Assembly: GCA_034399535.1 (NCBI GenBank)
Contig: DASCSS010000025.1
Coordinates: forward strand, 1-55,849
Source: Candidatus Thalassarchaeaceae archaeon
GTDB lineage: Archaea; Thermoplasmatota; Poseidoniia; Poseidoniales; Thalassarchaeaceae
Direction of reading: 5' to 3'
Length of the DNA: 55,849 nucleotides
The translations under genes were made by a program, and so were the position numbers. The notes below the pieces were generated by a model that had not been told where the DNA came from, did not search any database, and worked only from the letters and a program-made list of their open reading frames with translations. Below, piece by piece: positions 1 through 55,849 of the stretch (the stretch's first letter is position 1; the number at the start of each line of letters is the position of its first letter).

Positions 1-523
1 AATGGAAATTTCCCAATGCGATTCCGCAGCTTCGAAGTATCTCTTTGGTAGAAGATAAATCACCCAATTTCATTGTCCCCGACAACTGAAGCTTTGCGCT
101 TTCCTCATTTTGTTCGAGCTTCCTGATTATGATAACATCCGTTTCCTTCCAACGGTAACCTCCACAAGGAGAATCGGCACTAGTTCCAGAAGAAGTGCTG
201 CGCTTACGGATAAGCCCGTCCGACCCCCAAGGCAGGAACTCAGCCAACCAGTCATGATCACCACGGATAATCGCAGTAGGGCCTCGCTCATCCTCTCCCA
301 ATGACATGATATTGAGGGACTTGGGTTCTGGGACATTGCCCCAGTGACTCAATTCAGAAACAAGAGATTCCCAATCGGAGTCAACTGTCAGGTTTTCAGG
401 CTCAATCATCTTGCAGGACATACCGATGCCAGCGAATGTCAACGTATGGAACCCGATTGGAGCAGGGTCTTTGTTACTGACCTGGGCCATTGCTGCAGGC
501 CTCCAAATGCAGTCCATTTCCAT
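1..523 (-). CDS. Partial ORF running off the left edge; possible kinase-like (APH/maltokinase-type) fold protein
   Basis: Not in the ORF track. Manual translation from ATG at 523 gives 174 open codons: MEMDCIWRPAAM...WLAEFLPWGSDG...KEILRSCGIALGNFH. The terminal 'G.ALG.FH' resembles a helix of APH/maltokinase-like kinases, but the product call is weak. Confidence 0.7.
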   Translation of the reverse strand, partial: MEMDCIWRPAAMAQVSNKDPAPIGFHTLTFAGIGMSCKMIEPENLTVDSDWESLVSELSHWGNVPEPKSLNIMSLGEDERGPTAIIRGDHDWLAEFLPWGSDGLIRKRSTSSGTSADSPCGGYRWKETDVIIIRKLEQNEESAKLQLSGTMKLGDLSSTKEILRSCGIALGNFH

Positions 524-608
524 GATGCCTTCGGCTTCTAGGAAAGGGTCCTTGGCTTCATTGAATCGGTTGGCGAAGGCTTGAATCATTGCAGCCCTAG
601 CGAGGGGC

Positions 609-1154
609 GTGGAAGATGGCTCCGAGGGACTGCCTCTAGCAGTGGACATGGATGGAACACTGATACTGACTGACATGAGTTGGGTCAGCTTCATCAGGGT
701 AATCATCAGGAAACCTTGGATGCTTCCGAGCATGCTTCTGAAAGAACTAACTGGAAGAAGGGCTGAATGGAAACGCGATCTCGGGGAGAGGTTGATTTTC
801 AACCCTGCAGAGATAGAGTACCATGCCGAGTTCCTCGACTGGCTGACCGGAGAGCATACTAAGGGGAGGTTAGTCATATTGGCCACAGCCTCAGACAGGC
901 TTGTTGCTGAGCAAATTGCTGGATATGTCGGATTATTCTCAGATGTCATGGCTTCTGATGTGTCCTTCAATCTCAGGGGAAAGAAGAAGGCAGAAGCACT
1001 GGTTGCTAGATTCGGTGAGGGTGGGTTCTCTTATGCTGGAAACAGCAAGCATGATCTGGATGTTTGGAGTCATGCCGGGGAGGTAATTGTTGTGAATCCA
1101 GAAAGAGGTCTTCTGAACAGAATAGGAGATGATGTGGACATTGTTTTCGAATAA
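609..1154 (+). CDS. HAD-superfamily hydrolase, similar to the N-terminal HAD domain of UbiA-prenyltransferase fusions
   Basis: Motif I AVDMDGTL, motif II LATAS, motif III K in NLRGKKK, motif IV YAGNSKHD. Confidence 0.85.
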   Translation: MEDGSEGLPLAVDMDGTLILTDMSWVSFIRVIIRKPWMLPSMLLKELTGRRAEWKRDLGERLIFNPAEIEYHAEFLDWLTGEHTKGRLVILATASDRLVAEQIAGYVGLFSDVMASDVSFNLRGKKKAEALVARFGEGGFSYAGNSKHDLDVWSHAGEVIVVNPERGLLNRIGDDVDIVFE

Positions 1155-1181
1155 ATCATGGCTAGTCAGTTGTCATAACAT

Positions 1182-2084
1182 GTGAATGCAGCGGGTGGCC
1201 AGATGGGACGGCGAAGAACGATGATTGGGAGGTTTTTCGACGGAGTCGCGAAGGGTCTTCTTCGATTCAGGATTTTCGCCTATCCAGCGAGAGTCGTGTC
1301 GAACTCCGGTTTGGCGTGGGGTGTTGTCTCAAGGCTGGACAGGGTAAGGATCCGTAGGCAGAAAACCAGAGTGATGATGGGAATCCTACCGGAGCACGTG
1401 TCAATCATCATGGATGGAAATAGGAGGTTTGCATGGAGCAAGAACATAGGCACAGAAATAGGCCACCGGCGTGGCAAGGAGAAACTCAAGGAGGTGATGG
1501 ACTGGACTCTAGATTTGGGTATTCCCTTTCTTACAGTCTATGCACTGTCAACTGAAAACATCTCAAGTAGAGACGAGGGAGAGTTGGATTCGCTCTACGA
1601 CCTATACGTAACAGGGTTCAACGAGATTGTCGAGGACCCCCGGATTCACGCAAAGAAGGTCAGGATTAGGGTTGCGGGAAGGCTGGAGTTGCTTCCCGTT
1701 CGGGTTAGAGAGGCAATAACCATGGCTGAAGAAAGGACTAGCGATTATTCTGACTTCACATTCACCGTTTGCCTGGCTTACGGTGGAAGAGAAGAGATTG
1801 TTGATGCTGTGAAAGGAGTGGCATCGGACCATGCCTCTGGAAAGCTCAAATTAGAGCAGATTGACACCAACGAGATTTCGAATCGGCTATATGATGCTGA
1901 TGTGCCTGATCCAGATCTAGTAATCAGGACTAGCGGAGAGGAACGGATCTCGAATTTTCTTCTATGGCAGATTGCCTATTCAGAGCTATATTTCACGGAC
2001 GTTCATTGGCCCTCTTTCTCAAAAAAGGAGCTCTATGACGCGATTGAGACTTTCCAATTGAGGAGGCGTCGCTATGGTGAGTGA
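1182..2084 (+). CDS. uppS: cis-prenyltransferase (polyprenyl/undecaprenyl diphosphate synthase)
   Basis: [58 protein letters not shown]. The true start may be ATG 1203 or 1220. Confidence 0.95.
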
Positions 2085-2526
2085 TTCTTGTGAAACCTGC
2101 GGACGGGATGGATACAGGAATCCGGCTGTAGCAGTAGATTCGGTGGCACTAAGGGAGAGGGGGGGGGAAATTGAGGCCCTGCTTATCAGAAGAGGAAGTG
2201 AGCCAGAAATCTGGAAAGGTAAGTGGGCCTTTCCGGGTGGTTTCGTTAACTACGGCGAGGACCCGTCACACGCGGTCCTGCGCGAGCTTGAAGAGGAGAC
2301 TGGGGTTATTGGTCAAAATCCGATAGAGCTCGCAATCCATGGTGACCCTGAAAGAGATCCTAGAAAGCACATTATTGCCCTGTATTACCTAGTTGATGTA
2401 GACCCCGAGGCGGTTCCAAGGGGCGGTGATGACGCTTTGGATGCCGCTTGGGTACCGATTGCCAATCTGACTGCTGAAGAGGTGGCTGGGAGCCACATCA
2501 GAATCATCGAGCAGGTTCGCAAGTAA
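2074..2526 (+). CDS. Nudix hydrolase (ADP-ribose pyrophosphatase-like)
   Basis: Intact Nudix box [24 protein letters not shown], plus RDPR and GGDDA motifs; N-terminal CxxC...YRNP. Confidence 0.92.
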
Positions 2527-2555
2527 CCCTAAACACAGAATCTCCTCGCACCCTC

Positions 2556-2972
2556 ATGGGCAGGAAGCTGAAGATAGACACTGGAGAAATAAAGTTGGGG
2601 CCATACAGCCCTGGGATCAACGTCAGAGATCATATCTGGCTATCTGGTCAAATCGATGTACAGGCAGGGGAAGACATAACGTCTCAAACTCTAGGAACTC
2701 TGGCAAAGATAGATGATCTCCTTGCAGCTGCAAACAGTTCCAAAGGTGATTTGGTAAAGGTGACTGTTCTAATGACGGACATTGGATTCTACTCCGAAAT
2801 AAACGAGCTTTATTCGGGATGGCTGGGAGATACAATACCGCCGGCGAGAGCCGCCTATGAGGTCTCAAATCTTCCGGGTGGGGCACTGGTCGAAATTGTT
2901 TGCGAGGCCTTTCGCAACTCTGGAGAATTCAGGACTGATCTCCCTGCTGAACTGGAGGAGGCCCTAGTATAG
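2556..2972 (+). CDS. ridA: RidA/YjgF/UK114 family enamine deaminase
   Basis: GPYSPG, LSGQI, PPARA, LPGGALVEI. Confidence 0.9.
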   Translation: MGRKLKIDTGEIKLGPYSPGINVRDHIWLSGQIDVQAGEDITSQTLGTLAKIDDLLAAANSSKGDLVKVTVLMTDIGFYSEINELYSGWLGDTIPPARAAYEVSNLPGGALVEIVCEAFRNSGEFRTDLPAELEEALV

Positions 2973-3335
2973 ATGTCAACCATTGACATAATTGTGAAGA
3001 GATTCGAGGAACCTGACGAGATTAGGGAATTCGAAAAGGGCCAGTTTGAGATCGTACACTTTGAAGGTATGACTATCGGAAGGGCAACTTACTATCCCGG
3101 ATGGAAGTGGTCGGTCGATGTGTCACCTATTTCTGGCACCGAATTCTGTGAGGTCGAGCATTTAGGGATGGTTGTATCGGGAGTGGCAACTTGTGCCTTC
3201 AAAGATGGAGAAATTCATGAGTTGCGCGCTGGCGATATATTCTACGTAGGACCTAGCCCCCACGACAGTTGGGTTGTTGGAGAAGAAGACTATGTTTCTC
3301 TGCACTTCCATGGTGCCGAGAAATATGCAAAATGA
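2973..3335 (+). CDS. Cupin-domain protein
   Basis: PGWKWS...CEVEHLGMVVSG...LRAGDIFYVGPSPHDSWVVG cupin pattern; abuts the ridA stop (TAG-ATG). Confidence 0.85.
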   Translation: MSTIDIIVKRFEEPDEIREFEKGQFEIVHFEGMTIGRATYYPGWKWSVDVSPISGTEFCEVEHLGMVVSGVATCAFKDGEIHELRAGDIFYVGPSPHDSWVVGEEDYVSLHFHGAEKYAK

Positions 3336-3386
3336 ACAAGTCATTTACAGCAAAGAATTAGGAAGTACCGATTGGAGGAAAAGTGC

Positions 3387-4772
3387 ATGAGCGTGTTCAA
3401 GGCATATGACATTAGGGGAATTGCTGGTTCAGAACTGGATGCTGATTTTGCAGAGAGGCTTGGTAGGGCGATAGCAACCCACCTTGATGCAAAGTGTGTT
3501 TCTGTTGTTAGAGACATTCGGGACTCAGGTCCTGAATACCACGAGAGCTTCGTAAAGGGACTAATCGCAGCCGGGGCTGATGTCTTGGACCTTGGAGTAA
3601 CCACCACTGGCGTAATGTACAGATCAACAGTTGATTTGCCAGTCGATGTTTCTGTAGCCATCACTGCGAGTCACAATCCTCCAGAGTACAATGGATTCAA
3701 AATTTGCCAAGGAAAGATGCCTCTGGGTGGTGAAGACCTCCAGAACATCAGGAGGACCTTCGAGAAAGGGGATTTCAGGACGGGTTCGGGCAATTACAAG
3801 ACTTTGGAAGACTACGAAGACACGTATGTCGATGCGATTGTGAAGAGTGTGGGAAGTCCTTCGAGGGACATTCGAGTTGTTTTGGACTGTGGAAACGCGG
3901 TTCCCGGCCCCCTAGCCATTAAGACGCTAGAGAGACTTGGTGTTGATGTGATTCCTCTGTACTGCGACTGGGACAACACTTTCCCAAATCACCCCCCTGA
4001 TCCCACTAGGCAGAAGAACATGGTGGACCTTGGAAATGCAGTAGTTGAGAATGGAGCAGAGTTCGGAATAGGCATGGACGGAGATGGTGATCGGTTAGGG
4101 GTGGTGGATGAGGCTGGAAGATTCATTCACCCTGATCGACTTATGGGGGTTTTCGTGAAAGACGTCCTCTCCGAGTTACCGGATGATGCCTCGGAAGAGC
4201 GGCGCACTATTTTCTACGACGTGAAATGCAGTATGGCACTAGAAGAGGCCATTGAGCGGATGGGGGGAGTCCCGAAGATGGTTAGAACTGGTCACACGTT
4301 CATGAAACTTGAGCTTAGGGACAATCCAAACTCACCAATGGCCGGCGAGATGTCAGGGCATTTCTTCATGAATGACCACTGGGACGGCTTCGACGATTCC
4401 ATTTACTGCGCTGCTAGGCTGCTGGAGATTGTTGGAAGGGACCCCTCTCCTCAAATGGGTGGTCCGCAATTCTCTGAAAGATTCTCATTCATGTCCGAGT
4501 ATCCGACTACTGACGAAGGAAAAGTCCCCCTGATAGGAGAGAGGGAGCAGGTGATGTCCGAAGTAATCGATGCGTTTTCAGATTTGGAGATGTCAATGGT
4601 TGATGGGATTAGGGTACGCTACCAAGAAGGATGGTATCTTTGTAGGCCAAGCAACACAGAACCGATTCTCGTGATGAGGGCCGAGGGCAGGGACCAATCT
4701 GCTCTGGACGGAATTCTCTCAGATGTCGAATCCCGAATCGGGCACATAGTTGACCTCAGCGAACTTAGATAG
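3387..4772 (+). CDS. Phosphomannomutase/phosphoglucomutase
   Basis: FKAYDIRG, ITASHNP (phospho-Ser), DGDGDR (metal loop), GEMSGH, RPSNTEP. ATG 3387 is preferred over TTG 3372. Confidence 0.95.
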   Translation: MSVFKAYDIRGIAGSELDADFAERLGRAIATHLDAKCVSVVRDIRDSGPEYHESFVKGLIAAGADVLDLGVTTTGVMYRSTVDLPVDVSVAITASHNPPEYNGFKICQGKMPLGGEDLQNIRRTFEKGDFRTGSGNYKTLEDYEDTYVDAIVKSVGSPSRDIRVVLDCGNAVPGPLAIKTLERLGVDVIPLYCDWDNTFPNHPPDPTRQKNMVDLGNAVVENGAEFGIGMDGDGDRLGVVDEAGRFIHPDRLMGVFVKDVLSELPDDASEERRTIFYDVKCSMALEEAIERMGGVPKMVRTGHTFMKLELRDNPNSPMAGEMSGHFFMNDHWDGFDDSIYCAARLLEIVGRDPSPQMGGPQFSERFSFMSEYPTTDEGKVPLIGEREQVMSEVIDAFSDLEMSMVDGIRVRYQEGWYLCRPSNTEPILVMRAEGRDQSALDGILSDVESRIGHIVDLSELR

Positions 4773-4818
4773 AATCTACCGATTCTCTTATGCCATTCCC
4801 CAAGGTGGCCGCGGTGCT

Positions 4819-4895
4819 GCCACTGTAGCTTAGCCTGGTAGAGCGTCTGATTCGTAATCAGAAGGCCGGGAGTTCGAATCTCCCCAGTGGCTCCA
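4819..4895 (+). tRNA. tRNA-Thr (anticodon CGT), CCA encoded
   Basis: Acceptor stem GCCACTG/CAGTGGC; D arm GCTT-AGCCTGGTA-GAGC; anticodon stem TCTGA/TCAGA with loop TTCGTAA; T arm GGGAG-TTCGAAT-CTCCC; discriminator T followed by CCA. Confidence 0.97.
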
Positions 4896-4906
4896 TGAAG
4901 AACTTG

Positions 4907-6172
4907 TCAAATTTCTTCCAGTCTATCTCGAAATTTCTTGCAAGACTCCTTGAGGGAGCCTATCACCGGCATGAAATCTCCAGATAGGAAACTCATGGTT
5001 GACCCTCCCCCGGTGCTATTATGGGTGACTTGGCCGGATGCACCCCTACTATTGACAAGGGCACTAGTGTGACCGCCCCCGATGATGGTCATGGCGGGAG
5101 TCTCGATGCACATATTGAGGATCTCTATGGTCCCAAATGCGAATTCAGGAATTTCGAAGTATGAAGCGGGGCCATTCCAAAGAACACACCCGGCTTCTTC
5201 TACAATGGGCCTCAACTTCCCCAGAGTCTCGAGACCCACATCGTAAATCGGGAACTCTGTCGGCAGTTCGTCCAAGGAAATTGGACGTCGGCTGCCCTCG
5301 ATCTCTATTGCTAAGTCACTGGGAAGGAAGAGCATATCCGAATGCGATGAGAAAAGCTGTTCGGCCATGGACTTAGTTGATTCGAAGTCGTCTCCCATTG
5401 TACTCCTGATGAATTCTCTGTTCCTCTCTCCGATATCATTTCCAGCGATCCATAGGAGTAGATTTCCAGATACTCCAACGAATGCAATTCGATCAATCTG
5501 ACCCCTATCTATCAGATTTATTGCGACTCTCATCGAGTCATCGCACTTGGCTCCCCCAAGGATTGCCAAGTAAGGCCTAGGGGGATCTCGGAGAGCCACC
5601 CTGAGACTCTCAATCTCCCTCTCCATTAGGGATCCCGCAATGCAAGGCAACGAGTTGGTAAAGCCAGTAAGCGTGGGAGACCTCCTGTGAGCGGCCGCGA
5701 ATGCGTCTGTTACGTATGCATCGCAAACTGATGTGAGTCGCGAGACCAGTATCGTGTCCTCTGTATCTATGTTTGAGGCGTATTTTGTACCGTACTCTTC
5801 TTCATTTCCTCTGACATTATCCAAGAAGATGATGTCCCCGTCCGACATTGCCTCTATTGCCTCGATAGCAGTATCTCCGCAAACATCTGGTACAAACCTA
5901 ATGTGTCGACCGGAAATTTCTCCTAGAGCTCGACAATGGGACTGGGTGTCCGTGAAATCCGACTTTCCGGGTCTAGACTGGTGTGCGAGGATGACTACCT
6001 TAGATTCTGATAGTCGGTTGAGAGTAGGGACAATTGCCTTAAATCTCCCATTGTCAAGCAACCTACCAGTAGCTGGTTCTAGAGGGGAGTTGACGTCCAC
6101 GCGATACAGAACAGTACGTCCCCGAAGGTCGATGTCGTCCAGCGACAGCACGCCTTCCACGAAGGGGTCCAC
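4907..6172 (-). CDS. pgk: Phosphoglycerate kinase (archaeal type)
   Basis: RVDVNSP, LAHQSRPG, DAFAAAHR, LGGAK, WNGP, GGGHT, STGGG. Confidence 0.96.
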   Translation of the reverse strand: MDPFVEGVLSLDDIDLRGRTVLYRVDVNSPLEPATGRLLDNGRFKAIVPTLNRLSESKVVILAHQSRPGKSDFTDTQSHCRALGEISGRHIRFVPDVCGDTAIEAIEAMSDGDIIFLDNVRGNEEEYGTKYASNIDTEDTILVSRLTSVCDAYVTDAFAAAHRRSPTLTGFTNSLPCIAGSLMEREIESLRVALRDPPRPYLAILGGAKCDDSMRVAINLIDRGQIDRIAFVGVSGNLLLWIAGNDIGERNREFIRSTMGDDFESTKSMAEQLFSSHSDMLFLPSDLAIEIEGSRRPISLDELPTEFPIYDVGLETLGKLRPIVEEAGCVLWNGPASYFEIPEFAFGTIEILNMCIETPAMTIIGGGHTSALVNSRGASGQVTHNSTGGGSTMSFLSGDFMPVIGSLKESCKKFRDRLEEI

Positions 6173-6258
6173 TGAGATTCCCCCTTTGGCAATTGTGTAT
6201 GGAATTCAGAGTGAATATTACCCAAAATACCTATCCGCAATAGCGAGCAAGAGCATAC

Positions 6259-7512
6259 ATGGAATGGGGCCCAGAGCAACATATTGGTCCTGATGGGCAA
6301 GACTGGAGGGTCCCAGTATCAGAGTTGGAAGACAGGCAGAGAAGGCTCTCTCAGAGGTTGTCTGAAGTAGGAATTGAGTCTGCATTCATAGATGATCCAG
6401 TAGAGTTGTATTGGCTAACGGGAGGCAGGCAGAACTCTGCATTTCTTATCGGATCGGATGGGTCCGGAATTCGAACAGTACAGTGGGTCAGGAGATCTAT
6501 TGAGAGAGCAAGGTACGAAGGAGGTGGCACTGATTGCCCCCACGAAATAAAGCAGCATCCCCGGATGGCGTCATTATGTGATGAGTTGGTAAGTTCGGGA
6601 TGCAATGAACGCCCTTCCATGATCGCTGGAAAGATGCCCCATGAACGCTGGAGTTTTCTTAATTCCAAGATGGTTGCCCTTGGTGGTGAATCTGAGGATT
6701 GCACCGAGTTGCTGTATAGCCTTAGGGAAGAGAAGACGAGTTGGGAGATTTCGATGATCAGGGAAAGCGGGGAAGTTAACCGCAAGATGTTCGAAGTGAT
6801 TCACGAAAAAGGAGGAGTTGGGAAGAGTGAGTTGGAGATGGCAGGTGCTGCTGACGAAGTCAGCAGAAAATCCGGCTTCGGGGGACGCATCAGAATGAGG
6901 AAATGGCCAATGGATTGCGACAGGGTGGTCATAGCAGCCGGACGATCTGGAGCAGTGCCGTCCTACTTTGATTCCGCCGTCGGAGGTCTTGGGGGCAGTC
7001 CGATGACATCCCTCGGCGCTGGATTCTCTAGAGTGGAAGAGCGACAACCAGTATTGGTTGACATTGTACATGTTCACAGAGGATACGTATCAGACTGCAC
7101 GAGAATGTTCAGTGCTGGGAAATTATCATCTGAGTGGGAAAGTAGGCTAGAACAAATGTGTGAGATTAGCGCTGGGGTAGTAAATTCACTCGGTCGAGGA
7201 GATGATTGTTCGGAAGCATGGGAGACTGGGAGCAAGATGTCCGCTGAAATGGGCCATTCCAAACACTTGATGGGAATGGCTCCAGATCAGGCTAGCTTCC
7301 TTGGACATTCAGTTGGCCTCGAGTTGGATGAGACCCCGGTGGTAGCGATAGGTTTTGATCGGCCATTGCCAATGGGAGGAACCATGGCAGTTGAGCCTAA
7401 GGTAATCCATGCAGATGGAGCAATAGGAATCGAAGACACCTGGGTGAGGACCAGAGATGGCATGGAATGCCTCACTGCAGGAGTTGGGTTCCCTCGGATT
7501 TCGGAGTGGTAG
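6259..7512 (+). CDS. M24 family Xaa-Pro peptidase
   Basis: Metal ligands in LVDIV...GYVSDCTRMF, GHSVGLELDE, AVEP and IED. Confidence 0.9.
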   Translation: MEWGPEQHIGPDGQDWRVPVSELEDRQRRLSQRLSEVGIESAFIDDPVELYWLTGGRQNSAFLIGSDGSGIRTVQWVRRSIERARYEGGGTDCPHEIKQHPRMASLCDELVSSGCNERPSMIAGKMPHERWSFLNSKMVALGGESEDCTELLYSLREEKTSWEISMIRESGEVNRKMFEVIHEKGGVGKSELEMAGAADEVSRKSGFGGRIRMRKWPMDCDRVVIAAGRSGAVPSYFDSAVGGLGGSPMTSLGAGFSRVEERQPVLVDIVHVHRGYVSDCTRMFSAGKLSSEWESRLEQMCEISAGVVNSLGRGDDCSEAWETGSKMSAEMGHSKHLMGMAPDQASFLGHSVGLELDETPVVAIGFDRPLPMGGTMAVEPKVIHADGAIGIEDTWVRTRDGMECLTAGVGFPRISEW

Positions 7513-7513
7513 A

Positions 7514-7819
7514 GTGTCAAGAATAACCAAAGGTAGCAAATCAGAGGCGCAGAAAAGGCTAGCTAGGCTACTTAGGAATCGAAAGGAGCCCCATGGCAAG
7601 CCGATCACTGATTCATCCATCCTGAAGGGAGTAGAGGTGGACGACTCGGGAATAGTTGAGCTCTGGTTCAGACCGGCTCATCCTCACTGTCCGTGCTGCC
7701 TAAGTGATCTGATTGAGCTTAGAAGCGAGATAATGGAACAGAAAGGTGTTCTTGCATGCCACATAGAGGTGGTTGGAATCCCCCAGTCAGATAGATGGAC
7801 GGCTGCGGTAAACGAATAG
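7514..7819 (+). CDS. DUF59/MIP18/SufT-like Fe-S assembly domain protein
   Basis: GTG start 1 nt after the peptidase stop. EP..G..I.D..I..V.V...V.L.FRPAHPHCP matches the DUF59 pattern (usually T.P.CP). Confidence 0.7.
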   Translation: MSRITKGSKSEAQKRLARLLRNRKEPHGKPITDSSILKGVEVDDSGIVELWFRPAHPHCPCCLSDLIELRSEIMEQKGVLACHIEVVGIPQSDRWTAAVNE

Positions 7820-7838
7820 TTTGTAACAAATTTGATTG

Positions 7839-8006
7839 TTACTCGTTACCAGAATCTGGTTCCGTTCTGCTTGCCCTATTTTTTCGTTCTTCGACTTCTC
7901 GGAGTTTCAGGGAAATTCTGGTCAGTAGCCACCAAGACATCACTGGGACGCCGACAATTGTGATGGCAAGAGAGAGGAGGAACCCGGAATCGCTCCAAAC
8001 AGTCAA
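7839..8006 (-). CDS. Small single-pass membrane protein (55 aa), not in the ORF track
   Basis: TTG start 4 nt after an AGGTGA SD that overlaps the ferredoxin stop. MTVWSDSGFLLSLAITIVGVPVMSWWLLTRISLKLREVEERKNRASRTEPDSGNE; fills the gap between the flanking genes. Confidence 0.7.
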   Translation of the reverse strand: MTVWSDSGFLLSLAITIVGVPVMSWWLLTRISLKLREVEERKNRASRTEPDSGNE

Positions 8007-8014
8007 TGTTTCAC

Positions 8015-8314
8015 CTACAGAGGAGGGATGATATCAATGTCACAATTTCCTAATGGAAATAGGCAACATGTGAGAATGCCACCCTCTGAAACGAGGTCAT
8101 CATCAAGACCGGGGGGTAATACATCAGGGAGCTCTACTTCACCACTAATCAGCCTCACTAAACATGTGCCGCAGTTTCCCGATGTGCAGTTTGTAGGGAT
8201 GTTGATTCCTGCTAGTTCGGCCACTTCCACAAGAGGTGTTTCGGGTTCTGCCTCAGCGTGGCCAATAATTTCTGAACCCCGGAAGAATCTGACTAGTGGA
8301 AGGCTATCGGACAT
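8015..8314 (-). CDS. 2Fe-2S ferredoxin
   Basis: CTSGNCGTC...ILTCC plant-type Fer2 cysteine pattern. Confidence 0.93.
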   Translation of the reverse strand: MSDSLPLVRFFRGSEIIGHAEAEPETPLVEVAELAGINIPTNCTSGNCGTCLVRLISGEVELPDVLPPGLDDDLVSEGGILTCCLFPLGNCDIDIIPPL

Positions 8315-8321
8315 CCGGAGT

Positions 8322-9410
8322 TCACCGGTCCTCCCAGCGAGTCCATCTTCCCGTCTGCTTGTTGAAGCGCAAACCTGCCTTCTTCATCCACTTGTTGAAC
8401 TTCGTAGCACCGGCTCCTGTGGCTATGATGAATTCCTCCCTGTCCTCCTGAGCTTGAATATACCCCTTTGCAGCAATGGTTTGGTCAATCCACTCGTCTA
8501 TACTCATGAGCACCCCCGACAGGCTGCTGGACTCTAGGGCTGCCTCAAGCTCTTCTGCCGATGCTCCGGCTGACTCGAGATCCCTCTTCATCAATTCAGT
8601 GATGGACTTGGCCTTGTCCTTTCGTGGAGGTCTGACGACCTTCATCATGGGCTTAATCTTCGGATCTATCTTTATTCTAGACCCATTGCCCAGTCGTCCT
8701 TCCACTACTCCTGCCATGGGTGCGTGAAACTCCTCTTCGCAGTCCCAGCAAACGAATGAGAAGTCTTTGAGGCCTTCCACGATGTTACTTCCCCTAGGAT
8801 CCATCTCCTCTCCACAATGAGGACAGGCGTGCAAACAGAGAACCGGAGCAATCTTTCTTCTGAAATCGACAATGTCCTGTGGAGTCCCTGCAAGTTCAAG
8901 CATCTCGTGGTCTCTAGCTGCTTCCAGACCCCTGGTCTCAAGTTGATCACGGAGTTTAGATCTCTGTTCATCCTTCGACTCATCATCGAGGGTGTTCTCC
9001 AATTTGACAATCAGCTCGATGGTCTTGCCCAATCGATTCATCACAAGTTTTTGATTCCTGAACGCCTCGACTCTTGCGAGTCTGAGCTGTTCCTTCTTCT
9101 CCTGGAGCTCGGCATGAATATCCTTCTGCTCCCTCTTGAATCTCGTCTCTTCTATCTTGTCTACCTTCTTTGTGTCATCCGAAAGTACGTCTGCGAGGAA
9201 TCTCTGCCGACTTGAAGACCGTGGGCCTGACTTTACAGCGTCTAAGACGGAATTAGCTACCTCTTTCTTGATTCCGTAGTTGTTGATTAGAGTCTCAGAG
9301 TCTAGCTTCTTTAGATCTCCAATTTTGATTCCTCCATCGGAGAGAATCTGTGCTGTTGTCTCGTCAATCCCCCTTCGAAGTAATGCGAGATAGGTATCCT
9401 TCTTTGCCAT
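8322..9410 (-). CDS. Hypothetical nucleic-acid-binding protein: HhH-like N-terminus, coiled coil, Zn ribbon, basic C-terminal domain
   Basis: 362-aa ORF; RGIDETTAQILSDGGIKIGDLKK...YGIKKEVA (HhH-like) and CPHC...CWDC. Confidence 0.75.
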   Translation of the reverse strand: MAKKDTYLALLRRGIDETTAQILSDGGIKIGDLKKLDSETLINNYGIKKEVANSVLDAVKSGPRSSSRQRFLADVLSDDTKKVDKIEETRFKREQKDIHAELQEKKEQLRLARVEAFRNQKLVMNRLGKTIELIVKLENTLDDESKDEQRSKLRDQLETRGLEAARDHEMLELAGTPQDIVDFRRKIAPVLCLHACPHCGEEMDPRGSNIVEGLKDFSFVCWDCEEEFHAPMAGVVEGRLGNGSRIKIDPKIKPMMKVVRPPRKDKAKSITELMKRDLESAGASAEELEAALESSSLSGVLMSIDEWIDQTIAAKGYIQAQEDREEFIIATGAGATKFNKWMKKAGLRFNKQTGRWTRWEDR

Positions 9411-9508
9411 TCCATCCCTTCCTTCGACTGGTTCTCCTGCAGTCCCAGTCCTGTCTGGCCGAAGGGGGGGGCCTCTATCAAGTCGATGTCAAAATGTCCC
9501 AAAAACTC

Positions 9509-10417
9509 CTATTCAATTGAGAAACCTCTCACTAGAGAAACCCATTCTGCTGGTTCTAGCATGTCTGGTCTAAGGTCGTGCCAACCAACTTCCAAACCAT
9601 CTACACTGGACTCTAGGATAGAGGTGTGGGCCTTTTTCCATCTTCCCTTGTGCCATCCATTCAAACGAGAGATTCTAGGGGGAGGTTTGGACAAGAGGTT
9701 TCTCAGTTTCTTTCGCCGATTTGTGAAGCAGTGCTTAGTAATCATTCTGAACATCTGCTTGTCTAGTCCTTTGGTCTCTACTCTTTCTATGGGAAGGAGG
9801 ACAACAATCCTAGAGTGCACCCTAGGAGAAGGACTGAATGAGTTAGGTGGGACTCTGATGTCTTTTGATACAGCGAAATCTAACCAGAGATTCAATCCAA
9901 GAGGGCCCACGTCATAGGGTACGGAGGACATTACCATCCTATCTGCAAACTCTTCCTGGACCAATAATATCACTGCCTTAATCGGGTTTCTAGAGTGATA
10001 ATCCCTTATTCTCTCGATAATTGGACTTGAAATCTGATATGGTAAATTCGAAATCACATGTGTCAATCCCTCTGGCCATTTCGCTGATACAGCATCGGTA
10101 AGTTGGATGTCCAACTTACATCCTCGGCCTCCAAAGACTCTCTCAAGGTGTCTAACAGACTCCTGATCCAACTCCATCGCGGTCACTCTTGCTTGGGAAC
10201 GCAGTAGGGCTAGAGTGAGTGATCCGGGGCCGGGTCCAATTTCCAGTACGTGAGACTCCTCGTCTAAGGGGACTTTGTTCTCCCCAGCTAACGCCACTGG
10301 TCTGCCAATGGCCCTCTCGTCAACAAGAAAATGTTGCCCGAGAGACTTCTGGGGGACTAACCTATCACGCAATAAGTCAACGAGAAGGCGAGTGTCGAGA
10401 TCGTCCAGCGTCCCCAT
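9509..10417 (-). CDS. rsmA: 16S rRNA m6,2A dimethyltransferase
   Basis: KSLGQHFL, LEIGPGPGSLT, SNLPYQIS, QEEFADRM, F.P.PRVHS, RRKKLRN. Start moved to ATG 10417 so it does not overlap the upstream gene. Confidence 0.95.
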   Translation of the reverse strand: MGTLDDLDTRLLVDLLRDRLVPQKSLGQHFLVDERAIGRPVALAGENKVPLDEESHVLEIGPGPGSLTLALLRSQARVTAMELDQESVRHLERVFGGRGCKLDIQLTDAVSAKWPEGLTHVISNLPYQISSPIIERIRDYHSRNPIKAVILLVQEEFADRMVMSSVPYDVGPLGLNLWLDFAVSKDIRVPPNSFSPSPRVHSRIVVLLPIERVETKGLDKQMFRMITKHCFTNRRKKLRNLLSKPPPRISRLNGWHKGRWKKAHTSILESSVDGLEVGWHDLRPDMLEPAEWVSLVRGFSIE

Positions 10418-10418
10418 A

Positions 10419-11024
10419 TCATTTCTCTGAGCGTACCAGCAAATCAAGTAAGCGGGGTGTCTGTGCCACATCTTCCATTTCCTTGACATACCTCTCTGCA
10501 AGGAGTGTAACGGACTCGATTCCACAATCCTTGTCAATCTGCTCAAATGTTTCCCATCCTGCCATCCCCCTCAACTGAACCATCTGTATGGCCTTTGAGT
10601 TGCCTATTCCAGGCAATAGTTGGAAGGAGTGAAATTTCAGTGACATTGGGCCAGCACTATTGTAATAATTCAGGTGCGTTTCTGGATTGAGGTTTATCGA
10701 AGCACTTAGTGCCCCGACCAATTCCTGTTGGGAGGACCCGGTGAGATCCTTTAGCCTAACCTCAGAAAGATGTCCGATGTCCTCTGAGGGAATTTCTATC
10801 GAGTCTCCGACGGAAACAGAAACCCCCTCGCTGATCCTAGATCTTACAATATGCAAAGACGGCTCGGTGATGCATTGAATCTCGAGGCCAATTGGTCTCC
10901 TATCCTGAACATCGAGAATCCGGAGGCTAGTCTCGTTGTCATAGGGCCCAATGGTGTCCCCATCAGAATCGGGAGTGTCTCTAGGCAGCATGTCCTCGAG
11001 CCTCGCAGATGGGTTCTTCCTCAT
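10419..11024 (-). CDS. DUF655 family putative RNA-binding protein
   Basis: GPMSLKFHSFQLLPGIGNSKA HhH motif; canonical position between rpoF and rsmA. Confidence 0.88.
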   Translation of the reverse strand: MRKNPSARLEDMLPRDTPDSDGDTIGPYDNETSLRILDVQDRRPIGLEIQCITEPSLHIVRSRISEGVSVSVGDSIEIPSEDIGHLSEVRLKDLTGSSQQELVGALSASINLNPETHLNYYNSAGPMSLKFHSFQLLPGIGNSKAIQMVQLRGMAGWETFEQIDKDCGIESVTLLAERYVKEMEDVAQTPRLLDLLVRSEK

Positions 11025-11058
11025 GAAATGAGTAGTTAGGGAATCGATTGCTTGCTAT

Positions 11059-11430
11059 TCAGAGAATATGCTGGCGGACAACAGTGATTATCTCCTCTAC
11101 CTCTGATGTATCCATTGCAATCCTCTTGCTTGCAATGACCACCCTGACGTCGGCAACGGTTAGTGGCCCTAGCTCTGCAATCTTAGAGCAGACCTCAGGA
11201 TGCTGGTTCAGTTTCTCATTCTGCATCAGTTCTGCCATTAGTCCAGCATAAACTGCTGGATCGGTCTTTATGTCTCCTGATGGGTGGCCGCTAGCACTAG
11301 CCTTCCACTGGGCATGTTGAAGCGCCATTGTCTGCTCATACGAAATCTCGCCTCTTCGGTCTATTGCTTCCAATAGCTTATCTCGGACAGTAGCAAAATC
11401 GACGAATTCTCTGTTAGTCATATTATTCAC
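11059..11430 (-). CDS. rpoF: DNA-directed RNA polymerase subunit F (Rpo4)
   Basis: EISYEQTMALQHA and KIAELGPLTVADVRVVIA; directly downstream of rpl21e. Confidence 0.88.
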   Translation of the reverse strand: MNNMTNREFVDFATVRDKLLEAIDRRGEISYEQTMALQHAQWKASASGHPSGDIKTDPAVYAGLMAELMQNEKLNQHPEVCSKIAELGPLTVADVRVVIASKRIAMDTSEVEEIITVVRQHIL

Positions 11431-11724
11431 CTATTCAATTGGCCTCAAATGTTCCGGCCGCGCAACAACAGTCTTCGGCATGTTTCCGTCGGAAACTCGG
11501 ATGACGTAAGCCCTTCCCTGGGTTCCCGAAATTACGCCGGTTCTCCCCTGGAATCGCCTGTGTGGCATCCCCTTTTGCTGGGCTCCATCCAAGACAATTG
11601 CCACCCTGTCTCCTTCTTCGTAAGTATGCATTACTCTTCCGATGAAGAGCCTTCGCCGGTTCCTCTTGTCCTTGCTGAGGATGCTTCTGGTTCCTCTTCT
11701 AGACCCCTTTGTGCGGGTGACCAT
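11431..11724 (-). CDS. rpl21e: 50S ribosomal protein L21e
   Basis: KGSRRGTR...KGMPHRRFQGRTG...RPEHLRP. Confidence 0.97.
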   Translation of the reverse strand: MVTRTKGSRRGTRSILSKDKRNRRRLFIGRVMHTYEEGDRVAIVLDGAQQKGMPHRRFQGRTGVISGTQGRAYVIRVSDGNMPKTVVARPEHLRPIE

Positions 11725-11799
11725 GTTCTCACTACTCCATTATTGCGAAAGCGGGCGACCTGTGGGGCGTTCTTAAGGACTCGGATGTTATTCATGCAC

Positions 11800-13221
11800 T
11801 CATTCATAGTGTATATCCTCGACATCGAGCCAAATTACTTCGCAATCGGCTCCAATGACACTCTGGACCGAAGGTTTTGTTCTGCCCCCATCGGAATGAA
11901 CCAACTCCTTGACGTATGTTCCAGCCTCGCACCTGAGGGTCATCTGTACTTCTTCTTCCTCCACTTTCACATCCCTAATTGAGACGATTTTCCGCTTCCT
12001 AATCTTGTCTGCTCTTCTGTGGGAGACTCGTTTAGGGGTCTCCTGTTCGATGATTTGCCCGGATAGGGAAAGTATGGCTTCAATTACTTCTTCTTCAGGG
12101 CCAGTTTCGGATATTCCAAACCTAATCGTATAGGATTTCTCGGACCTCGATTGCTTGACTTCGTTAATCTTAGACTTCTTGCACCAAACAAGCCCGTCGA
12201 TCTCGACGTTGTTTGAGCCATTTTCATTAACCATTATTACTAGTTCGTCGGTTTGATATTCCCTCAAACGGGGTTTCTTTATTTCCAGCACGAACGGACG
12301 TCCAGATCCTAGGCATCTGACATCTATGTCCTCTCTGCCCATTCCATGGAAGGAAGTGTCTTCGGCATCGAGTGCTTCCCTGATAGGTTCCCCAATTATA
12401 TCTTGTACCGAATGGGCGTATTGCAATCCGGACCCTTGACACGAATCACAACCGTCAGCTCTTCCTCTGCAAGAGCGACACGGCCAACGAGTCTGAGGGA
12501 TTTCTCGGGATAACTTCCGATATCTACCATACAGGAAGATTGGCCTTACATCTACATCTACCCGAAGAGTAAGACCATCAACTAGAACCATTACATCTGG
12601 TATCTCCTTGACAAAGTCAACTTTCCTATTTTGTTCTATGATTCTGCGGTGGATTGACGCGACTATCGCTCCCTTGAGAGGATAGGAGCCAGGGGCCCCA
12701 TATTTCGTTCGAATTCGATCCTCTTCCTGGACGAGATCTTTTGGAAGGTGTATTCCAAACTGCATTGTTGAGAATTGGGTCCCCGATAGTGATTCGAAGA
12801 CTCTATCCACGATATTATTGACATCTTCGAATAAGTTCTCACAAAGAGGGCAGTAGTCCTGAATGACCTTTTCTGGAAGACCTGTATCCCTCGCATATGC
12901 CTCTTCTCTAATTATATGCCCAGGGGTTGAGGTCGAGAGCCTCCCCCCACATATTCTTCCCAAGCAGTGATCGCAAACTCCCATCTTGATTACATGGGCG
13001 ATTCCGAGTGGAGCGGGACAGGGTGGTGCGTCCCAGTTGATTGGGGTACCCCCAATATCATAGTCATCTCCATCGAACCAAATCTCGTCTTCGTCAGAAT
13101 CCTCAGCCTTTTCTTCATCGAAAGATAGGTCGGTTGAAGCGTATCCTGCTGAAGCATAGAGTTGCCACTCGTCCTCTTCGTCTAACTCGGTAACTCGGTC
13201 CTCCGGTTCATCCAATGCCAT
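11800..13221 (-). CDS. pus10: tRNA pseudouridine(54/55) synthase Pus10
   Basis: CDHCLGR, CPLC, YGRYRKLSREIPQTRW, FHGMGREDIDVRCLGSGRPF, QETPKRVSHRRAD, CEAGTYVKELVHSDGGRT. Confidence 0.96.
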   Translation of the reverse strand: MALDEPEDRVTELDEEDEWQLYASAGYASTDLSFDEEKAEDSDEDEIWFDGDDYDIGGTPINWDAPPCPAPLGIAHVIKMGVCDHCLGRICGGRLSTSTPGHIIREEAYARDTGLPEKVIQDYCPLCENLFEDVNNIVDRVFESLSGTQFSTMQFGIHLPKDLVQEEDRIRTKYGAPGSYPLKGAIVASIHRRIIEQNRKVDFVKEIPDVMVLVDGLTLRVDVDVRPIFLYGRYRKLSREIPQTRWPCRSCRGRADGCDSCQGSGLQYAHSVQDIIGEPIREALDAEDTSFHGMGREDIDVRCLGSGRPFVLEIKKPRLREYQTDELVIMVNENGSNNVEIDGLVWCKKSKINEVKQSRSEKSYTIRFGISETGPEEEVIEAILSLSGQIIEQETPKRVSHRRADKIRKRKIVSIRDVKVEEEEVQMTLRCEAGTYVKELVHSDGGRTKPSVQSVIGADCEVIWLDVEDIHYE

Positions 13222-13314
13222 GTTAATCCCACCGTAGCAACGGGCTGTACCGAATACTCCGACGTGATTGGGAGACTGATGGAGAATTTGACTTCTTCGC
13301 AGGGGACATATCCA

Positions 13315-13635
13315 TCAAATTGGGGTTCCGTGGTCCTCGCAAACTTCTCTCAGATGCTTGAATGAGTGTATGCCACTGGAGCATCCACTTGGCCACTCCA
13401 GTTGTATCCCATATCTTCCAACTGGCTTAACTTGAGGTTTTTCCAGTCTAAGGCGAGAGATTTCTTCTTTGAGTTCAATGTGTCTTTGTTCGTTCTCTTG
13501 CCGGGGCTTACAGTTTGCACACTGGCAATGAGATCGAATTACCAAGTAATCCAATCTGAATGATGAGCCATCTGCGAAAATTAAGGTGCAATCCTCGTCT
13601 CCTCTTTCGAAATCGGTCAGCAAGTCTTCCGACAT
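13315..13635 (-). CDS. DUF971 / gamma-butyrobetaine-hydroxylase-like N-terminal domain protein
   Basis: IRSHCQCANC...PVGRYGIQLEW...SSGIHSFKHLR. Confidence 0.85.
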   Translation of the reverse strand: MSEDLLTDFERGDEDCTLIFADGSSFRLDYLVIRSHCQCANCKPRQENEQRHIELKEEISRLRLEKPQVKPVGRYGIQLEWPSGCSSGIHSFKHLREVCEDHGTPI

Positions 13636-13834
13636 AGTTGTCCTCAGTCTCTCTCACTAGGTCATCGCGCTTGATTATATCGAACATTCCTGAGAATTAA
13701 ATTGAGCCTCGGTGACTCCAAAGATATCTCCTTCGAAAGATGGAGGTAGCACATAGGTGAGAGATGATTGCTGATTATCAAAACTGAAATACGGTAATTT
13801 TCCGGCAGTGACATATCACCTCCGGAGGGATTGG

Positions 13835-15223
13835 ATGTATCACTACAAACATGAAACCGAAGTCGAAGCAGATATCGATTCGACCTTTGCGTGGTTTGAG
13901 CATGAAGGTTCTTTCAGGAGATTAATGCCACCCTGGGAAGTTGCTGAAGAAGTGAGGGCGGATGACTCACTAGAGATCGGTTCACAGAGGGTATTCAGAT
14001 TCCCGATGGGTCCATTGAAGATGACTTGGGTAGCAGAGCATACGGCCTACAATCCTCCACAATTCTTCTCGGACAAGATGGTCAAAGGTCCATTCTGGTC
14101 ATGGAAGCATGATCATCATTTTGCTGAGTCAAGAGGGGTAACCACGGTAGTCGATGAAGTCTCTTACCAAGTTCCGTTTGGGTCTCTTGGGAACCTAGCG
14201 GACAGGGTACTAAGAGGAATGTTGGTGAAAGGACGAATTTCTAGGATGTTCAAGGCAAGAGAATTGAGGTTGAAGAGAGATATGAAGCAGCATTCGTTTT
14301 TCTCCAAAGGGCCGCGGAAGAAGATCCTAGTTGCAGGTTCTTCGGGGATGATTGGAACACAATTGGTTGCCTTCTTGGATACAGGAGGGCACGATGTATG
14401 GAGGCTTGTTCGTAGGGACACAAGAGAAAGTTCTAACGAGCTATACTGGAATCCCGAATCAGGGGAGTTAGATGCAGCGATTCTGGAGGGTTTTGATGCG
14501 ATAATTCACCTTGGAGGAGAGGGGATAGGGGATAAGCGATGGAGCGTGAAGAGGAAGGCATTGATCAGAGATTCAAGAGTAGATAGTACCAGACTTCTTT
14601 CCGAGGCAATTCATTCGTTGAATAATAAGCCGGAGTGCTTCATTCTGGCTAGTGCCATAGGCTGGTATGGTTCAAGGGGAGAGGAGAATCTAACAGAAAA
14701 TAGTGCGGTTGGAGAGGGTTTTCTTCCCGAAGTGTGTACAAAATGGGAGCAAGCGGCATCCAAAGTCAAGGATTCTGATGTGAGAACTGTGTTTCTAAGA
14801 AGCGGAATAGTTCTCGCTGCTACAGGTGGTGCTCTTGGAAAGATGCTTCTTCCGTTTAGATTTGGAGCTGGTGGGCCTATGGGAGGGGGTAAACAATGGA
14901 TGTCCTGGATTTCACTAGATGATGAAATATACGCCATTCACCACCTTCTGATGAGTGACAAATCAACAGGCGTATACAACCTAACTTCCCCCCAACCGGT
15001 TCGTCAGAGATCGTTTGCCAAGATCCTCGGGGGGGTGCTAAGGCGTCCGGCATTCGCACCACTCCCGAGGTTCATGGTTAAGTCGCTATTTGGAGAGATG
15101 GGCGTGAAGTTGACACTCGATAGTCAGAGGGTACTTCCAAATAGACTTGTTCGAGAGGGATATGAATTCCTTCATAGTGACTTAGAATCAGCACTTAGGG
15201 ATTCACTTGGTATGTGGAAATGA
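13835..15223 (+). CDS. SRPBCC domain fused to a TIGR01777/YfcH-family NAD-dependent epimerase
   Basis: N-terminal FRRLMPPW...WVAEH...KGPFWSWKHDH; then VAGSSGMIG, ASAIGWYG, GKQWMSWISLDD. ATG 13835 follows a GGAGG SD. Confidence 0.92.
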   Translation: MYHYKHETEVEADIDSTFAWFEHEGSFRRLMPPWEVAEEVRADDSLEIGSQRVFRFPMGPLKMTWVAEHTAYNPPQFFSDKMVKGPFWSWKHDHHFAESRGVTTVVDEVSYQVPFGSLGNLADRVLRGMLVKGRISRMFKARELRLKRDMKQHSFFSKGPRKKILVAGSSGMIGTQLVAFLDTGGHDVWRLVRRDTRESSNELYWNPESGELDAAILEGFDAIIHLGGEGIGDKRWSVKRKALIRDSRVDSTRLLSEAIHSLNNKPECFILASAIGWYGSRGEENLTENSAVGEGFLPEVCTKWEQAASKVKDSDVRTVFLRSGIVLAATGGALGKMLLPFRFGAGGPMGGGKQWMSWISLDDEIYAIHHLLMSDKSTGVYNLTSPQPVRQRSFAKILGGVLRRPAFAPLPRFMVKSLFGEMGVKLTLDSQRVLPNRLVREGYEFLHSDLESALRDSLGMWK

Positions 15224-15229
15224 TCGGGA

Positions 15230-15463
15230 TCACAGGGAAGTGCGGAATCCAAAGGCCCTAACTACACACCAACCAATTCGAGCTTCAAAAATTGAGAATG
15301 CCCCGCCTGCGACTATTGCAAGGGGAATGAGCCATGCAAGTTTGGGAATATTGTCTATAGCGAAAAATACTGTTGCGATAACCAATCCAAAGACTACTAC
15401 TAAAATTCCGATCCTTAGGCGGAAAGCCCTTCCTCTGGCATCTATGTTACACTCAAAGGCCAT
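15230..15463 (-). CDS. Small two-TM membrane protein (DUF2892/YgaP-like)
   Basis: CNID..GR..R, two hydrophobic helices, C-terminal GWC...G..T. Confidence 0.7.
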   Translation of the reverse strand: MAFECNIDARGRAFRLRIGILVVVFGLVIATVFFAIDNIPKLAWLIPLAIVAGGAFSIFEARIGWCVVRAFGFRTSL

Positions 15464-15546
15464 GTACCCTACAACCGTACTGTTGTAATCTCCCCATCAA
15501 CCCAAATATAGATTTTCTTTCCTCTTACTTTGAATTCTAACTCATC

Positions 15547-18500
15547 TCATGAATGAAGGTAGGAGTTGTGTGCTCGATGAAGAAGGCCCAAGGCAGCAGG
15601 CGCTATTACCATACTAGCAATCAATGAGAGGCCAATCATGATGGCGCAGAAAAGGCCGAAAGTGGAGAAGAAGCCCATTTCAGACTGCTTGATCACCCAG
15701 AAACCGGCGAAGTCTGAGATTGCGGAGCCGAATAGTGCCAGACCCGAAGCACTGCCCACTACACCTAGTGAATCAATGGTCGTAGAACCCTTCTCAATCT
15801 CCTCGCGGAATCTCTCAACCAAGTGGATGACATAGTCTATTCCCACTCCCAGTGATATCGCTGCTATCGAAACTGTCACCATGTTTAGGCCGAACCCCAT
15901 GACTCCAACCATGGCATACAGCCAGATAATCATCATCAGGATGGGGGTTGTTGCTACGGCGGCAAAGAAAAATGCAGTGGAGCCCCAGAGGAAAGATAGC
16001 GCCACAGAGAGGAATACTGAGGCAATTGCGAATTTCATCCCCAAGAAAAGGTATACTGTCGATGACAGGATAATGGTATTGAGGGCTATCGTAATTGCAA
16101 GTTTTTTGGGCTCGCTCGAGTATAGGGGAAGGCGCTGGGAAAGAGGGGACTCGGTGCGGAAACCCCACCACAGTGTGATGAAGCACATAATTACGCCAAT
16201 GAGGATGGTGTCCTGCAGATCATCCTGCATCGAGTCGGCAGCCACGAATCTAACCACGGGTTCCCCGGCAGGGATTGCCCAAGTTACTGGGTATTCCTCA
16301 TCGGAGAATGCATCAGAAAAGGGAGCTCTGTCCCTGAGTGGGGATTTAGAGAGATTCTGTAGAGGAATCATGTCTCTTTCTAGTTGTTCAAGTGCGGGCT
16401 CCACCAGGGCAAATTGCTCTGGACTGGATAGACCGAATCTGAGGGATGCCCGTGGATACTTTGGGGACTTGCCCGCCTCTGTAAGCCATGGTCTGTCGTA
16501 GTCCAGATTCCCTTCGACTTGGATGAACTCACCAACTATGCTAGTCGAAAGGGCTGGGTATCCCCCGCTGGATGGGACACCTCTCGTCATGATGAAGCCG
16601 TAGATGAATTGCAGGCACTTGCTGTCATTGGTTGAAGGGATGAAAATATAGTCTCGGTCACGATTTGGAATTAGGATGGTTTCACAGCCGATTCCCCCGT
16701 CGTTGGAACTGAAGTTCCAGCCAGCCTCCTCGAACGGAGTCTGGTTCCAAGCCATAGATGCACGGGCATACCACAGCATCTGGTCTATTCCCAATAGCTC
16801 GATGTCCCCACCTGGAAGCCTGGAAATCTGGTCGGGCTCATCCGGTCCATGTGAATTCATATTTTCCCGGAGCTCCTCAATCGCATCAAGGACTCGCGGA
16901 TTGGTCATGTTACCCTCAATAAGGATGAATGCGGGCTCTCCCTCGTCGCTGAATCGTTCGTTAATCAGGCCAACACCTACAGCAAGATCGGATTGCCCAT
17001 CCACGAAATCCTCCACCTGGAAGTCCCCTTCAAGTGACAGCATTATTGGAGTGGCGAACACGGTGACTAGAAGCGCGAGAACCATTACTAGCGGAGAAAA
17101 CTTCGCCGACCCACGGGTTACCTTCGAAAGCCATGACTTGGGTATCATGTGGATTGTATCGTCCCTTTCGTCCACTAGTTTTCCCTTGGATTGGAGCCAA
17201 ATATCCACATCCAATCTGAGCAAAGGAACCCAGAGTCCAGTGAGGAAGAAGGCACACATTACTCCCAGTCCTGCTTCGATTCCAAAGGATCTCAGTGCTG
17301 CAATACTGGAAGACAGGTTCGCCATGAAAGCGATTATTGTGGTTACTGAAGTGAGCATTATGGCAAGGCCGACCTTGCTGATGGAAATGCGGGTTGAATA
17401 CTCCAAATCCTTTCCTAAGCGCCTTTCCTCCTTGTACCTGTGCAGGCTGTGCAAGCTGTCGTCTATCTCAAGAGCCAGAATCAGAATTGGTAACAGATTA
17501 GAAAATTGAGATCTGAAGATTATCTCAAATCCAGTACCCCTTCCCAAGATAATGGCCCATCCTATCAGCCCATACATCCAGATCATCGAAGTAACCAGAC
17601 TAGTGCTGACGATTGCAACGTCCGATATCCTTCTGAGGTTGACCCATAGCAATAGTACAACCACTATGGACATGAGAATTACAAGATATGCGCTTGAGAG
17701 TAGTTCCCTGTTTATTTCAACATTGATGCTCTCTGCGAACATCAGTGTAACGATGTGCTCATCGCTCTCCCTTAGATCCTCCTCGAGAACTAGGTATACC
17801 CATTCCACCGAGCAGAGTTTCTGACCCGATGACTCCCTCTCTCTGCATTCCTCCACCGAATTTCTGACGGGGTCGGTGGTTAGTGTGACGCCGTCTAATT
17901 GGTATCCAAAATCTGCACTTGCGTTTTTCCAAGAGAACGTCCAGCCGTTGCTCTGCATCTCCTCCCTATTGAAATTGACAATGATCCATGCTGCCGATGC
18001 GGACCATCGTCCTTCTACCCAGTCATCCGAAGAAATCGAGCCGTCCGGGTCAATCTGGTGATTTAGTGGACCAATTACGTGGCTATCAGGGTCTGGGGTG
18101 AAAGCCCGGTCATTTGACAGGAATCTTAGGAAGGCGCCATTGCTATTGTTGGCCATCCTGTGTGCAGCCATATCGATATGTGCCTGCGTAACTAGCGGAT
18201 CGTCGAATTGTAGGCACTCCAACTGTCCACAGTCAGTCCAGTTTGTGGGTGCCGGATCGGTGGATGCTTCGATGTCCAAAGTGGAAGCGAGTTTGTATGG
18301 ATTAATCCGCGGTTGGGTAAGTGAGGAGTTGCCTGACATGAATGCCCTGAACTCATTGGCTAGATCCAGCATTCCCATCGAGGGATCGCCAGAAATCTCC
18401 GAGGCAAGGGGGAGGTAGAACTCTGAAACCTCATGATTTCTCATAGTCTCGGCGTTGATATCAATTTCCCTCAAGATAGTCAGGTTCAGGATTCCTCCTA

Positions 18501-18813
18501 CAGGAGTCTCTAGGCCAGTGTTCTTTCCTGGGTACTCGGCAATCATGGATATGTCCGAGTCGGCTTCTCCAAAATTCTCAGGATCTCTGACGAAAACTCC
18601 GAATCCCCAGATGTTTCCCGCAGCTGTGAATTCCTCTCTTAGGACAATGTTTGCATCCAACTCTGGAGACTCCATCTCGTAAGACTCGATATCAATTGGC
18701 TCGAAGGTTGCCAATACTCCGGGTATCATCAGCAGAGTAACTACTACGACGAGCACGTGGACTTTCTTCCGTCTCGGAATTAGGAAATCGGCGAGGTTGG
18801 AGAAATCCCTCAT
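15547..18813 (-). CDS. MMPL/RND-family transporter
   Basis: 1088 aa with a twofold (1 TM + large loop + 5 TM) layout; IDDSLHSLHRYKEE and GVGIDYVIHLVERFREE; LTSVTTIIAF. Confidence 0.92.
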   Translation of the reverse strand: MRDFSNLADFLIPRRKKVHVLVVVVTLLMIPGVLATFEPIDIESYEMESPELDANIVLREEFTAAGNIWGFGVFVRDPENFGEADSDISMIAEYPGKNTGLETPVGGILNLTILREIDINAETMRNHEVSEFYLPLASEISGDPSMGMLDLANEFRAFMSGNSSLTQPRINPYKLASTLDIEASTDPAPTNWTDCGQLECLQFDDPLVTQAHIDMAAHRMANNSNGAFLRFLSNDRAFTPDPDSHVIGPLNHQIDPDGSISSDDWVEGRWSASAAWIIVNFNREEMQSNGWTFSWKNASADFGYQLDGVTLTTDPVRNSVEECRERESSGQKLCSVEWVYLVLEEDLRESDEHIVTLMFAESINVEINRELLSSAYLVILMSIVVVLLLWVNLRRISDVAIVSTSLVTSMIWMYGLIGWAIILGRGTGFEIIFRSQFSNLLPILILALEIDDSLHSLHRYKEERRLGKDLEYSTRISISKVGLAIMLTSVTTIIAFMANLSSSIAALRSFGIEAGLGVMCAFFLTGLWVPLLRLDVDIWLQSKGKLVDERDDTIHMIPKSWLSKVTRGSAKFSPLVMVLALLVTVFATPIMLSLEGDFQVEDFVDGQSDLAVGVGLINERFSDEGEPAFILIEGNMTNPRVLDAIEELRENMNSHGPDEPDQISRLPGGDIELLGIDQMLWYARASMAWNQTPFEEAGWNFSSNDGGIGCETILIPNRDRDYIFIPSTNDSKCLQFIYGFIMTRGVPSSGGYPALSTSIVGEFIQVEGNLDYDRPWLTEAGKSPKYPRASLRFGLSSPEQFALVEPALEQLERDMIPLQNLSKSPLRDRAPFSDAFSDEEYPVTWAIPAGEPVVRFVAADSMQDDLQDTILIGVIMCFITLWWGFRTESPLSQRLPLYSSEPKKLAITIALNTIILSSTVYLFLGMKFAIASVFLSVALSFLWGSTAFFFAAVATTPILMMIIWLYAMVGVMGFGLNMVTVSIAAISLGVGIDYVIHLVERFREEIEKGSTTIDSLGVVGSASGLALFGSAISDFAGFWVIKQSEMGFFSTFGLFCAIMIGLSLIASMVIAPAALGLLHRAHNSYLHS

Positions 18814-18854
18814 GGACGTCTCGCGACAAATGGGATATTTACAGGTTGCTTGTC

Positions 18855-19820
18855 TCAGAGACCGCTTTCCTTCAGTAGATCCAGGGCCTTTTTCTGTGGC
18901 TTGGTAAGTTTTTCTGGTTCGGACAGTGTGAATTCGATGTCTAGAGGTCCACCGGAATGACCGTGTCCATTCAGACGGCGCCTGTCTCCTATCCTTGTTC
19001 CCTCTGGGATTTCCACTTGTACCCTCTTGCCTGCGGGGGTGGTTATCCTTACTTTACCCCCAAGAACAAGGGTGGTGTATGGAATTCTAACCTCTTGGAC
19101 AAGTCTTCCATCTTCCCAACGCCTTCCTTCCTCTGCATCTAGCCTAACGGTAATCAACAAGTCTCCTGAGTCCCCTTCTGGGTGCTCGTGACCCATTCCC
19201 TTGAGTCGGAGAAGATGTCCATGCTCGGCATCAGGAGGGACTTTCACAGTGAGTGTGCTTCCTTTCGTCTGTACTCCCGTTCCATTGCACGATAAGCAGC
19301 TCCTAGATGTGCCAAAACTGGAGCCGTTGCACTTGGAACATTTCCTCATTCTACGATGACTGAACTTGACCTCGGCCCCTGAGACAGCTTGTTCGAGTGT
19401 GATGTCTAGACCAGCCGCAATATCAGCCCCCTTGGCCCTCTCTCGAGAAACTGCCCTAGAACCGACCCTCTGATCAAATGAGGAGGTAGTCCTATGTGAC
19501 TGATTACCTCTGCTGCCCATAAATTGGGAGAAGATGTCGCCGATATCGACTCCTCCGAAACCCCCTCCAAAGGGTGAATGGTTGCCTCTCCCCTGGAACA
19601 TTTCCTCCATCCTTTTCCTCTGATCATATTCACTTCTAGATTCAGAGGTCCCTATTGACTCGTAAGCCGATTGGATAGCCTTGAATCGCTCCTCGGCAGC
19701 AGCGTCTCCGGGATTCCTATCTGGATGGTACTGTCGGGCTAGCTTCCTGTAAGACCGCTTTATCTCTGCATCAGAAGCGTCCTTTGAGACCCCCAGCACA
19801 CCATAAGGGTCCTCCGCCAT
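18855..19820 (-). CDS. DnaJ-class chaperone (J domain, G/F region, reduced Zn finger, C-terminal domain)
   Basis: DPYGVLGV...YRKLARQYHPDRNPG; CSKCNG and CLSCNGTG; GDLLITV. Start set to MAEDP. Confidence 0.92.
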   Translation of the reverse strand: MAEDPYGVLGVSKDASDAEIKRSYRKLARQYHPDRNPGDAAAEERFKAIQSAYESIGTSESRSEYDQRKRMEEMFQGRGNHSPFGGGFGGVDIGDIFSQFMGSRGNQSHRTTSSFDQRVGSRAVSRERAKGADIAAGLDITLEQAVSGAEVKFSHRRMRKCSKCNGSSFGTSRSCLSCNGTGVQTKGSTLTVKVPPDAEHGHLLRLKGMGHEHPEGDSGDLLITVRLDAEEGRRWEDGRLVQEVRIPYTTLVLGGKVRITTPAGKRVQVEIPEGTRIGDRRRLNGHGHSGGPLDIEFTLSEPEKLTKPQKKALDLLKESGL

Positions 19821-19909
19821 TGGTCCTCTCTGGACGAGGCTGGTCTTCAACCTGATGAATTGTAAAGAATGACCGGTGCGCTAATGACTGGTTTCGGATT
19901 GGCCGTCTT

Positions 19910-20509
19910 ATGGGAGTGGGATGGGCAGTATTCAGGAATTACGTTGGTCACGCGAAAGAAATCTACGGGGACATTACAGACTATCCCCGCTTCTTCTTGA
20001 TGCCGCCCTCGGCGTTGGTTGAGGCCGACGAAGAAGGAAGCAATGTCGTCACGCTATTGGCACCCGAAGAACACATAGATTACGAGGTTGAAATGGTGAT
20101 ACGCCTTGGTGACAATCTCGAACCAGCCCAAATGTGCGTAGGGATTGACACTACCAACCGGACTCGGCAATCACTAGCTAAGGAAAAGGGATGGCCTTGG
20201 CTTGAAGGAAAGGGTTTCAAGGGTTCAGGAGTTCTTGGAACTTGGGTAGATTGGGATCCTAGACATGTGGAAATTGGCCTGTCCTTAAATGGAGAGAAGA
20301 GGCAAGAGTCTTCTACTGAACTAATGGTGCACTCTGTAGACTCGATCCTTGGATTCCTGAGAGGTTGGTATGATCTTACTCCAGGAGATCTAGTCTGGAC
20401 TGGAACCCCCGAGGGAGTAGGTCCGATGCACTTGGGAGACTCGATAGAAGCCTGGATGAAGAACTCTGATGGAGAGACCGTGAGCATCCTAAAGGCTGTC
20501 TGCAAATAG
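19910..20509 (+). CDS. Fumarylacetoacetate hydrolase family protein
   Basis: RNY..HAKE, DYEVE, D.T.R..Q...K..G.PW..GK.F, LTPGDLVWTGTPEGVG. Confidence 0.92.
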   Translation: MGVGWAVFRNYVGHAKEIYGDITDYPRFFLMPPSALVEADEEGSNVVTLLAPEEHIDYEVEMVIRLGDNLEPAQMCVGIDTTNRTRQSLAKEKGWPWLEGKGFKGSGVLGTWVDWDPRHVEIGLSLNGEKRQESSTELMVHSVDSILGFLRGWYDLTPGDLVWTGTPEGVGPMHLGDSIEAWMKNSDGETVSILKAVCK

Positions 20510-20540
20510 GAAAAACATTGAGGTTCGCGGCCTGAGGAGC

Positions 20541-21800
20541 ATGTACATGGACATCGGGACCAGGAGGATCGATAGCGCTTGGTTGATCGATGATCAAGGA
20601 ATTGTTAGGCGTGGAGATTTCCTGCTGCACCAAGACGGTTCATTTTCCGAAAGTAAGGGAGACGAAGACGTTGTCGAGAGCATAGATGGATCTATGCGTC
20701 TAGTCACCCGTTCACTCCAGAATTGGCACACTCATCTCGCAATGGTACTGAACAAGTCATTGGGAGAGGGGCTTCCTTTGATGGAGTGGTTGGAGACCTC
20801 GATATTCCCGGTCGAGAGGGGCCTCACTGAGAAATTTGTAGAGATTGGGACAAGAGCCGCTGCAGCTGAGATGATTGCCACTGGAACCACATTCGCATGT
20901 GATATGTATTACCACCCAGAAATTGTGGGAGGCGTTCTTGCAGAATGTGGCCTTAGGGCGAAGGTGTGCGGGCCCATTACGGACTTCCCCACACCATCAT
21001 ACCCAAAGGGGGCAGGCGAGGCTCTGGCAAATATCGAGAGTTTGCTTTCCAGGGATTCCCCCGAACCAGAAAGGATAGAGTATGGAATCGGGACGCATTC
21101 AGTTTACACCTGCTCTGAAGAGACTCTCCGGAAGGCCTCTGAGATCTCCCAGAAGACAGGTTGCACGTTAAGCATTCATACATCCGAGACCAGGAAAGAG
21201 GTTGCTGACTGTCATTCAGAGCATGGAATGTATCCGATTGAGTACCTCGACTCAATTGACTATTTCACTGACGGAACCGTTTGTGCTCACTGCGGCTGGG
21301 TCACAAAAAAAGAGATGCGGATACTTGCCAGGAATGGGGCCCATGCGGTCCACTGTCCGACTAGCAACCAGAAACTAGCATGCGGAGGAACCATGTCTTA
21401 TCCTGCCATGAAGGATGCAGGTGTGGACGTTCGCCTTGGTACTGACGGGGCGGCTAGCAACAACTCTCTGGATATGAGGTCGGAGTCAAAGGCAGCGAGT
21501 TTAGTTCAACGCCACGATCACTGGGACGCGAAGATACTGGGACCCGAGGAAACGTGGTCTCTGGCATGCAAGGGCTCTAGTGACTGGGTGACCTGGGATC
21601 TCAATGATGTCAGGATGAGGCCATGGGGAAGAGACGGGAGGCGATTGCTGGCCAACCTCATCTACTCAGGGGGGAGGGTGATGGACGTTCTAGTTGGTGG
21701 AGAGGCACTGCGGAGAGATGGCAGTACCCTTAGCATAGACGAACGGGATGCATCGATAAAGCTCGAAGATGCTGTAAAGGACTACTACGCAGATCTGTAA
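20541..21800 (+). CDS. Amidohydrolase, MTA/SAH deaminase-like
   Basis: NWHTH, GTTFACDMY, HSVYT, HTSET, AHC, HCPTSNQKLA, LGTDGAASNN. Confidence 0.9.
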   Translation: MYMDIGTRRIDSAWLIDDQGIVRRGDFLLHQDGSFSESKGDEDVVESIDGSMRLVTRSLQNWHTHLAMVLNKSLGEGLPLMEWLETSIFPVERGLTEKFVEIGTRAAAAEMIATGTTFACDMYYHPEIVGGVLAECGLRAKVCGPITDFPTPSYPKGAGEALANIESLLSRDSPEPERIEYGIGTHSVYTCSEETLRKASEISQKTGCTLSIHTSETRKEVADCHSEHGMYPIEYLDSIDYFTDGTVCAHCGWVTKKEMRILARNGAHAVHCPTSNQKLACGGTMSYPAMKDAGVDVRLGTDGAASNNSLDMRSESKAASLVQRHDHWDAKILGPEETWSLACKGSSDWVTWDLNDVRMRPWGRDGRRLLANLIYSGGRVMDVLVGGEALRRDGSTLSIDERDASIKLEDAVKDYYADL

Positions 21801-21807
21801 GATAACA

Positions 21808-22932
21808 TCAGGGATGGAACAAGAAGGCTGCTCCTAGAACGGCATATGATCCAAGCAGCATCGCACCCTCTAGCCAATTTGACTTCCCGTCCGATGCTAT
21901 CGAGTTGACAATCATCACTGCGAGGAAGACGGAGACAGTCTCCAGTATTCCGAACTCGAATGTAAGAGGTACTTCTAGTAGCCATGAAAGGGCAACCATC
22001 AGTGGCGCAACGAAGACAGCAATCTGCGTTGAAGAACCCATGGAAATGGCAAAGGAGAGATCCATCTTGTCCTTGGCAGCAACTGAAACTGCCGTGAAAT
22101 GCTCCGCTGCATTGCCAAAAAGCGGTAGGAGGATTACTCCGATGAAGAGATGTGGCAAGCCCAAGTCATCTGCGGCGTACTCTACAGAATGCACGAGTAC
22201 CTCCGCCATCCATGATACCAACACAGTTGCAATGACCAACAGTATTACTGAGTCGCTCTGACTCATCTCTGGTTCCTCATGATGGGTCCCATCTGTTGCG
22301 AAGAGATGGACGTGTGTGCGGAACTGGAAGAACAGGAAGAGCCCGTATATCAGCAAGAGGACAATAGATGCGATGTGGCTTAGGTTTGCTACTCCTGAAT
22401 CACCTTCTTCCCCTCCTACAGTTGAATGGAAGACTGAGGGGGTTACTAGGACAATCATCGAAAGCAGAAGAAGAGATCCATTTGAGCTAACTTGGGTTTC
22501 GGAGAATCTCTGCTCAGTGTAGTGAATCCCCCCCCACACGAAAGCTAGGCCCATTACCAACAGAAGGTTTCCAAGAATGCTACCTATCAAGCTCGCCTGG
22601 ACCAAGTGTATCATCGTAGATTCAGTTTGAGTGCCAGGATACTTTGCTGCCTGCATTATGGCAAGAATAGCAATGATCAACTCTGCGGCGTTTCCGAAGG
22701 TGGCGTTTAACAGACCACCCAGCGACTCCGACGTCCTCAATGCAATCTCCTCTGTTGCCTTCCCCATTAGGAATGCGAGTGGCATAATTGCAACTAGGGA
22801 AGAGAAGAATGCCATGGTGGGATTACTAGAGACATAGTTGAAGTAAACAGTAACGGGAATGGCTAGAAGTAGGACATTTAGCTTATTCTTTCGGGGGTTC
22901 ATGGCCCCAATCCATGTGGTATCGCCGGACAT
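21808..22932 (-). CDS. Ca2+/H+ antiporter (CaCA/Cax family)
   Basis: GGLLNATFGNAAELI, GSILGNLLLV, GNAAEH, GSSTQIA, DGKSNWLEG. Start set to MSGDTT. Confidence 0.94.
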   Translation of the reverse strand: MSGDTTWIGAMNPRKNKLNVLLLAIPVTVYFNYVSSNPTMAFFSSLVAIMPLAFLMGKATEEIALRTSESLGGLLNATFGNAAELIIAILAIMQAAKYPGTQTESTMIHLVQASLIGSILGNLLLVMGLAFVWGGIHYTEQRFSETQVSSNGSLLLLSMIVLVTPSVFHSTVGGEEGDSGVANLSHIASIVLLLIYGLFLFFQFRTHVHLFATDGTHHEEPEMSQSDSVILLVIATVLVSWMAEVLVHSVEYAADDLGLPHLFIGVILLPLFGNAAEHFTAVSVAAKDKMDLSFAISMGSSTQIAVFVAPLMVALSWLLEVPLTFEFGILETVSVFLAVMIVNSIASDGKSNWLEGAMLLGSYAVLGAAFLFHP

Positions 22933-22990
22933 ACTAAGATGACGGCGGCGTCGATAAAAGGTCAATGTTACGCTTTTTCACGCAGCGTTC

Positions 22991-23548
22991 ATGTCATCCG
23001 ATGTCTTCGCTATACTCGTGGAGAACATCCCTAGGTTAGCATTGACTGGAACTCCGGGCACTGGGAAGACAACATCGGCCGAGTTACTCGAAGGGATGGG
23101 GATGTCGGTAGTCACGATGGAGGGTTTGGCTGAACTCCATGGCTGCATTGGAAATGTCGATATCAGAGACAATGCTAGACCAGTAGACATCGATTCACTG
23201 TGCTCACTACTAGTGAAAGAGTGGTCAATCAATCCGGAGTCGCCTTTGGTCGTGGATGGACACCTATCACATCACCTTCCCATTGACGGGATTATACTAC
23301 TGAGATGCTCCCCTGATGTCCTGAGAGAACGACTCGCTAAGAGGGGTTACTCAGAGGAGAAGATTGTGGCAAACTTGGAGTGGGAAATATTGGGGGGTGC
23401 TTGGAATGAAGTGTCGGGAGAAGTCCCAATAGTCGAGATCGATACTTCGGCCATCCCCCCAGAAGGCGTTGTTGGGGCTATTTCGGGTTGGATTTCAGAT
23501 GACTTCAAGCCCTCTGACCCAAGCAGTGCGATAGACTGGGTCGAGTAG
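22991..23548 (+). CDS. AK6/Fap7-type adenylate (NMP) kinase
   Basis: TGTPGTGKTT, VVDGHLSHHL, LRC.P.VL.ERL..RGYSEEKI..N. Confidence 0.9.
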   Translation: MSSDVFAILVENIPRLALTGTPGTGKTTSAELLEGMGMSVVTMEGLAELHGCIGNVDIRDNARPVDIDSLCSLLVKEWSINPESPLVVDGHLSHHLPIDGIILLRCSPDVLRERLAKRGYSEEKIVANLEWEILGGAWNEVSGEVPIVEIDTSAIPPEGVVGAISGWISDDFKPSDPSSAIDWVE

Positions 23549-23552
23549 GAGA

Positions 23553-24239
23553 GTGAGTAGGATGTTTGAGAAGTTGAGAGAAAGGTGGACTAAGATAATT
23601 CATCCCGTGGTACTCAGGCTTGGTGGCCTGGATCCCAGCGTTCTGACTTGGAGTAGCCTCATTCTTGCTATTGCTTCTTTCTACCTGGTGATAATCGCAG
23701 GAGAAGGGACGAATGGCTCACTGGCAATAGTTGGAGCAGTTGTAATAATTCTGATTGCAGGTATCTTGGATGGTCTTGACGGTGCCTTGGCAAGGCATCA
23801 GGGGGTTGATGGTGCCTATGGTGACTTCTTGGATCACACCATTGACAGAATCGTGGATGTCGGTCTCCTGATTGCCATAGGAATGAACTCAACTTTCGTG
23901 GAGGAACCTAGTAGTGGCTATTTGGCCGGTCTTCTTACTCTGCTAGGATCATACATGGGAACTCAAGCACAGTCTGTAGGGCTAGACAGAATCTATGGTG
24001 GTTTCTCCCGTGCGGATAGGATGGTAATCATCCTCGTTTCTCTGCTGTTAGCAGCATGGCAAGCTCACGCAGGAATAGCTGGCGTGGATATCTCAGAGAT
24101 GCACGGTCTGGCAGAGTGGGCAATGTTAGGAAATAGCGAGTTGAATGGGATGACTTTCGCACTGGCCATCTCGGCGTGGGGAGGAGCCTATACCTTCCTA
24201 ATCAGATTCCTCAGAACGAGGAGTGGCCTCCTATCGTAG
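23553..24239 (+). CDS. CDP-alcohol phosphatidyltransferase (archaetidyl-inositol/glycerol phosphate synthase family)
   Basis: Signature DGLDGALAR...GDFLDHTIDRIVD; also SY and G.F.RADR. Confidence 0.92.
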   Translation: MSRMFEKLRERWTKIIHPVVLRLGGLDPSVLTWSSLILAIASFYLVIIAGEGTNGSLAIVGAVVIILIAGILDGLDGALARHQGVDGAYGDFLDHTIDRIVDVGLLIAIGMNSTFVEEPSSGYLAGLLTLLGSYMGTQAQSVGLDRIYGGFSRADRMVIILVSLLLAAWQAHAGIAGVDISEMHGLAEWAMLGNSELNGMTFALAISAWGGAYTFLIRFLRTRSGLLS

Positions 24240-24293
24240 CCGCTTTCCAATCCATCTACGAAAACCCCTCTTGGAGGGTTATCTTCGGGGGCA

Positions 24294-25445
24294 ATGGTTA
24301 TCCTCTCTGCGACTCGCCTGAAAGATGTGAAGCACCTTATTGAAAGGGTTCTCGAATTGCAAGGTGACGAAACGCAGTCACCGACAACGGCAGAAGTCGA
24401 AGATGCCCCGGACCTAGTGAACCTACTGAAATCTCTTCAGCCGAAGATAAGAGTATTCGGTTGCGGTGGGTGTGGATCCAACACTGTTGCAAGACTCGAG
24501 CACGAAGGTTTGTTCGATGGAGAATACGTCAAGGGGATGGCAGTGAATACAGATGCTCAGCACCTGCTGAGAGTCAACGTCGCGAACAAAGTCCTGATTG
24601 GTCGCTCCGCCCGTGGCAGGGGGGCGGGAGGCGACCCTGAGAAAGGGGAACAAGCAGCATACGAGTCAGAACGTGTGTTGAAAACAGAGGTGGAGGAATG
24701 CGACTTAGCATTCATCACCGCGGGTCTCGGCGGCGGTACCGGCACTGGTAGTGCCCACGTCGTCGCCAGGCTCGCAAAGGCCTCAGAAGCGCTGACGATC
24801 GCCGTGGTGAGCTATCCCTTCGTCTCCGAGGGAGCAGTTCGCAGGCAGAATGCAGAATGGGGTTTAGAGAGGCTTAGGGAGGTTTGTGATACCGTAATCG
24901 TTCTTCCCAATGAAAGGCTGTTAGAAGTTGAGGGAGTGCGTGATCTACCACTGGATGCTGCATTCAGGGTTGCTGATGAGCTGCTGATGAGGAGTATTTC
25001 TGGGGTCTCAGAAATGATTGCCAAAGAAGGGGTTGTTAATTTGGATTTCCAGGACTTGAGGTCAGTAATGGAGAATGGTGGAGGAGTAGCAATGATTGGC
25101 CTCGGAGAAGCTTCAGCAGAGGAAGGCGCAGAAAAGGCAACTATGGAGGCGTTGCAATCCCCCCTACTAGACATAGATATCTCGGATGCAAGGGGAGCTT
25201 TGGTGAATGTCGTGGGCGGACCTGGGCTCACCCTTGGCGAAGCCGAACAATGTGCAAAGACAATCAGAGAGAGCATCAATCCCTATGCCCGGATGATTTG
25301 GGGAGTCACTACTGATGAGTCGATGGGTAATGACATAAGGGTGCTTCTGGTTCTAACTGGAGTCAAGAGCGAGCAGATTCACGGGGCAACGCTCCACACT
25401 CAAATGAGGAATCTACGGAACCGGACTGTTGAATTCGTAAGTTAG
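24294..25445 (+). CDS. ftsZ: Cell division protein FtsZ (FtsZ1 locus)
   Basis: GCGGCGSN, NTDAQHL, GAGGDP, tubulin motif GLGGGTGTG, PF..EG..R, NLDFQD; upstream of secE-spt5. Confidence 0.97.
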   Translation: MVILSATRLKDVKHLIERVLELQGDETQSPTTAEVEDAPDLVNLLKSLQPKIRVFGCGGCGSNTVARLEHEGLFDGEYVKGMAVNTDAQHLLRVNVANKVLIGRSARGRGAGGDPEKGEQAAYESERVLKTEVEECDLAFITAGLGGGTGTGSAHVVARLAKASEALTIAVVSYPFVSEGAVRRQNAEWGLERLREVCDTVIVLPNERLLEVEGVRDLPLDAAFRVADELLMRSISGVSEMIAKEGVVNLDFQDLRSVMENGGGVAMIGLGEASAEEGAEKATMEALQSPLLDIDISDARGALVNVVGGPGLTLGEAEQCAKTIRESINPYARMIWGVTTDESMGNDIRVLLVLTGVKSEQIHGATLHTQMRNLRNRTVEFVS

Positions 25446-25483
25446 ACTGTCCGGAGCCTTCCCTAATCGGACTGCCCGTTGTC

Positions 25484-25490
25484 CTTAAAT
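25484..25490 (+). promoter_or_regulatory. Putative TATA box for secE-spt5
   Basis: CTTAAAT in the ftsZ-secE intergenic region, about 40 nt upstream of the secE ATG; an AGGTGG SD lies downstream. Confidence 0.4.
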
Positions 25491-25528
25491 GGGGTCTGTA
25501 GGTCGCCGTGATGCTTCTAGGTGGTAGC

Positions 25529-25792
25529 ATGGCTGTTGAAAATTCAAAGGTAGGCCCGATCGAAGAACTTGCACAGTCATGGCAAGATGAAATAGAGGGC
25601 AGGGTCAAGGGCCTTCAGACGGGGTCCTATGCCAGGATTCTCAAGATGGCAAAGAAGCCATCTAAGCAAGAGTTCAGACAGACGATTGTGGTCTGTGGAA
25701 TTGGCATGTTCGTTCTTGGTGCGATTGGTTTCCTGATCCTAGCACTGATGGTCAACGTGTTCCCGTCATTCTTCGGATGGTTGACTGGGTGA
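25529..25792 (+). CDS. secE: Protein translocase SecE / Sec61-gamma
   Basis: YARILKMAKKPSKQEF...GMFVLGAIGFLI; synteny; ATG after AGGTGG. Confidence 0.94.
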   Translation: MAVENSKVGPIEELAQSWQDEIEGRVKGLQTGSYARILKMAKKPSKQEFRQTIVVCGIGMFVLGAIGFLILALMVNVFPSFFGWLTG

Positions 25793-25801
25793 GGTGAGAT
25801 T

Positions 25802-26668
25802 CTGTCGGAAGCTTTCACGGTGTACATCAGAAGCGGTGAGAAAGTCCTGCTGATGCAAAGGTCCGACGAAGTTGCCGATTTCCCGGGAGCATGGGATGGT
25901 ATCTACGGTATTGGAGAGACCGATGAATTGGAAACCATAGTTTCTAGAGTCACAGAATGCACCGGGATTGCATCTGACAAGCTTGACGTAGTCCGTACGG
26001 GGATGGCGAGGGGGCTCGCCTTCGGAAATAGATTGAATGATGTCACGCCAATTTTGTGCATCACTGAAGAGACCGAAGTGAGTCCCGGGACTCTGTACAA
26101 GAATTCTGAGTGGGTCGATCCGGGGGCAATTCAGACTAAGGAATATTGTACGCCTCAACTAAGAGAAATGTATGGTGACGTGGCTTCTTACCTGTACATA
26201 CTGAAGACTTCAATCGGCCAGGAGCAGAACGTAGCCAATGAGATTCGTGCTAGATTATCTGGAACTGGTTCCCTGAAAGATATTCAAGACAAGATATTCG
26301 GTGTATTGAGCCCTCATTACATGAAGGGTTTCATCTTCATCGAAGCCACGGCAATGCATCATGTACAGAAGTTGATCGGTCGGGTCGGTGTAGGAGTGAC
26401 TCCTCTAAAGAATTGCAGCAAGGTTCTCGACGGTGAGGCCCCGTTGGAAGACGTCCTCCCTTACCTTGAGCCAAAGGCGGCCACTTCAGGGATTGAAGAG
26501 GGTTGCATAGTGGAGATTTCTGGTGGAGCATTCCGTGGGCAGGCTGCAAGGGTTACTCGTGTCGCTGAATCGAAGGAAGAAGTGACGGTGGAACTATTCG
26601 AGGCCGCGGTTCCAGTCGCCCTAACCGTTAGAGCGGACCAAGTGAGGGTTACCCAGAGGGTTGAGTAG
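25802..26668 (+). CDS. spt5: Transcription elongation factor Spt5/NusG with an N-terminal Nudix-like domain
   Basis: NGN domain (YILKTSIGQEQNVA...MKGFIFIEA) and KOW domain (EGCIVEISGGAFRGQAARV...EVTVEL), plus about 128 extra N-terminal residues. Start is CTG 25802 (4 nt after GAGGTGA) or GTG 25820. Confidence 0.92.
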   Translation: MSEAFTVYIRSGEKVLLMQRSDEVADFPGAWDGIYGIGETDELETIVSRVTECTGIASDKLDVVRTGMARGLAFGNRLNDVTPILCITEETEVSPGTLYKNSEWVDPGAIQTKEYCTPQLREMYGDVASYLYILKTSIGQEQNVANEIRARLSGTGSLKDIQDKIFGVLSPHYMKGFIFIEATAMHHVQKLIGRVGVGVTPLKNCSKVLDGEAPLEDVLPYLEPKAATSGIEEGCIVEISGGAFRGQAARVTRVAESKEEVTVELFEAAVPVALTVRADQVRVTQRVE

Positions 26669-26680
26669 GCCAATTAACGG

Positions 26681-26686
26681 TTTTTT
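26681..26686 (+). terminator. Possible oligo-T archaeal terminator after spt5
   Basis: T6 run 13 nt downstream of the spt5 stop. Confidence 0.35.
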
Positions 26687-26748
26687 CAAGTTACATCATC
26701 ATCAAATAGGGAGAGCAGGTCGGCGAGTTCCGGTTAGGAGAGGTTTCC

Positions 26749-27027
26749 ATGTCAGCACGCAATGAGACGCCACACAAGATCTTGCAGACTCTAGGTCAGG
26801 AGAGGTGCAATGGTTCTTGGGAAGCTTCAACAGAGAACCTAACAATTGACCAAGTCAAGAGCGTAGCAGAATCACAGAAGGACCGTTTGACAGGAAAGTC
26901 ACTTTATGCTCGTTGCAGAGAGATTATGGGAACATGTGTAGGAATGCGCGTAAAGGTGGAAGGAATGGAGCCGAAAGAGGCTCTTAAGGCGATGAGCGAG
27001 GGGGCATTTAACGAGCATTTCAGTTAA
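26749..27027 (+). CDS. rpl11: 50S ribosomal protein uL11, C-terminal domain only (92 aa)
   Basis: NLTIDQVKSVAE...L...CREIMGTCVGMRVKVEG..PKE matches the archaeal L11 C-terminus; located between spt5 and rpl1. Confidence 0.88.
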   Translation: MSARNETPHKILQTLGQERCNGSWEASTENLTIDQVKSVAESQKDRLTGKSLYARCREIMGTCVGMRVKVEGMEPKEALKAMSEGAFNEHFS

Positions 27028-27038
27028 AGTTCACGAAT

Positions 27039-27067
27039 TGCGGGAGAGGTGATCCTCGTTGACCGCA
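27039..27067 (+). promoter_or_regulatory. Putative uL1-binding autoregulatory mRNA hairpin
   Basis: TGCGG-GA-GAGG-TGAT-CCTC-GTTGA-CCGCA forms two stems with an asymmetric 2x5 internal loop, immediately before the rpl1 SD (GAGGTGA). Confidence 0.7.
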
Positions 27068-27078
27068 GAGGTGATAAA

Positions 27079-27723
27079 ATGAGAGAAAATCTTCAATCAG
27101 CGATACAAGAGGCAATCGATGGGGCTCCCGAGAGGGGCTTCGTGGAGTCAATCGAGCTATCTTTCACAATCAAGGATGTTGACCTAAAGATTCCCACAAA
27201 CAGGATTCAGGAGGAGGTCAGACTACCCTCAGGAAGGGGGAAACCAGTCCGCATAGCAATGTTCGCAGGTGGAGAGATGGCTTCTAAGGCGAAGGCAGGT
27301 GGAATTGACGTAATCGACCCTGCAACAATTGAAGACCTGGGCGGAAACAGGCAGAGAGCTCGCAAGGTAGCTAAACAATACGATTTCTTCCTCTCTGAAA
27401 TACCCCATATGGGCACTGTTGGGAGGTTCTTAGGAGGAGTACTAGGCCCAAGAGGGAAGATGCCTCGCCCCGTTCCTCCCACTCTTGATCCATCGACACT
27501 GGCAAGTGGGCTGAAGGACACCGCAGTAGTTCGCTCCCGTGACAGAGTCACCTTCCACACAGCGGTAGGTTCGAGGGAACAAGGCATAGATGACTTGACT
27601 TCGAACGCAATTGCAGTCTGGGACAGAGTAACCGGGAAGCTGGAGAGAGGTGCAGGAAACATTCGTTCCTGCTACGTCAAGACTTCGATGGGCCCCTCTG
27701 TGAAGGTTGAGGTGATCATATGA
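27079..27723 (+). CDS. rpl1: 50S ribosomal protein uL1
   Basis: RGFVESIEL, GRFLGGVLGPRGKMP, YVKTSMGPSV. ATG 27079 follows GAGGTGA. Confidence 0.97.
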   Translation: MRENLQSAIQEAIDGAPERGFVESIELSFTIKDVDLKIPTNRIQEEVRLPSGRGKPVRIAMFAGGEMASKAKAGGIDVIDPATIEDLGGNRQRARKVAKQYDFFLSEIPHMGTVGRFLGGVLGPRGKMPRPVPPTLDPSTLASGLKDTAVVRSRDRVTFHTAVGSREQGIDDLTSNAIAVWDRVTGKLERGAGNIRSCYVKTSMGPSVKVEVII

Positions 27724-28739
27724 TTCCCAAGGTAGCTGGCTGGAAGAAGGACAAGGTCACTGAACTCACGGAGATTTTCAGCGGCGATGGCGTAGTAGCT
27801 GTCGTGGATGTTTCAGGAGTTCCTGCAAGCAATATGATCGACATGAGGAACACGCTCCGTGATAGGATGTCCATCACGATGGCAAAGAAGTCACTCATGA
27901 GGATTGCATGGACCGCGGCAGGGAGATCCTTGGATGAGCTGGAAAATATCCTGGAAGGAGCATCGCAGCCCTGTGTGGTTCACAGCGAATCAATGAATGC
28001 TTTCGAAATATTCGGCGAGTTGGAGAAGACCCGCCAAGGGCGACCAGCAAAGGCCGGGGAAAGATTCCCCGAGAAGATCACCATTCCAGCTGGTCCTACT
28101 GAGTTCGGACCTGGCCCGATTGTTGGTGAGTTCAACGCCGTTGGAATTCCTGCGAAAATAGACAAGGGAAAGGTAGCAATCCAAAGAGATACAACATTCG
28201 AACAGGGTGATGAGATTTCAGCCGATTTGGGAATTATGCTAGCAAAGCTTGGAATCAATCCAATTGAAATTGGGCTAATTCTATCTGGCGCGATAGAAGA
28301 AGGACACATCTTCTCATCTTCTGAACTAGATTTGGATACGGAGGGACTTCGAAATGATCTCATATTGGCAACATCTGGTTCATTCAATCTAGCTTGCAAT
28401 GTAGGGTGGTTCTCTGTTGTTACTACGCCGACTTTGATTTCAAAGGCGTCTGGAGAGGCGCTTTCTGTGGCACTAGAAGCGGGAATTGTGAATGATGTCA
28501 CGGCTTCATTCATACTTTCTAACGCACGTTCTCGTGCTCTGTCCTTAGCAGGACAATTGGATTCCTCTGCTCTAGACGAAGAGCTGCTTACCGTTTTGGG
28601 GGCCGCATCGTCTACACAGAGCAATGAAACCGCTTCCTCCGAGGCGGCTCAGGAAGAGGTCGTAGAGACCGCTTCCGAGGAAGAATCGGAGGAAGAGGAG
28701 GATGCTGGGTTCGAAGGACTCGGTGATCTCTTCGGTTGA
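27720..28739 (+). CDS. rpl10: 50S ribosomal protein uL10 (P0)
   Basis: [30 protein letters not shown], acidic tail ending GLGDLFG; overlaps rpl1 by 4 nt. Confidence 0.96.
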
Positions 28740-28755
28740 GAAAAAGGTGAAAAAA

Positions 28756-29070
28756 ATGGAATATGTATATGCTGCAATGTTGTTGCATTCTGCAGGAAAG
28801 GGCATCGATGACAAGGCGGTCAGCTCAGTGTTGACAGCCGCTGGAGTCGAGGCTGACGGGGGCCGAGTTAAGGCTCTCGTCGCCTCGTTGGGCTCCGTGG
28901 ATATCGATGAGGCCATGGCGACCGCGGTTGCCGCCCCAGTGGCCTCGGCTGCTCCTTCTGCGGCTTCCGGCGGAGCGCCCACAGAGGCTGCTGCTGCTGA
29001 GGAAGAAGCTGCTGAAGAGCCCGAGGAAGAAGCGGGTGGCTTCGAGGGTCTTGGCTCTCTGTTCGGCTGA
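28756..29070 (+). CDS. rpl12: 50S ribosomal stalk protein P1/L12
   Basis: [14 protein letters not shown]...Ala-rich hinge...EGLGSLFG; AGGTGA SD. Confidence 0.97.
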
Positions 29071-29103
29071 AGCAACGATTGGAAAAAATTACGCGAAGCC
29101 GCT

Positions 29104-29610
29104 ATGGGCGAGGGCCTAGAGGATGTCCTGATGCCAATGGAGCGGACGCTGGAGATTCCAGTTAGCATTGTGCCTACTGAGGCAATTAGAGCGATGCGTA
29201 TAATTGGCGAGAAGCACGGTTGGAAGATGCGGCGCTTGGAAGAGACCACAATGGTCCATAGATGGGCAGTAATTGTCCCTCTGGCAAAGAGGGCTAGAGT
29301 CCTTGGATTGGTAGTCGAAAAGGGAGAGGCAGAGGGCCTAGCACTTCGTTCATGGAGTCATGTTCCCGGTTCTGCGGGAAGAATCTCATTCATCTCATTC
29401 AAAATTCCGGAGTGGTTTGATGGAAATGAGTGGCGGCTCTTCCTGGAAGAGTGGTCGACGCTTCTCCCGAGGTGCCCGTGGAAGTGGAGTTTCATGGAGC
29501 GTTCGATAATTGGTTACCTGCTTCCGGAGTTCAGACGATCAAGAAAGGCATTTTCTAGAGAGGGGATTGACGCAAACAGCTGGAAGATGTCTTCAGAAGA
29601 GTCAGAATAA
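29104..29610 (+). CDS. Hypothetical protein (Trp/Arg-rich)
   Basis: 168-aa ORF filling the gap after rpl12; no recognised motif. Confidence 0.7.
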   Translation: MGEGLEDVLMPMERTLEIPVSIVPTEAIRAMRIIGEKHGWKMRRLEETTMVHRWAVIVPLAKRARVLGLVVEKGEAEGLALRSWSHVPGSAGRISFISFKIPEWFDGNEWRLFLEEWSTLLPRCPWKWSFMERSIIGYLLPEFRRSRKAFSREGIDANSWKMSSEESE

Positions 29611-29672
29611 ATTCCTAAGCATGCTAGTAGGAGAGGAATTGATAGGTAGGCCAGAGGTCGACACAAACGAGC

Positions 29673-30356
29673 ATGGACTTCCAAGACCTTGTGGATTCTC
29701 CACACAAAATCAAGACTCTGGCAGGAACCGTGGCCTTCCTGATTGCCTTTCCGATATATTTCGCTGCAATGCCCGCCCTCGTGGATGACGAGATAGTTGG
29801 AGGTGGATCTTCCGGCTTGAGTGGCTCACTACTTGTAACATTCCAAGAGAATGAGATTAGCATGGAGGAATCCGTAGTCCTAGGTGATGGCGAGTCGCAT
29901 GACACATTCTTCGACGTGATTGCAGAAGAGGACGTCAACAGAATGATCGGATATGTCGAGCTTCAAGTTTCCTGCTTAGACAATGACGACCCTGGTCCAG
30001 GGTTCACCGATAGTGTCGACGGAACCAGTGACTTGAGTGACTTGGAAGGAATAGAAGATCAGTCTGCGGAAGGCCAATGCTCCGGTGGCGGTGGTGGAGG
30101 GAGCAGCGGATTCACAATAAGATGGGATGTAACTCAAAACTACACTGGAACGGAGTACATAGAAGAAGAAGAGAACGAGGGTGAGATTAGAGAAAGATGG
30201 AACGATGGTGGGAAGGGAAGGGGGACTTGGGCGGCCACCATCACGGCAACAATTGAGGCGGCTCCGATTGCAGGTGGGATAATCGACAATGACGAAGATT
30301 TTGACATTACATGGACCGCGGTTACTTATTCCCTGATTATTGAGGAAGCCGAATAG
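29673..30356 (+). CDS. Hypothetical membrane-anchored acidic extracellular protein
   Basis: N-terminal TM (LAGTVAFLIAFPIYFAAM), very acidic beta-rich body, two Cys, Gly linker. Confidence 0.75.
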   Translation: MDFQDLVDSPHKIKTLAGTVAFLIAFPIYFAAMPALVDDEIVGGGSSGLSGSLLVTFQENEISMEESVVLGDGESHDTFFDVIAEEDVNRMIGYVELQVSCLDNDDPGPGFTDSVDGTSDLSDLEGIEDQSAEGQCSGGGGGGSSGFTIRWDVTQNYTGTEYIEEEENEGEIRERWNDGGKGRGTWAATITATIEAAPIAGGIIDNDEDFDITWTAVTYSLIIEEAE

Positions 30357-30361
30357 GGCTG

Positions 30362-31645
30362 CTAAGTCCTGGACTGAATGCTTACTACGTCTCCATCGAC
30401 AAGTTCGTGTTCGGCCCCAATTACCCTGCCAGATTTTGCATCGATTGCCCGGATGAACCCTTCACCCAGATCTGAGTGGACGGCAAAGGCCAGTCCCTTC
30501 GCTGTGGTTCCGGTTGGAACGAGGATTGCATCGGGAAGTTGGTTTCCATCTCCGTCAACCCAATGCGTGTCGTCTTGAACGGGATATGCGACAATCCTTG
30601 AGAGTTGCTGGAAGACAACAGCGCTTAGCAGTCCGACTAAGCCACCTCCCTCCCAAGAAGTAATGGATTCGGAAATTGATTCCAGAGCAGCCTTCTGAAG
30701 TCCGGAGAGGGTTTCTTCACCGTGCTTAGTTACCTCAAAAGAAGAGTCCCCGGGGCGATAAGAAATCATTCCAGAAGATGCTGCTCGACGTAACGCTAGT
30801 TCGGCCTCTGCGCTAGTCAGTACTAGCCTGCCTCCCTGTTTCTTTACTTGCAATGCCAATTCAGTTACGGGTTTTTCACTGTTGTCGGCTTTGTTTCCAG
30901 CTACAGAAATCGGGAATAATGACTTCCTGATTTCCGTGGCTAGGGTTGACATTTCTTCGGCACCCCACGAAATCGAATCTGTCGAAGATGGGTGTTCCCT
31001 ACTGACAGCAGAAAGTCCAGCTGAAACATGGATTTCGCTCGCACCCACTCCGGTTAGCCTCCCAACCAAGTGTTCCCTAATCGCCCGCTCGCCCTCTGCC
31101 TGTGCCCTTCTTGATGCTCTTTCCCAGCCTGTGTTGATGATTCCAAGCAACCAAGAATCTAGCTCATTAAGGAGGAATATGTGTTCTTCGATTGGCTCTG
31201 AGCCATCGGAACCAACGGGATTTCCCTCGATATCTGTCGACCCCGAAACATCCACTACCTGAATTAGGGCATCGCATCGAGCGAGATCAGATAGGAACTG
31301 GTTTCCCCGGCCCCTACCCTCATGGGCTCCAGGAACCAGACCAGCTACGTCGACCAAGGTAATTGGAACTAGTCTTGTGTGGCACCTGCAAGATCCGGAG
31401 TTGGGAGAGCAAATGCTCCCTTCCCTGTCATCGTCGATCCCCGAGGGAGAGAGTCTGCCAGCCTTCTCCCTACGTATTCTGAGCTCTTTGCATGCACAGG
31501 ATTCTGGAAGTGGCAGCCATGTAACCCCAACGTTGGGTTCTATGGTCGTGAATGGGTAGTTTGCTATCTCCACCAGCATCTCTGTCAAGGCAGAGAATGC
31601 AGTAGACTTGCCAACGTTGGGTTTCCCTACTAGTCCAATCCGCAT
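30362..31645 (-). CDS. ychF: YchF/Obg-family translation-associated NTPase with TGS domain
   Basis: GKPNVGKST, NYPFTTIEPN, DVAGLVPGA..GRG.GN.FL, NKAD, C-terminal TGS (GTTAKGLAFAVHSDLG). Confidence 0.93.
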   Translation of the reverse strand: MRIGLVGKPNVGKSTAFSALTEMLVEIANYPFTTIEPNVGVTWLPLPESCACKELRIRREKAGRLSPSGIDDDREGSICSPNSGSCRCHTRLVPITLVDVAGLVPGAHEGRGRGNQFLSDLARCDALIQVVDVSGSTDIEGNPVGSDGSEPIEEHIFLLNELDSWLLGIINTGWERASRRAQAEGERAIREHLVGRLTGVGASEIHVSAGLSAVSREHPSSTDSISWGAEEMSTLATEIRKSLFPISVAGNKADNSEKPVTELALQVKKQGGRLVLTSAEAELALRRAASSGMISYRPGDSSFEVTKHGEETLSGLQKAALESISESITSWEGGGLVGLLSAVVFQQLSRIVAYPVQDDTHWVDGDGNQLPDAILVPTGTTAKGLAFAVHSDLGEGFIRAIDAKSGRVIGAEHELVDGDVVSIQSRT

Positions 31646-31695
31646 GGTACCACACAAGTGAAGGGGTCGATGTCAATGGAAAATGTGGTCGCCTA

Positions 31696-33360
31696 TCACA
31701 GTTCGGTAGGACTTCCAGGAGCTTCAGAGTTGGATTCGGGCACAACAACAGTGTCTAGCTTGCCCTCTCTTTGAGCGAGGATTTTCCTTACTGTTGTCTC
31801 CTTTGTAAGCTTGAAAGGAGTGGAGATTGAAGTGGAGGTTTGAGTGGGTGTTTCACCTACCAGTGCCCCTCTGAAAGAGCCGCTAATCATATTCAGGCAA
31901 TGGAGAATTGAGCCGATTACAGAGCCATAGAAAAGAACAGAGCCTAAGACCTGCAGGCGATTGGCGATCGACGACGGCTCGTCTACTGCTGCTTCAGCGA
32001 GAGACATGCTTGCAAAATCTGACATCATTGTTATTGCTAGTCCGGAAAGAGCACCTCCTGCAAATAGCCAGAATGCCCATCTCGAACGGCTCGATGAGAG
32101 CACGTTTCTTCCCGAAGTCTCAGGGAATATGGACAATGCCGAGCCTAGAGCGAAGGGAACGCCAATCAACCATATTCCCATCAAATGCAAAGTGGTCGAA
32201 ATCCCTGAAAGTTCATTGGTGCCATTGAGATAGTCTGTCTGAACGAATAGCCCACCTATTGCAAGGGGTATTGCCATTATTGCTCCGAGGTTGATCTCTG
32301 GCATCCCGGGAGAATCGGGGTTCTCCATAAAAACATCATCTCCCCGCATTGTGGCCAAAACGTTGGCTGAAAGTGCGATAATCGGGATTGTTGAGAGTGC
32401 CAGAAGGAAGGATCCAGCAATGATGTCGTTTCTAGACGGCTCGAAAGGGTCCGGACTCATGCCGAGGAAATCTGCTGCTATGTCTCCTTGGACAAATCCA
32501 CCCGGATTGAGCGTGAGTATTGCTCCCATCATTGCCACGGCAGCAAGTGAACGAGACCAAAGAGGATTGCCCGTTCCCCTTGAAGCAGCATAGAGGACGA
32601 CGCCCGCGGGGAACAAGAAGAAGAAGCCCCCCATTGACATTCGGACTGCAAGCCACTGTCCGGTTCCAGAGTCAAGAGTGCCTGACAGGCACAGCACGAC
32701 TATGCAGAGTGGAGCAGAAATCAGTCCGATGACAATCATCCAAGCCGGAAGGGCCATCTTCTTGGTTCGGGATGCTGCAGTGAGCAGCAAATTGACTATC
32801 ACTGCAATTCCGGAAAGTGTGAGCAATGCGACCGCAACAGGCATTACCTTGACCCCGAAAATTTCGGGATTGTTCGAACCAATGAATAGAATAAATACTG
32901 AAAGTGTCCATAAGAAAGACATCAGGGATGCGTTCTTTTCACTTGCTAGCGTTGTCCCTCCCAGCACGGGAACGATATGCATTCCTGCTCCGATCAGAAG
33001 CATTCCAACAGAGCCGTACCCGGCCGTTAGGATTCCGGCTAGGATGAGCGAAGAGGATGAGGGTTTGAGCCCCCATGAAGAGAGGCTGTGGAGAGCGTTG
33101 GGATCATGTCCTAGCCAGAGGCCACAAAATGTAAGGGTCGAGGCGGGTATTAGCCAAAGTGCCCCTTGCATAATCCAAGTTGTTGCTCCTGAACCCTTCC
33201 TGCCCTCGGCAAAATCAATTGCTGGACCGAGCGCCTTCTCGAGCATGAACATACTCATGCTCTTGCTAACATCGGTGAAAACCCAAATGCCACGGTTCAG
33301 CATTACGAATAACAGTAACATGGAAAACCAGTAAATTATCATTGTAGAAATTAATCCCAT
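31696..33360 (-). CDS. Polytopic membrane protein with a cbb3/heme-copper oxidase subunit I-like fold, lacking canonical His ligands
   Basis: About 13 TM segments; three pseudo-repeats of the CcoN loop: HIVPVLGGTTLASEK, YAASRGTGNPLWSRSL, SIFPETSGRNVLSSSRSRWAFWL. Confidence 0.6.
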   Translation of the reverse strand: MGLISTMIIYWFSMLLLFVMLNRGIWVFTDVSKSMSMFMLEKALGPAIDFAEGRKGSGATTWIMQGALWLIPASTLTFCGLWLGHDPNALHSLSSWGLKPSSSSLILAGILTAGYGSVGMLLIGAGMHIVPVLGGTTLASEKNASLMSFLWTLSVFILFIGSNNPEIFGVKVMPVAVALLTLSGIAVIVNLLLTAASRTKKMALPAWMIVIGLISAPLCIVVLCLSGTLDSGTGQWLAVRMSMGGFFFLFPAGVVLYAASRGTGNPLWSRSLAAVAMMGAILTLNPGGFVQGDIAADFLGMSPDPFEPSRNDIIAGSFLLALSTIPIIALSANVLATMRGDDVFMENPDSPGMPEINLGAIMAIPLAIGGLFVQTDYLNGTNELSGISTTLHLMGIWLIGVPFALGSALSIFPETSGRNVLSSSRSRWAFWLFAGGALSGLAITMMSDFASMSLAEAAVDEPSSIANRLQVLGSVLFYGSVIGSILHCLNMISGSFRGALVGETPTQTSTSISTPFKLTKETTVRKILAQREGKLDTVVVPESNSEAPGSPTEL

Positions 33361-33369
33361 CTATTCACC

Positions 33370-33648
33370 TCATTCACTAGTTGCCTCTGTTAGCAGGGTT
33401 CCCAAAATTGCAAACACCCCAACCATAATCCCGAGAATGAAGAACCAAATCCCTGAGTCGAAGACTCCCTCAAAAACTGGAAGGAAAGAAGAGATTACGG
33501 GAAGATCGCTGTTTGGATAGAGAATGTTGTACAATACCAAGAATATCAAGGTCGAGACGAATCCTATAACTAGCATTATCCAAGAAGATTGGGGTTCGCT
33601 CTCGCCTTGCAGGAACTCGCCGATTAGCGTACCGTCTCCTTCAGCCAT
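33370..33648 (-). CDS. Small two-TM membrane protein
   Basis: Two hydrophobic segments. Its stop overlaps the GAGGTGA SD of the oxidase-fold gene. Start set to MAEGDG. Confidence 0.8.
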   Translation of the reverse strand: MAEGDGTLIGEFLQGESEPQSSWIMLVIGFVSTLIFLVLYNILYPNSDLPVISSFLPVFEGVFDSGIWFFILGIMVGVFAILGTLLTEATSE

Positions 33649-33735
33649 TATTTCGCCCCGGACTCTCACAGATTATTGCTCCTACCACCAGAGATTCGCC
33701 CTTAAGCATTGGGCGAGGAAGGAGTGAGGAGGGCA

Positions 33736-34869
33736 TCAAGGTGCACGAACCAAGTCAATGGGATCGCCTCTCCTGAATGACCCAGAACCCAGTGGCGTTG
33801 GTAATGCCATATCGTTTTCAATCTCGGCCTTCCAATTCTCTTTGCATCTACAATCCAAATTTGAAAAATCCCCAATATCCCCAGAAACGGAATATCGCTC
33901 AATTGCAGCTACTACTTCCTGATCACACCCCCCACAATTGTGGGCACCTCTCAATTTCCCACCGGCTGTCGGGTGTACTATAATTCTCGAATCCATGCCT
34001 GAAATTTCGGAATGCGCACGGGTAATCATCTCAACCAATGACCAAAGCCATGGTGGTCTGTACTCTTTGTTCCTGAAAAGTCGATCTACAACTGTACTCT
34101 TCTGAATGTTCATTGGATTAACTGAAACCTCATCAGAGTGAGGTGCAACTTCAATCAACCATGAGGTCGTATGCTCAAGAGCATCCGCCTCTGACATAAA
34201 TGGGGGTTTGAATAGTAGGTAAGTCTTGACTCGCAGGCCGTTTTTCTTTAGCATGACTATTGCCTTGTGCCACTGCTTTGTAGTGAATCCCTTGTTTACG
34301 TGGAACCGCAGAACCTTGTCATCATATGCTTCGAGCCCTATTGCAACGGTGCACCCGGGATGATGGCTGGCCACCCATGCGATTTTTTCCGGGGTACACA
34401 TCTGGGCCTGCGCCTCGATAATCAAATGTAATCCCATTTCAGCCGTCTCTGAGAGAACAGCCTGCTGCCATTCGGGAGGATTCTCCCTGTCCTCGAAGAA
34501 AGTCCCAGAAGTGTATACCTTGACCATGTCACACCCCTCGAATTGGTTGGTTGAATCCTTGGCGTGCGCCCACTGGGAGAACATGTCATCGGCGGTCACA
34601 TCATCCCTGACGTCATTGAAGTACCCACAAAAGGTGCATCCGGATTTCCACCACCAGGCGCATCCCTTCGATCTGAGTATTACAGTGACAGCAGTGCATG
34701 GTCTGCCGTCGGGGAGGTTTTCGGGAGTCTTGTAGACGGTCACTGGTTTGCTCGCATCCCAAGACTCTCTGAACGAAATGGACCTAGGGGTGTTTTCAGG
34801 GGCCTTGATCAGATGGTGGATCTTCACTGCCTTGGACCCATCTCCCAGTATGCCGCAGGAGTTGGCCAT
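33736..34869 (-). CDS. Archaeosine biosynthesis radical SAM protein RaSEA (TIGR01210-like)
   Basis: VILRSKGCAWWWKSGCTFCGY (extended radical SAM Cys motif), KVYTSGTF, NKGFT, KTYLLFKPPF, YRPPWLWS, GAHNCGGCD. Confidence 0.93.
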   Translation of the reverse strand: MANSCGILGDGSKAVKIHHLIKAPENTPRSISFRESWDASKPVTVYKTPENLPDGRPCTAVTVILRSKGCAWWWKSGCTFCGYFNDVRDDVTADDMFSQWAHAKDSTNQFEGCDMVKVYTSGTFFEDRENPPEWQQAVLSETAEMGLHLIIEAQAQMCTPEKIAWVASHHPGCTVAIGLEAYDDKVLRFHVNKGFTTKQWHKAIVMLKKNGLRVKTYLLFKPPFMSEADALEHTTSWLIEVAPHSDEVSVNPMNIQKSTVVDRLFRNKEYRPPWLWSLVEMITRAHSEISGMDSRIIVHPTAGGKLRGAHNCGGCDQEVVAAIERYSVSGDIGDFSNLDCRCKENWKAEIENDMALPTPLGSGSFRRGDPIDLVRAP

Positions 34870-34962
34870 GACACGCGTTTGGCCCTTTACACTTGATATT
34901 GACGTGCTATCCTCACGACTACAACACTAGATGTGGTAGGATACACTAAACCATTCTGACAC

Positions 34963-36795
34963 ATGCGGAGGTCGAGTAGCATGGGCTTTGGAACAATAGA
35001 TGGAATGGGTGCTGAGTCTAACAAGGCACTGAGGAGTTGGTACTGGTACGACTGGGCAAACCAGGCATTCGCCCTGACCGTAATCACAGTGCTGGTTCCT
35101 CAGCTTCTATCTAGCTTGTTCGAATTGTCTACCGGTGGTGGAGCTGAGATGGGGAACTTGAAGATTACAGGGGATACCTTCTATGCAATTGTCCTAGGTT
35201 CAGCAAGCCTGTTCGTGGCCATTGTAAGCCCGGTACTTGGGGCAATTGCCGACAGAATGCCAATCAAGAAGAAGATTCTCTGGGTGTACACCATAGTTGG
35301 CGTAATATTCACAGCAATGATGGGGATTTCACCACACCTTGAAGCGGGATCAGCCTACAGATTCCTTGCATTCTGCTTGGTAATCGGGAACATCGGCTTC
35401 GCAGGAGGGAACGTGATTTACTACGCATTCATGCCTTATCTTGCCGACCGAAGTTCGATGGATCACGTTTCCAGTTGGGGATATGCATACGGCTTTGCAG
35501 GTGGTTCGACTATTCTGATTGTTCACCTCTTGGTAGGGGAGACTGGTTTCTTCGGGGTAACTGAAGCATGGAGTCCATGGGTCTTGAGCTTCGTCTTCGT
35601 GACTAGTGCAATGTGGTGGTTAGGGTTCGGAATGCACTTATTTAGGAATACACCAGAGCCCCAGATTCCAAATCCGAAAGAATACGGTTCTGTTATGGAA
35701 GCACTTAGGGACGGAGTTAAGGAAGTGAAGAAGACATTCGGTGAGATTAGGAAGTTCAAGGTGCTCGCCATTTACCTTGCATCATACCTATTGTTCTTCG
35801 ATGGCATCAACACAATAGGAGGAATGGCCTCTGCTTTCGGAGACTCCGTACTGAGGTTGAATCCGACGATGAACTTCGTCCTTCTACTAATGGTGAACAT
35901 TACCGCGGTGCCTATGAGCGTAGTAGGGGGAAAGCTTGCAAATAGGTACGGGACGAAGCGGGTTCTCGGATGGGCCCTAGCGGTTTACGCCGTAGTTGCC
36001 ATACTAGCAGTTGGATTCGCCCCCCTGGAGCTTGAAGACGACCACGAACGATACGACTTCCAGTACGACTTCAATGACGAGATTGGGGAGGGGGGGGAAT
36101 ACGAGTTGACGACCCTCTACGATAAGGGAGTCAAGGGCTGGGTCAGCAAGGCTGGCTTGGGAGATCTAGCATTCCGAGAGTCTTTCTTTGAATACATGTT
36201 TGAAACCCTGCCGGACGATAGTGAGAACAGCAGATGGACCGATGATGACGTGGTACTAAATTCCATCACTGGCGACCAGGCTGGGGGAATCATAGAAGAG
36301 ATGGGGGTGATGAGCGATCACAGATTCTCTTTCTCCTTCAAGGGAGGAGGACAGGACGGCAGCAGATCCGTGGGGGACGAGCATCCGACTATCATTGAAG
36401 GAGAACTCGCAGACTGGTGGCCAAATCTATTGAGGAACAATCTCTGGGAACCCCTGAACTTCGGAGTCAGCCTTCAATGGATAATGCTCGGAATGATGGT
36501 CGGGGTTGTCATGGGAACAGCGGGGGCCCAGGCTAGGAGCTTGTTCACGATGCTTACCCCCGCATCGAGAACAACTGAGTTCTTCGGTTTCTTTGGTTTC
36601 ATAGGCAAGGCAGCTGCGGTTATTGGACCCATCATCTATGCGATTAGCGCTGCCACTATGGGAAGCAGGATGGCAGTGGCCAGCGTAGTAGTAGTGATTC
36701 TCATCGGTTGGTCTCTATTTATTTTCATCGACGTTGAAGAAGGAATCAGAGTAGCAAGGCAAGAGGATATCGAGGCAGGACTACTGTCGGAATAG
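34963..36795 (+). CDS. MFS transporter, Atg22/UMF1-like, with a large soluble insertion
   Basis: SWYWYDWANQAF, SPVLGAIAD, YYAFMP, SSWGYAYG, FFDGINT, ARSLF...EFFGFF...GK.AAVIGP. Start may be 34981 or 35005. Confidence 0.9.
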   Translation: MRRSSSMGFGTIDGMGAESNKALRSWYWYDWANQAFALTVITVLVPQLLSSLFELSTGGGAEMGNLKITGDTFYAIVLGSASLFVAIVSPVLGAIADRMPIKKKILWVYTIVGVIFTAMMGISPHLEAGSAYRFLAFCLVIGNIGFAGGNVIYYAFMPYLADRSSMDHVSSWGYAYGFAGGSTILIVHLLVGETGFFGVTEAWSPWVLSFVFVTSAMWWLGFGMHLFRNTPEPQIPNPKEYGSVMEALRDGVKEVKKTFGEIRKFKVLAIYLASYLLFFDGINTIGGMASAFGDSVLRLNPTMNFVLLLMVNITAVPMSVVGGKLANRYGTKRVLGWALAVYAVVAILAVGFAPLELEDDHERYDFQYDFNDEIGEGGEYELTTLYDKGVKGWVSKAGLGDLAFRESFFEYMFETLPDDSENSRWTDDDVVLNSITGDQAGGIIEEMGVMSDHRFSFSFKGGGQDGSRSVGDEHPTIIEGELADWWPNLLRNNLWEPLNFGVSLQWIMLGMMVGVVMGTAGAQARSLFTMLTPASRTTEFFGFFGFIGKAAAVIGPIIYAISAATMGSRMAVASVVVVILIGWSLFIFIDVEEGIRVARQEDIEAGLLSE

Positions 36796-36807
36796 AGGTG
36801 AGAAGAG

Positions 36808-37509
36808 ATGAATTTTTCATTGATCCAGCACATGTTGACGATTCCTGTGGCTATTTTTTCGGCTATAGTCTGGGGGATAGCTGCTGTGCCCTCTTACCTA
36901 CTTTTTATGGAGATATCAGAATGGTGTAGAACACAGAGTTTCTGGATTGAGGTCTTCGGAATTTGTGTGGGTTTGGGTATTGGATATTTGTTGTGGGGAT
37001 TGTCATTACTTCTCATATGCGGTATCTTAGGAGGCCTATTGCGTCCCCCTTTGAAGGAAGGCCGCTACCCCCTAAATAGCTGGGTTACAATTGGCTGGGC
37101 ATGGTCGTTGGTCTTCCACAAGGTTGCGCAGATGTTTATCAAAAATATAATGCCATCACTACAGATTAACATCTACTACAAACTAATGGGCGCGAAGATC
37201 GGGAACGGCGTTCAAATTCTCACAGATTCGTTAAATGACGCCCATATGGTGACTCTGGGCGATGGTGTGGTAGTTGGTGGTCATGCAACAATAAACGGTC
37301 ACCTGGTCGAGAGGGGCGAGATTGTATTGGCCCCGGTCAAGGTGGGGAATAATGCAGTGATAGGTGGTGGGAGCATTGTTCAACCTGGTTGCACTATCGG
37401 AGAAGGGGCGGTTGTAGCTTCAAGGGCGGTCGTTCCAAAGTGGACAACCATCCCTGCAGGCGAAGCGTGGGGCGGGATTCCTGCGAGGTTCATCAAGAAG
37501 GTCGATTGA
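36808..37509 (+). CDS. Membrane-bound left-handed beta-helix (hexapeptide) acyltransferase-like protein
   Basis: Two N-terminal TMs, then KLMGAKIGNGV, VTLGDGVVVG, VKVGNNAVIG, CTIGEGAVVA, WGGIPARF; GAGGTGA SD. Confidence 0.85.
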   Translation: MNFSLIQHMLTIPVAIFSAIVWGIAAVPSYLLFMEISEWCRTQSFWIEVFGICVGLGIGYLLWGLSLLLICGILGGLLRPPLKEGRYPLNSWVTIGWAWSLVFHKVAQMFIKNIMPSLQINIYYKLMGAKIGNGVQILTDSLNDAHMVTLGDGVVVGGHATINGHLVERGEIVLAPVKVGNNAVIGGGSIVQPGCTIGEGAVVASRAVVPKWTTIPAGEAWGGIPARFIKKVD

Positions 37510-37513
37510 GTCC

Positions 37514-38164
37514 TTACTCGTTTTCCTGCTCGTCCGATTCATCCGTAGACTCGTCTTCCTCTGGCGCTGGTTCGTCGGTGTCCAGTTGCTTCATCTCCTC
37601 GATGATTGCCTGCTTCTGCTCGTGGAAGGTCTCATGTTTGGATTGGATCTCCTTACTTGCTGCCACTGCTCTGTCGATCATCTCGTGACGTTCCTTGATG
37701 GCCTCATTGAGTTCCTCGAATAGTTGCATATGCTGCATGTACCAATCGTCTCTAGCCGAAAGCTCGGCAGCAGCAGCTTGGTTTTCCTCGTCGATTTCCT
37801 CGGCGACCGTGATAGCCGCGCCCAATCTGGCTTTCTCTCTGTCTAGGAGCTCCGTGGTCTTGTCTAACTCGTCCTCCAAATAGGGAATCTTCGCATTTGC
37901 CTTGGCCAGATCGACCTCCATTTCGTCCTTCTCCCTCCGGAGGTTGAAGAGGAGGGTATCCATTCCTTCCTTGGAAGTCATGTTATCGCGAATCTCGCGA
38001 TTGAGAACTGAAATCTCGTCCTTCTTAGAGGAGAGATCCTTCTCTTGTTCCTGGTAGGCTAGCAATAACTTGTCCAGTGAGTCCTTGTCCTTGTCCGCCT
38101 GCTGCTCCAGCTGACGAATCCTGTCCTCTGGATTCCCGGCGGCTGAGTCGTCTTGGCCCATCAT
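37514..38164 (-). CDS. Hypothetical acidic coiled-coil protein
   Basis: 216 aa, E/K/D/L-rich heptads throughout, acidic tail. Confidence 0.8.
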   Translation of the reverse strand: MMGQDDSAAGNPEDRIRQLEQQADKDKDSLDKLLLAYQEQEKDLSSKKDEISVLNREIRDNMTSKEGMDTLLFNLRREKDEMEVDLAKANAKIPYLEDELDKTTELLDREKARLGAAITVAEEIDEENQAAAAELSARDDWYMQHMQLFEELNEAIKERHEMIDRAVAASKEIQSKHETFHEQKQAIIEEMKQLDTDEPAPEEDESTDESDEQENE

Positions 38165-38230
38165 CTCTTTCAGTCCAAAAGTACACCCGATATAACCCCG
38201 GCGGCACCAGAATCGGTCAAATAGGGTAAA

Positions 38231-39676
38231 TCAAGAGTTATCGGATATTGCTGCAACAGTGGCAGAAAGAACGGCTGTAAGCCTCTTTGCAGAGGGAATG
38301 TGCATCTTCTCGTCAGGTCCATGGGCATTGTTTCCCGGTCCAGACGCTCCAGTGCATAGGAACATTGCATCTGGATACTTCCCCTGCATCATTGCCATGA
38401 ATGGAATGGTTCCACCCGTCCAGGTTGCGAGGGGAGGAAGCCCGGTTAGAGCCATCGAAGCATCGTTAATTGCATCCCTAACCTTGCCTTCGAGGGGGGG
38501 AGCGTGGAACCCATCAGCGCACGAATCCGGAGAGAAAGTCACCTCTGCGCCTGAGGGTGGGTCAGCCTCGAGTGCTTCCTTTGCAAGGGAGATCACAGAC
38601 TCTGAATCGATGCCGGGAGGGATTCTGAAGCTGAGTTTCAGGTCGGTGTTGGTGCGCAGAACGTTTCCCGCAACCTGTACCGCTGGGATACCATCGGCCC
38701 CAATTATCGAGAGGGTTGGCTCCCAGTTCATGGCGATGATCATGTCCTCTGTGGTTTCTGCGACTGGAACCAGCGATTCAACTGTAGGAAACTGCTCCCA
38801 AATGGAGTTGCCTACTATCTCCGCTAAGGCAATTGCCTTGTCTCGGGTTTCAGAGCTGATATCGACGTGCATCTCAGGAATGAGGACCCGTCCGGTTATT
38901 GCATCCTCCACCCTATCCAGAAGAATTCGCATTATTCTGAAAGAGGAGGGTATCGAGCCACCCGAGTTTCCCGAGTGGATTCCCTCGTGAGAGACCTTTA
39001 CTGATAGGGTTCCAGAAACAAGCCCACGAAGTGCTTCAGTCATCCAAATGTGCTCGTAATCGGGACCACCACTATCCATCACCACGATCATGTCTGGATT
39101 CCCCAATTGGTCGGAGAGATCCTCCAAGTAAGGTGGAAGATCGAATGAGCCCGATTCCTCGCAGGTCTCAATCAAAAGAGTGCATTTGGGGTGTGGCATT
39201 CCCTGTTCCTGCAGCAGTCGGATTGATGTCGCGCAGAGATATCCCCCGTACCCATCATCAATGGAACCTCTGCCGAAGAGCCATGGATCCCTGCGGACGG
39301 CTTTTAGTGGGTGGAGCCCATCTGACCAGAGTTCGGGCTTGGACGGCTGCTTGTCCAGATGAGAGTAGAAGACAACCTCGCCGGGACCCGTTCCTTCTAT
39401 GGTCACAAGAAGAACCGGGGACTTGTCCTCTATCCTATGGGTCTCGTAGCTGATTCCTGAAATCCCTTGCTCATCTAGCCACCCACAGAACAGCTCTATG
39501 GTTTCGTCGAGCTCCCCGAGTTCGGACCATCCTGGTTCGAATAGCGGAGATAACGCCTTTATTCCTATGAACTCAGAAAGGCTGGGTAGAATGGAGTCCT
39601 CCCAAATCTCATCGCTTCTTCTCATCATGGATTCCAGGTCTGGCTTCATAGAGCCCTTGTCCGGGTTTGCGCTCAT
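38231..39676 (-). CDS. M20/M25/M40 family metallopeptidase
   Basis: YSHLDKQP, GRGSIDDG, EESGS, HSG, NAHGPDE. Confidence 0.93.
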   Translation of the reverse strand: MSANPDKGSMKPDLESMMRRSDEIWEDSILPSLSEFIGIKALSPLFEPGWSELGELDETIELFCGWLDEQGISGISYETHRIEDKSPVLLVTIEGTGPGEVVFYSHLDKQPSKPELWSDGLHPLKAVRRDPWLFGRGSIDDGYGGYLCATSIRLLQEQGMPHPKCTLLIETCEESGSFDLPPYLEDLSDQLGNPDMIVVMDSGGPDYEHIWMTEALRGLVSGTLSVKVSHEGIHSGNSGGSIPSSFRIMRILLDRVEDAITGRVLIPEMHVDISSETRDKAIALAEIVGNSIWEQFPTVESLVPVAETTEDMIIAMNWEPTLSIIGADGIPAVQVAGNVLRTNTDLKLSFRIPPGIDSESVISLAKEALEADPPSGAEVTFSPDSCADGFHAPPLEGKVRDAINDASMALTGLPPLATWTGGTIPFMAMMQGKYPDAMFLCTGASGPGNNAHGPDEKMHIPSAKRLTAVLSATVAAISDNS

Positions 39677-39697
39677 GGACCCTTCGACTGAGAAGTA

Positions 39698-42600
39698 TCA
39701 CTCAGAGGGGCCGCATATCGGATTAACGCCCTTGTGGAATGGGCACTTTGTGCACGTGGAAGCCGCGGTTCCGGATAGGCGAGGGAATTGAGATGTAGAT
39801 TGCTGCGAGGAAAGGGAAATCCTGGCGGTTCTGGCCAGTAAGAGATGTAAATCAGAAATTGATTGCTCGAGCATATCTCTTGGATATTCCACCAACCTGC
39901 CTGTGACGCCGACCAAAATTGCTGGGGGAAGAACCTCCCTATGAGGGATGTCGGAGTCCATCTTGTCTTTCTCTGAAAGTGTCAGGGCCAGATGATAGAG
40001 TGCCAGTTGTAATCTGTGCTTACTCAAAATTTGCTCCTCGGCCTCGCAAATAGGTTCTGTAGAAATCTCTCCCATCGAGGCGAAGAGTCCTTTTTCAGAA
40101 TCATCCAATACCATGTCTGCTCCTTCGGTCTTGAGGTCGATTGGTCGGATAGTTGATTCCCCCTGAAGGGTCCGTGTGCAAATTACCAGATCGATAACGC
40201 CGCTCATTTCGATGTTAGCCGTGTCCATGATCGAAAGGGACTCAGGGCCATCTGGACTCCATCTAGTTCTCTCGACTGCTTCAAAATTAGTCGGAATCGA
40301 GATGTGAAACGGCATTTCAGTTCTGAGTCCTTCCAGCGTGTGTCCGTCGACGGATTTTCCGGATGTGAATTCACCAATACGCCCTCCGACTAACCTTTCT
40401 GCCATTATCCGGGCAACTCGTGCTACTTCTGATGAGTCAGCGGATGGTGGTAGCATTTCCTCGAAAACCGTCTGATGGAGGTTCTCGTCGTCAATCCGTT
40501 CCTCGCTCACCTTTGTCCATGAGGGAGGAAGCGGGCAGCTGAGGTCGTCAGGTTCTGCTCCTGGGTTCCCAATTCCAATCTCAACGATCCTGTGGAAGAT
40601 TGTTCCGAACGTCGCTGGATCCAAGTTCATCCGATTTGATTCTGAAGATTTCTGTGGGGTTTCGGGGATTACTGGTTCAGGTTCCATGCCCCCATGGGTT
40701 TCCAGCCACTGTCTCCTCGGGCAGTCCTGAAAGGCCGGGAGGCTGCTGGGATTAATGCGTACCCTAGTATCGACTTCCCTTCGAGGTGGGTGCTTCTCCT
40801 CTTCGCTCAAACTGAATTCACTTCGGGCTGCTTGGTCTATTTTCTCGATTCGTTGCAATGGGGTACTGATTTCGCCAAGCGCGCCCGTTTCGCCGGTGAA
40901 GCAATCTGAGTGATGGATGACTAGCATACCCCCATGTTTTTCCTCTCCGGCTATAGAGGCGTTTTTCATCATCTCAGCGGGGTCGATTACTCGGTTCCCG
41001 GTAGTTGGAATGGGTAGTTCTGCTCCTGCCTCAGTAGACGTGACCCATGGAGAGTCTTTCTCATCTCTCCGAAGTGAACCCTGTCTCATGGATTCGGCCC
41101 ACATCTGTCCGATTTGGGGGATGGTGGTATCGTAGGTCCATGGAACTTTGATTCCCTGTTCTGGGAACCACGCGGTCCCCTTGGGGGAGCCGGCCACTAT
41201 CAGCTTCTCCTCTGCCCTTGTTGCAGCGACATAAAGCAGCCTCCTGGCCTCTGCACTCTTCCTCGCCTTGTGCAGCATTGAGACGTGCTCCCATAATGCT
41301 GACTTGGGCTGCAAACTCTCAGAGGGCCACGGATTCGGATGTCCAGCAAAAAATTCAGGGCTTACTATCAGTCTGCTATTCTGCTCGTTTCGGATGTTTG
41401 TCTGTCTGTCAGAGAATACGTCGGCCAATATCACAATCCGTGACTCCAATCCTTTGGAACTGTGGATGGTCATGACCCTGACTGCCTCACTGGGCGGTGT
41501 CGACTTCGCCTCCAGATAGGTGGCACTCCGGTCCCTTAGATCCCTCAGACGATCCGCTAGGACTACTATGTCCCCTCCTACCTCCTTTGATAGATTGCGG
41601 ACCATCTCAACGAATTGCTCGGCATTCTGCCGTGAGACATCATCTGGATAGGTGACAAGCAGATCTGATCTGTCGATTGTCTCCTCCAACAGGTCAATCA
41701 GCCTCGAAGAGAGGGAAAGATCGTGCCATCTTGATGCCAGTTTCCGCTGACTCTCGGTTTCACTGTGTTCTACAAGAGCAAGTAGAAGATTGGCCCCTCT
41801 CTCAGATTCACCTAGGAAGCGTTGTAGCTGCCCATCATCGAGTCCGACGAGGCATGATCGTGCGACCCAAGCAGCGTGATGCCTGGATGTGGGTCTTGCA
41901 ATCAACTGTAGGAGTCCCTCCAGAGCACTTGCAGAAGGACTCTCCAGGAGATTTCCTTCATGGTCAGCTTGAGCAGGGATACCAAGATCACGCAGGTGTC
42001 TGACGATAATGTCCCTAATTTTCACCCTAGTGGGGAGGAGAATCAGTATCTCACTGGACTTCACGGGTTCTTCTGGCTCGGAGAATCGCCATTTGCCGTC
42101 TCGGGAGAGGACTCCCACGGGAGTTCCCTCGATTAGGCTCCTAACCCTCAATGCGATCAGCATTGCCTGTCTCTCCAGTCTGTCCTTCTCACCCGGGCCG
42201 AATGGGTCGAGATGCACGGACAGGTCGGCGATTGGATCGGCTCCTTCCGGTGGGTCTACTGGGCAAATCCACTCCACGGACCCTGGATTTCCTCTTTTTT
42301 TGGGGCTGGGGTGCAGGGTCTGCGGAGAAGCGTAGAAGTCTCCCTTTGCAATCAGTCTGTGTCTTCTGGAGAATACGTCCTCCCACCACTCGTTCATGAC
42401 TCGAAGTAAGCCTCCATCGGTCCTGTAATTGACTTGAAGTGATATCATCCCTTCCTTGCGATTCTGTACTTCTTGGCTGCTTGGTGCTGGAAGATCCCTG
42501 TCAGTAGAGTCGAACGGTATCCATGAGACCAGGTCGCGTCCGCCCTTTTCCATGAGTTCGGAAGCCTTCGCAATGGAGAGTGAGTGGTCGTTTCGAGGAT

Positions 42601-44629
42601 CACGGCTATGGGATTCCTTCCTAAGAGAGGGTTTTCTTGTGAGTTCGGGAACACTGCTAAATTCGTGAACATTGATTTGTCTAAGAGTCTCGGCGAATTC
42701 GACAAATCCTGTTACTTCGGCCTGTCTGAACGCATAGATGCTCTGCTTCACGTCTCCCACGTAGCATACGGTTGGCTGCCAGGGAGTATCTGGAACCGGG
42801 GGTTCTTCGTCTCCGACCTTTCTCTGGCCCCAAAGGCGAGACAGAAGCCTCCATTGAAGCGGCGAGTTGTCTTGTGCCTCGTCTATTATGAATGCCCTAT
42901 ATCTCCTTCTGATCTCCTGAAGGAGGCGAACCCTTGATTCCATGTCCGCTCTAATTGCCCCTAACACAGAGGATGAGGCCCCGGATTGACTGGGGTTTGA
43001 CTCTAGCAATGATAGGGCCTCGAATGCCTTTGAGATGTGGTCGTCCCTCCACGGGCGCTCATCGAGGGAATCGAGCGCCTGTTGAATGGAGGGATGGTAG
43101 AATGTTCTGCATGTTTCCGGGCAGTTCACCAGAAGGAGGTCTCCGGCCAATCTCTGGATATCATCGAAATCGTGGACCTCCTCCCTATCCTTTAGTTTCT
43201 TGATTATTCCTTGAAAACCAACGAGCAGCAGTTTGAGATCGTCCAGGTTCCTAATTTCCGATTCCAGAGAAAAGTGAAATTTTCCCTTTGGATTAGCAAG
43301 TCTCTCGGGCAACAGAAATGGAAGTGGGGATGTGGGTGATTCCCAACTTGGGGAAACCCCGGGCGGAGGGGTATCGTTGAGCAGAATGGCTATTCTCACA
43401 AAGTGTAGGACTAGTCGTCCGGGGTCATTGGACCAAATGGTGTTCATTGCAGATTTTTGCTCTCTAAGAGAATTGAGGAGGCTTTCCTTTGTGGACTTGT
43501 CTGAAATCTTGGAGTAGCTATCAATCCCAGGAGACCAAGAGTCGGATGGGAAGTGGTTTCGGGGAAAGAATGTCATTTTGCTGGACATCAGGCTCGACTT
43601 GCTTACAGTGCAGACCAAGACATGCCCCATCCAGCTGAGTTTCCCCCAGACATCGTCCGGGGGTCCATTCCTACCTAACTCGTCTAGACATGCCATTCGT
43701 GATCCTGTCTGCCATCCCACTGAGGAAGGAGATTGGATGTGTTCCTTGAAAATCTGGCAGATTCGGGAGGCTATCGAGTGCATCCGAGCAGCTGATTCTG
43801 AGATGTCTTTTCCGTCTACTGAGGACATTATCTGCTGAATCAATAGTTCCTGGTCCACCTTCCCATCATTGCCAGTGATCTTCCGAGCTGACTCTTCGAT
43901 GAAAACCGATTTGGAGGATAGCCCCCGTAGGACCCTAGATGCGGATCTACTCCCCGAGTAGTGCCTTGAGACCCTGTCTCTTGCCGATAAAACTGCAGGA
44001 GCGAGGTGTGCCGGGATCCCAGCGTCCACGGCGTCTCCGATTCTAGAGTCGGAGTTTGACAGCCGCCACAATGTCCTGAGGGCGGTCTCAACGAGAACGG
44101 TCCTGCCAGTGTCGGTAACGTTGTCCCTACTGAGAGCATCTCCCAGTCTTCCCCTGTAAGGTGTCACTAATTGGCTAAGGAAGGAGTCGATGGTTCCAAT
44201 CGGTGCATCTTCCAGGAGGGTGAGGAGTTGTTCGACGAAGCCCTCGTTTCTGATCCTAGGATCGGATCTAATGTTGCCATCGTCGCCAATGGGTCCTGGC
44301 CTGAGTCTAGAAATCTCGGTTCGCAATCTATCTCTCATCTCATCGGCAGCTCTGTTGGTGAATGTCAGCAATACCACTTCACCTGGAAGGAGTCCTGCCC
44401 ATTCGCGGAGGTCTATTCGTTCAGAGTGGGGGGCGGCGACCATCCCTCCCTGAAGTCTGGCTGGTCGAGTGGGTTTCGGGAGGAGTCTGGTCGCTCTCTG
44501 ATCCTCTGACAAGTAGTGCTCAATGACGCGATCGACAATTGTGCTTGTCTTTCCTGTTCCGGCTCCGGCATCAATAACGATGTGGGAATCGAGGTTCAGG
44601 GCTAGGCGTTGGGCTGTGTTTAATCTCAT
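39698..44629 (-). CDS. AddA/AdnB-like UvrD (SF1A) helicase with C-terminal RecB-family nuclease
   Basis: LNTAQ, AGAGTGKT, LTFTNRAADEM, TIDSF, IDEAQD, VGDVKQSIYAFR, NYRT, MTIHSSKGLE, RLLYVAATRA; nuclease GVIDL...IDLKT...QLALY. Confidence 0.93.
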   Translation of the reverse strand: MRLNTAQRLALNLDSHIVIDAGAGTGKTSTIVDRVIEHYLSEDQRATRLLPKPTRPARLQGGMVAAPHSERIDLREWAGLLPGEVVLLTFTNRAADEMRDRLRTEISRLRPGPIGDDGNIRSDPRIRNEGFVEQLLTLLEDAPIGTIDSFLSQLVTPYRGRLGDALSRDNVTDTGRTVLVETALRTLWRLSNSDSRIGDAVDAGIPAHLAPAVLSARDRVSRHYSGSRSASRVLRGLSSKSVFIEESARKITGNDGKVDQELLIQQIMSSVDGKDISESAARMHSIASRICQIFKEHIQSPSSVGWQTGSRMACLDELGRNGPPDDVWGKLSWMGHVLVCTVSKSSLMSSKMTFFPRNHFPSDSWSPGIDSYSKISDKSTKESLLNSLREQKSAMNTIWSNDPGRLVLHFVRIAILLNDTPPPGVSPSWESPTSPLPFLLPERLANPKGKFHFSLESEIRNLDDLKLLLVGFQGIIKKLKDREEVHDFDDIQRLAGDLLLVNCPETCRTFYHPSIQQALDSLDERPWRDDHISKAFEALSLLESNPSQSGASSSVLGAIRADMESRVRLLQEIRRRYRAFIIDEAQDNSPLQWRLLSRLWGQRKVGDEEPPVPDTPWQPTVCYVGDVKQSIYAFRQAEVTGFVEFAETLRQINVHEFSSVPELTRKPSLRKESHSRDPRNDHSLSIAKASELMEKGGRDLVSWIPFDSTDRDLPAPSSQEVQNRKEGMISLQVNYRTDGGLLRVMNEWWEDVFSRRHRLIAKGDFYASPQTLHPSPKKRGNPGSVEWICPVDPPEGADPIADLSVHLDPFGPGEKDRLERQAMLIALRVRSLIEGTPVGVLSRDGKWRFSEPEEPVKSSEILILLPTRVKIRDIIVRHLRDLGIPAQADHEGNLLESPSASALEGLLQLIARPTSRHHAAWVARSCLVGLDDGQLQRFLGESERGANLLLALVEHSETESQRKLASRWHDLSLSSRLIDLLEETIDRSDLLVTYPDDVSRQNAEQFVEMVRNLSKEVGGDIVVLADRLRDLRDRSATYLEAKSTPPSEAVRVMTIHSSKGLESRIVILADVFSDRQTNIRNEQNSRLIVSPEFFAGHPNPWPSESLQPKSALWEHVSMLHKARKSAEARRLLYVAATRAEEKLIVAGSPKGTAWFPEQGIKVPWTYDTTIPQIGQMWAESMRQGSLRRDEKDSPWVTSTEAGAELPIPTTGNRVIDPAEMMKNASIAGEEKHGGMLVIHHSDCFTGETGALGEISTPLQRIEKIDQAARSEFSLSEEEKHPPRREVDTRVRINPSSLPAFQDCPRRQWLETHGGMEPEPVIPETPQKSSESNRMNLDPATFGTIFHRIVEIGIGNPGAEPDDLSCPLPPSWTKVSEERIDDENLHQTVFEEMLPPSADSSEVARVARIMAERLVGGRIGEFTSGKSVDGHTLEGLRTEMPFHISIPTNFEAVERTRWSPDGPESLSIMDTANIEMSGVIDLVICTRTLQGESTIRPIDLKTEGADMVLDDSEKGLFASMGEISTEPICEAEEQILSKHRLQLALYHLALTLSEKDKMDSDIPHREVLPPAILVGVTGRLVEYPRDMLEQSISDLHLLLARTARISLSSQQSTSQFPRLSGTAASTCTKCPFHKGVNPICGPSE

Positions 44630-47600
44630 CAGAAGCCACTCTCCGCTCTAACTTGGCAAGTTTTGCTGACCGGGCAATATGCGCAAACCCCCGGGGAGGG
44701 AGTTGGGTGAACACGCCCAGAGGATGCCTGCAACGCTACCTTTAGGGAGACTTGTATCCTTTGGGCCAGCCACGCCCTGAAATGATCGCTTGTTGCAGAT
44801 TTGTCCTCGTCATTGAATCTGTGTAGGTCAGCCGAAACTGAAGTTCTAGTTCCGATTTCTATTTCGGGAAGGTTATCGGAGTAACCAGAGGAGACCTCCA
44901 AGTAGTGTTCGGAATTGTGGCTGAGCATTGAGATTCCAGCAGCTAATACTAGATCGCCAGGATGGGCAACCTCCCATGCTCTGGCATAAAGTGCAAGTTG
45001 TAGCTCCTCCAATAGCCCCTTTAGGTGCCTTCTTCGGGAAGAGGCGCGATCAGAAGTCTTCAGATCTCTGATTGCTACGATTCTCCGTGGCTTCCATCCA
45101 GATCCCTGAATCCTAATAGGTGCCACGCTATGGTCACCCTCTGTATCTATCCAAAGTTCGGCTTTTTCATCGAAAGGCAACAGGTCAACTCTGTCGATGA
45201 AGCCTCGAATCTTGATCGGTTCAAGCTGCGTACCTCCGGTAAACTCTGAGGGGAGGTCGATTTCTATTCCATTGGGATTATAATTATCTGTGCTCCATTC
45301 TAGTGAAATCGGAGAAGAGTCCGGACAAGTGAACTCAGCTGAGATGATAGTGCCAATTCTACCACTTAGAGACAGTGGGGTGGGTTCAGCGAGCCAGCTT
45401 CCCCATTGTTTCCTATCCATTCCTGTTAGAGTCCTAAGGCTATGGGCTGAAACTGCGTCGGTCCTCTCCAGCCAAGGTGCTCTGGTGTCTAGTGACTCGA
45501 GTGCCATTTGCATCAGTTCGGACTCACTTAGACTAGAATCGCATAGGCTGGTTAAACAGTTGTCTCCTGGTGTTTCCCTCTCCTCGCCCATTGGAATATT
45601 GAGGGTTTTTGACAGGATGTCATGATGAACAAGGTGGAGGAGGTTTCCTTGGGTGCGTCGATCAATTTCCTCATCTATCAACTCTTCATTTTCTGCCATC
45701 AGACCCTTTGAGAGCCATCCCATTCTGGGACAACTGAGCCATCTCTGAAGTCTTGTAGGAGACCAGATGTGCACGTTCTGCTCCGCCCCCTCTGCATGAC
45801 CGTGCCTGGAGTCGCTGACCAGAGAGCCGCTTGGAGTTGGTGTGAAGGGCCTTGGGTCGATTGACACCGAGCGCTTTCCACTATCTATGATTCCCCCGAT
45901 GACGGGCCATCTGTGGTTTCTTCGCGGCTCGACTACTCCTTTTGGGGTCCTCGCGAAAAGGGAAGAGCTCTCGAACGAGAGTAACTGGGAGGTAGCAGAA
46001 TCAGGAAGATACCCGTCGTCTATAGAGTTACTAGGTTGTCTTCTATGGCGATCTGCTTGCAACTCTTGGTCGAGGCCAATTGAAACTGCACTCGGGTTGA
46101 TGGGATATCTGGAGGGTTGTAGGTTATTCCTAATTTGTCTCCCGTCGAATTGGCGTAAGTCCCTAGGTGTCGAAGGATATCTTTCGGAGGGTGTTTCTGA
46201 CTCGGTGCAATCCGAATCGGACAATATTGCCCATTCCCTGATGGGGGCAGCCGGTGGATGGGATTCGTCCAGGGTCGTGTCTAGGATCACAACTTCAGGA
46301 GAAGAGTTGAGAATGTGCTGAAGGTGATGTCTGGCATCCCGTATTGGGCCGTCGGGCCTTAGTATGTCCAAGGAGTTCCGCTCTTCGTCGCCTAGGAAGG
46401 GAACCTTCGGGACCTTGAGGCTCCAAGAAGAGCTGGACGTGTTTGTTAGTATTGTAAGGTCAGCTGTGCATCCAAGAGACTCACTTGGGCCCAATAAGCT
46501 GACCCTCCCCGAGGCTTTTGTTCCATGTCCTTTTGTCATTGACTTGTCGACGATAGATGAGAGTTCGTCTACCCATTCAAGCCCGGTCCGGGGGGACCTT
46601 TGTCCAGAGTCCGCCTGCATCTGCCTCAGTTCCCTATGACTTCGCAACAATGTCTGAATAATCGAGGCGGGTGAGGTTGACTCACCATCGAAATTATCCA
46701 TCGAGGATTGAATGTCTATAGAGGATATTATCTTCAGAAACCAACCATCGCCAGTTTTCTCGTTTTCCGGAAGTGGGAGGATTTGTCCCGTAAAACACCC
46801 CAATGTAGCTGAGTCCTCGTCTAGAATCTTCCTTTCTTCCGCTCCTAGAACGGGTCTCAGGGAATTTGCCACGCAAAGGAGCCACCATTGGGCACTTTCC
46901 TTAGCAGGTCCTCTTTGATTCTCAGAGGGGGCCATCGACATGGTTGAAATCCATTTGGAGAGAGCTCCTGGTCCACCAAGAACGTGGGCACTCCGAGCTA
47001 GGTTAGTGAAAAGATCCGGATCGGCCGTGGGTCTCAGGGAATTATCTGATGGGTGTTCGGGTGGTTCTTCGAATGGGGGGATCGTGGTCTGCAAGGACAA
47101 TGCACGTAGACTCTCCAGAGAAAATGCATCGGGTCCGTGGGGGAGTTTTGACAGCCAAAGGATCCAGTGTGCTAGAGGATGGGATAGAAGATTATTGCTG
47201 CTTCTAGGAATTAGAATCCCCATGTCTAGAAGACTCCTTTCCCACTTCTCTCTGTTATCCCCAATACAAGGATCGACAATCATGATTCGATCTTTTGGAT
47301 TCGAATGTAGACGCTCTCTAACCAATTCGATTGTCGCATCGAATGAGTGCTCGGCCCTGTGAAGCAGTTGCCTGTGAACAGTAGAGGTCTTCTTCTCGGT
47401 TTCTCGGCCAGATTTATTGATCCATTGTGGTAGTTTGGAGGTTTCGCTGATTGGGTGCTCATCGACTAATAGATGTCCATGATGGCCCAACCGAAAATTT
47501 CCAGGATAGGGCAACTGATGTACGGACCTGTGCCTCGAAAGCTGCCTCAACATCTCAGAGTGTGACTTGCACATGCCAGGAGCATGGTCCATCAGAACTA

Positions 47601-48222
47601 TTCCATCAATATCTGAGACGGTAAAGGGCTCTCTTCCATCCTCGAGCATATCGATGATCCTCTGAACTACCATGTCAGGATGAGATCCCCCGAGTTTTTT
47701 CTCCAACCTCTTGATTACCTTTCTGAATGATGACATCCCTGGGCCGTCCCATTTCTCGACTGATAGTTCACTAGACAGGCAGGAATGGAGAGTTGCCAGA
47801 GCCTTGGTCTTCCCGTGCCCCCAATTCATCTCTGGGAGTGGGTTGATTGTTGGGAATCCCAGATTGGATGCTTCTTTTTGGCACTCGGCGTGCAGGACAA
47901 TGTCATAGGGGCCATCCTTCGGAATCACTCGGGGTAGCCTGAAATCAGCAAGGAGTGAGGATATGAGGGAGTCAATTGTGTGATGAAGTGTAGTATCAAC
48001 CGCCCCCTCTAACTCCAAAATTGATAGCATCTCTCTACGGGAGTTTTCATTAGGGTACACGACCAAAATCCTTCCTGAAAGGTCGGATTCCTTCTTGTTG
48101 GGATTCATCGCTTGGAGTCTGATCTGATTCCTCAGCCACTCCGGAGGCCGCCCGGGTGTGACCTCCTCACTGGTAATGCAGAATTCCATCGACATCAGAA
48201 GCCATCTCCGAGCATTGGCCAT
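44629..48222 (-). CDS. AddB-like subunit: degenerate helicase scaffold plus PD-(D/E)XK nuclease with Fe-S staple
   Basis: No Walker A seen; SPTRLQRWLSCP, GNLLH, RGFIDRVD, DLKT, QLALY, CAYCPVSKTC. TGATG overlap with the helicase gene. Start may be 48195. Confidence 0.88.
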   Translation of the reverse strand: MANARRWLLMSMEFCITSEEVTPGRPPEWLRNQIRLQAMNPNKKESDLSGRILVVYPNENSRREMLSILELEGAVDTTLHHTIDSLISSLLADFRLPRVIPKDGPYDIVLHAECQKEASNLGFPTINPLPEMNWGHGKTKALATLHSCLSSELSVEKWDGPGMSSFRKVIKRLEKKLGGSHPDMVVQRIIDMLEDGREPFTVSDIDGIVLMDHAPGMCKSHSEMLRQLSRHRSVHQLPYPGNFRLGHHGHLLVDEHPISETSKLPQWINKSGRETEKKTSTVHRQLLHRAEHSFDATIELVRERLHSNPKDRIMIVDPCIGDNREKWERSLLDMGILIPRSSNNLLSHPLAHWILWLSKLPHGPDAFSLESLRALSLQTTIPPFEEPPEHPSDNSLRPTADPDLFTNLARSAHVLGGPGALSKWISTMSMAPSENQRGPAKESAQWWLLCVANSLRPVLGAEERKILDEDSATLGCFTGQILPLPENEKTGDGWFLKIISSIDIQSSMDNFDGESTSPASIIQTLLRSHRELRQMQADSGQRSPRTGLEWVDELSSIVDKSMTKGHGTKASGRVSLLGPSESLGCTADLTILTNTSSSSWSLKVPKVPFLGDEERNSLDILRPDGPIRDARHHLQHILNSSPEVVILDTTLDESHPPAAPIREWAILSDSDCTESETPSERYPSTPRDLRQFDGRQIRNNLQPSRYPINPSAVSIGLDQELQADRHRRQPSNSIDDGYLPDSATSQLLSFESSSLFARTPKGVVEPRRNHRWPVIGGIIDSGKRSVSIDPRPFTPTPSGSLVSDSRHGHAEGAEQNVHIWSPTRLQRWLSCPRMGWLSKGLMAENEELIDEEIDRRTQGNLLHLVHHDILSKTLNIPMGEERETPGDNCLTSLCDSSLSESELMQMALESLDTRAPWLERTDAVSAHSLRTLTGMDRKQWGSWLAEPTPLSLSGRIGTIISAEFTCPDSSPISLEWSTDNYNPNGIEIDLPSEFTGGTQLEPIKIRGFIDRVDLLPFDEKAELWIDTEGDHSVAPIRIQGSGWKPRRIVAIRDLKTSDRASSRRRHLKGLLEELQLALYARAWEVAHPGDLVLAAGISMLSHNSEHYLEVSSGYSDNLPEIEIGTRTSVSADLHRFNDEDKSATSDHFRAWLAQRIQVSLKVALQASSGRVHPTPSPGVCAYCPVSKTCQVRAESGF

Positions 48223-48264
48223 GCACGGCGGGGGTTATTCAACCCAACTGAGAAACCCCGTATC

Positions 48265-49200
48265 TCAGGAGCAGGAATGGGTACGTCGACGGGGGACCAA
48301 TGCAGCTAGCATGCACATGAGTGTGACCACCCCTGGAGCGGGGATGGTCCTGTTTGGGTCCGATGTAGAGACCTCCCAATCCAAAACTAGGACGGCTGAC
48401 ATGTCACTCCCATCCCATGTTTGCGGGATTGAGATTTCCATCGAGCCCTCTTGCCATTCTGGTAGCATCACTGCTTCGTGCAATACATGCCTATAGTATT
48501 CAACGCCGTTAGATCCCTCGGGGTAGTATGCAGCATCCTCGACGAATAGGATCCATGCTACTGAATTGGTAGTAGGGGATCCAGCAGCAGGGATTAGTCC
48601 GGTGTTTGACCATTGGAAGGTTAAGCCGTTGGTCGAAGGAACGACGTCGAGAGACAGATGAGCGTCTTCGGCCACTGCTTGGAAGGGGTGGTTTGAGCCG
48701 ACTGCCAGAGAGGTAGAGTAGTCAGTTTGCAGGCTCTCCGACTTTGGGTTCGTTCCCATGTACATTCTCTCCCCATCGAAAACAATAGCAGGAGCGAGCC
48801 TTGATTGGCCGGCTATTGTGGTTGAGGCATCGCCATAGCTAGAGACCCACCTATCTTCGGTCGAGTTGCTTCCAAACGGATCCATTGTCTCGAATAAGTG
48901 TCGGTGATAGTGAATTCGGGTTACCTTGCTGTTGGCGATTGCATCGTCTAGGGCTGTTTCGGATTCCACGCAGTTTTGGCACCATGTCGCCGTGTATACC
49001 TCGATCACGCTTTGTAGGTTGGTTATGGAAGCGGTCATCGAAGTCTCTGTCATATTCTCGAAAACCGGTATTGAAGGTCCTGAAATGGTTCCACCGTCGA
49101 CTCCTTCCCTGGCGTCATTCCACAGGGTTTCGCTAGTAGCATTGACTTGCATGGGAAGCAGTAGAATGAGGGTCAACAAGAATGGGGCAATGACTCTCAT
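48265..49200 (-). CDS. Secreted thioredoxin-fold (Omp28-like) protein with a C-terminal anchor/sorting signal
   Basis: Signal peptide; IEVYTATWCQNC; P.IVFDG; C-terminal IPAPG-hydrophobic-RRR. Confidence 0.78.
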   Translation of the reverse strand: MRVIAPFLLTLILLLPMQVNATSETLWNDAREGVDGGTISGPSIPVFENMTETSMTASITNLQSVIEVYTATWCQNCVESETALDDAIANSKVTRIHYHRHLFETMDPFGSNSTEDRWVSSYGDASTTIAGQSRLAPAIVFDGERMYMGTNPKSESLQTDYSTSLAVGSNHPFQAVAEDAHLSLDVVPSTNGLTFQWSNTGLIPAAGSPTTNSVAWILFVEDAAYYPEGSNGVEYYRHVLHEAVMLPEWQEGSMEISIPQTWDGSDMSAVLVLDWEVSTSDPNRTIPAPGVVTLMCMLAALVPRRRTHSCS

Positions 49201-49239
49201 GCTTCTTTCGACAAGGGGCTGTTATTGAACGCTTACGGG

Positions 49240-50286
49240 TCATTGGGAGGATTCGAATGCCACTATTGCTCTCTCTATGTCTTCGTCAGTTAGGTGAAGG
49301 TGGGTAACCGCCCTGATGGATGAATCGTCAATGGTGAGGGTGTCGACACCCAAATTAGAAAGTCGGGCAACGAGATCTTCTGCTCCTCCATCCGAGCATC
49401 CTATGTAGACCATGTTCGTTTGGACCTGAGCCAAATCCACGCTGAAAGAGGTCATCTTATCGATTGCTTCGGCCAGTCTCCTCGCTAGGCGATGATCCTC
49501 AATCATTCTCTCGATATGGTTATCCAAAGCGTAGAGTCCTGCTGCAGCAAGGATTCCGGCCTGACGCATCCCCCCTCCGAACATCTTTCTCCACCTGTGA
49601 GCCCTGTACATCATCTCAGAAGAGCCAACTAGTACGCTTCCCACTGGGGCCCCCAATCCCTTGCTTAGGCAAACGGAAATTGAGTCGTAATCCCTTGCCA
49701 TCCGGGACACCTCCACGCCAGTAGCTACAGACGCGTTGAATATCCGAGCACCGTCTATATGCGATGTGCATGCGTTTTCCTTTGCGACTTCGGCTATTTC
49801 GTCCATGGTTTTCAGGGGATAGCAGGTTCCGCCACCCCTGTTTGAAGTGTTCTCGACGCATACCATAGAGCCATTTGGGAAGTGCCCAAGGCTCCCATCT
49901 CCCTTCCGAATGGCCTTGGCGACGTCTGTTGGTTCCATAATTCCCATCTTCCCCGGAACCAATGCTACAGATACTCCAGAGAGTGCAGCAAATCCCCCTC
50001 CTTCGTATACGTAGATGTGGCTATGAGCCTCAGTTACAATCTCGTCGCCCGGTTCGGTTTGAGCTCTGATTGCCGTGGCATTACACATGGTTCCGGATGG
50101 AACGTAGAGTGCAGATTCCTTGTCAAACATCCTAGCCATGCGATTCTGAAGTTCGATGACTGTGGGGTCATCTCCGAGAACATCGTCTCCGACCATTGCT
50201 TGAGACATCGCTTGCCTCATCCCGGGTGTTGGCTGGGTAACCGTGTCACTGCGCATATCGACCCGGTCACCGGGGTAGTCGCGCAT
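49240..50286 (-). CDS. ltaE: Low-specificity L-threonine aldolase
   Basis: DMRSDTVTQPT, VGDDV, PSGTMCN, ENT.N..GG, HIDGARIFNA, CLSKGLGAPVGS, RKMFGGGMRQAG. Start set to MRDYPG. Confidence 0.95.
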   Translation of the reverse strand: MRDYPGDRVDMRSDTVTQPTPGMRQAMSQAMVGDDVLGDDPTVIELQNRMARMFDKESALYVPSGTMCNATAIRAQTEPGDEIVTEAHSHIYVYEGGGFAALSGVSVALVPGKMGIMEPTDVAKAIRKGDGSLGHFPNGSMVCVENTSNRGGGTCYPLKTMDEIAEVAKENACTSHIDGARIFNASVATGVEVSRMARDYDSISVCLSKGLGAPVGSVLVGSSEMMYRAHRWRKMFGGGMRQAGILAAAGLYALDNHIERMIEDHRLARRLAEAIDKMTSFSVDLAQVQTNMVYIGCSDGGAEDLVARLSNLGVDTLTIDDSSIRAVTHLHLTDEDIERAIVAFESSQ

Positions 50287-50329
50287 GGTCAGGCCAGTTG
50301 AGCACTTCACATAATTGGTACGCTCGGTG

Positions 50330-53300
50330 TCAAGACTTCCCTCTGACGTCCTCCGAGTACAAGTAAGACCGTTCCTTAGAGCCACCAGCTCCCTTTTTCT
50401 TGTTGGAGATGTATAGAACCGCCATGGTTCCCCCGACCACTGCTGGAATTGCATACATCAGAATTACCATCCAGAGAGGCCTCTCTATCTTCACGCATTC
50501 ACTCTGACCGGAGAGCTCTTGCTCCTCTCCTGAGGGGCATCTCGTCTGTTCGGTCGATCCGGCCTCCTGAACAAAGTGACCCGTGTCAGCGCTCTTGCAC
50601 CATGACTGTCCGGACTGGGACTGGAATGACCCAGGCTGGCACGGTGTCTGCGAGGGGGATCCTGTATTCCCGACAAAATTCCCCGGAGATGAATCAAGGC
50701 ATCCCGCGCTTCCCGAATCCGGTTGGTACGTCCCTACATTACAAGAAGTCTGTGAAATTGCTCCGGGCTCGGGGACGTGGTGCCCGGGCATTGCATCTGT
50801 ACAGCTGGTCTGTCCCTCTTCAGACTGGTAAGAACCCTGGGAGCAGGGTGTTTGGCTAGAAGCCCCTTCAGATGGGACGTTGCTACCCGGGCTAGCGGGC
50901 ACACAGTCGGTCTGACCCGATTCTGATTGGTAGGCCCCTAGTTGACATGGGGTCTGTTCGGAGGACCCTGACTCGCTGACGAAATGACCCGGTGAAGCGT
51001 CCATGCAAATTGTCTCTCCGCCGGGCTGGTACTTGCCTGGAGGGCAGGCGGTCGTCGAGGACCCATCAGGGCTCACGACTTGTCCAGCAGGGACCTCATC
51101 GCATCCCACCGAACCCTCGTTGGCCTGGAATTCTCCGGATGGGCATGGTTCCTGTCCTGTTGCTCCGTCTAAACTGGCGAAGCTCCCCGGTTCAGCAGGA
51201 GTGCATTCCGACTGGCCGGCCTCTGAAGAGAATGTCCCGGCTGTGCAGGATCCTTGGGTGGTAGCTCCGGGAATGGAAACGAAGCTCCCCGGTTCTGCTG
51301 GTATGCACGAGGTCTGCCCGGTCTCGGGCTGGAATGTCCCGGGCTCGCATGGGATCTGTTCGGCGGTGCCCTCTAAATCTGTGAAATGCCCGGCCTCTAC
51401 GGTAGAGCACGACGTCTGTCCCGAATCAGGCTGGTACTCGCCTGGCTGGCAGGGGGACTGTTGGGTCATCATCGTCCCATCCACATAGTGGCCAGGAGTC
51501 GCCTCGGTGCAGTTGGCTTGCCCGGATTCGGAGGAGAACGTCCCCTCCTCACATGGTTCCTGTCCTGTTGATCCTTCATTGGGAACCTGATACCCTGAAT
51601 TTGCATCGAAGCAGGATGTCATCCCGGATATTATCTGGTAGGTACCTGCTAAGCAGGGAGTCTGGTTGTGCGCACCCTGTGAAGAGACGAAGTGCCCTGG
51701 GTCGGCCGGCAAGCATCCTGTGGCACCGTGATCGGGTTGGAAAAATCCAGTATAGCATGGGGTCTGTTGTGTCGAGCCTTCCTCGGAACTGAAGTTTCCC
51801 GGAGAAGCCTGGATACATGAGGTCGTCCCGGTTCCGGGCTGGTAGGTGCCGTACTCACAAGGTATCTGGGTCACGGATGCGGTTTCGTTGACATAATAAC
51901 CCGGATAGGCGGCTATGCAGTCACTTTGGCCCCAACCAGGTTGGAATGTTCCGAGATTGCAGGGGAGCCTCTCCCATGGAGGGGTCCCATCGTGGTCCGC
52001 GTACCATCCAGGACCTGTCTCGAGGCAAGTGCCGTTTTCTGAGTACCACCCTATGGGGCACCCGTCTGGGAACGGGTCGAAGAGGTATGGAATCCCATCG
52101 CCGTCGTTGTCCCTCTCGGTCATGTGGGCGTGACTGCCATTGCCCAAGTCAACGTAGGCTGGGACGTTGCTGTCTACTCCCTCGCCTAGGCCTAGTGAGC
52201 CCTCTTCGTGGGCTCCCCAGCAGTATACTGACGCGTTGTTCGCAATCGCGCAGGAGTGGTAGCTGCCCGCCGAAATCTCACCCACGCCGAGTCCTGCTGG
52301 CATGGATACTACAACGGGGGTTGAACTGTTGTTGGTAGTACCATCGCCGAGTTGCCCGAAGTCATTCCTACCCCAGCAAAGCGCACTACTGTCATCGAGT
52401 ACGGCGCATGTGTGACCGATGCCCACGTCAATCGAAATCGCGGTCCTTCCTACAGGCAGAGATGTGGCCCTTGGGTAAGTTGAGGAGGTTTCGGAGCCAT
52501 CGCCGAATCGTCCATGGGTGTTGTCCCCCCAGCAGTAGACCAAGCCGTCGTCCAGGATTCCGCATGTGTGTCCGAAGCCAATATCCATTGCAACTAGCGA
52601 GCGGTTTTCTGGGAGCACCGAAATCAGTGTTGGAGAGTTCCTGTTGTTGTAGGCCCCGTCACCGAGGTGGCCGTGGATGTTCTGTCCCCAGCACATCCCG
52701 CTGCCGTTGTCCAGGATGACGCAGGTCGCATTCCCACCAGCGTTGACGGAAACCGGTGTTCGTCCGGAAGGGAGTAAGATTTGCGTCGGGGCGACTCTGC
52801 GAAGGTCATCCCCGGTTCCTAGCTGGCCGTATTCGTTGTCTCCCCAGCAGTAGAGAGTCGAGTCATCAGCGATGCCGCATGTGTGGTGAAAGCCGGTAAC
52901 AATGGTCACCATGGACGCACTCACTACCGCAGGGCCATGCGGCTGGTTGCAAGCTCCGCCGCAACTAATGTGGTTATGTCCTATCGGACCATTAGTGTCA
53001 ACCCCCCAGCATTTTACGGAGCCGTTTGTAAGGGCACAGGTGTGTTCTCCATCGGGGCTTATCTCCGTCGCTTCCGATAGGCAGCATTCGGTTGAGTCAC
53101 GCTGGTTCACGCCCACTGGGGTGTGTTCGGGCGCCCATGGGCCTGCCGAGTTCCCCAAGTATCCCGTTCCCCAGCACCGAACCTGATTATTGTCCGTCAC
53201 CACGCAAGTGTAGTTGTATGATGCTCCCAGTGCGGTGTGAGAGTATATTGACCCGACGGTTGAGCCTGGTAAGTTGAGTCCCGAATGGGTGTTCATAGGG

Positions 53301-53422
53301 CTGGCTACTTCTTCCAATTCCCCTCTCTCGGCAACCTGAAGTCCCGATGAAGCAGACATCAAGATGAAGAGTGCGGCTAGAGTGATTGACAGGGCTTTGC
53401 TGCGTGCAGCTGGTTCTCTCAT
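50330..53422 (-). CDS. Type I membrane surface protein: RCC1 beta-propeller plus Cys-rich ephrin-receptor-like (GCC2/GCC3-like) repeats
   Basis: Signal peptide; seven CWG blades with HTC and GQLG motifs; DNDGDG loop; about 15 34-aa two-Cys repeats; C-terminal TM and basic tail. Confidence 0.88.
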   Translation of the reverse strand: MREPAARSKALSITLAALFILMSASSGLQVAERGELEEVASPMNTHSGLNLPGSTVGSIYSHTALGASYNYTCVVTDNNQVRCWGTGYLGNSAGPWAPEHTPVGVNQRDSTECCLSEATEISPDGEHTCALTNGSVKCWGVDTNGPIGHNHISCGGACNQPHGPAVVSASMVTIVTGFHHTCGIADDSTLYCWGDNEYGQLGTGDDLRRVAPTQILLPSGRTPVSVNAGGNATCVILDNGSGMCWGQNIHGHLGDGAYNNRNSPTLISVLPENRSLVAMDIGFGHTCGILDDGLVYCWGDNTHGRFGDGSETSSTYPRATSLPVGRTAISIDVGIGHTCAVLDDSSALCWGRNDFGQLGDGTTNNSSTPVVVSMPAGLGVGEISAGSYHSCAIANNASVYCWGAHEEGSLGLGEGVDSNVPAYVDLGNGSHAHMTERDNDGDGIPYLFDPFPDGCPIGWYSENGTCLETGPGWYADHDGTPPWERLPCNLGTFQPGWGQSDCIAAYPGYYVNETASVTQIPCEYGTYQPGTGTTSCIQASPGNFSSEEGSTQQTPCYTGFFQPDHGATGCLPADPGHFVSSQGAHNQTPCLAGTYQIISGMTSCFDANSGYQVPNEGSTGQEPCEEGTFSSESGQANCTEATPGHYVDGTMMTQQSPCQPGEYQPDSGQTSCSTVEAGHFTDLEGTAEQIPCEPGTFQPETGQTSCIPAEPGSFVSIPGATTQGSCTAGTFSSEAGQSECTPAEPGSFASLDGATGQEPCPSGEFQANEGSVGCDEVPAGQVVSPDGSSTTACPPGKYQPGGETICMDASPGHFVSESGSSEQTPCQLGAYQSESGQTDCVPASPGSNVPSEGASSQTPCSQGSYQSEEGQTSCTDAMPGHHVPEPGAISQTSCNVGTYQPDSGSAGCLDSSPGNFVGNTGSPSQTPCQPGSFQSQSGQSWCKSADTGHFVQEAGSTEQTRCPSGEEQELSGQSECVKIERPLWMVILMYAIPAVVGGTMAVLYISNKKKGAGGSKERSYLYSEDVRGKS
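50490..51961 (-). repeat. Coding tandem array of about 102-nt (34-aa) Cys-rich units
   Basis: 14 full units plus 1 half unit of consensus CxxGxYQxxxGQxxCxxAxPGxFVxxxGxxxQxP; diverged at the DNA level. Confidence 0.88.
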
Positions 53423-53523
53423 GATGCTCGAGTGAGGCTGGAAGTATTAACGGTTATTTCGGATGCGAAATTTCCTAGGGCTTGCATGGTCAAACTCATT
53501 TGTGTGCTACCCCACCGGCAAGC

Positions 53524-54801
53524 ATGGCAGGTCTAAAAGGGGGACAATTTGAGTCCTTCCTCTCTGATAACTGCCCACCAATGGGGATCTACGAAACCCT
53601 GTATGCTTTCAGGGACTCGTTTGGAAGTTTCATGGGCACTGAGGGCACGCACCCGTGGTCTCAGGGATTCCCACTTACTACTCCGCTGGAGAAGTTTGGG
53701 GGTCCCTGCCTTCCGGAAAGCGTCGAAGTGACCTGGGAGGACCGATTCTACCCGAAGGCATGGGGGCATCCAAAGTTGCGCGATGCCATTGCAGATTACT
53801 ACAACTCACAATATGGTTCCAGCATTTCACCCGAGAACGTAATGGTCTTCGCAGGAGGAAGGCCGGGTATCTACACCGTCATGGCCTTCCTCAAGAAGCA
53901 CGTCAAAGTGAAGATTGGCAACATAGAATGGCCCGCATATCTCGACATAATGGAGCAGACAAACACCAACTACCAGATTGTCCCATTCACCAAGGAGAAC
54001 AACTTCCACCCTAGCAATGCATCTTACTTCGACCGTTCCAATATAGACGCCAAGACACGTCTGATGCCAGTCATCTCCAACCCCCAGAATCCATCGGGCC
54101 AGACACGCTCAGGAGACGAGCTGAAAGAGCTGATACGGATGGCTGAGCAGCCGGGGAATGGGATACTGCTGGATGAAGCATACGAGATGTTCCACTCTCC
54201 CTCAATAAGTGGGATCGAGTATGTAGATGACTTGGACAGCAGCAACGTGTTCATCGCAGGAGCCTGCACAAAGGGCCTGCAGTCCCCGGGGATACGGGTC
54301 GGATGGATCATCGCTGGCAAGAAGAACATAGTGACACTGTCAAACTACTCCAGCTTCGGCATGGGTGGAGTGAGTCACCCGTCGCAGCAATACGCCGTCA
54401 AGCTTCTAGAGCCTGGTCGCGTCAAGCAAGCCCGCAAGGCGGTAGAGAAGCACTACAGCTGGCAGCGGGAACGATACGGGAAGGCTTTCGAGGACATGGG
54501 CCTCGGAGTTTACACGGGGAATGGTGGATTCTACCACTGGCTCGAGCTTCCCGAGGGGATGGAGAGTGCAGAACTCAATAGGAGGTTATTCAAGCGTGGT
54601 GCAGCGATACTGTGCGCCTCCGATTGCGATATGGCACGTCCACATTCAAAGGACCCGGGCTATGTAACGCCATATACGCGGTTCTTCCGCTTTTCTTTCG
54701 GGCCATTGTTGCCAGAGACGTTTGAATCAGATATTCAGATTATTAGTGAAGTCCTTGAAGAATACAAGCTCGATGTTATGTCCGAATTGTCAAAAACTTA
54801 A
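53524..54801 (+). CDS. PLP-dependent aminotransferase class I/II
   Basis: GHPKLRDAIA.YY, SNPQNPSG, LDEAYE, CTKGLQSPGIRVGW, RFSFG. Start set to MAGLKG. Confidence 0.92.
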   Translation: MAGLKGGQFESFLSDNCPPMGIYETLYAFRDSFGSFMGTEGTHPWSQGFPLTTPLEKFGGPCLPESVEVTWEDRFYPKAWGHPKLRDAIADYYNSQYGSSISPENVMVFAGGRPGIYTVMAFLKKHVKVKIGNIEWPAYLDIMEQTNTNYQIVPFTKENNFHPSNASYFDRSNIDAKTRLMPVISNPQNPSGQTRSGDELKELIRMAEQPGNGILLDEAYEMFHSPSISGIEYVDDLDSSNVFIAGACTKGLQSPGIRVGWIIAGKKNIVTLSNYSSFGMGGVSHPSQQYAVKLLEPGRVKQARKAVEKHYSWQRERYGKAFEDMGLGVYTGNGGFYHWLELPEGMESAELNRRLFKRGAAILCASDCDMARPHSKDPGYVTPYTRFFRFSFGPLLPETFESDIQIISEVLEEYKLDVMSELSKT

Positions 54802-55849
54802 GTGGTTGATTTACCCCAGAAGGTCGTGGCGGGACCAACTGCTGAACAGGCTGCAAAGATAGCCAAGGCAACCTACATGGAATTCTTGGAGGAACCCGAG
54901 CGGTCAAAACAGATTGAGAACATACCCAAGCTAATCAAGAAGTTCGATGGTGACTATGGAACCATGTTGAAGGGGCTGCAGAAGAAGTACGGGAAAGCTA
55001 GCCCCAAAAAGGAGACCTCGCCGGAGCCAGAGCCAGAAGCCGAAGCGGCCCCGAAGAAGAAGAAGAAATCGGTCCCCGAGAAATCTGAGGATCCCAATGA
55101 GGCGAAGGCGAAGGAGGCGTCTGCCAAGGCAGATGCCGCGGCGGCGCAAGCAGAGCTGAAGGCTGCCAAGAAGGCTCAGGTAGGCGATGCGAAGGCCGCG
55201 GCCAAAGAAGCGAAGGCGGTGGCCAAGGCGGAGATTGAGGCGAAGAAGGCCGAGGCTGGACGCAAGGCGGCAGAGAAGCAGGCCAAGTCTGCAAAGAAGG
55301 CGCTGGAGGAAATGAAGAGCTCTTCCAGCATGTCTCCAGAGGAGCTGAGGATCAGGGAGGCCGAATTGAAGACCAAGGCGAAGGAGGAGGGAGATGCGGC
55401 CAAGGTCGCTTCCGGCGAGGCCAAGGTCGCTGCTAGTGAGGCCAAAGAGCTGTCCAAGACCGTTGCTAAGGAAGGAAAAGCAGCGGCCAAGGCCGAAGCC
55501 GAGCTCAAGAAGGCCGAGATGGAGAGGAAGTTGGCCGAGAAGCAAATCAAGGCGACTGGAAAGATGAAGGGGAAGGCGGCAGATCAGCTAGAGGAGTTCC
55601 AAAAGAAGCGCGCTCGGGCTGAAGAAAAGCTCGAGACAGAGATGGAGAAGAAGTTGGAGGCCATGGAGGCAGCCAAGGAAGGGGCCTCCGAATCCAAGGC
55701 GGCATTGCAGGAAGTCAAGGAGCAGATGAAGGACGAGATGAAGGCCGCCAAATCTCTACAGAAAGACGTCGTGGCAAAACAGAAAGAGATTGCCAAGGTC
55801 GAGGTCGAAGCACAGAAGGCCGAAGCACAGAAGGCCAAGGTCGAGAAGG
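54802..55849 (+). CDS. Partial Ala/Lys/Glu-rich coiled-coil protein running off the right edge
   Basis: Not in the ORF track because there is no stop within the window. GTG immediately after the aminotransferase TAA opens 349 codons: MVDLPQKVVAGP...LQKKYGKASPKKETSPEPEPEAEAAPKKKKK...AKAEAELKKAE. The antisense ORFs in the track are its shadow. Confidence 0.85.
   Translation, partial: MVDLPQKVVAGPTAEQAAKIAKATYMEFLEEPERSKQIENIPKLIKKFDGDYGTMLKGLQKKYGKASPKKETSPEPEPEAEAAPKKKKKSVPEKSEDPNEAKAKEASAKADAAAAQAELKAAKKAQVGDAKAAAKEAKAVAKAEIEAKKAEAGRKAAEKQAKSAKKALEEMKSSSSMSPEELRIREAELKTKAKEEGDAAKVASGEAKVAASEAKELSKTVAKEGKAAAKAEAELKKAEMERKLAEKQIKATGKMKGKAADQLEEFQKKRARAEEKLETEMEKKLEAMEAAKEGASESKAALQEVKEQMKDEMKAAKSLQKDVVAKQKEIAKVEVEAQKAEAQKAKVEK
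55807..55836 (+). repeat. Exact 15-nt tandem duplication (GAAGCACAGAAGGCC x2; EAQKA)
   Basis: Directly visible in the sequence; GCCAAGGTCGAG also occurs on both sides. Confidence 0.8.

Follow-up and report, generated by a model that had tools for sequence, protein, structure and literature searches.

An N-terminal predicted Nudix-fold domain, degenerate at its catalytic box, on the elongation factor Spt5 of Marine Group II archaea

To our knowledge, Spt5/NusG is the only transcription factor common to all domains of life, and the archaeal protein is usually viewed as a minimal one that consists of an NGN and a KOW domain. Additions to this core are familiar from other lineages: eukaryotic Spt5 has an acidic N-terminal region and extra KOW domains, Mycobacterium NusG has an N-terminal extension, and Thermotoga NusG has an inserted domain. 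These known additions are disordered regions or other folds, and our literature searches, which covered the sources in part, found no Nudix domain among them. The Nudix box follows the consensus GX5EX7REUXEEXGU and holds three metal-binding glutamates. In the bacterial regulator NrtR, a Nudix domain is joined to a C-terminal helix-turn-helix (HTH) domain, and the protein represses initiation at specific operators. The abstract of the NrtR study describes its N-terminal Nudix-like domain as the effector domain, with ADP-ribose freeing NrtR from DNA (PMC2330246).

Here, we describe an spt5 gene from a window of 55,849 nucleotides, by which we mean the whole stretch of DNA that was analyzed. The open reading frame 25802..26668 on the plus strand encodes a 288-aa Spt5. 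This frame had been given in the initial annotation together with a peptide, and translation of 25772-26668 reproduced that peptide exactly (…AFTVYIRSGEKVLLMQRSDEVADFPGAWDGIYGIGETDELETIVSRVTECTGI…), with a single frame running through spt5 to the stop at 26666-26668; the detail that differs is the start, since position 25802 is a CTG and the mechanical ORF listing begins at GTG 25820. ATT 25799 is a further alternative start in the window. In all 25 relatives examined, an ATG occupies the codon that corresponds to CTG 25802 and is preceded, 5 to 9 nt upstream, by a Shine-Dalgarno-like purine-rich stretch (GAGG/GGTG-type, mostly GAGGTG), and we therefore take 25802 as the homologous start. The GAGGTG-type Shine-Dalgarno of the relatives overlaps the secE stop, and in the window the TGA stop of secE (25790-25792) likewise overlaps the spt5 ribosome-binding site. 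The CTG was found without variants in contigs of four runs (two DNA and two RNA libraries), and the window itself may stem from the two DNA runs. The gene order around the locus is ftsZ-secE-spt5-rpl11-rpl1-rpl10-rpl12, and the features discussed below are collected in Table 1.

Table 1. Coordinates of the spt5 features and of the context genes in the window
Feature	Coordinates	Strand	Evidence
secE (context gene)	25508..25792	+	PF00584 SecE, E 1.6e-5
Shine-Dalgarno-like GAGGTGA before the spt5 start	25791..25797	+	window sequence
Homologous spt5 start codon, CTG	25802..25804	+	ATG at this codon in 25/25 relatives examined
Predicted Nudix-fold domain without catalytic residues, aa 1-127	25802..26182	+	phmmer, hhalign, AF2, Foldseek, VIA, dN/dS
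Degenerate Nudix box, aa 36-56: G-IGETDELETIV-SRVTEC-TGI	25907..25969	+	alignments, column counts
NGN domain, aa 131-193 by Pfam	26192..26380	+	PF03439 E 3.8e-10, 40 bits vs cut-off 22.4
KOW motif, aa 236-264	26507..26593	+	within TIGR00405 match; alignments to solved Spt5 KOW domains
Stop codon TAG of spt5	26666..26668	+	sequence and translation
uL11 gene (context, downstream), 92 aa, C-terminal domain only	26749..27027	+	PF00298 at aa 11-70

The C-terminal part of the protein, aa 132 to 286, is a normal NGN-KOW core. It matches model positions 1 to 142 of the 145 in TIGR00405 (E 1.9e-31; 109 bits against a cut-off of 69.95), and the Pfam KOW model PF00467 taken alone reaches 13.9 bits, below its cut-off of 22.3. 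Solved Spt5 chains match the window protein with E values from 7e-24 (9bct_G) and 3e-22 (3p8b_B) to 1.5e-19, and the residue-level alignment extends through the KOW domain of both named chains. Spt4 is encoded on another contig of the same genome (PF06093, E 7e-12). Together with synteny, these matches uphold the assignment to Spt5 made in the initial annotation, and sequence comparison identifies the gene product as the Spt5 of a Marine Group II (Poseidoniales-type) archaeon. Ahead of the NGN domain, which starts at about residue 131, lie about 127 to 130 residues counted from 25802, in agreement with the earlier estimate of about 128.

A phmmer search of the N-terminal part against 1.84 billion representative sequences returned 83 matches at E<=1e-3. 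When 42 of these 83 were scanned with Pfam, 35 contained the NUDIX family PF00293 and 4 were other Spt5 fusions; in 13 of the 42, the Nudix match was fused to IF-2B rather than to Spt5. The best matches to an intact archaeal Nudix subfamily reached E values down to 4e-10, and the Nudix similarity of the N-terminal part is thus far beyond chance at the sequence level. A profile of the fused domain aligned to the profile of this subfamily by hhalign with 99.5% probability (E 2.2e-22, 121 columns). Furthermore, an HMM of the intact subfamily scored the Spt5 N-terminal domain at 69 bits in its own genome, against 30.9 and 29.8 bits for the real Nudix genes there. The window's own domain gave no Pfam NUDIX match at E<=1, Pfam and NCBIfam scans of the window protein returned nothing over aa 1 to 125 at the same threshold, and a whole-genome scan with PF00293 did not match the spt5 locus. 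Among 21 genus representatives of the fused domain, by comparison, 13 matched PF00293 at E<=1 (best, 2.1e-6). The Nudix homology of the window's domain is therefore visible only via relatives, profiles and structure. Against PDB sequences, the fused-domain profile found Nudix proteins only, weakly and with a best match to NudC (E 0.049) that is not significant alone; a feature search of the ESM Atlas, which we treat as a lead only, placed 27 of 30 matches in NUDIX clusters at about 0.92.

In line with this, an AF2 model of the domain, predicted from fused rows only, had a pLDDT of 91.6 and a pTM of 0.85. Foldseek returned at least 403 PDB matches to the model at E<=1e-3, and all of those listed were Nudix-fold proteins or domains (top E values, 8e-8 to 3e-7; TMq up to 0.83). 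The VIA alignment to the solved MutT protein 3grn gave a Z score of 15.7 and an rmsd of 2.0 over 123 of 127 residues. Length, strand order and the C-terminal helix are common to the Spt5 domain and the intact subfamily, and about 4 residues separate the last Nudix helix from strand 1 of the NGN domain. Collectively, the searches and the model indicate that the N-terminal 127 residues are a true Nudix homologue with a predicted Nudix fold, as had been proposed from the letters of the sequence. Structural scores against the NrtR Nudix domain, RppH and Ap4A hydrolases were tied with those against dozens of other Nudix proteins, and the structural matches single out no ligand for this reason. A complex prediction of the N-terminal domain (aa 1 to 127) against NGN (aa 128 to 222) with 21-row alignments gave a score of 0.01, with the mark at 0.32, a result that counts neither way.

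The catalytic signature has not been retained along with the fold. In the window, the loop of the Nudix box is short by 2 aa relative to the aligned intact proteins, and where intact relatives read [RK]E-x2-EE-x-G, the window reads S-R-V-T-E-C-T-G-I, so that RE has become SR and EE has become EC. Column counts over the 21 genus representatives showed that this is an order-wide state: arginine occupies position 49, the glutamate of RE, in 20 of 21; position 48 is arginine in none; position 52 is E in 17, D in 3 and Q in the one remaining genus; and position 53, the second glutamate of EE, is acidic in none and is replaced by a small residue. The WE[HN] motif found downstream in intact relatives is also gone, and the Spt5 domain does not conform to the three-glutamate consensus of the box. 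The loss of RE and of the second E that the initial annotation read from the window alone thus extends across the order, and the gene it set against this one at 2074 carries PF00293 at 2125-2511 (E 2.3e-22), with a box that reads as intact. In all, 17 positions of the domain are invariant across the 21 genera, and the residues newly invariant in the fused clade are R10, D32, R49, R70, Y99 and D106. By the hhalign alignment and the column counts, R49 occupies the exact position of the former metal-binding glutamate. The stretch closest to intact relatives is the b2-b3 loop (…V-a-D-f-P-g-a-W-D-G-v-y-G), with a mean identity to them of 0.31 versus 0.19 to 0.20 in the C-terminal half, a small contrast. 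The domain carries a net charge of -11 (order median, -12; pI 4.3); acidity was considered as a functional clue and rejected, as 29% of the 127-aa windows of the proteome are at least as acidic.

The fused domain is a property of the whole order, which is Marine Group II by its database names. It was matched in all 121 order genomes sampled, from three families and with single-contig genomes included, and lay in one open frame in 118 of them (117 with an uninterrupted full-length match and 1 more); a separate ORF, which had been raised as a sign of an artefact, was not the arrangement encountered. A search of metagenome proteins gave 661 matches, with the fused architecture present in hundreds of independent ones. 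When 75 order genomes were scanned with the domain profile, nothing but the fused copy matched the Nudix subfamily. Outside the order, the same subfamily is represented by separate, intact genes at other loci; these uncharacterized archaeal proteins of about 135 aa bear a D-W-E-[HN] motif, and no curated NCBIfam model reached its cut-off on them. Of the standalone relatives in other families of the phylum, 17 of 18 kept the E..EE triad ([RK]E-x2-EE) and all 18 kept WE[HN]. The fused clade had an SH-aLRT support of 100 and a long stem in a quick tree. These comparisons show, at the level of sequence, that the domain descends from this widespread, catalytically intact subfamily, and they point to a single origin of the fusion at the base of the order. 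In the 3 of 15 same-genus pairs with unsaturated dS, the N-terminal domain had a dN/dS of 0.05 to 0.11 and NGN-KOW one of 0.009 to 0.034; the other 12 pairs were saturated for the domain and yielded no dN/dS. The domain evolves about 3 to 6 times faster than NGN-KOW, and the alignments and substitution rates show that its metal-binding residues were lost after the fusion while the fold was retained under purifying selection. A 275-aa protein with the same architecture, P0176, found its best matches among 401 phylum genomes in the order's own Spt5 (26 to 30% identity, co-linear over residues 6 to 272), and a search of genome contigs with it found no related locus. Public annotation overlooks the domain: all 120 relatives listed carry only PF03439 by precomputed Pfam and are named plain Spt5 or NusG. 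No description of an Spt5/NusG-Nudix fusion was found in the open-access literature searched, supplements aside; the word "Nudix" occurs 0 times in PMC13289920 and once, for an unrelated gene, in PMC6741140.

In other Thermoplasmatota, the place ahead of NGN in Spt5 is taken by an N-terminal domain unrelated to this one. Of 16 loci read there, 11 encode a beta-rich domain of about 120 to 140 aa and 1 an acidic repeat, counts that are not a frequency because the loci were picked for long open frames. The beta-rich domain matched no Pfam family and gave only weak Ig-like leads. An N-terminal add-on as such is therefore not unique to the order, and the premise that archaeal Spt5 is normally NGN and KOW only holds for the solved proteins (147 to 163 aa) and fails for these other Thermoplasmatota. 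Immediately downstream of spt5, a second component is altered: the uL11 N-terminal domain PF03946 was not found in the window's own genome, and none of 41 order genomes had a match above its cut-off, so that on these scans the order appears to lack it. With an add-on on Spt5 and a shortened uL11, the core expression machinery of the order seems unusually remodelled.

On sequence grounds, the domain probably binds something rather than cutting it, and we tentatively favor a non-hydrolyzing binding module for a phosphate-bearing, nucleotide-type ligand, carried on RNA polymerase. The Spt5 domain would no longer hydrolyze, and its old substrate cleft would be reused for holding a ligand; lined by arginine in place of the Mg-binding glutamates, the cleft could hold a phosphate-bearing, nucleotide-type molecule, for which a free NDP-X-type metabolite and the 5' end of the growing transcript are candidates. 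With NGN bound to the clamp of RNA polymerase, the module would ride on every elongating polymerase; occupancy by the ligand may then alter the engagement of Spt5 with the polymerase or with its partners, and processivity, pausing or termination may be tuned in this way. This reading draws on the six newly invariant residues, on R49 at exactly the former metal position, on the b2-b3 loop as the region most similar to intact relatives, and on the precedent of the NrtR Nudix-like effector domain, as set out in the abstract of PMC2330246. A bolder version, which we consider unlikely, makes Spt5 a ligand-gated general elongation factor that would sense either the chemical state at the 5' end of the nascent RNA or a metabolite derived from a nucleotide (of the ADP-ribose, NAD, Np4N or PRPP type); the signal would pass through the rigid junction to NGN and switch the engagement of Spt5 with the clamp. 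Several observations weigh against a binding role. R49 and D32 may just form structural salt bridges that replace the metal site, the regional contrast in identity is slight, the domain evolves faster than the core, and the window's own copy has no Pfam NUDIX match at E<=1. Its acidity, although ordinary for the proteome, gives no hint of general nucleic-acid binding. The unrelated beta-rich domain at the same place in other Thermoplasmatota further suggests that what counts may be where such a domain sits on the polymerase and not its Nudix chemistry. This last point also speaks for a dead Nudix fold exapted purely as a protein-protein surface, with no small ligand and with RNA polymerase, Spt4, a chromatin protein, or a termination or translation factor as the proposed partner. 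We hold such a plain docking or scaffold role to be doubtful in itself yet almost as likely as the binding module: many pseudoenzymes are scaffolds, the domain is acidic, and the very short junction to NGN fits a fixed architectural role, but a mere scaffold would not need the near-invariant arginine at the former metal position or the retained substrate-side loop, and it has no known partner.

That the domain is still an enzyme, working co-transcriptionally through non-canonical residues (e.g., E52 with D32/D106) on a target such as the nascent RNA 5' end or cap, seems improbable. In its favor, 20 of 21 genera retain an acidic residue, E or D, at one position of the box, D32 and D106 are newly invariant, and the structural matches include RppH and Ap4A hydrolases; however, the domain has lost two of its three box glutamates as well as that of WE[HN] while 17 of 18 standalone relatives keep the triad, position 52 is glutamine in one genus, and these structural matches score no differently from all other Nudix proteins. 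It is very improbable that the domain lies outside the working protein, with translation starting near NGN (at Met123, or at GTG 25820 to give a truncated fold) and the upstream frame a relic or annotation artefact. The homologous start in this genome is CTG rather than ATG, and Met123 stands 7 residues before NGN strand 1, but the dN/dS of the domain implies a frame that is translated and constrained, 17 residues are invariant over 21 genera, and 25 of 25 relatives have ATG with a Shine-Dalgarno-like stretch at the upstream position. A conserved internal start giving a canonical short Spt5 was rejected, as in 26 sequences codon 123 is a non-start (TTA or CTC) in 6 and an upstream Shine-Dalgarno-like 4-mer is found in only 5. 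The chance that an assembly or binning artefact joined a Nudix gene to spt5 is negligible; no support for it was found, and it is refuted by the same architecture in 121 of 121 genomes of three families, single-contig ones included, by hundreds of independent metagenome proteins (661 matches) and by contigs of 4 separate runs.

According to the title and abstract of PMC6741140, Marine Group II archaea rank with the most abundant planktonic archaea in the surface waters of the ocean. The entire order bears on its Spt5 a conserved, enzyme-derived extra domain stripped of catalytic residues. Should the domain bind a metabolite or an RNA end, it would represent the first effector control built into a general elongation factor itself; a docking surface would imply that the archaeal elongation complex has a partner yet to be recognized. 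The ligand-gated version, if true, would link metabolism to transcription genome-wide at the level of elongation in Marine Group II archaea, and we know of no Spt5 or NusG with a link of that kind. Its closest analogies would be RfaH-type autoinhibition and NrtR-type sensing.

Compared with known systems, the intact D-W-E-[HN] subfamily is the direct sequence relative of the Spt5 domain, as seen in the hhalign comparison, and differs in retaining the box and WE[HN] in genes separate from spt5. RppH, NudC and Ap4A hydrolases, which act on RNA 5' ends, NAD caps and Np4N, share the fold of the model (among the top Foldseek rows: 5cfi, E 8e-8; BdRppH 3ees, TMq 0.76; Escherichia coli RppH with RNA 4s2y, TMq 0.74); in contrast to the Spt5 domain with its degenerate box, they are active enzymes with an intact box, and the structural ranking does not separate them from MutT, NudI, the MutY C-terminal domain or IDI. 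Superposition of the model on the NrtR Nudix domain with ADP-ribose (3gz8) gave a Z score of 15.1, tied with those of hydrolases, and an rmsd of 2.2 over 121 residues. NrtR would offer a functional analogy, a Nudix-like domain that is the effector part of a transcription protein and not an enzyme, according to the abstract of PMC2330246. The Spt5 domain shows no specific sequence kinship to it, its nearest relatives being the D-W-E-H subfamily. Its architecture differs as well: where NrtR has an HTH, Spt5 has the NGN-KOW of a general elongation factor, and Pfam and NCBIfam found no HTH family in the window protein. With the archaeal Spt5 proteins solved from Pyrococcus, Thermococcus and Methanocaldococcus, the window protein shares the NGN-KOW core, aligned over its full length, the operon place after secE and before rpl11, and an Spt4 in the genome; the solved proteins begin at NGN, whereas the window Spt5 has 127 additional N-terminal residues. 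The arrangement resembles the lineage additions of other NusG/Spt5 proteins, in which the universal NGN-KOW core bears a clade-specific module; like the N-terminal region of eukaryotic Spt5, the domain described here precedes NGN and is acidic.

Translation of 25772-26668 yields a single open frame that opens directly past the secE stop codon (TGA, 25790-25792) and contains the peptide that the initial annotation had quoted ahead of the NGN domain. The C-terminal part of the spt5 product matched TIGR00405 (E value, 1.9e-31; 109 bits against a cut-off of 69.95) and the NGN family PF03439 (E value, 3.8e-10), and it was matched by solved Spt5 chains from Thermococcus, Pyrococcus, and Methanocaldococcus, each of 147 to 163 amino acids (E values, 7e-24 to 1.5e-19); by these matches, it is a standard archaeal Spt5. 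Since the solved chains align from their own residue 2 to 6, and given the NGN match, about 127 residues precede the NGN domain, in agreement with the roughly 128 first estimated. A mechanical ORF call begins at GTG 25820, and the start annotated initially, 25802, is a CTG. The codon homologous to 25802 is ATG in 25/25 relatives (5 congeners and 20 others, each representing a genus of the order), where it lies 5 to 9 nt past a GAGGTG-like Shine-Dalgarno sequence overlapping the secE stop, which identifies 25802, by comparison, as the homologous start codon. No other letter was found at the CTG (25802-25804) in contigs of four runs, two of them DNA runs that may be the window's own source and two of them RNA libraries from other studies, so an assembly error does not explain the CTG. 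Contigs from the RNA libraries span the secE-spt5 junction (25540-25920 and 25715-25978), which fits co-transcription without proving it. The protein database holds a 282-aa form, P0001, called from GTG 25820. A conserved internal start for an extra, short canonical Spt5 was considered and rejected: codon 123 is ATG in 20/26 sequences and TTA or CTC in 6/26, and only 5/26 have a Shine-Dalgarno-like 4-mer ahead of it.

Features of the spt5 region and the loci of an alternative N-terminal domain
Feature	Position or loci	Strand	Remark
ftsZ, secE, spt5, rpl11, rpl1, rpl10, rpl12	24294-29070	+	gene order in the window
Shine-Dalgarno sequence GAGGTGA	25791-25797	+	window sequence; as in relatives
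uL11 gene, 92 aa, C-terminal RNA-binding domain only (PF00298 at aa 11-70)	26749-27027	+	directly after spt5
Beta-rich Spt5 N-terminal domain	L013-L021, L026, L028		several other Thermoplasmatota families

Pfam gave no match at an E value of ≤1 over the window's own N-terminal sequence, and a PF00293 scan of the whole own genome (67.6% complete) found six other places, with the spt5 locus not among them. When residues 1-131 were searched by phmmer in a set of 1.84 billion representative proteins, 83 hits had an E value of ≤1e-3. The 42 longer hits were scanned with Pfam: 35 carried PF00293 (NUDIX), four were further Spt5 proteins extended in the same way, and three were other proteins or matched nothing. 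In 13 of the 35, members of the nearest intact Nudix subfamily, an eIF-2B-like (ribose-1,5-bisphosphate isomerase-type) IF-2B domain was fused as well (P0147, P0154, P0164, P0170-P0172, P0175, P0184, P0189, P0191, P0192, P0196, and P0202); NCBIfam hits on intact-subfamily proteins were all under the cut-off, and at loci of two phylum families (L069 and L070) the intact domain sits behind another region of ~110 aa. When a profile of the fused N-terminal domains of 21 genus representatives was aligned with a profile of eight standalone Nudix proteins by hhalign, the probability was 99.5% (E value, 2.2e-22; 121 columns), and 13/21 representatives matched PF00293 individually at an E value of ≤1 (best, 2.1e-6). 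An AlphaFold2 model of the domain, for which the 21 fused sequences were the sole input and catalytic Nudix rows were excluded, reached a mean pLDDT of 91.6 and a pTM of 0.85. Foldseek matched it to at least 403 PDB chains at an E value of ≤1e-3, which were Nudix-fold throughout among the matches listed; examples were 3grn (TMq, 0.83; rmsd, 2.4) and BdRppH (TMq, 0.76), and Ap4A hydrolases, NudI, and E. coli RppH were also present. VIA-align superposed the model on 3grn with a Z score of 15.7 (rmsd, 2.0 Å; 123 residues aligned), and a full-length spt5 model gave the same Nudix-fold result. Within the own genome, the HMM built from standalone subfamily members gave the Spt5 N-terminal domain 69 bits and bona fide Nudix genes 30.9 and 29.8 bits. 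Four independent lines (sequence, profile, structure, and own genome) thus establish, as first read, that the 127 residues at the N terminus form a genuine Nudix domain.

The Nudix box was compared with that of 18 standalone or otherwise-fused homologues from 11 other phylum families, including the sister class-level lineage f4. These read [RKTI]-E-x-x-E-E-x-G, with three glutamates kept in 17/18 and Q-E in one, followed downstream by W-E-[HN] in 18/18. The window box reads S48-R49-V-T-E52-C53-T-G-I, and the loop ahead of its helix lacks two residues that the aligned intact proteins have. Across the 21 genera, no genus has Arg at position 48, where Arg or Lys is canonical; at position 49, which holds the Glu of "RE" in the intact box, 20 genera have Arg and 1 has Cys; position 52 is Glu in 17, Asp in 3, and Gln in 1; no acidic residue occurs at position 53, the site of the second Glu in "EE"; and the W-E-[HN] site reads x-[LI]-Y. 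The window letters and these counts bear out the degeneracy noted initially, and, judged by its residues, the catalytic apparatus of the Spt5 Nudix domain is gone as a clade-wide property. The Nudix gene reported near 2074 as intact does carry a textbook box, G-x5-E-x7-RELEEETGV (2062-2523, + strand; PF00293 E value, 2.3e-22). By the subfamily HMM, which scores it at 29.8 bits and the Spt5 domain at 69, this gene is not that domain's nearest paralogue.

The organisms are not known to have been cultured. The order was sampled through 121 genomes of three families and 21 genera, the own genome included. The fused Spt5 was matched in 121/121: in 117 without interruption or stop from query residue ≤5 to ≥286, in G079 in two pieces inside a single 317-aa open frame, in G084 and G098 up to contig ends, and in G097 in two pieces in different frames. 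An N-terminal-domain profile found exactly one locus per genome, the fused one, in 75/75 order genomes searched; the fusion is real, as had been proposed. Close relatives, publicly named "Marine Group II euryarchaeote," "Candidatus Thalassarchaeum betae," or "Candidatus Thermoplasmatota archaeon," are all annotated as plain Spt5 or NusG, with PF03439 the sole precomputed Pfam family among the 120 matches listed. In a phylum-wide sample of 301 genomes, Spt5 matches outside the order, among those listed, start at query residue ≥79, mostly at 120 to 131. Homologues of the N-terminal domain occur at an E value of ≤1e-4 in 95/226 genomes outside the order, typically as open frames of 133 to 180 aa, and in the 14 genomes compared they lie on a different contig from spt5 or >380 kb away. 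In a quick maximum-likelihood analysis covering 51 domains, rooted at the midpoint only, the 21 fused domains were set apart by a branch (SH-aLRT, 100) whose stem was long (0.98 + 0.51 changes per site). In the simplest history, the order's ancestor gained the fusion when an intact standalone Nudix gene of the archaeal subfamily joined spt5 at its 5' end, and rapid divergence of the domain with loss of catalysis followed. The co-linear architecture is shared by P0176 (275 aa), at only 26 to 30% identity and with a box still more degenerate; its lineage was absent from 401 sampled phylum genomes and from the scanned species collection. In G119, a second, canonical-length Spt5-like ORF (G119:C58:177-608; 161-aa open frame; 29% identity to residues 131-274) lies beside the fused one and may be a paralogue or contamination.

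Other lineages carry additions of their own. Long open frames guided the choice of 16 other Thermoplasmatota spt5 loci, and their counts therefore give no frequency: 11 have a different, beta-rich N-terminal domain of ~120 to 140 aa, one (L022) a long acidic PEEK-repeat region, and four no extension. The beta-rich domain, with motifs like SW-F…AKL-FS…APEW-V-L-D…CP-GARYGD, matched no Pfam family; weak leads are Ig-like (PF10633/PF11614 at E values of 0.04 to 0.14; atlas score, 0.85). The NGN N terminus thus seems to be a place where the phylum hangs lineage-specific parts. Certain order members may have a further extension before the Nudix domain, with long open frames of 355 to 389 aa from putative starts (G005, G089, G046, G036, G066, and G037; also P0134, 385 aa); in P0134, an acidic stretch is accompanied by a zinc-finger-like motif, C-x2-C…H-x4-H, and P0121 has a long acidic stretch. 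In family f3 (L044-L049), the loop that connects NGN to KOW carries a basic insert of 9 aa (…GRDPKARRG…), and several genera (L034, L035, L042, and L043) have inserts of 8 to 17 aa past the W-V-D-P-G motif of the Nudix domain. The same 92-aa uL11 gene was found at 6/6 same-genus loci. PF03946, the L11 N-terminal domain, was not found in the own genome and was over the cut-off in 0/41 order genomes (37 of them ≥90% complete), with three chance-level hits (E values, 0.03 to 0.05) and 14/14 control genomes positive. The sister class-level genome at L023 has what we take to be a normal L11 N terminus after spt5. A literature search on uL11 domain loss found nothing; the whole order may be without the factor-binding domain of uL11.

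That the fusion is an artefact is hardly conceivable given its recurrence across the order. It is highly improbable that the N-terminal domain, with CTG at the homologous start codon in the window, is not translated. In the three of 15 same-genus pairs with unsaturated dS, dN/dS over codons 2-127 was 0.109, 0.082, and 0.050, with 0.034, 0.013, and 0.009 for NGN-KOW in the respective pairs, and 17 N-terminal positions are invariant in 21 genera (F5, R10, L16, R20, W31, D32, G33, G36, T54, G55, G71, P83, Y99, W104, D106, Y124, and G125); judging by this pattern, the domain is translated and constrained. Residual catalysis is improbable for a box that keeps Glu at position 52 in most genera and has lost it at positions 49 and 53.

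In the model, the last Nudix helix ends near residue 125 and NGN strand 1 starts at 130, predicting a joint of about four residues. The results show a folded, constrained Nudix domain without metal ligands, tethered to NGN strand 1. NGN binds the polymerase clamp, as established for archaeal Spt4/5, and because of this the Nudix domain would travel with the elongating polymerase; Spt4 is encoded in the own genome, so the domain is no replacement for it. We tentatively favor a binding role for the old Nudix cleft, because a near-invariant Arg occupies the former Mg-binding Glu position, further Arg and Asp residues are newly invariant, and the substrate-side b2-b3 loop is kept; regional identity to intact relatives (0.31 versus 0.19 to 0.20) is a small contrast. 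The ligand, which would not be hydrolyzed, may be a nucleotide-type metabolite in free form or the 5' end of an RNA. Structural neighbors do not discriminate a ligand, since their VIA-align Z scores (NrtR, 15.1; MutY C-terminal domain, 13.9; RppH, 13.9; IDI, 13.7) lie within two units. The main rival, a pure docking module, draws on the unrelated N-terminal modules on Spt5 in other Thermoplasmatota (beta-rich or acidic at the picked loci) and is only slightly less probable than the binding role. Taken as a whole, the initial annotation holds in part, for its Nudix fold, degeneracy, and real fusion, with sensing as a putative function.

A Spt5/NusG-Nudix fusion is not described in the open-access main texts searched, and the word Nudix is absent from a 2026 domain survey of elongation factors (PMC13289920). 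What is new here is the order-wide domain architecture of a universal factor; the Nudix fold and the pseudoenzyme mode were already known. Specialists who study archaeal transcription would not expect a dead-Nudix Spt5. The protein belongs to the Spt5 family, and its fold and homology also place it in the Nudix superfamily; its N-terminal domain lacks the box that defines active Nudix hydrolases. The precedent for such a binding role is NrtR, in which the N-terminal Nudix-like domain is reported to act as the effector domain, and ADP-ribose releases NrtR from DNA (PMC2330246). Unlike NrtR, the Spt5-Nudix protein has no HTH and no specific kinship to NrtR, and it is therefore not an NrtR; by analogy, it may nevertheless work like one, with a Nudix-derived effector domain acting at elongation rather than initiation.
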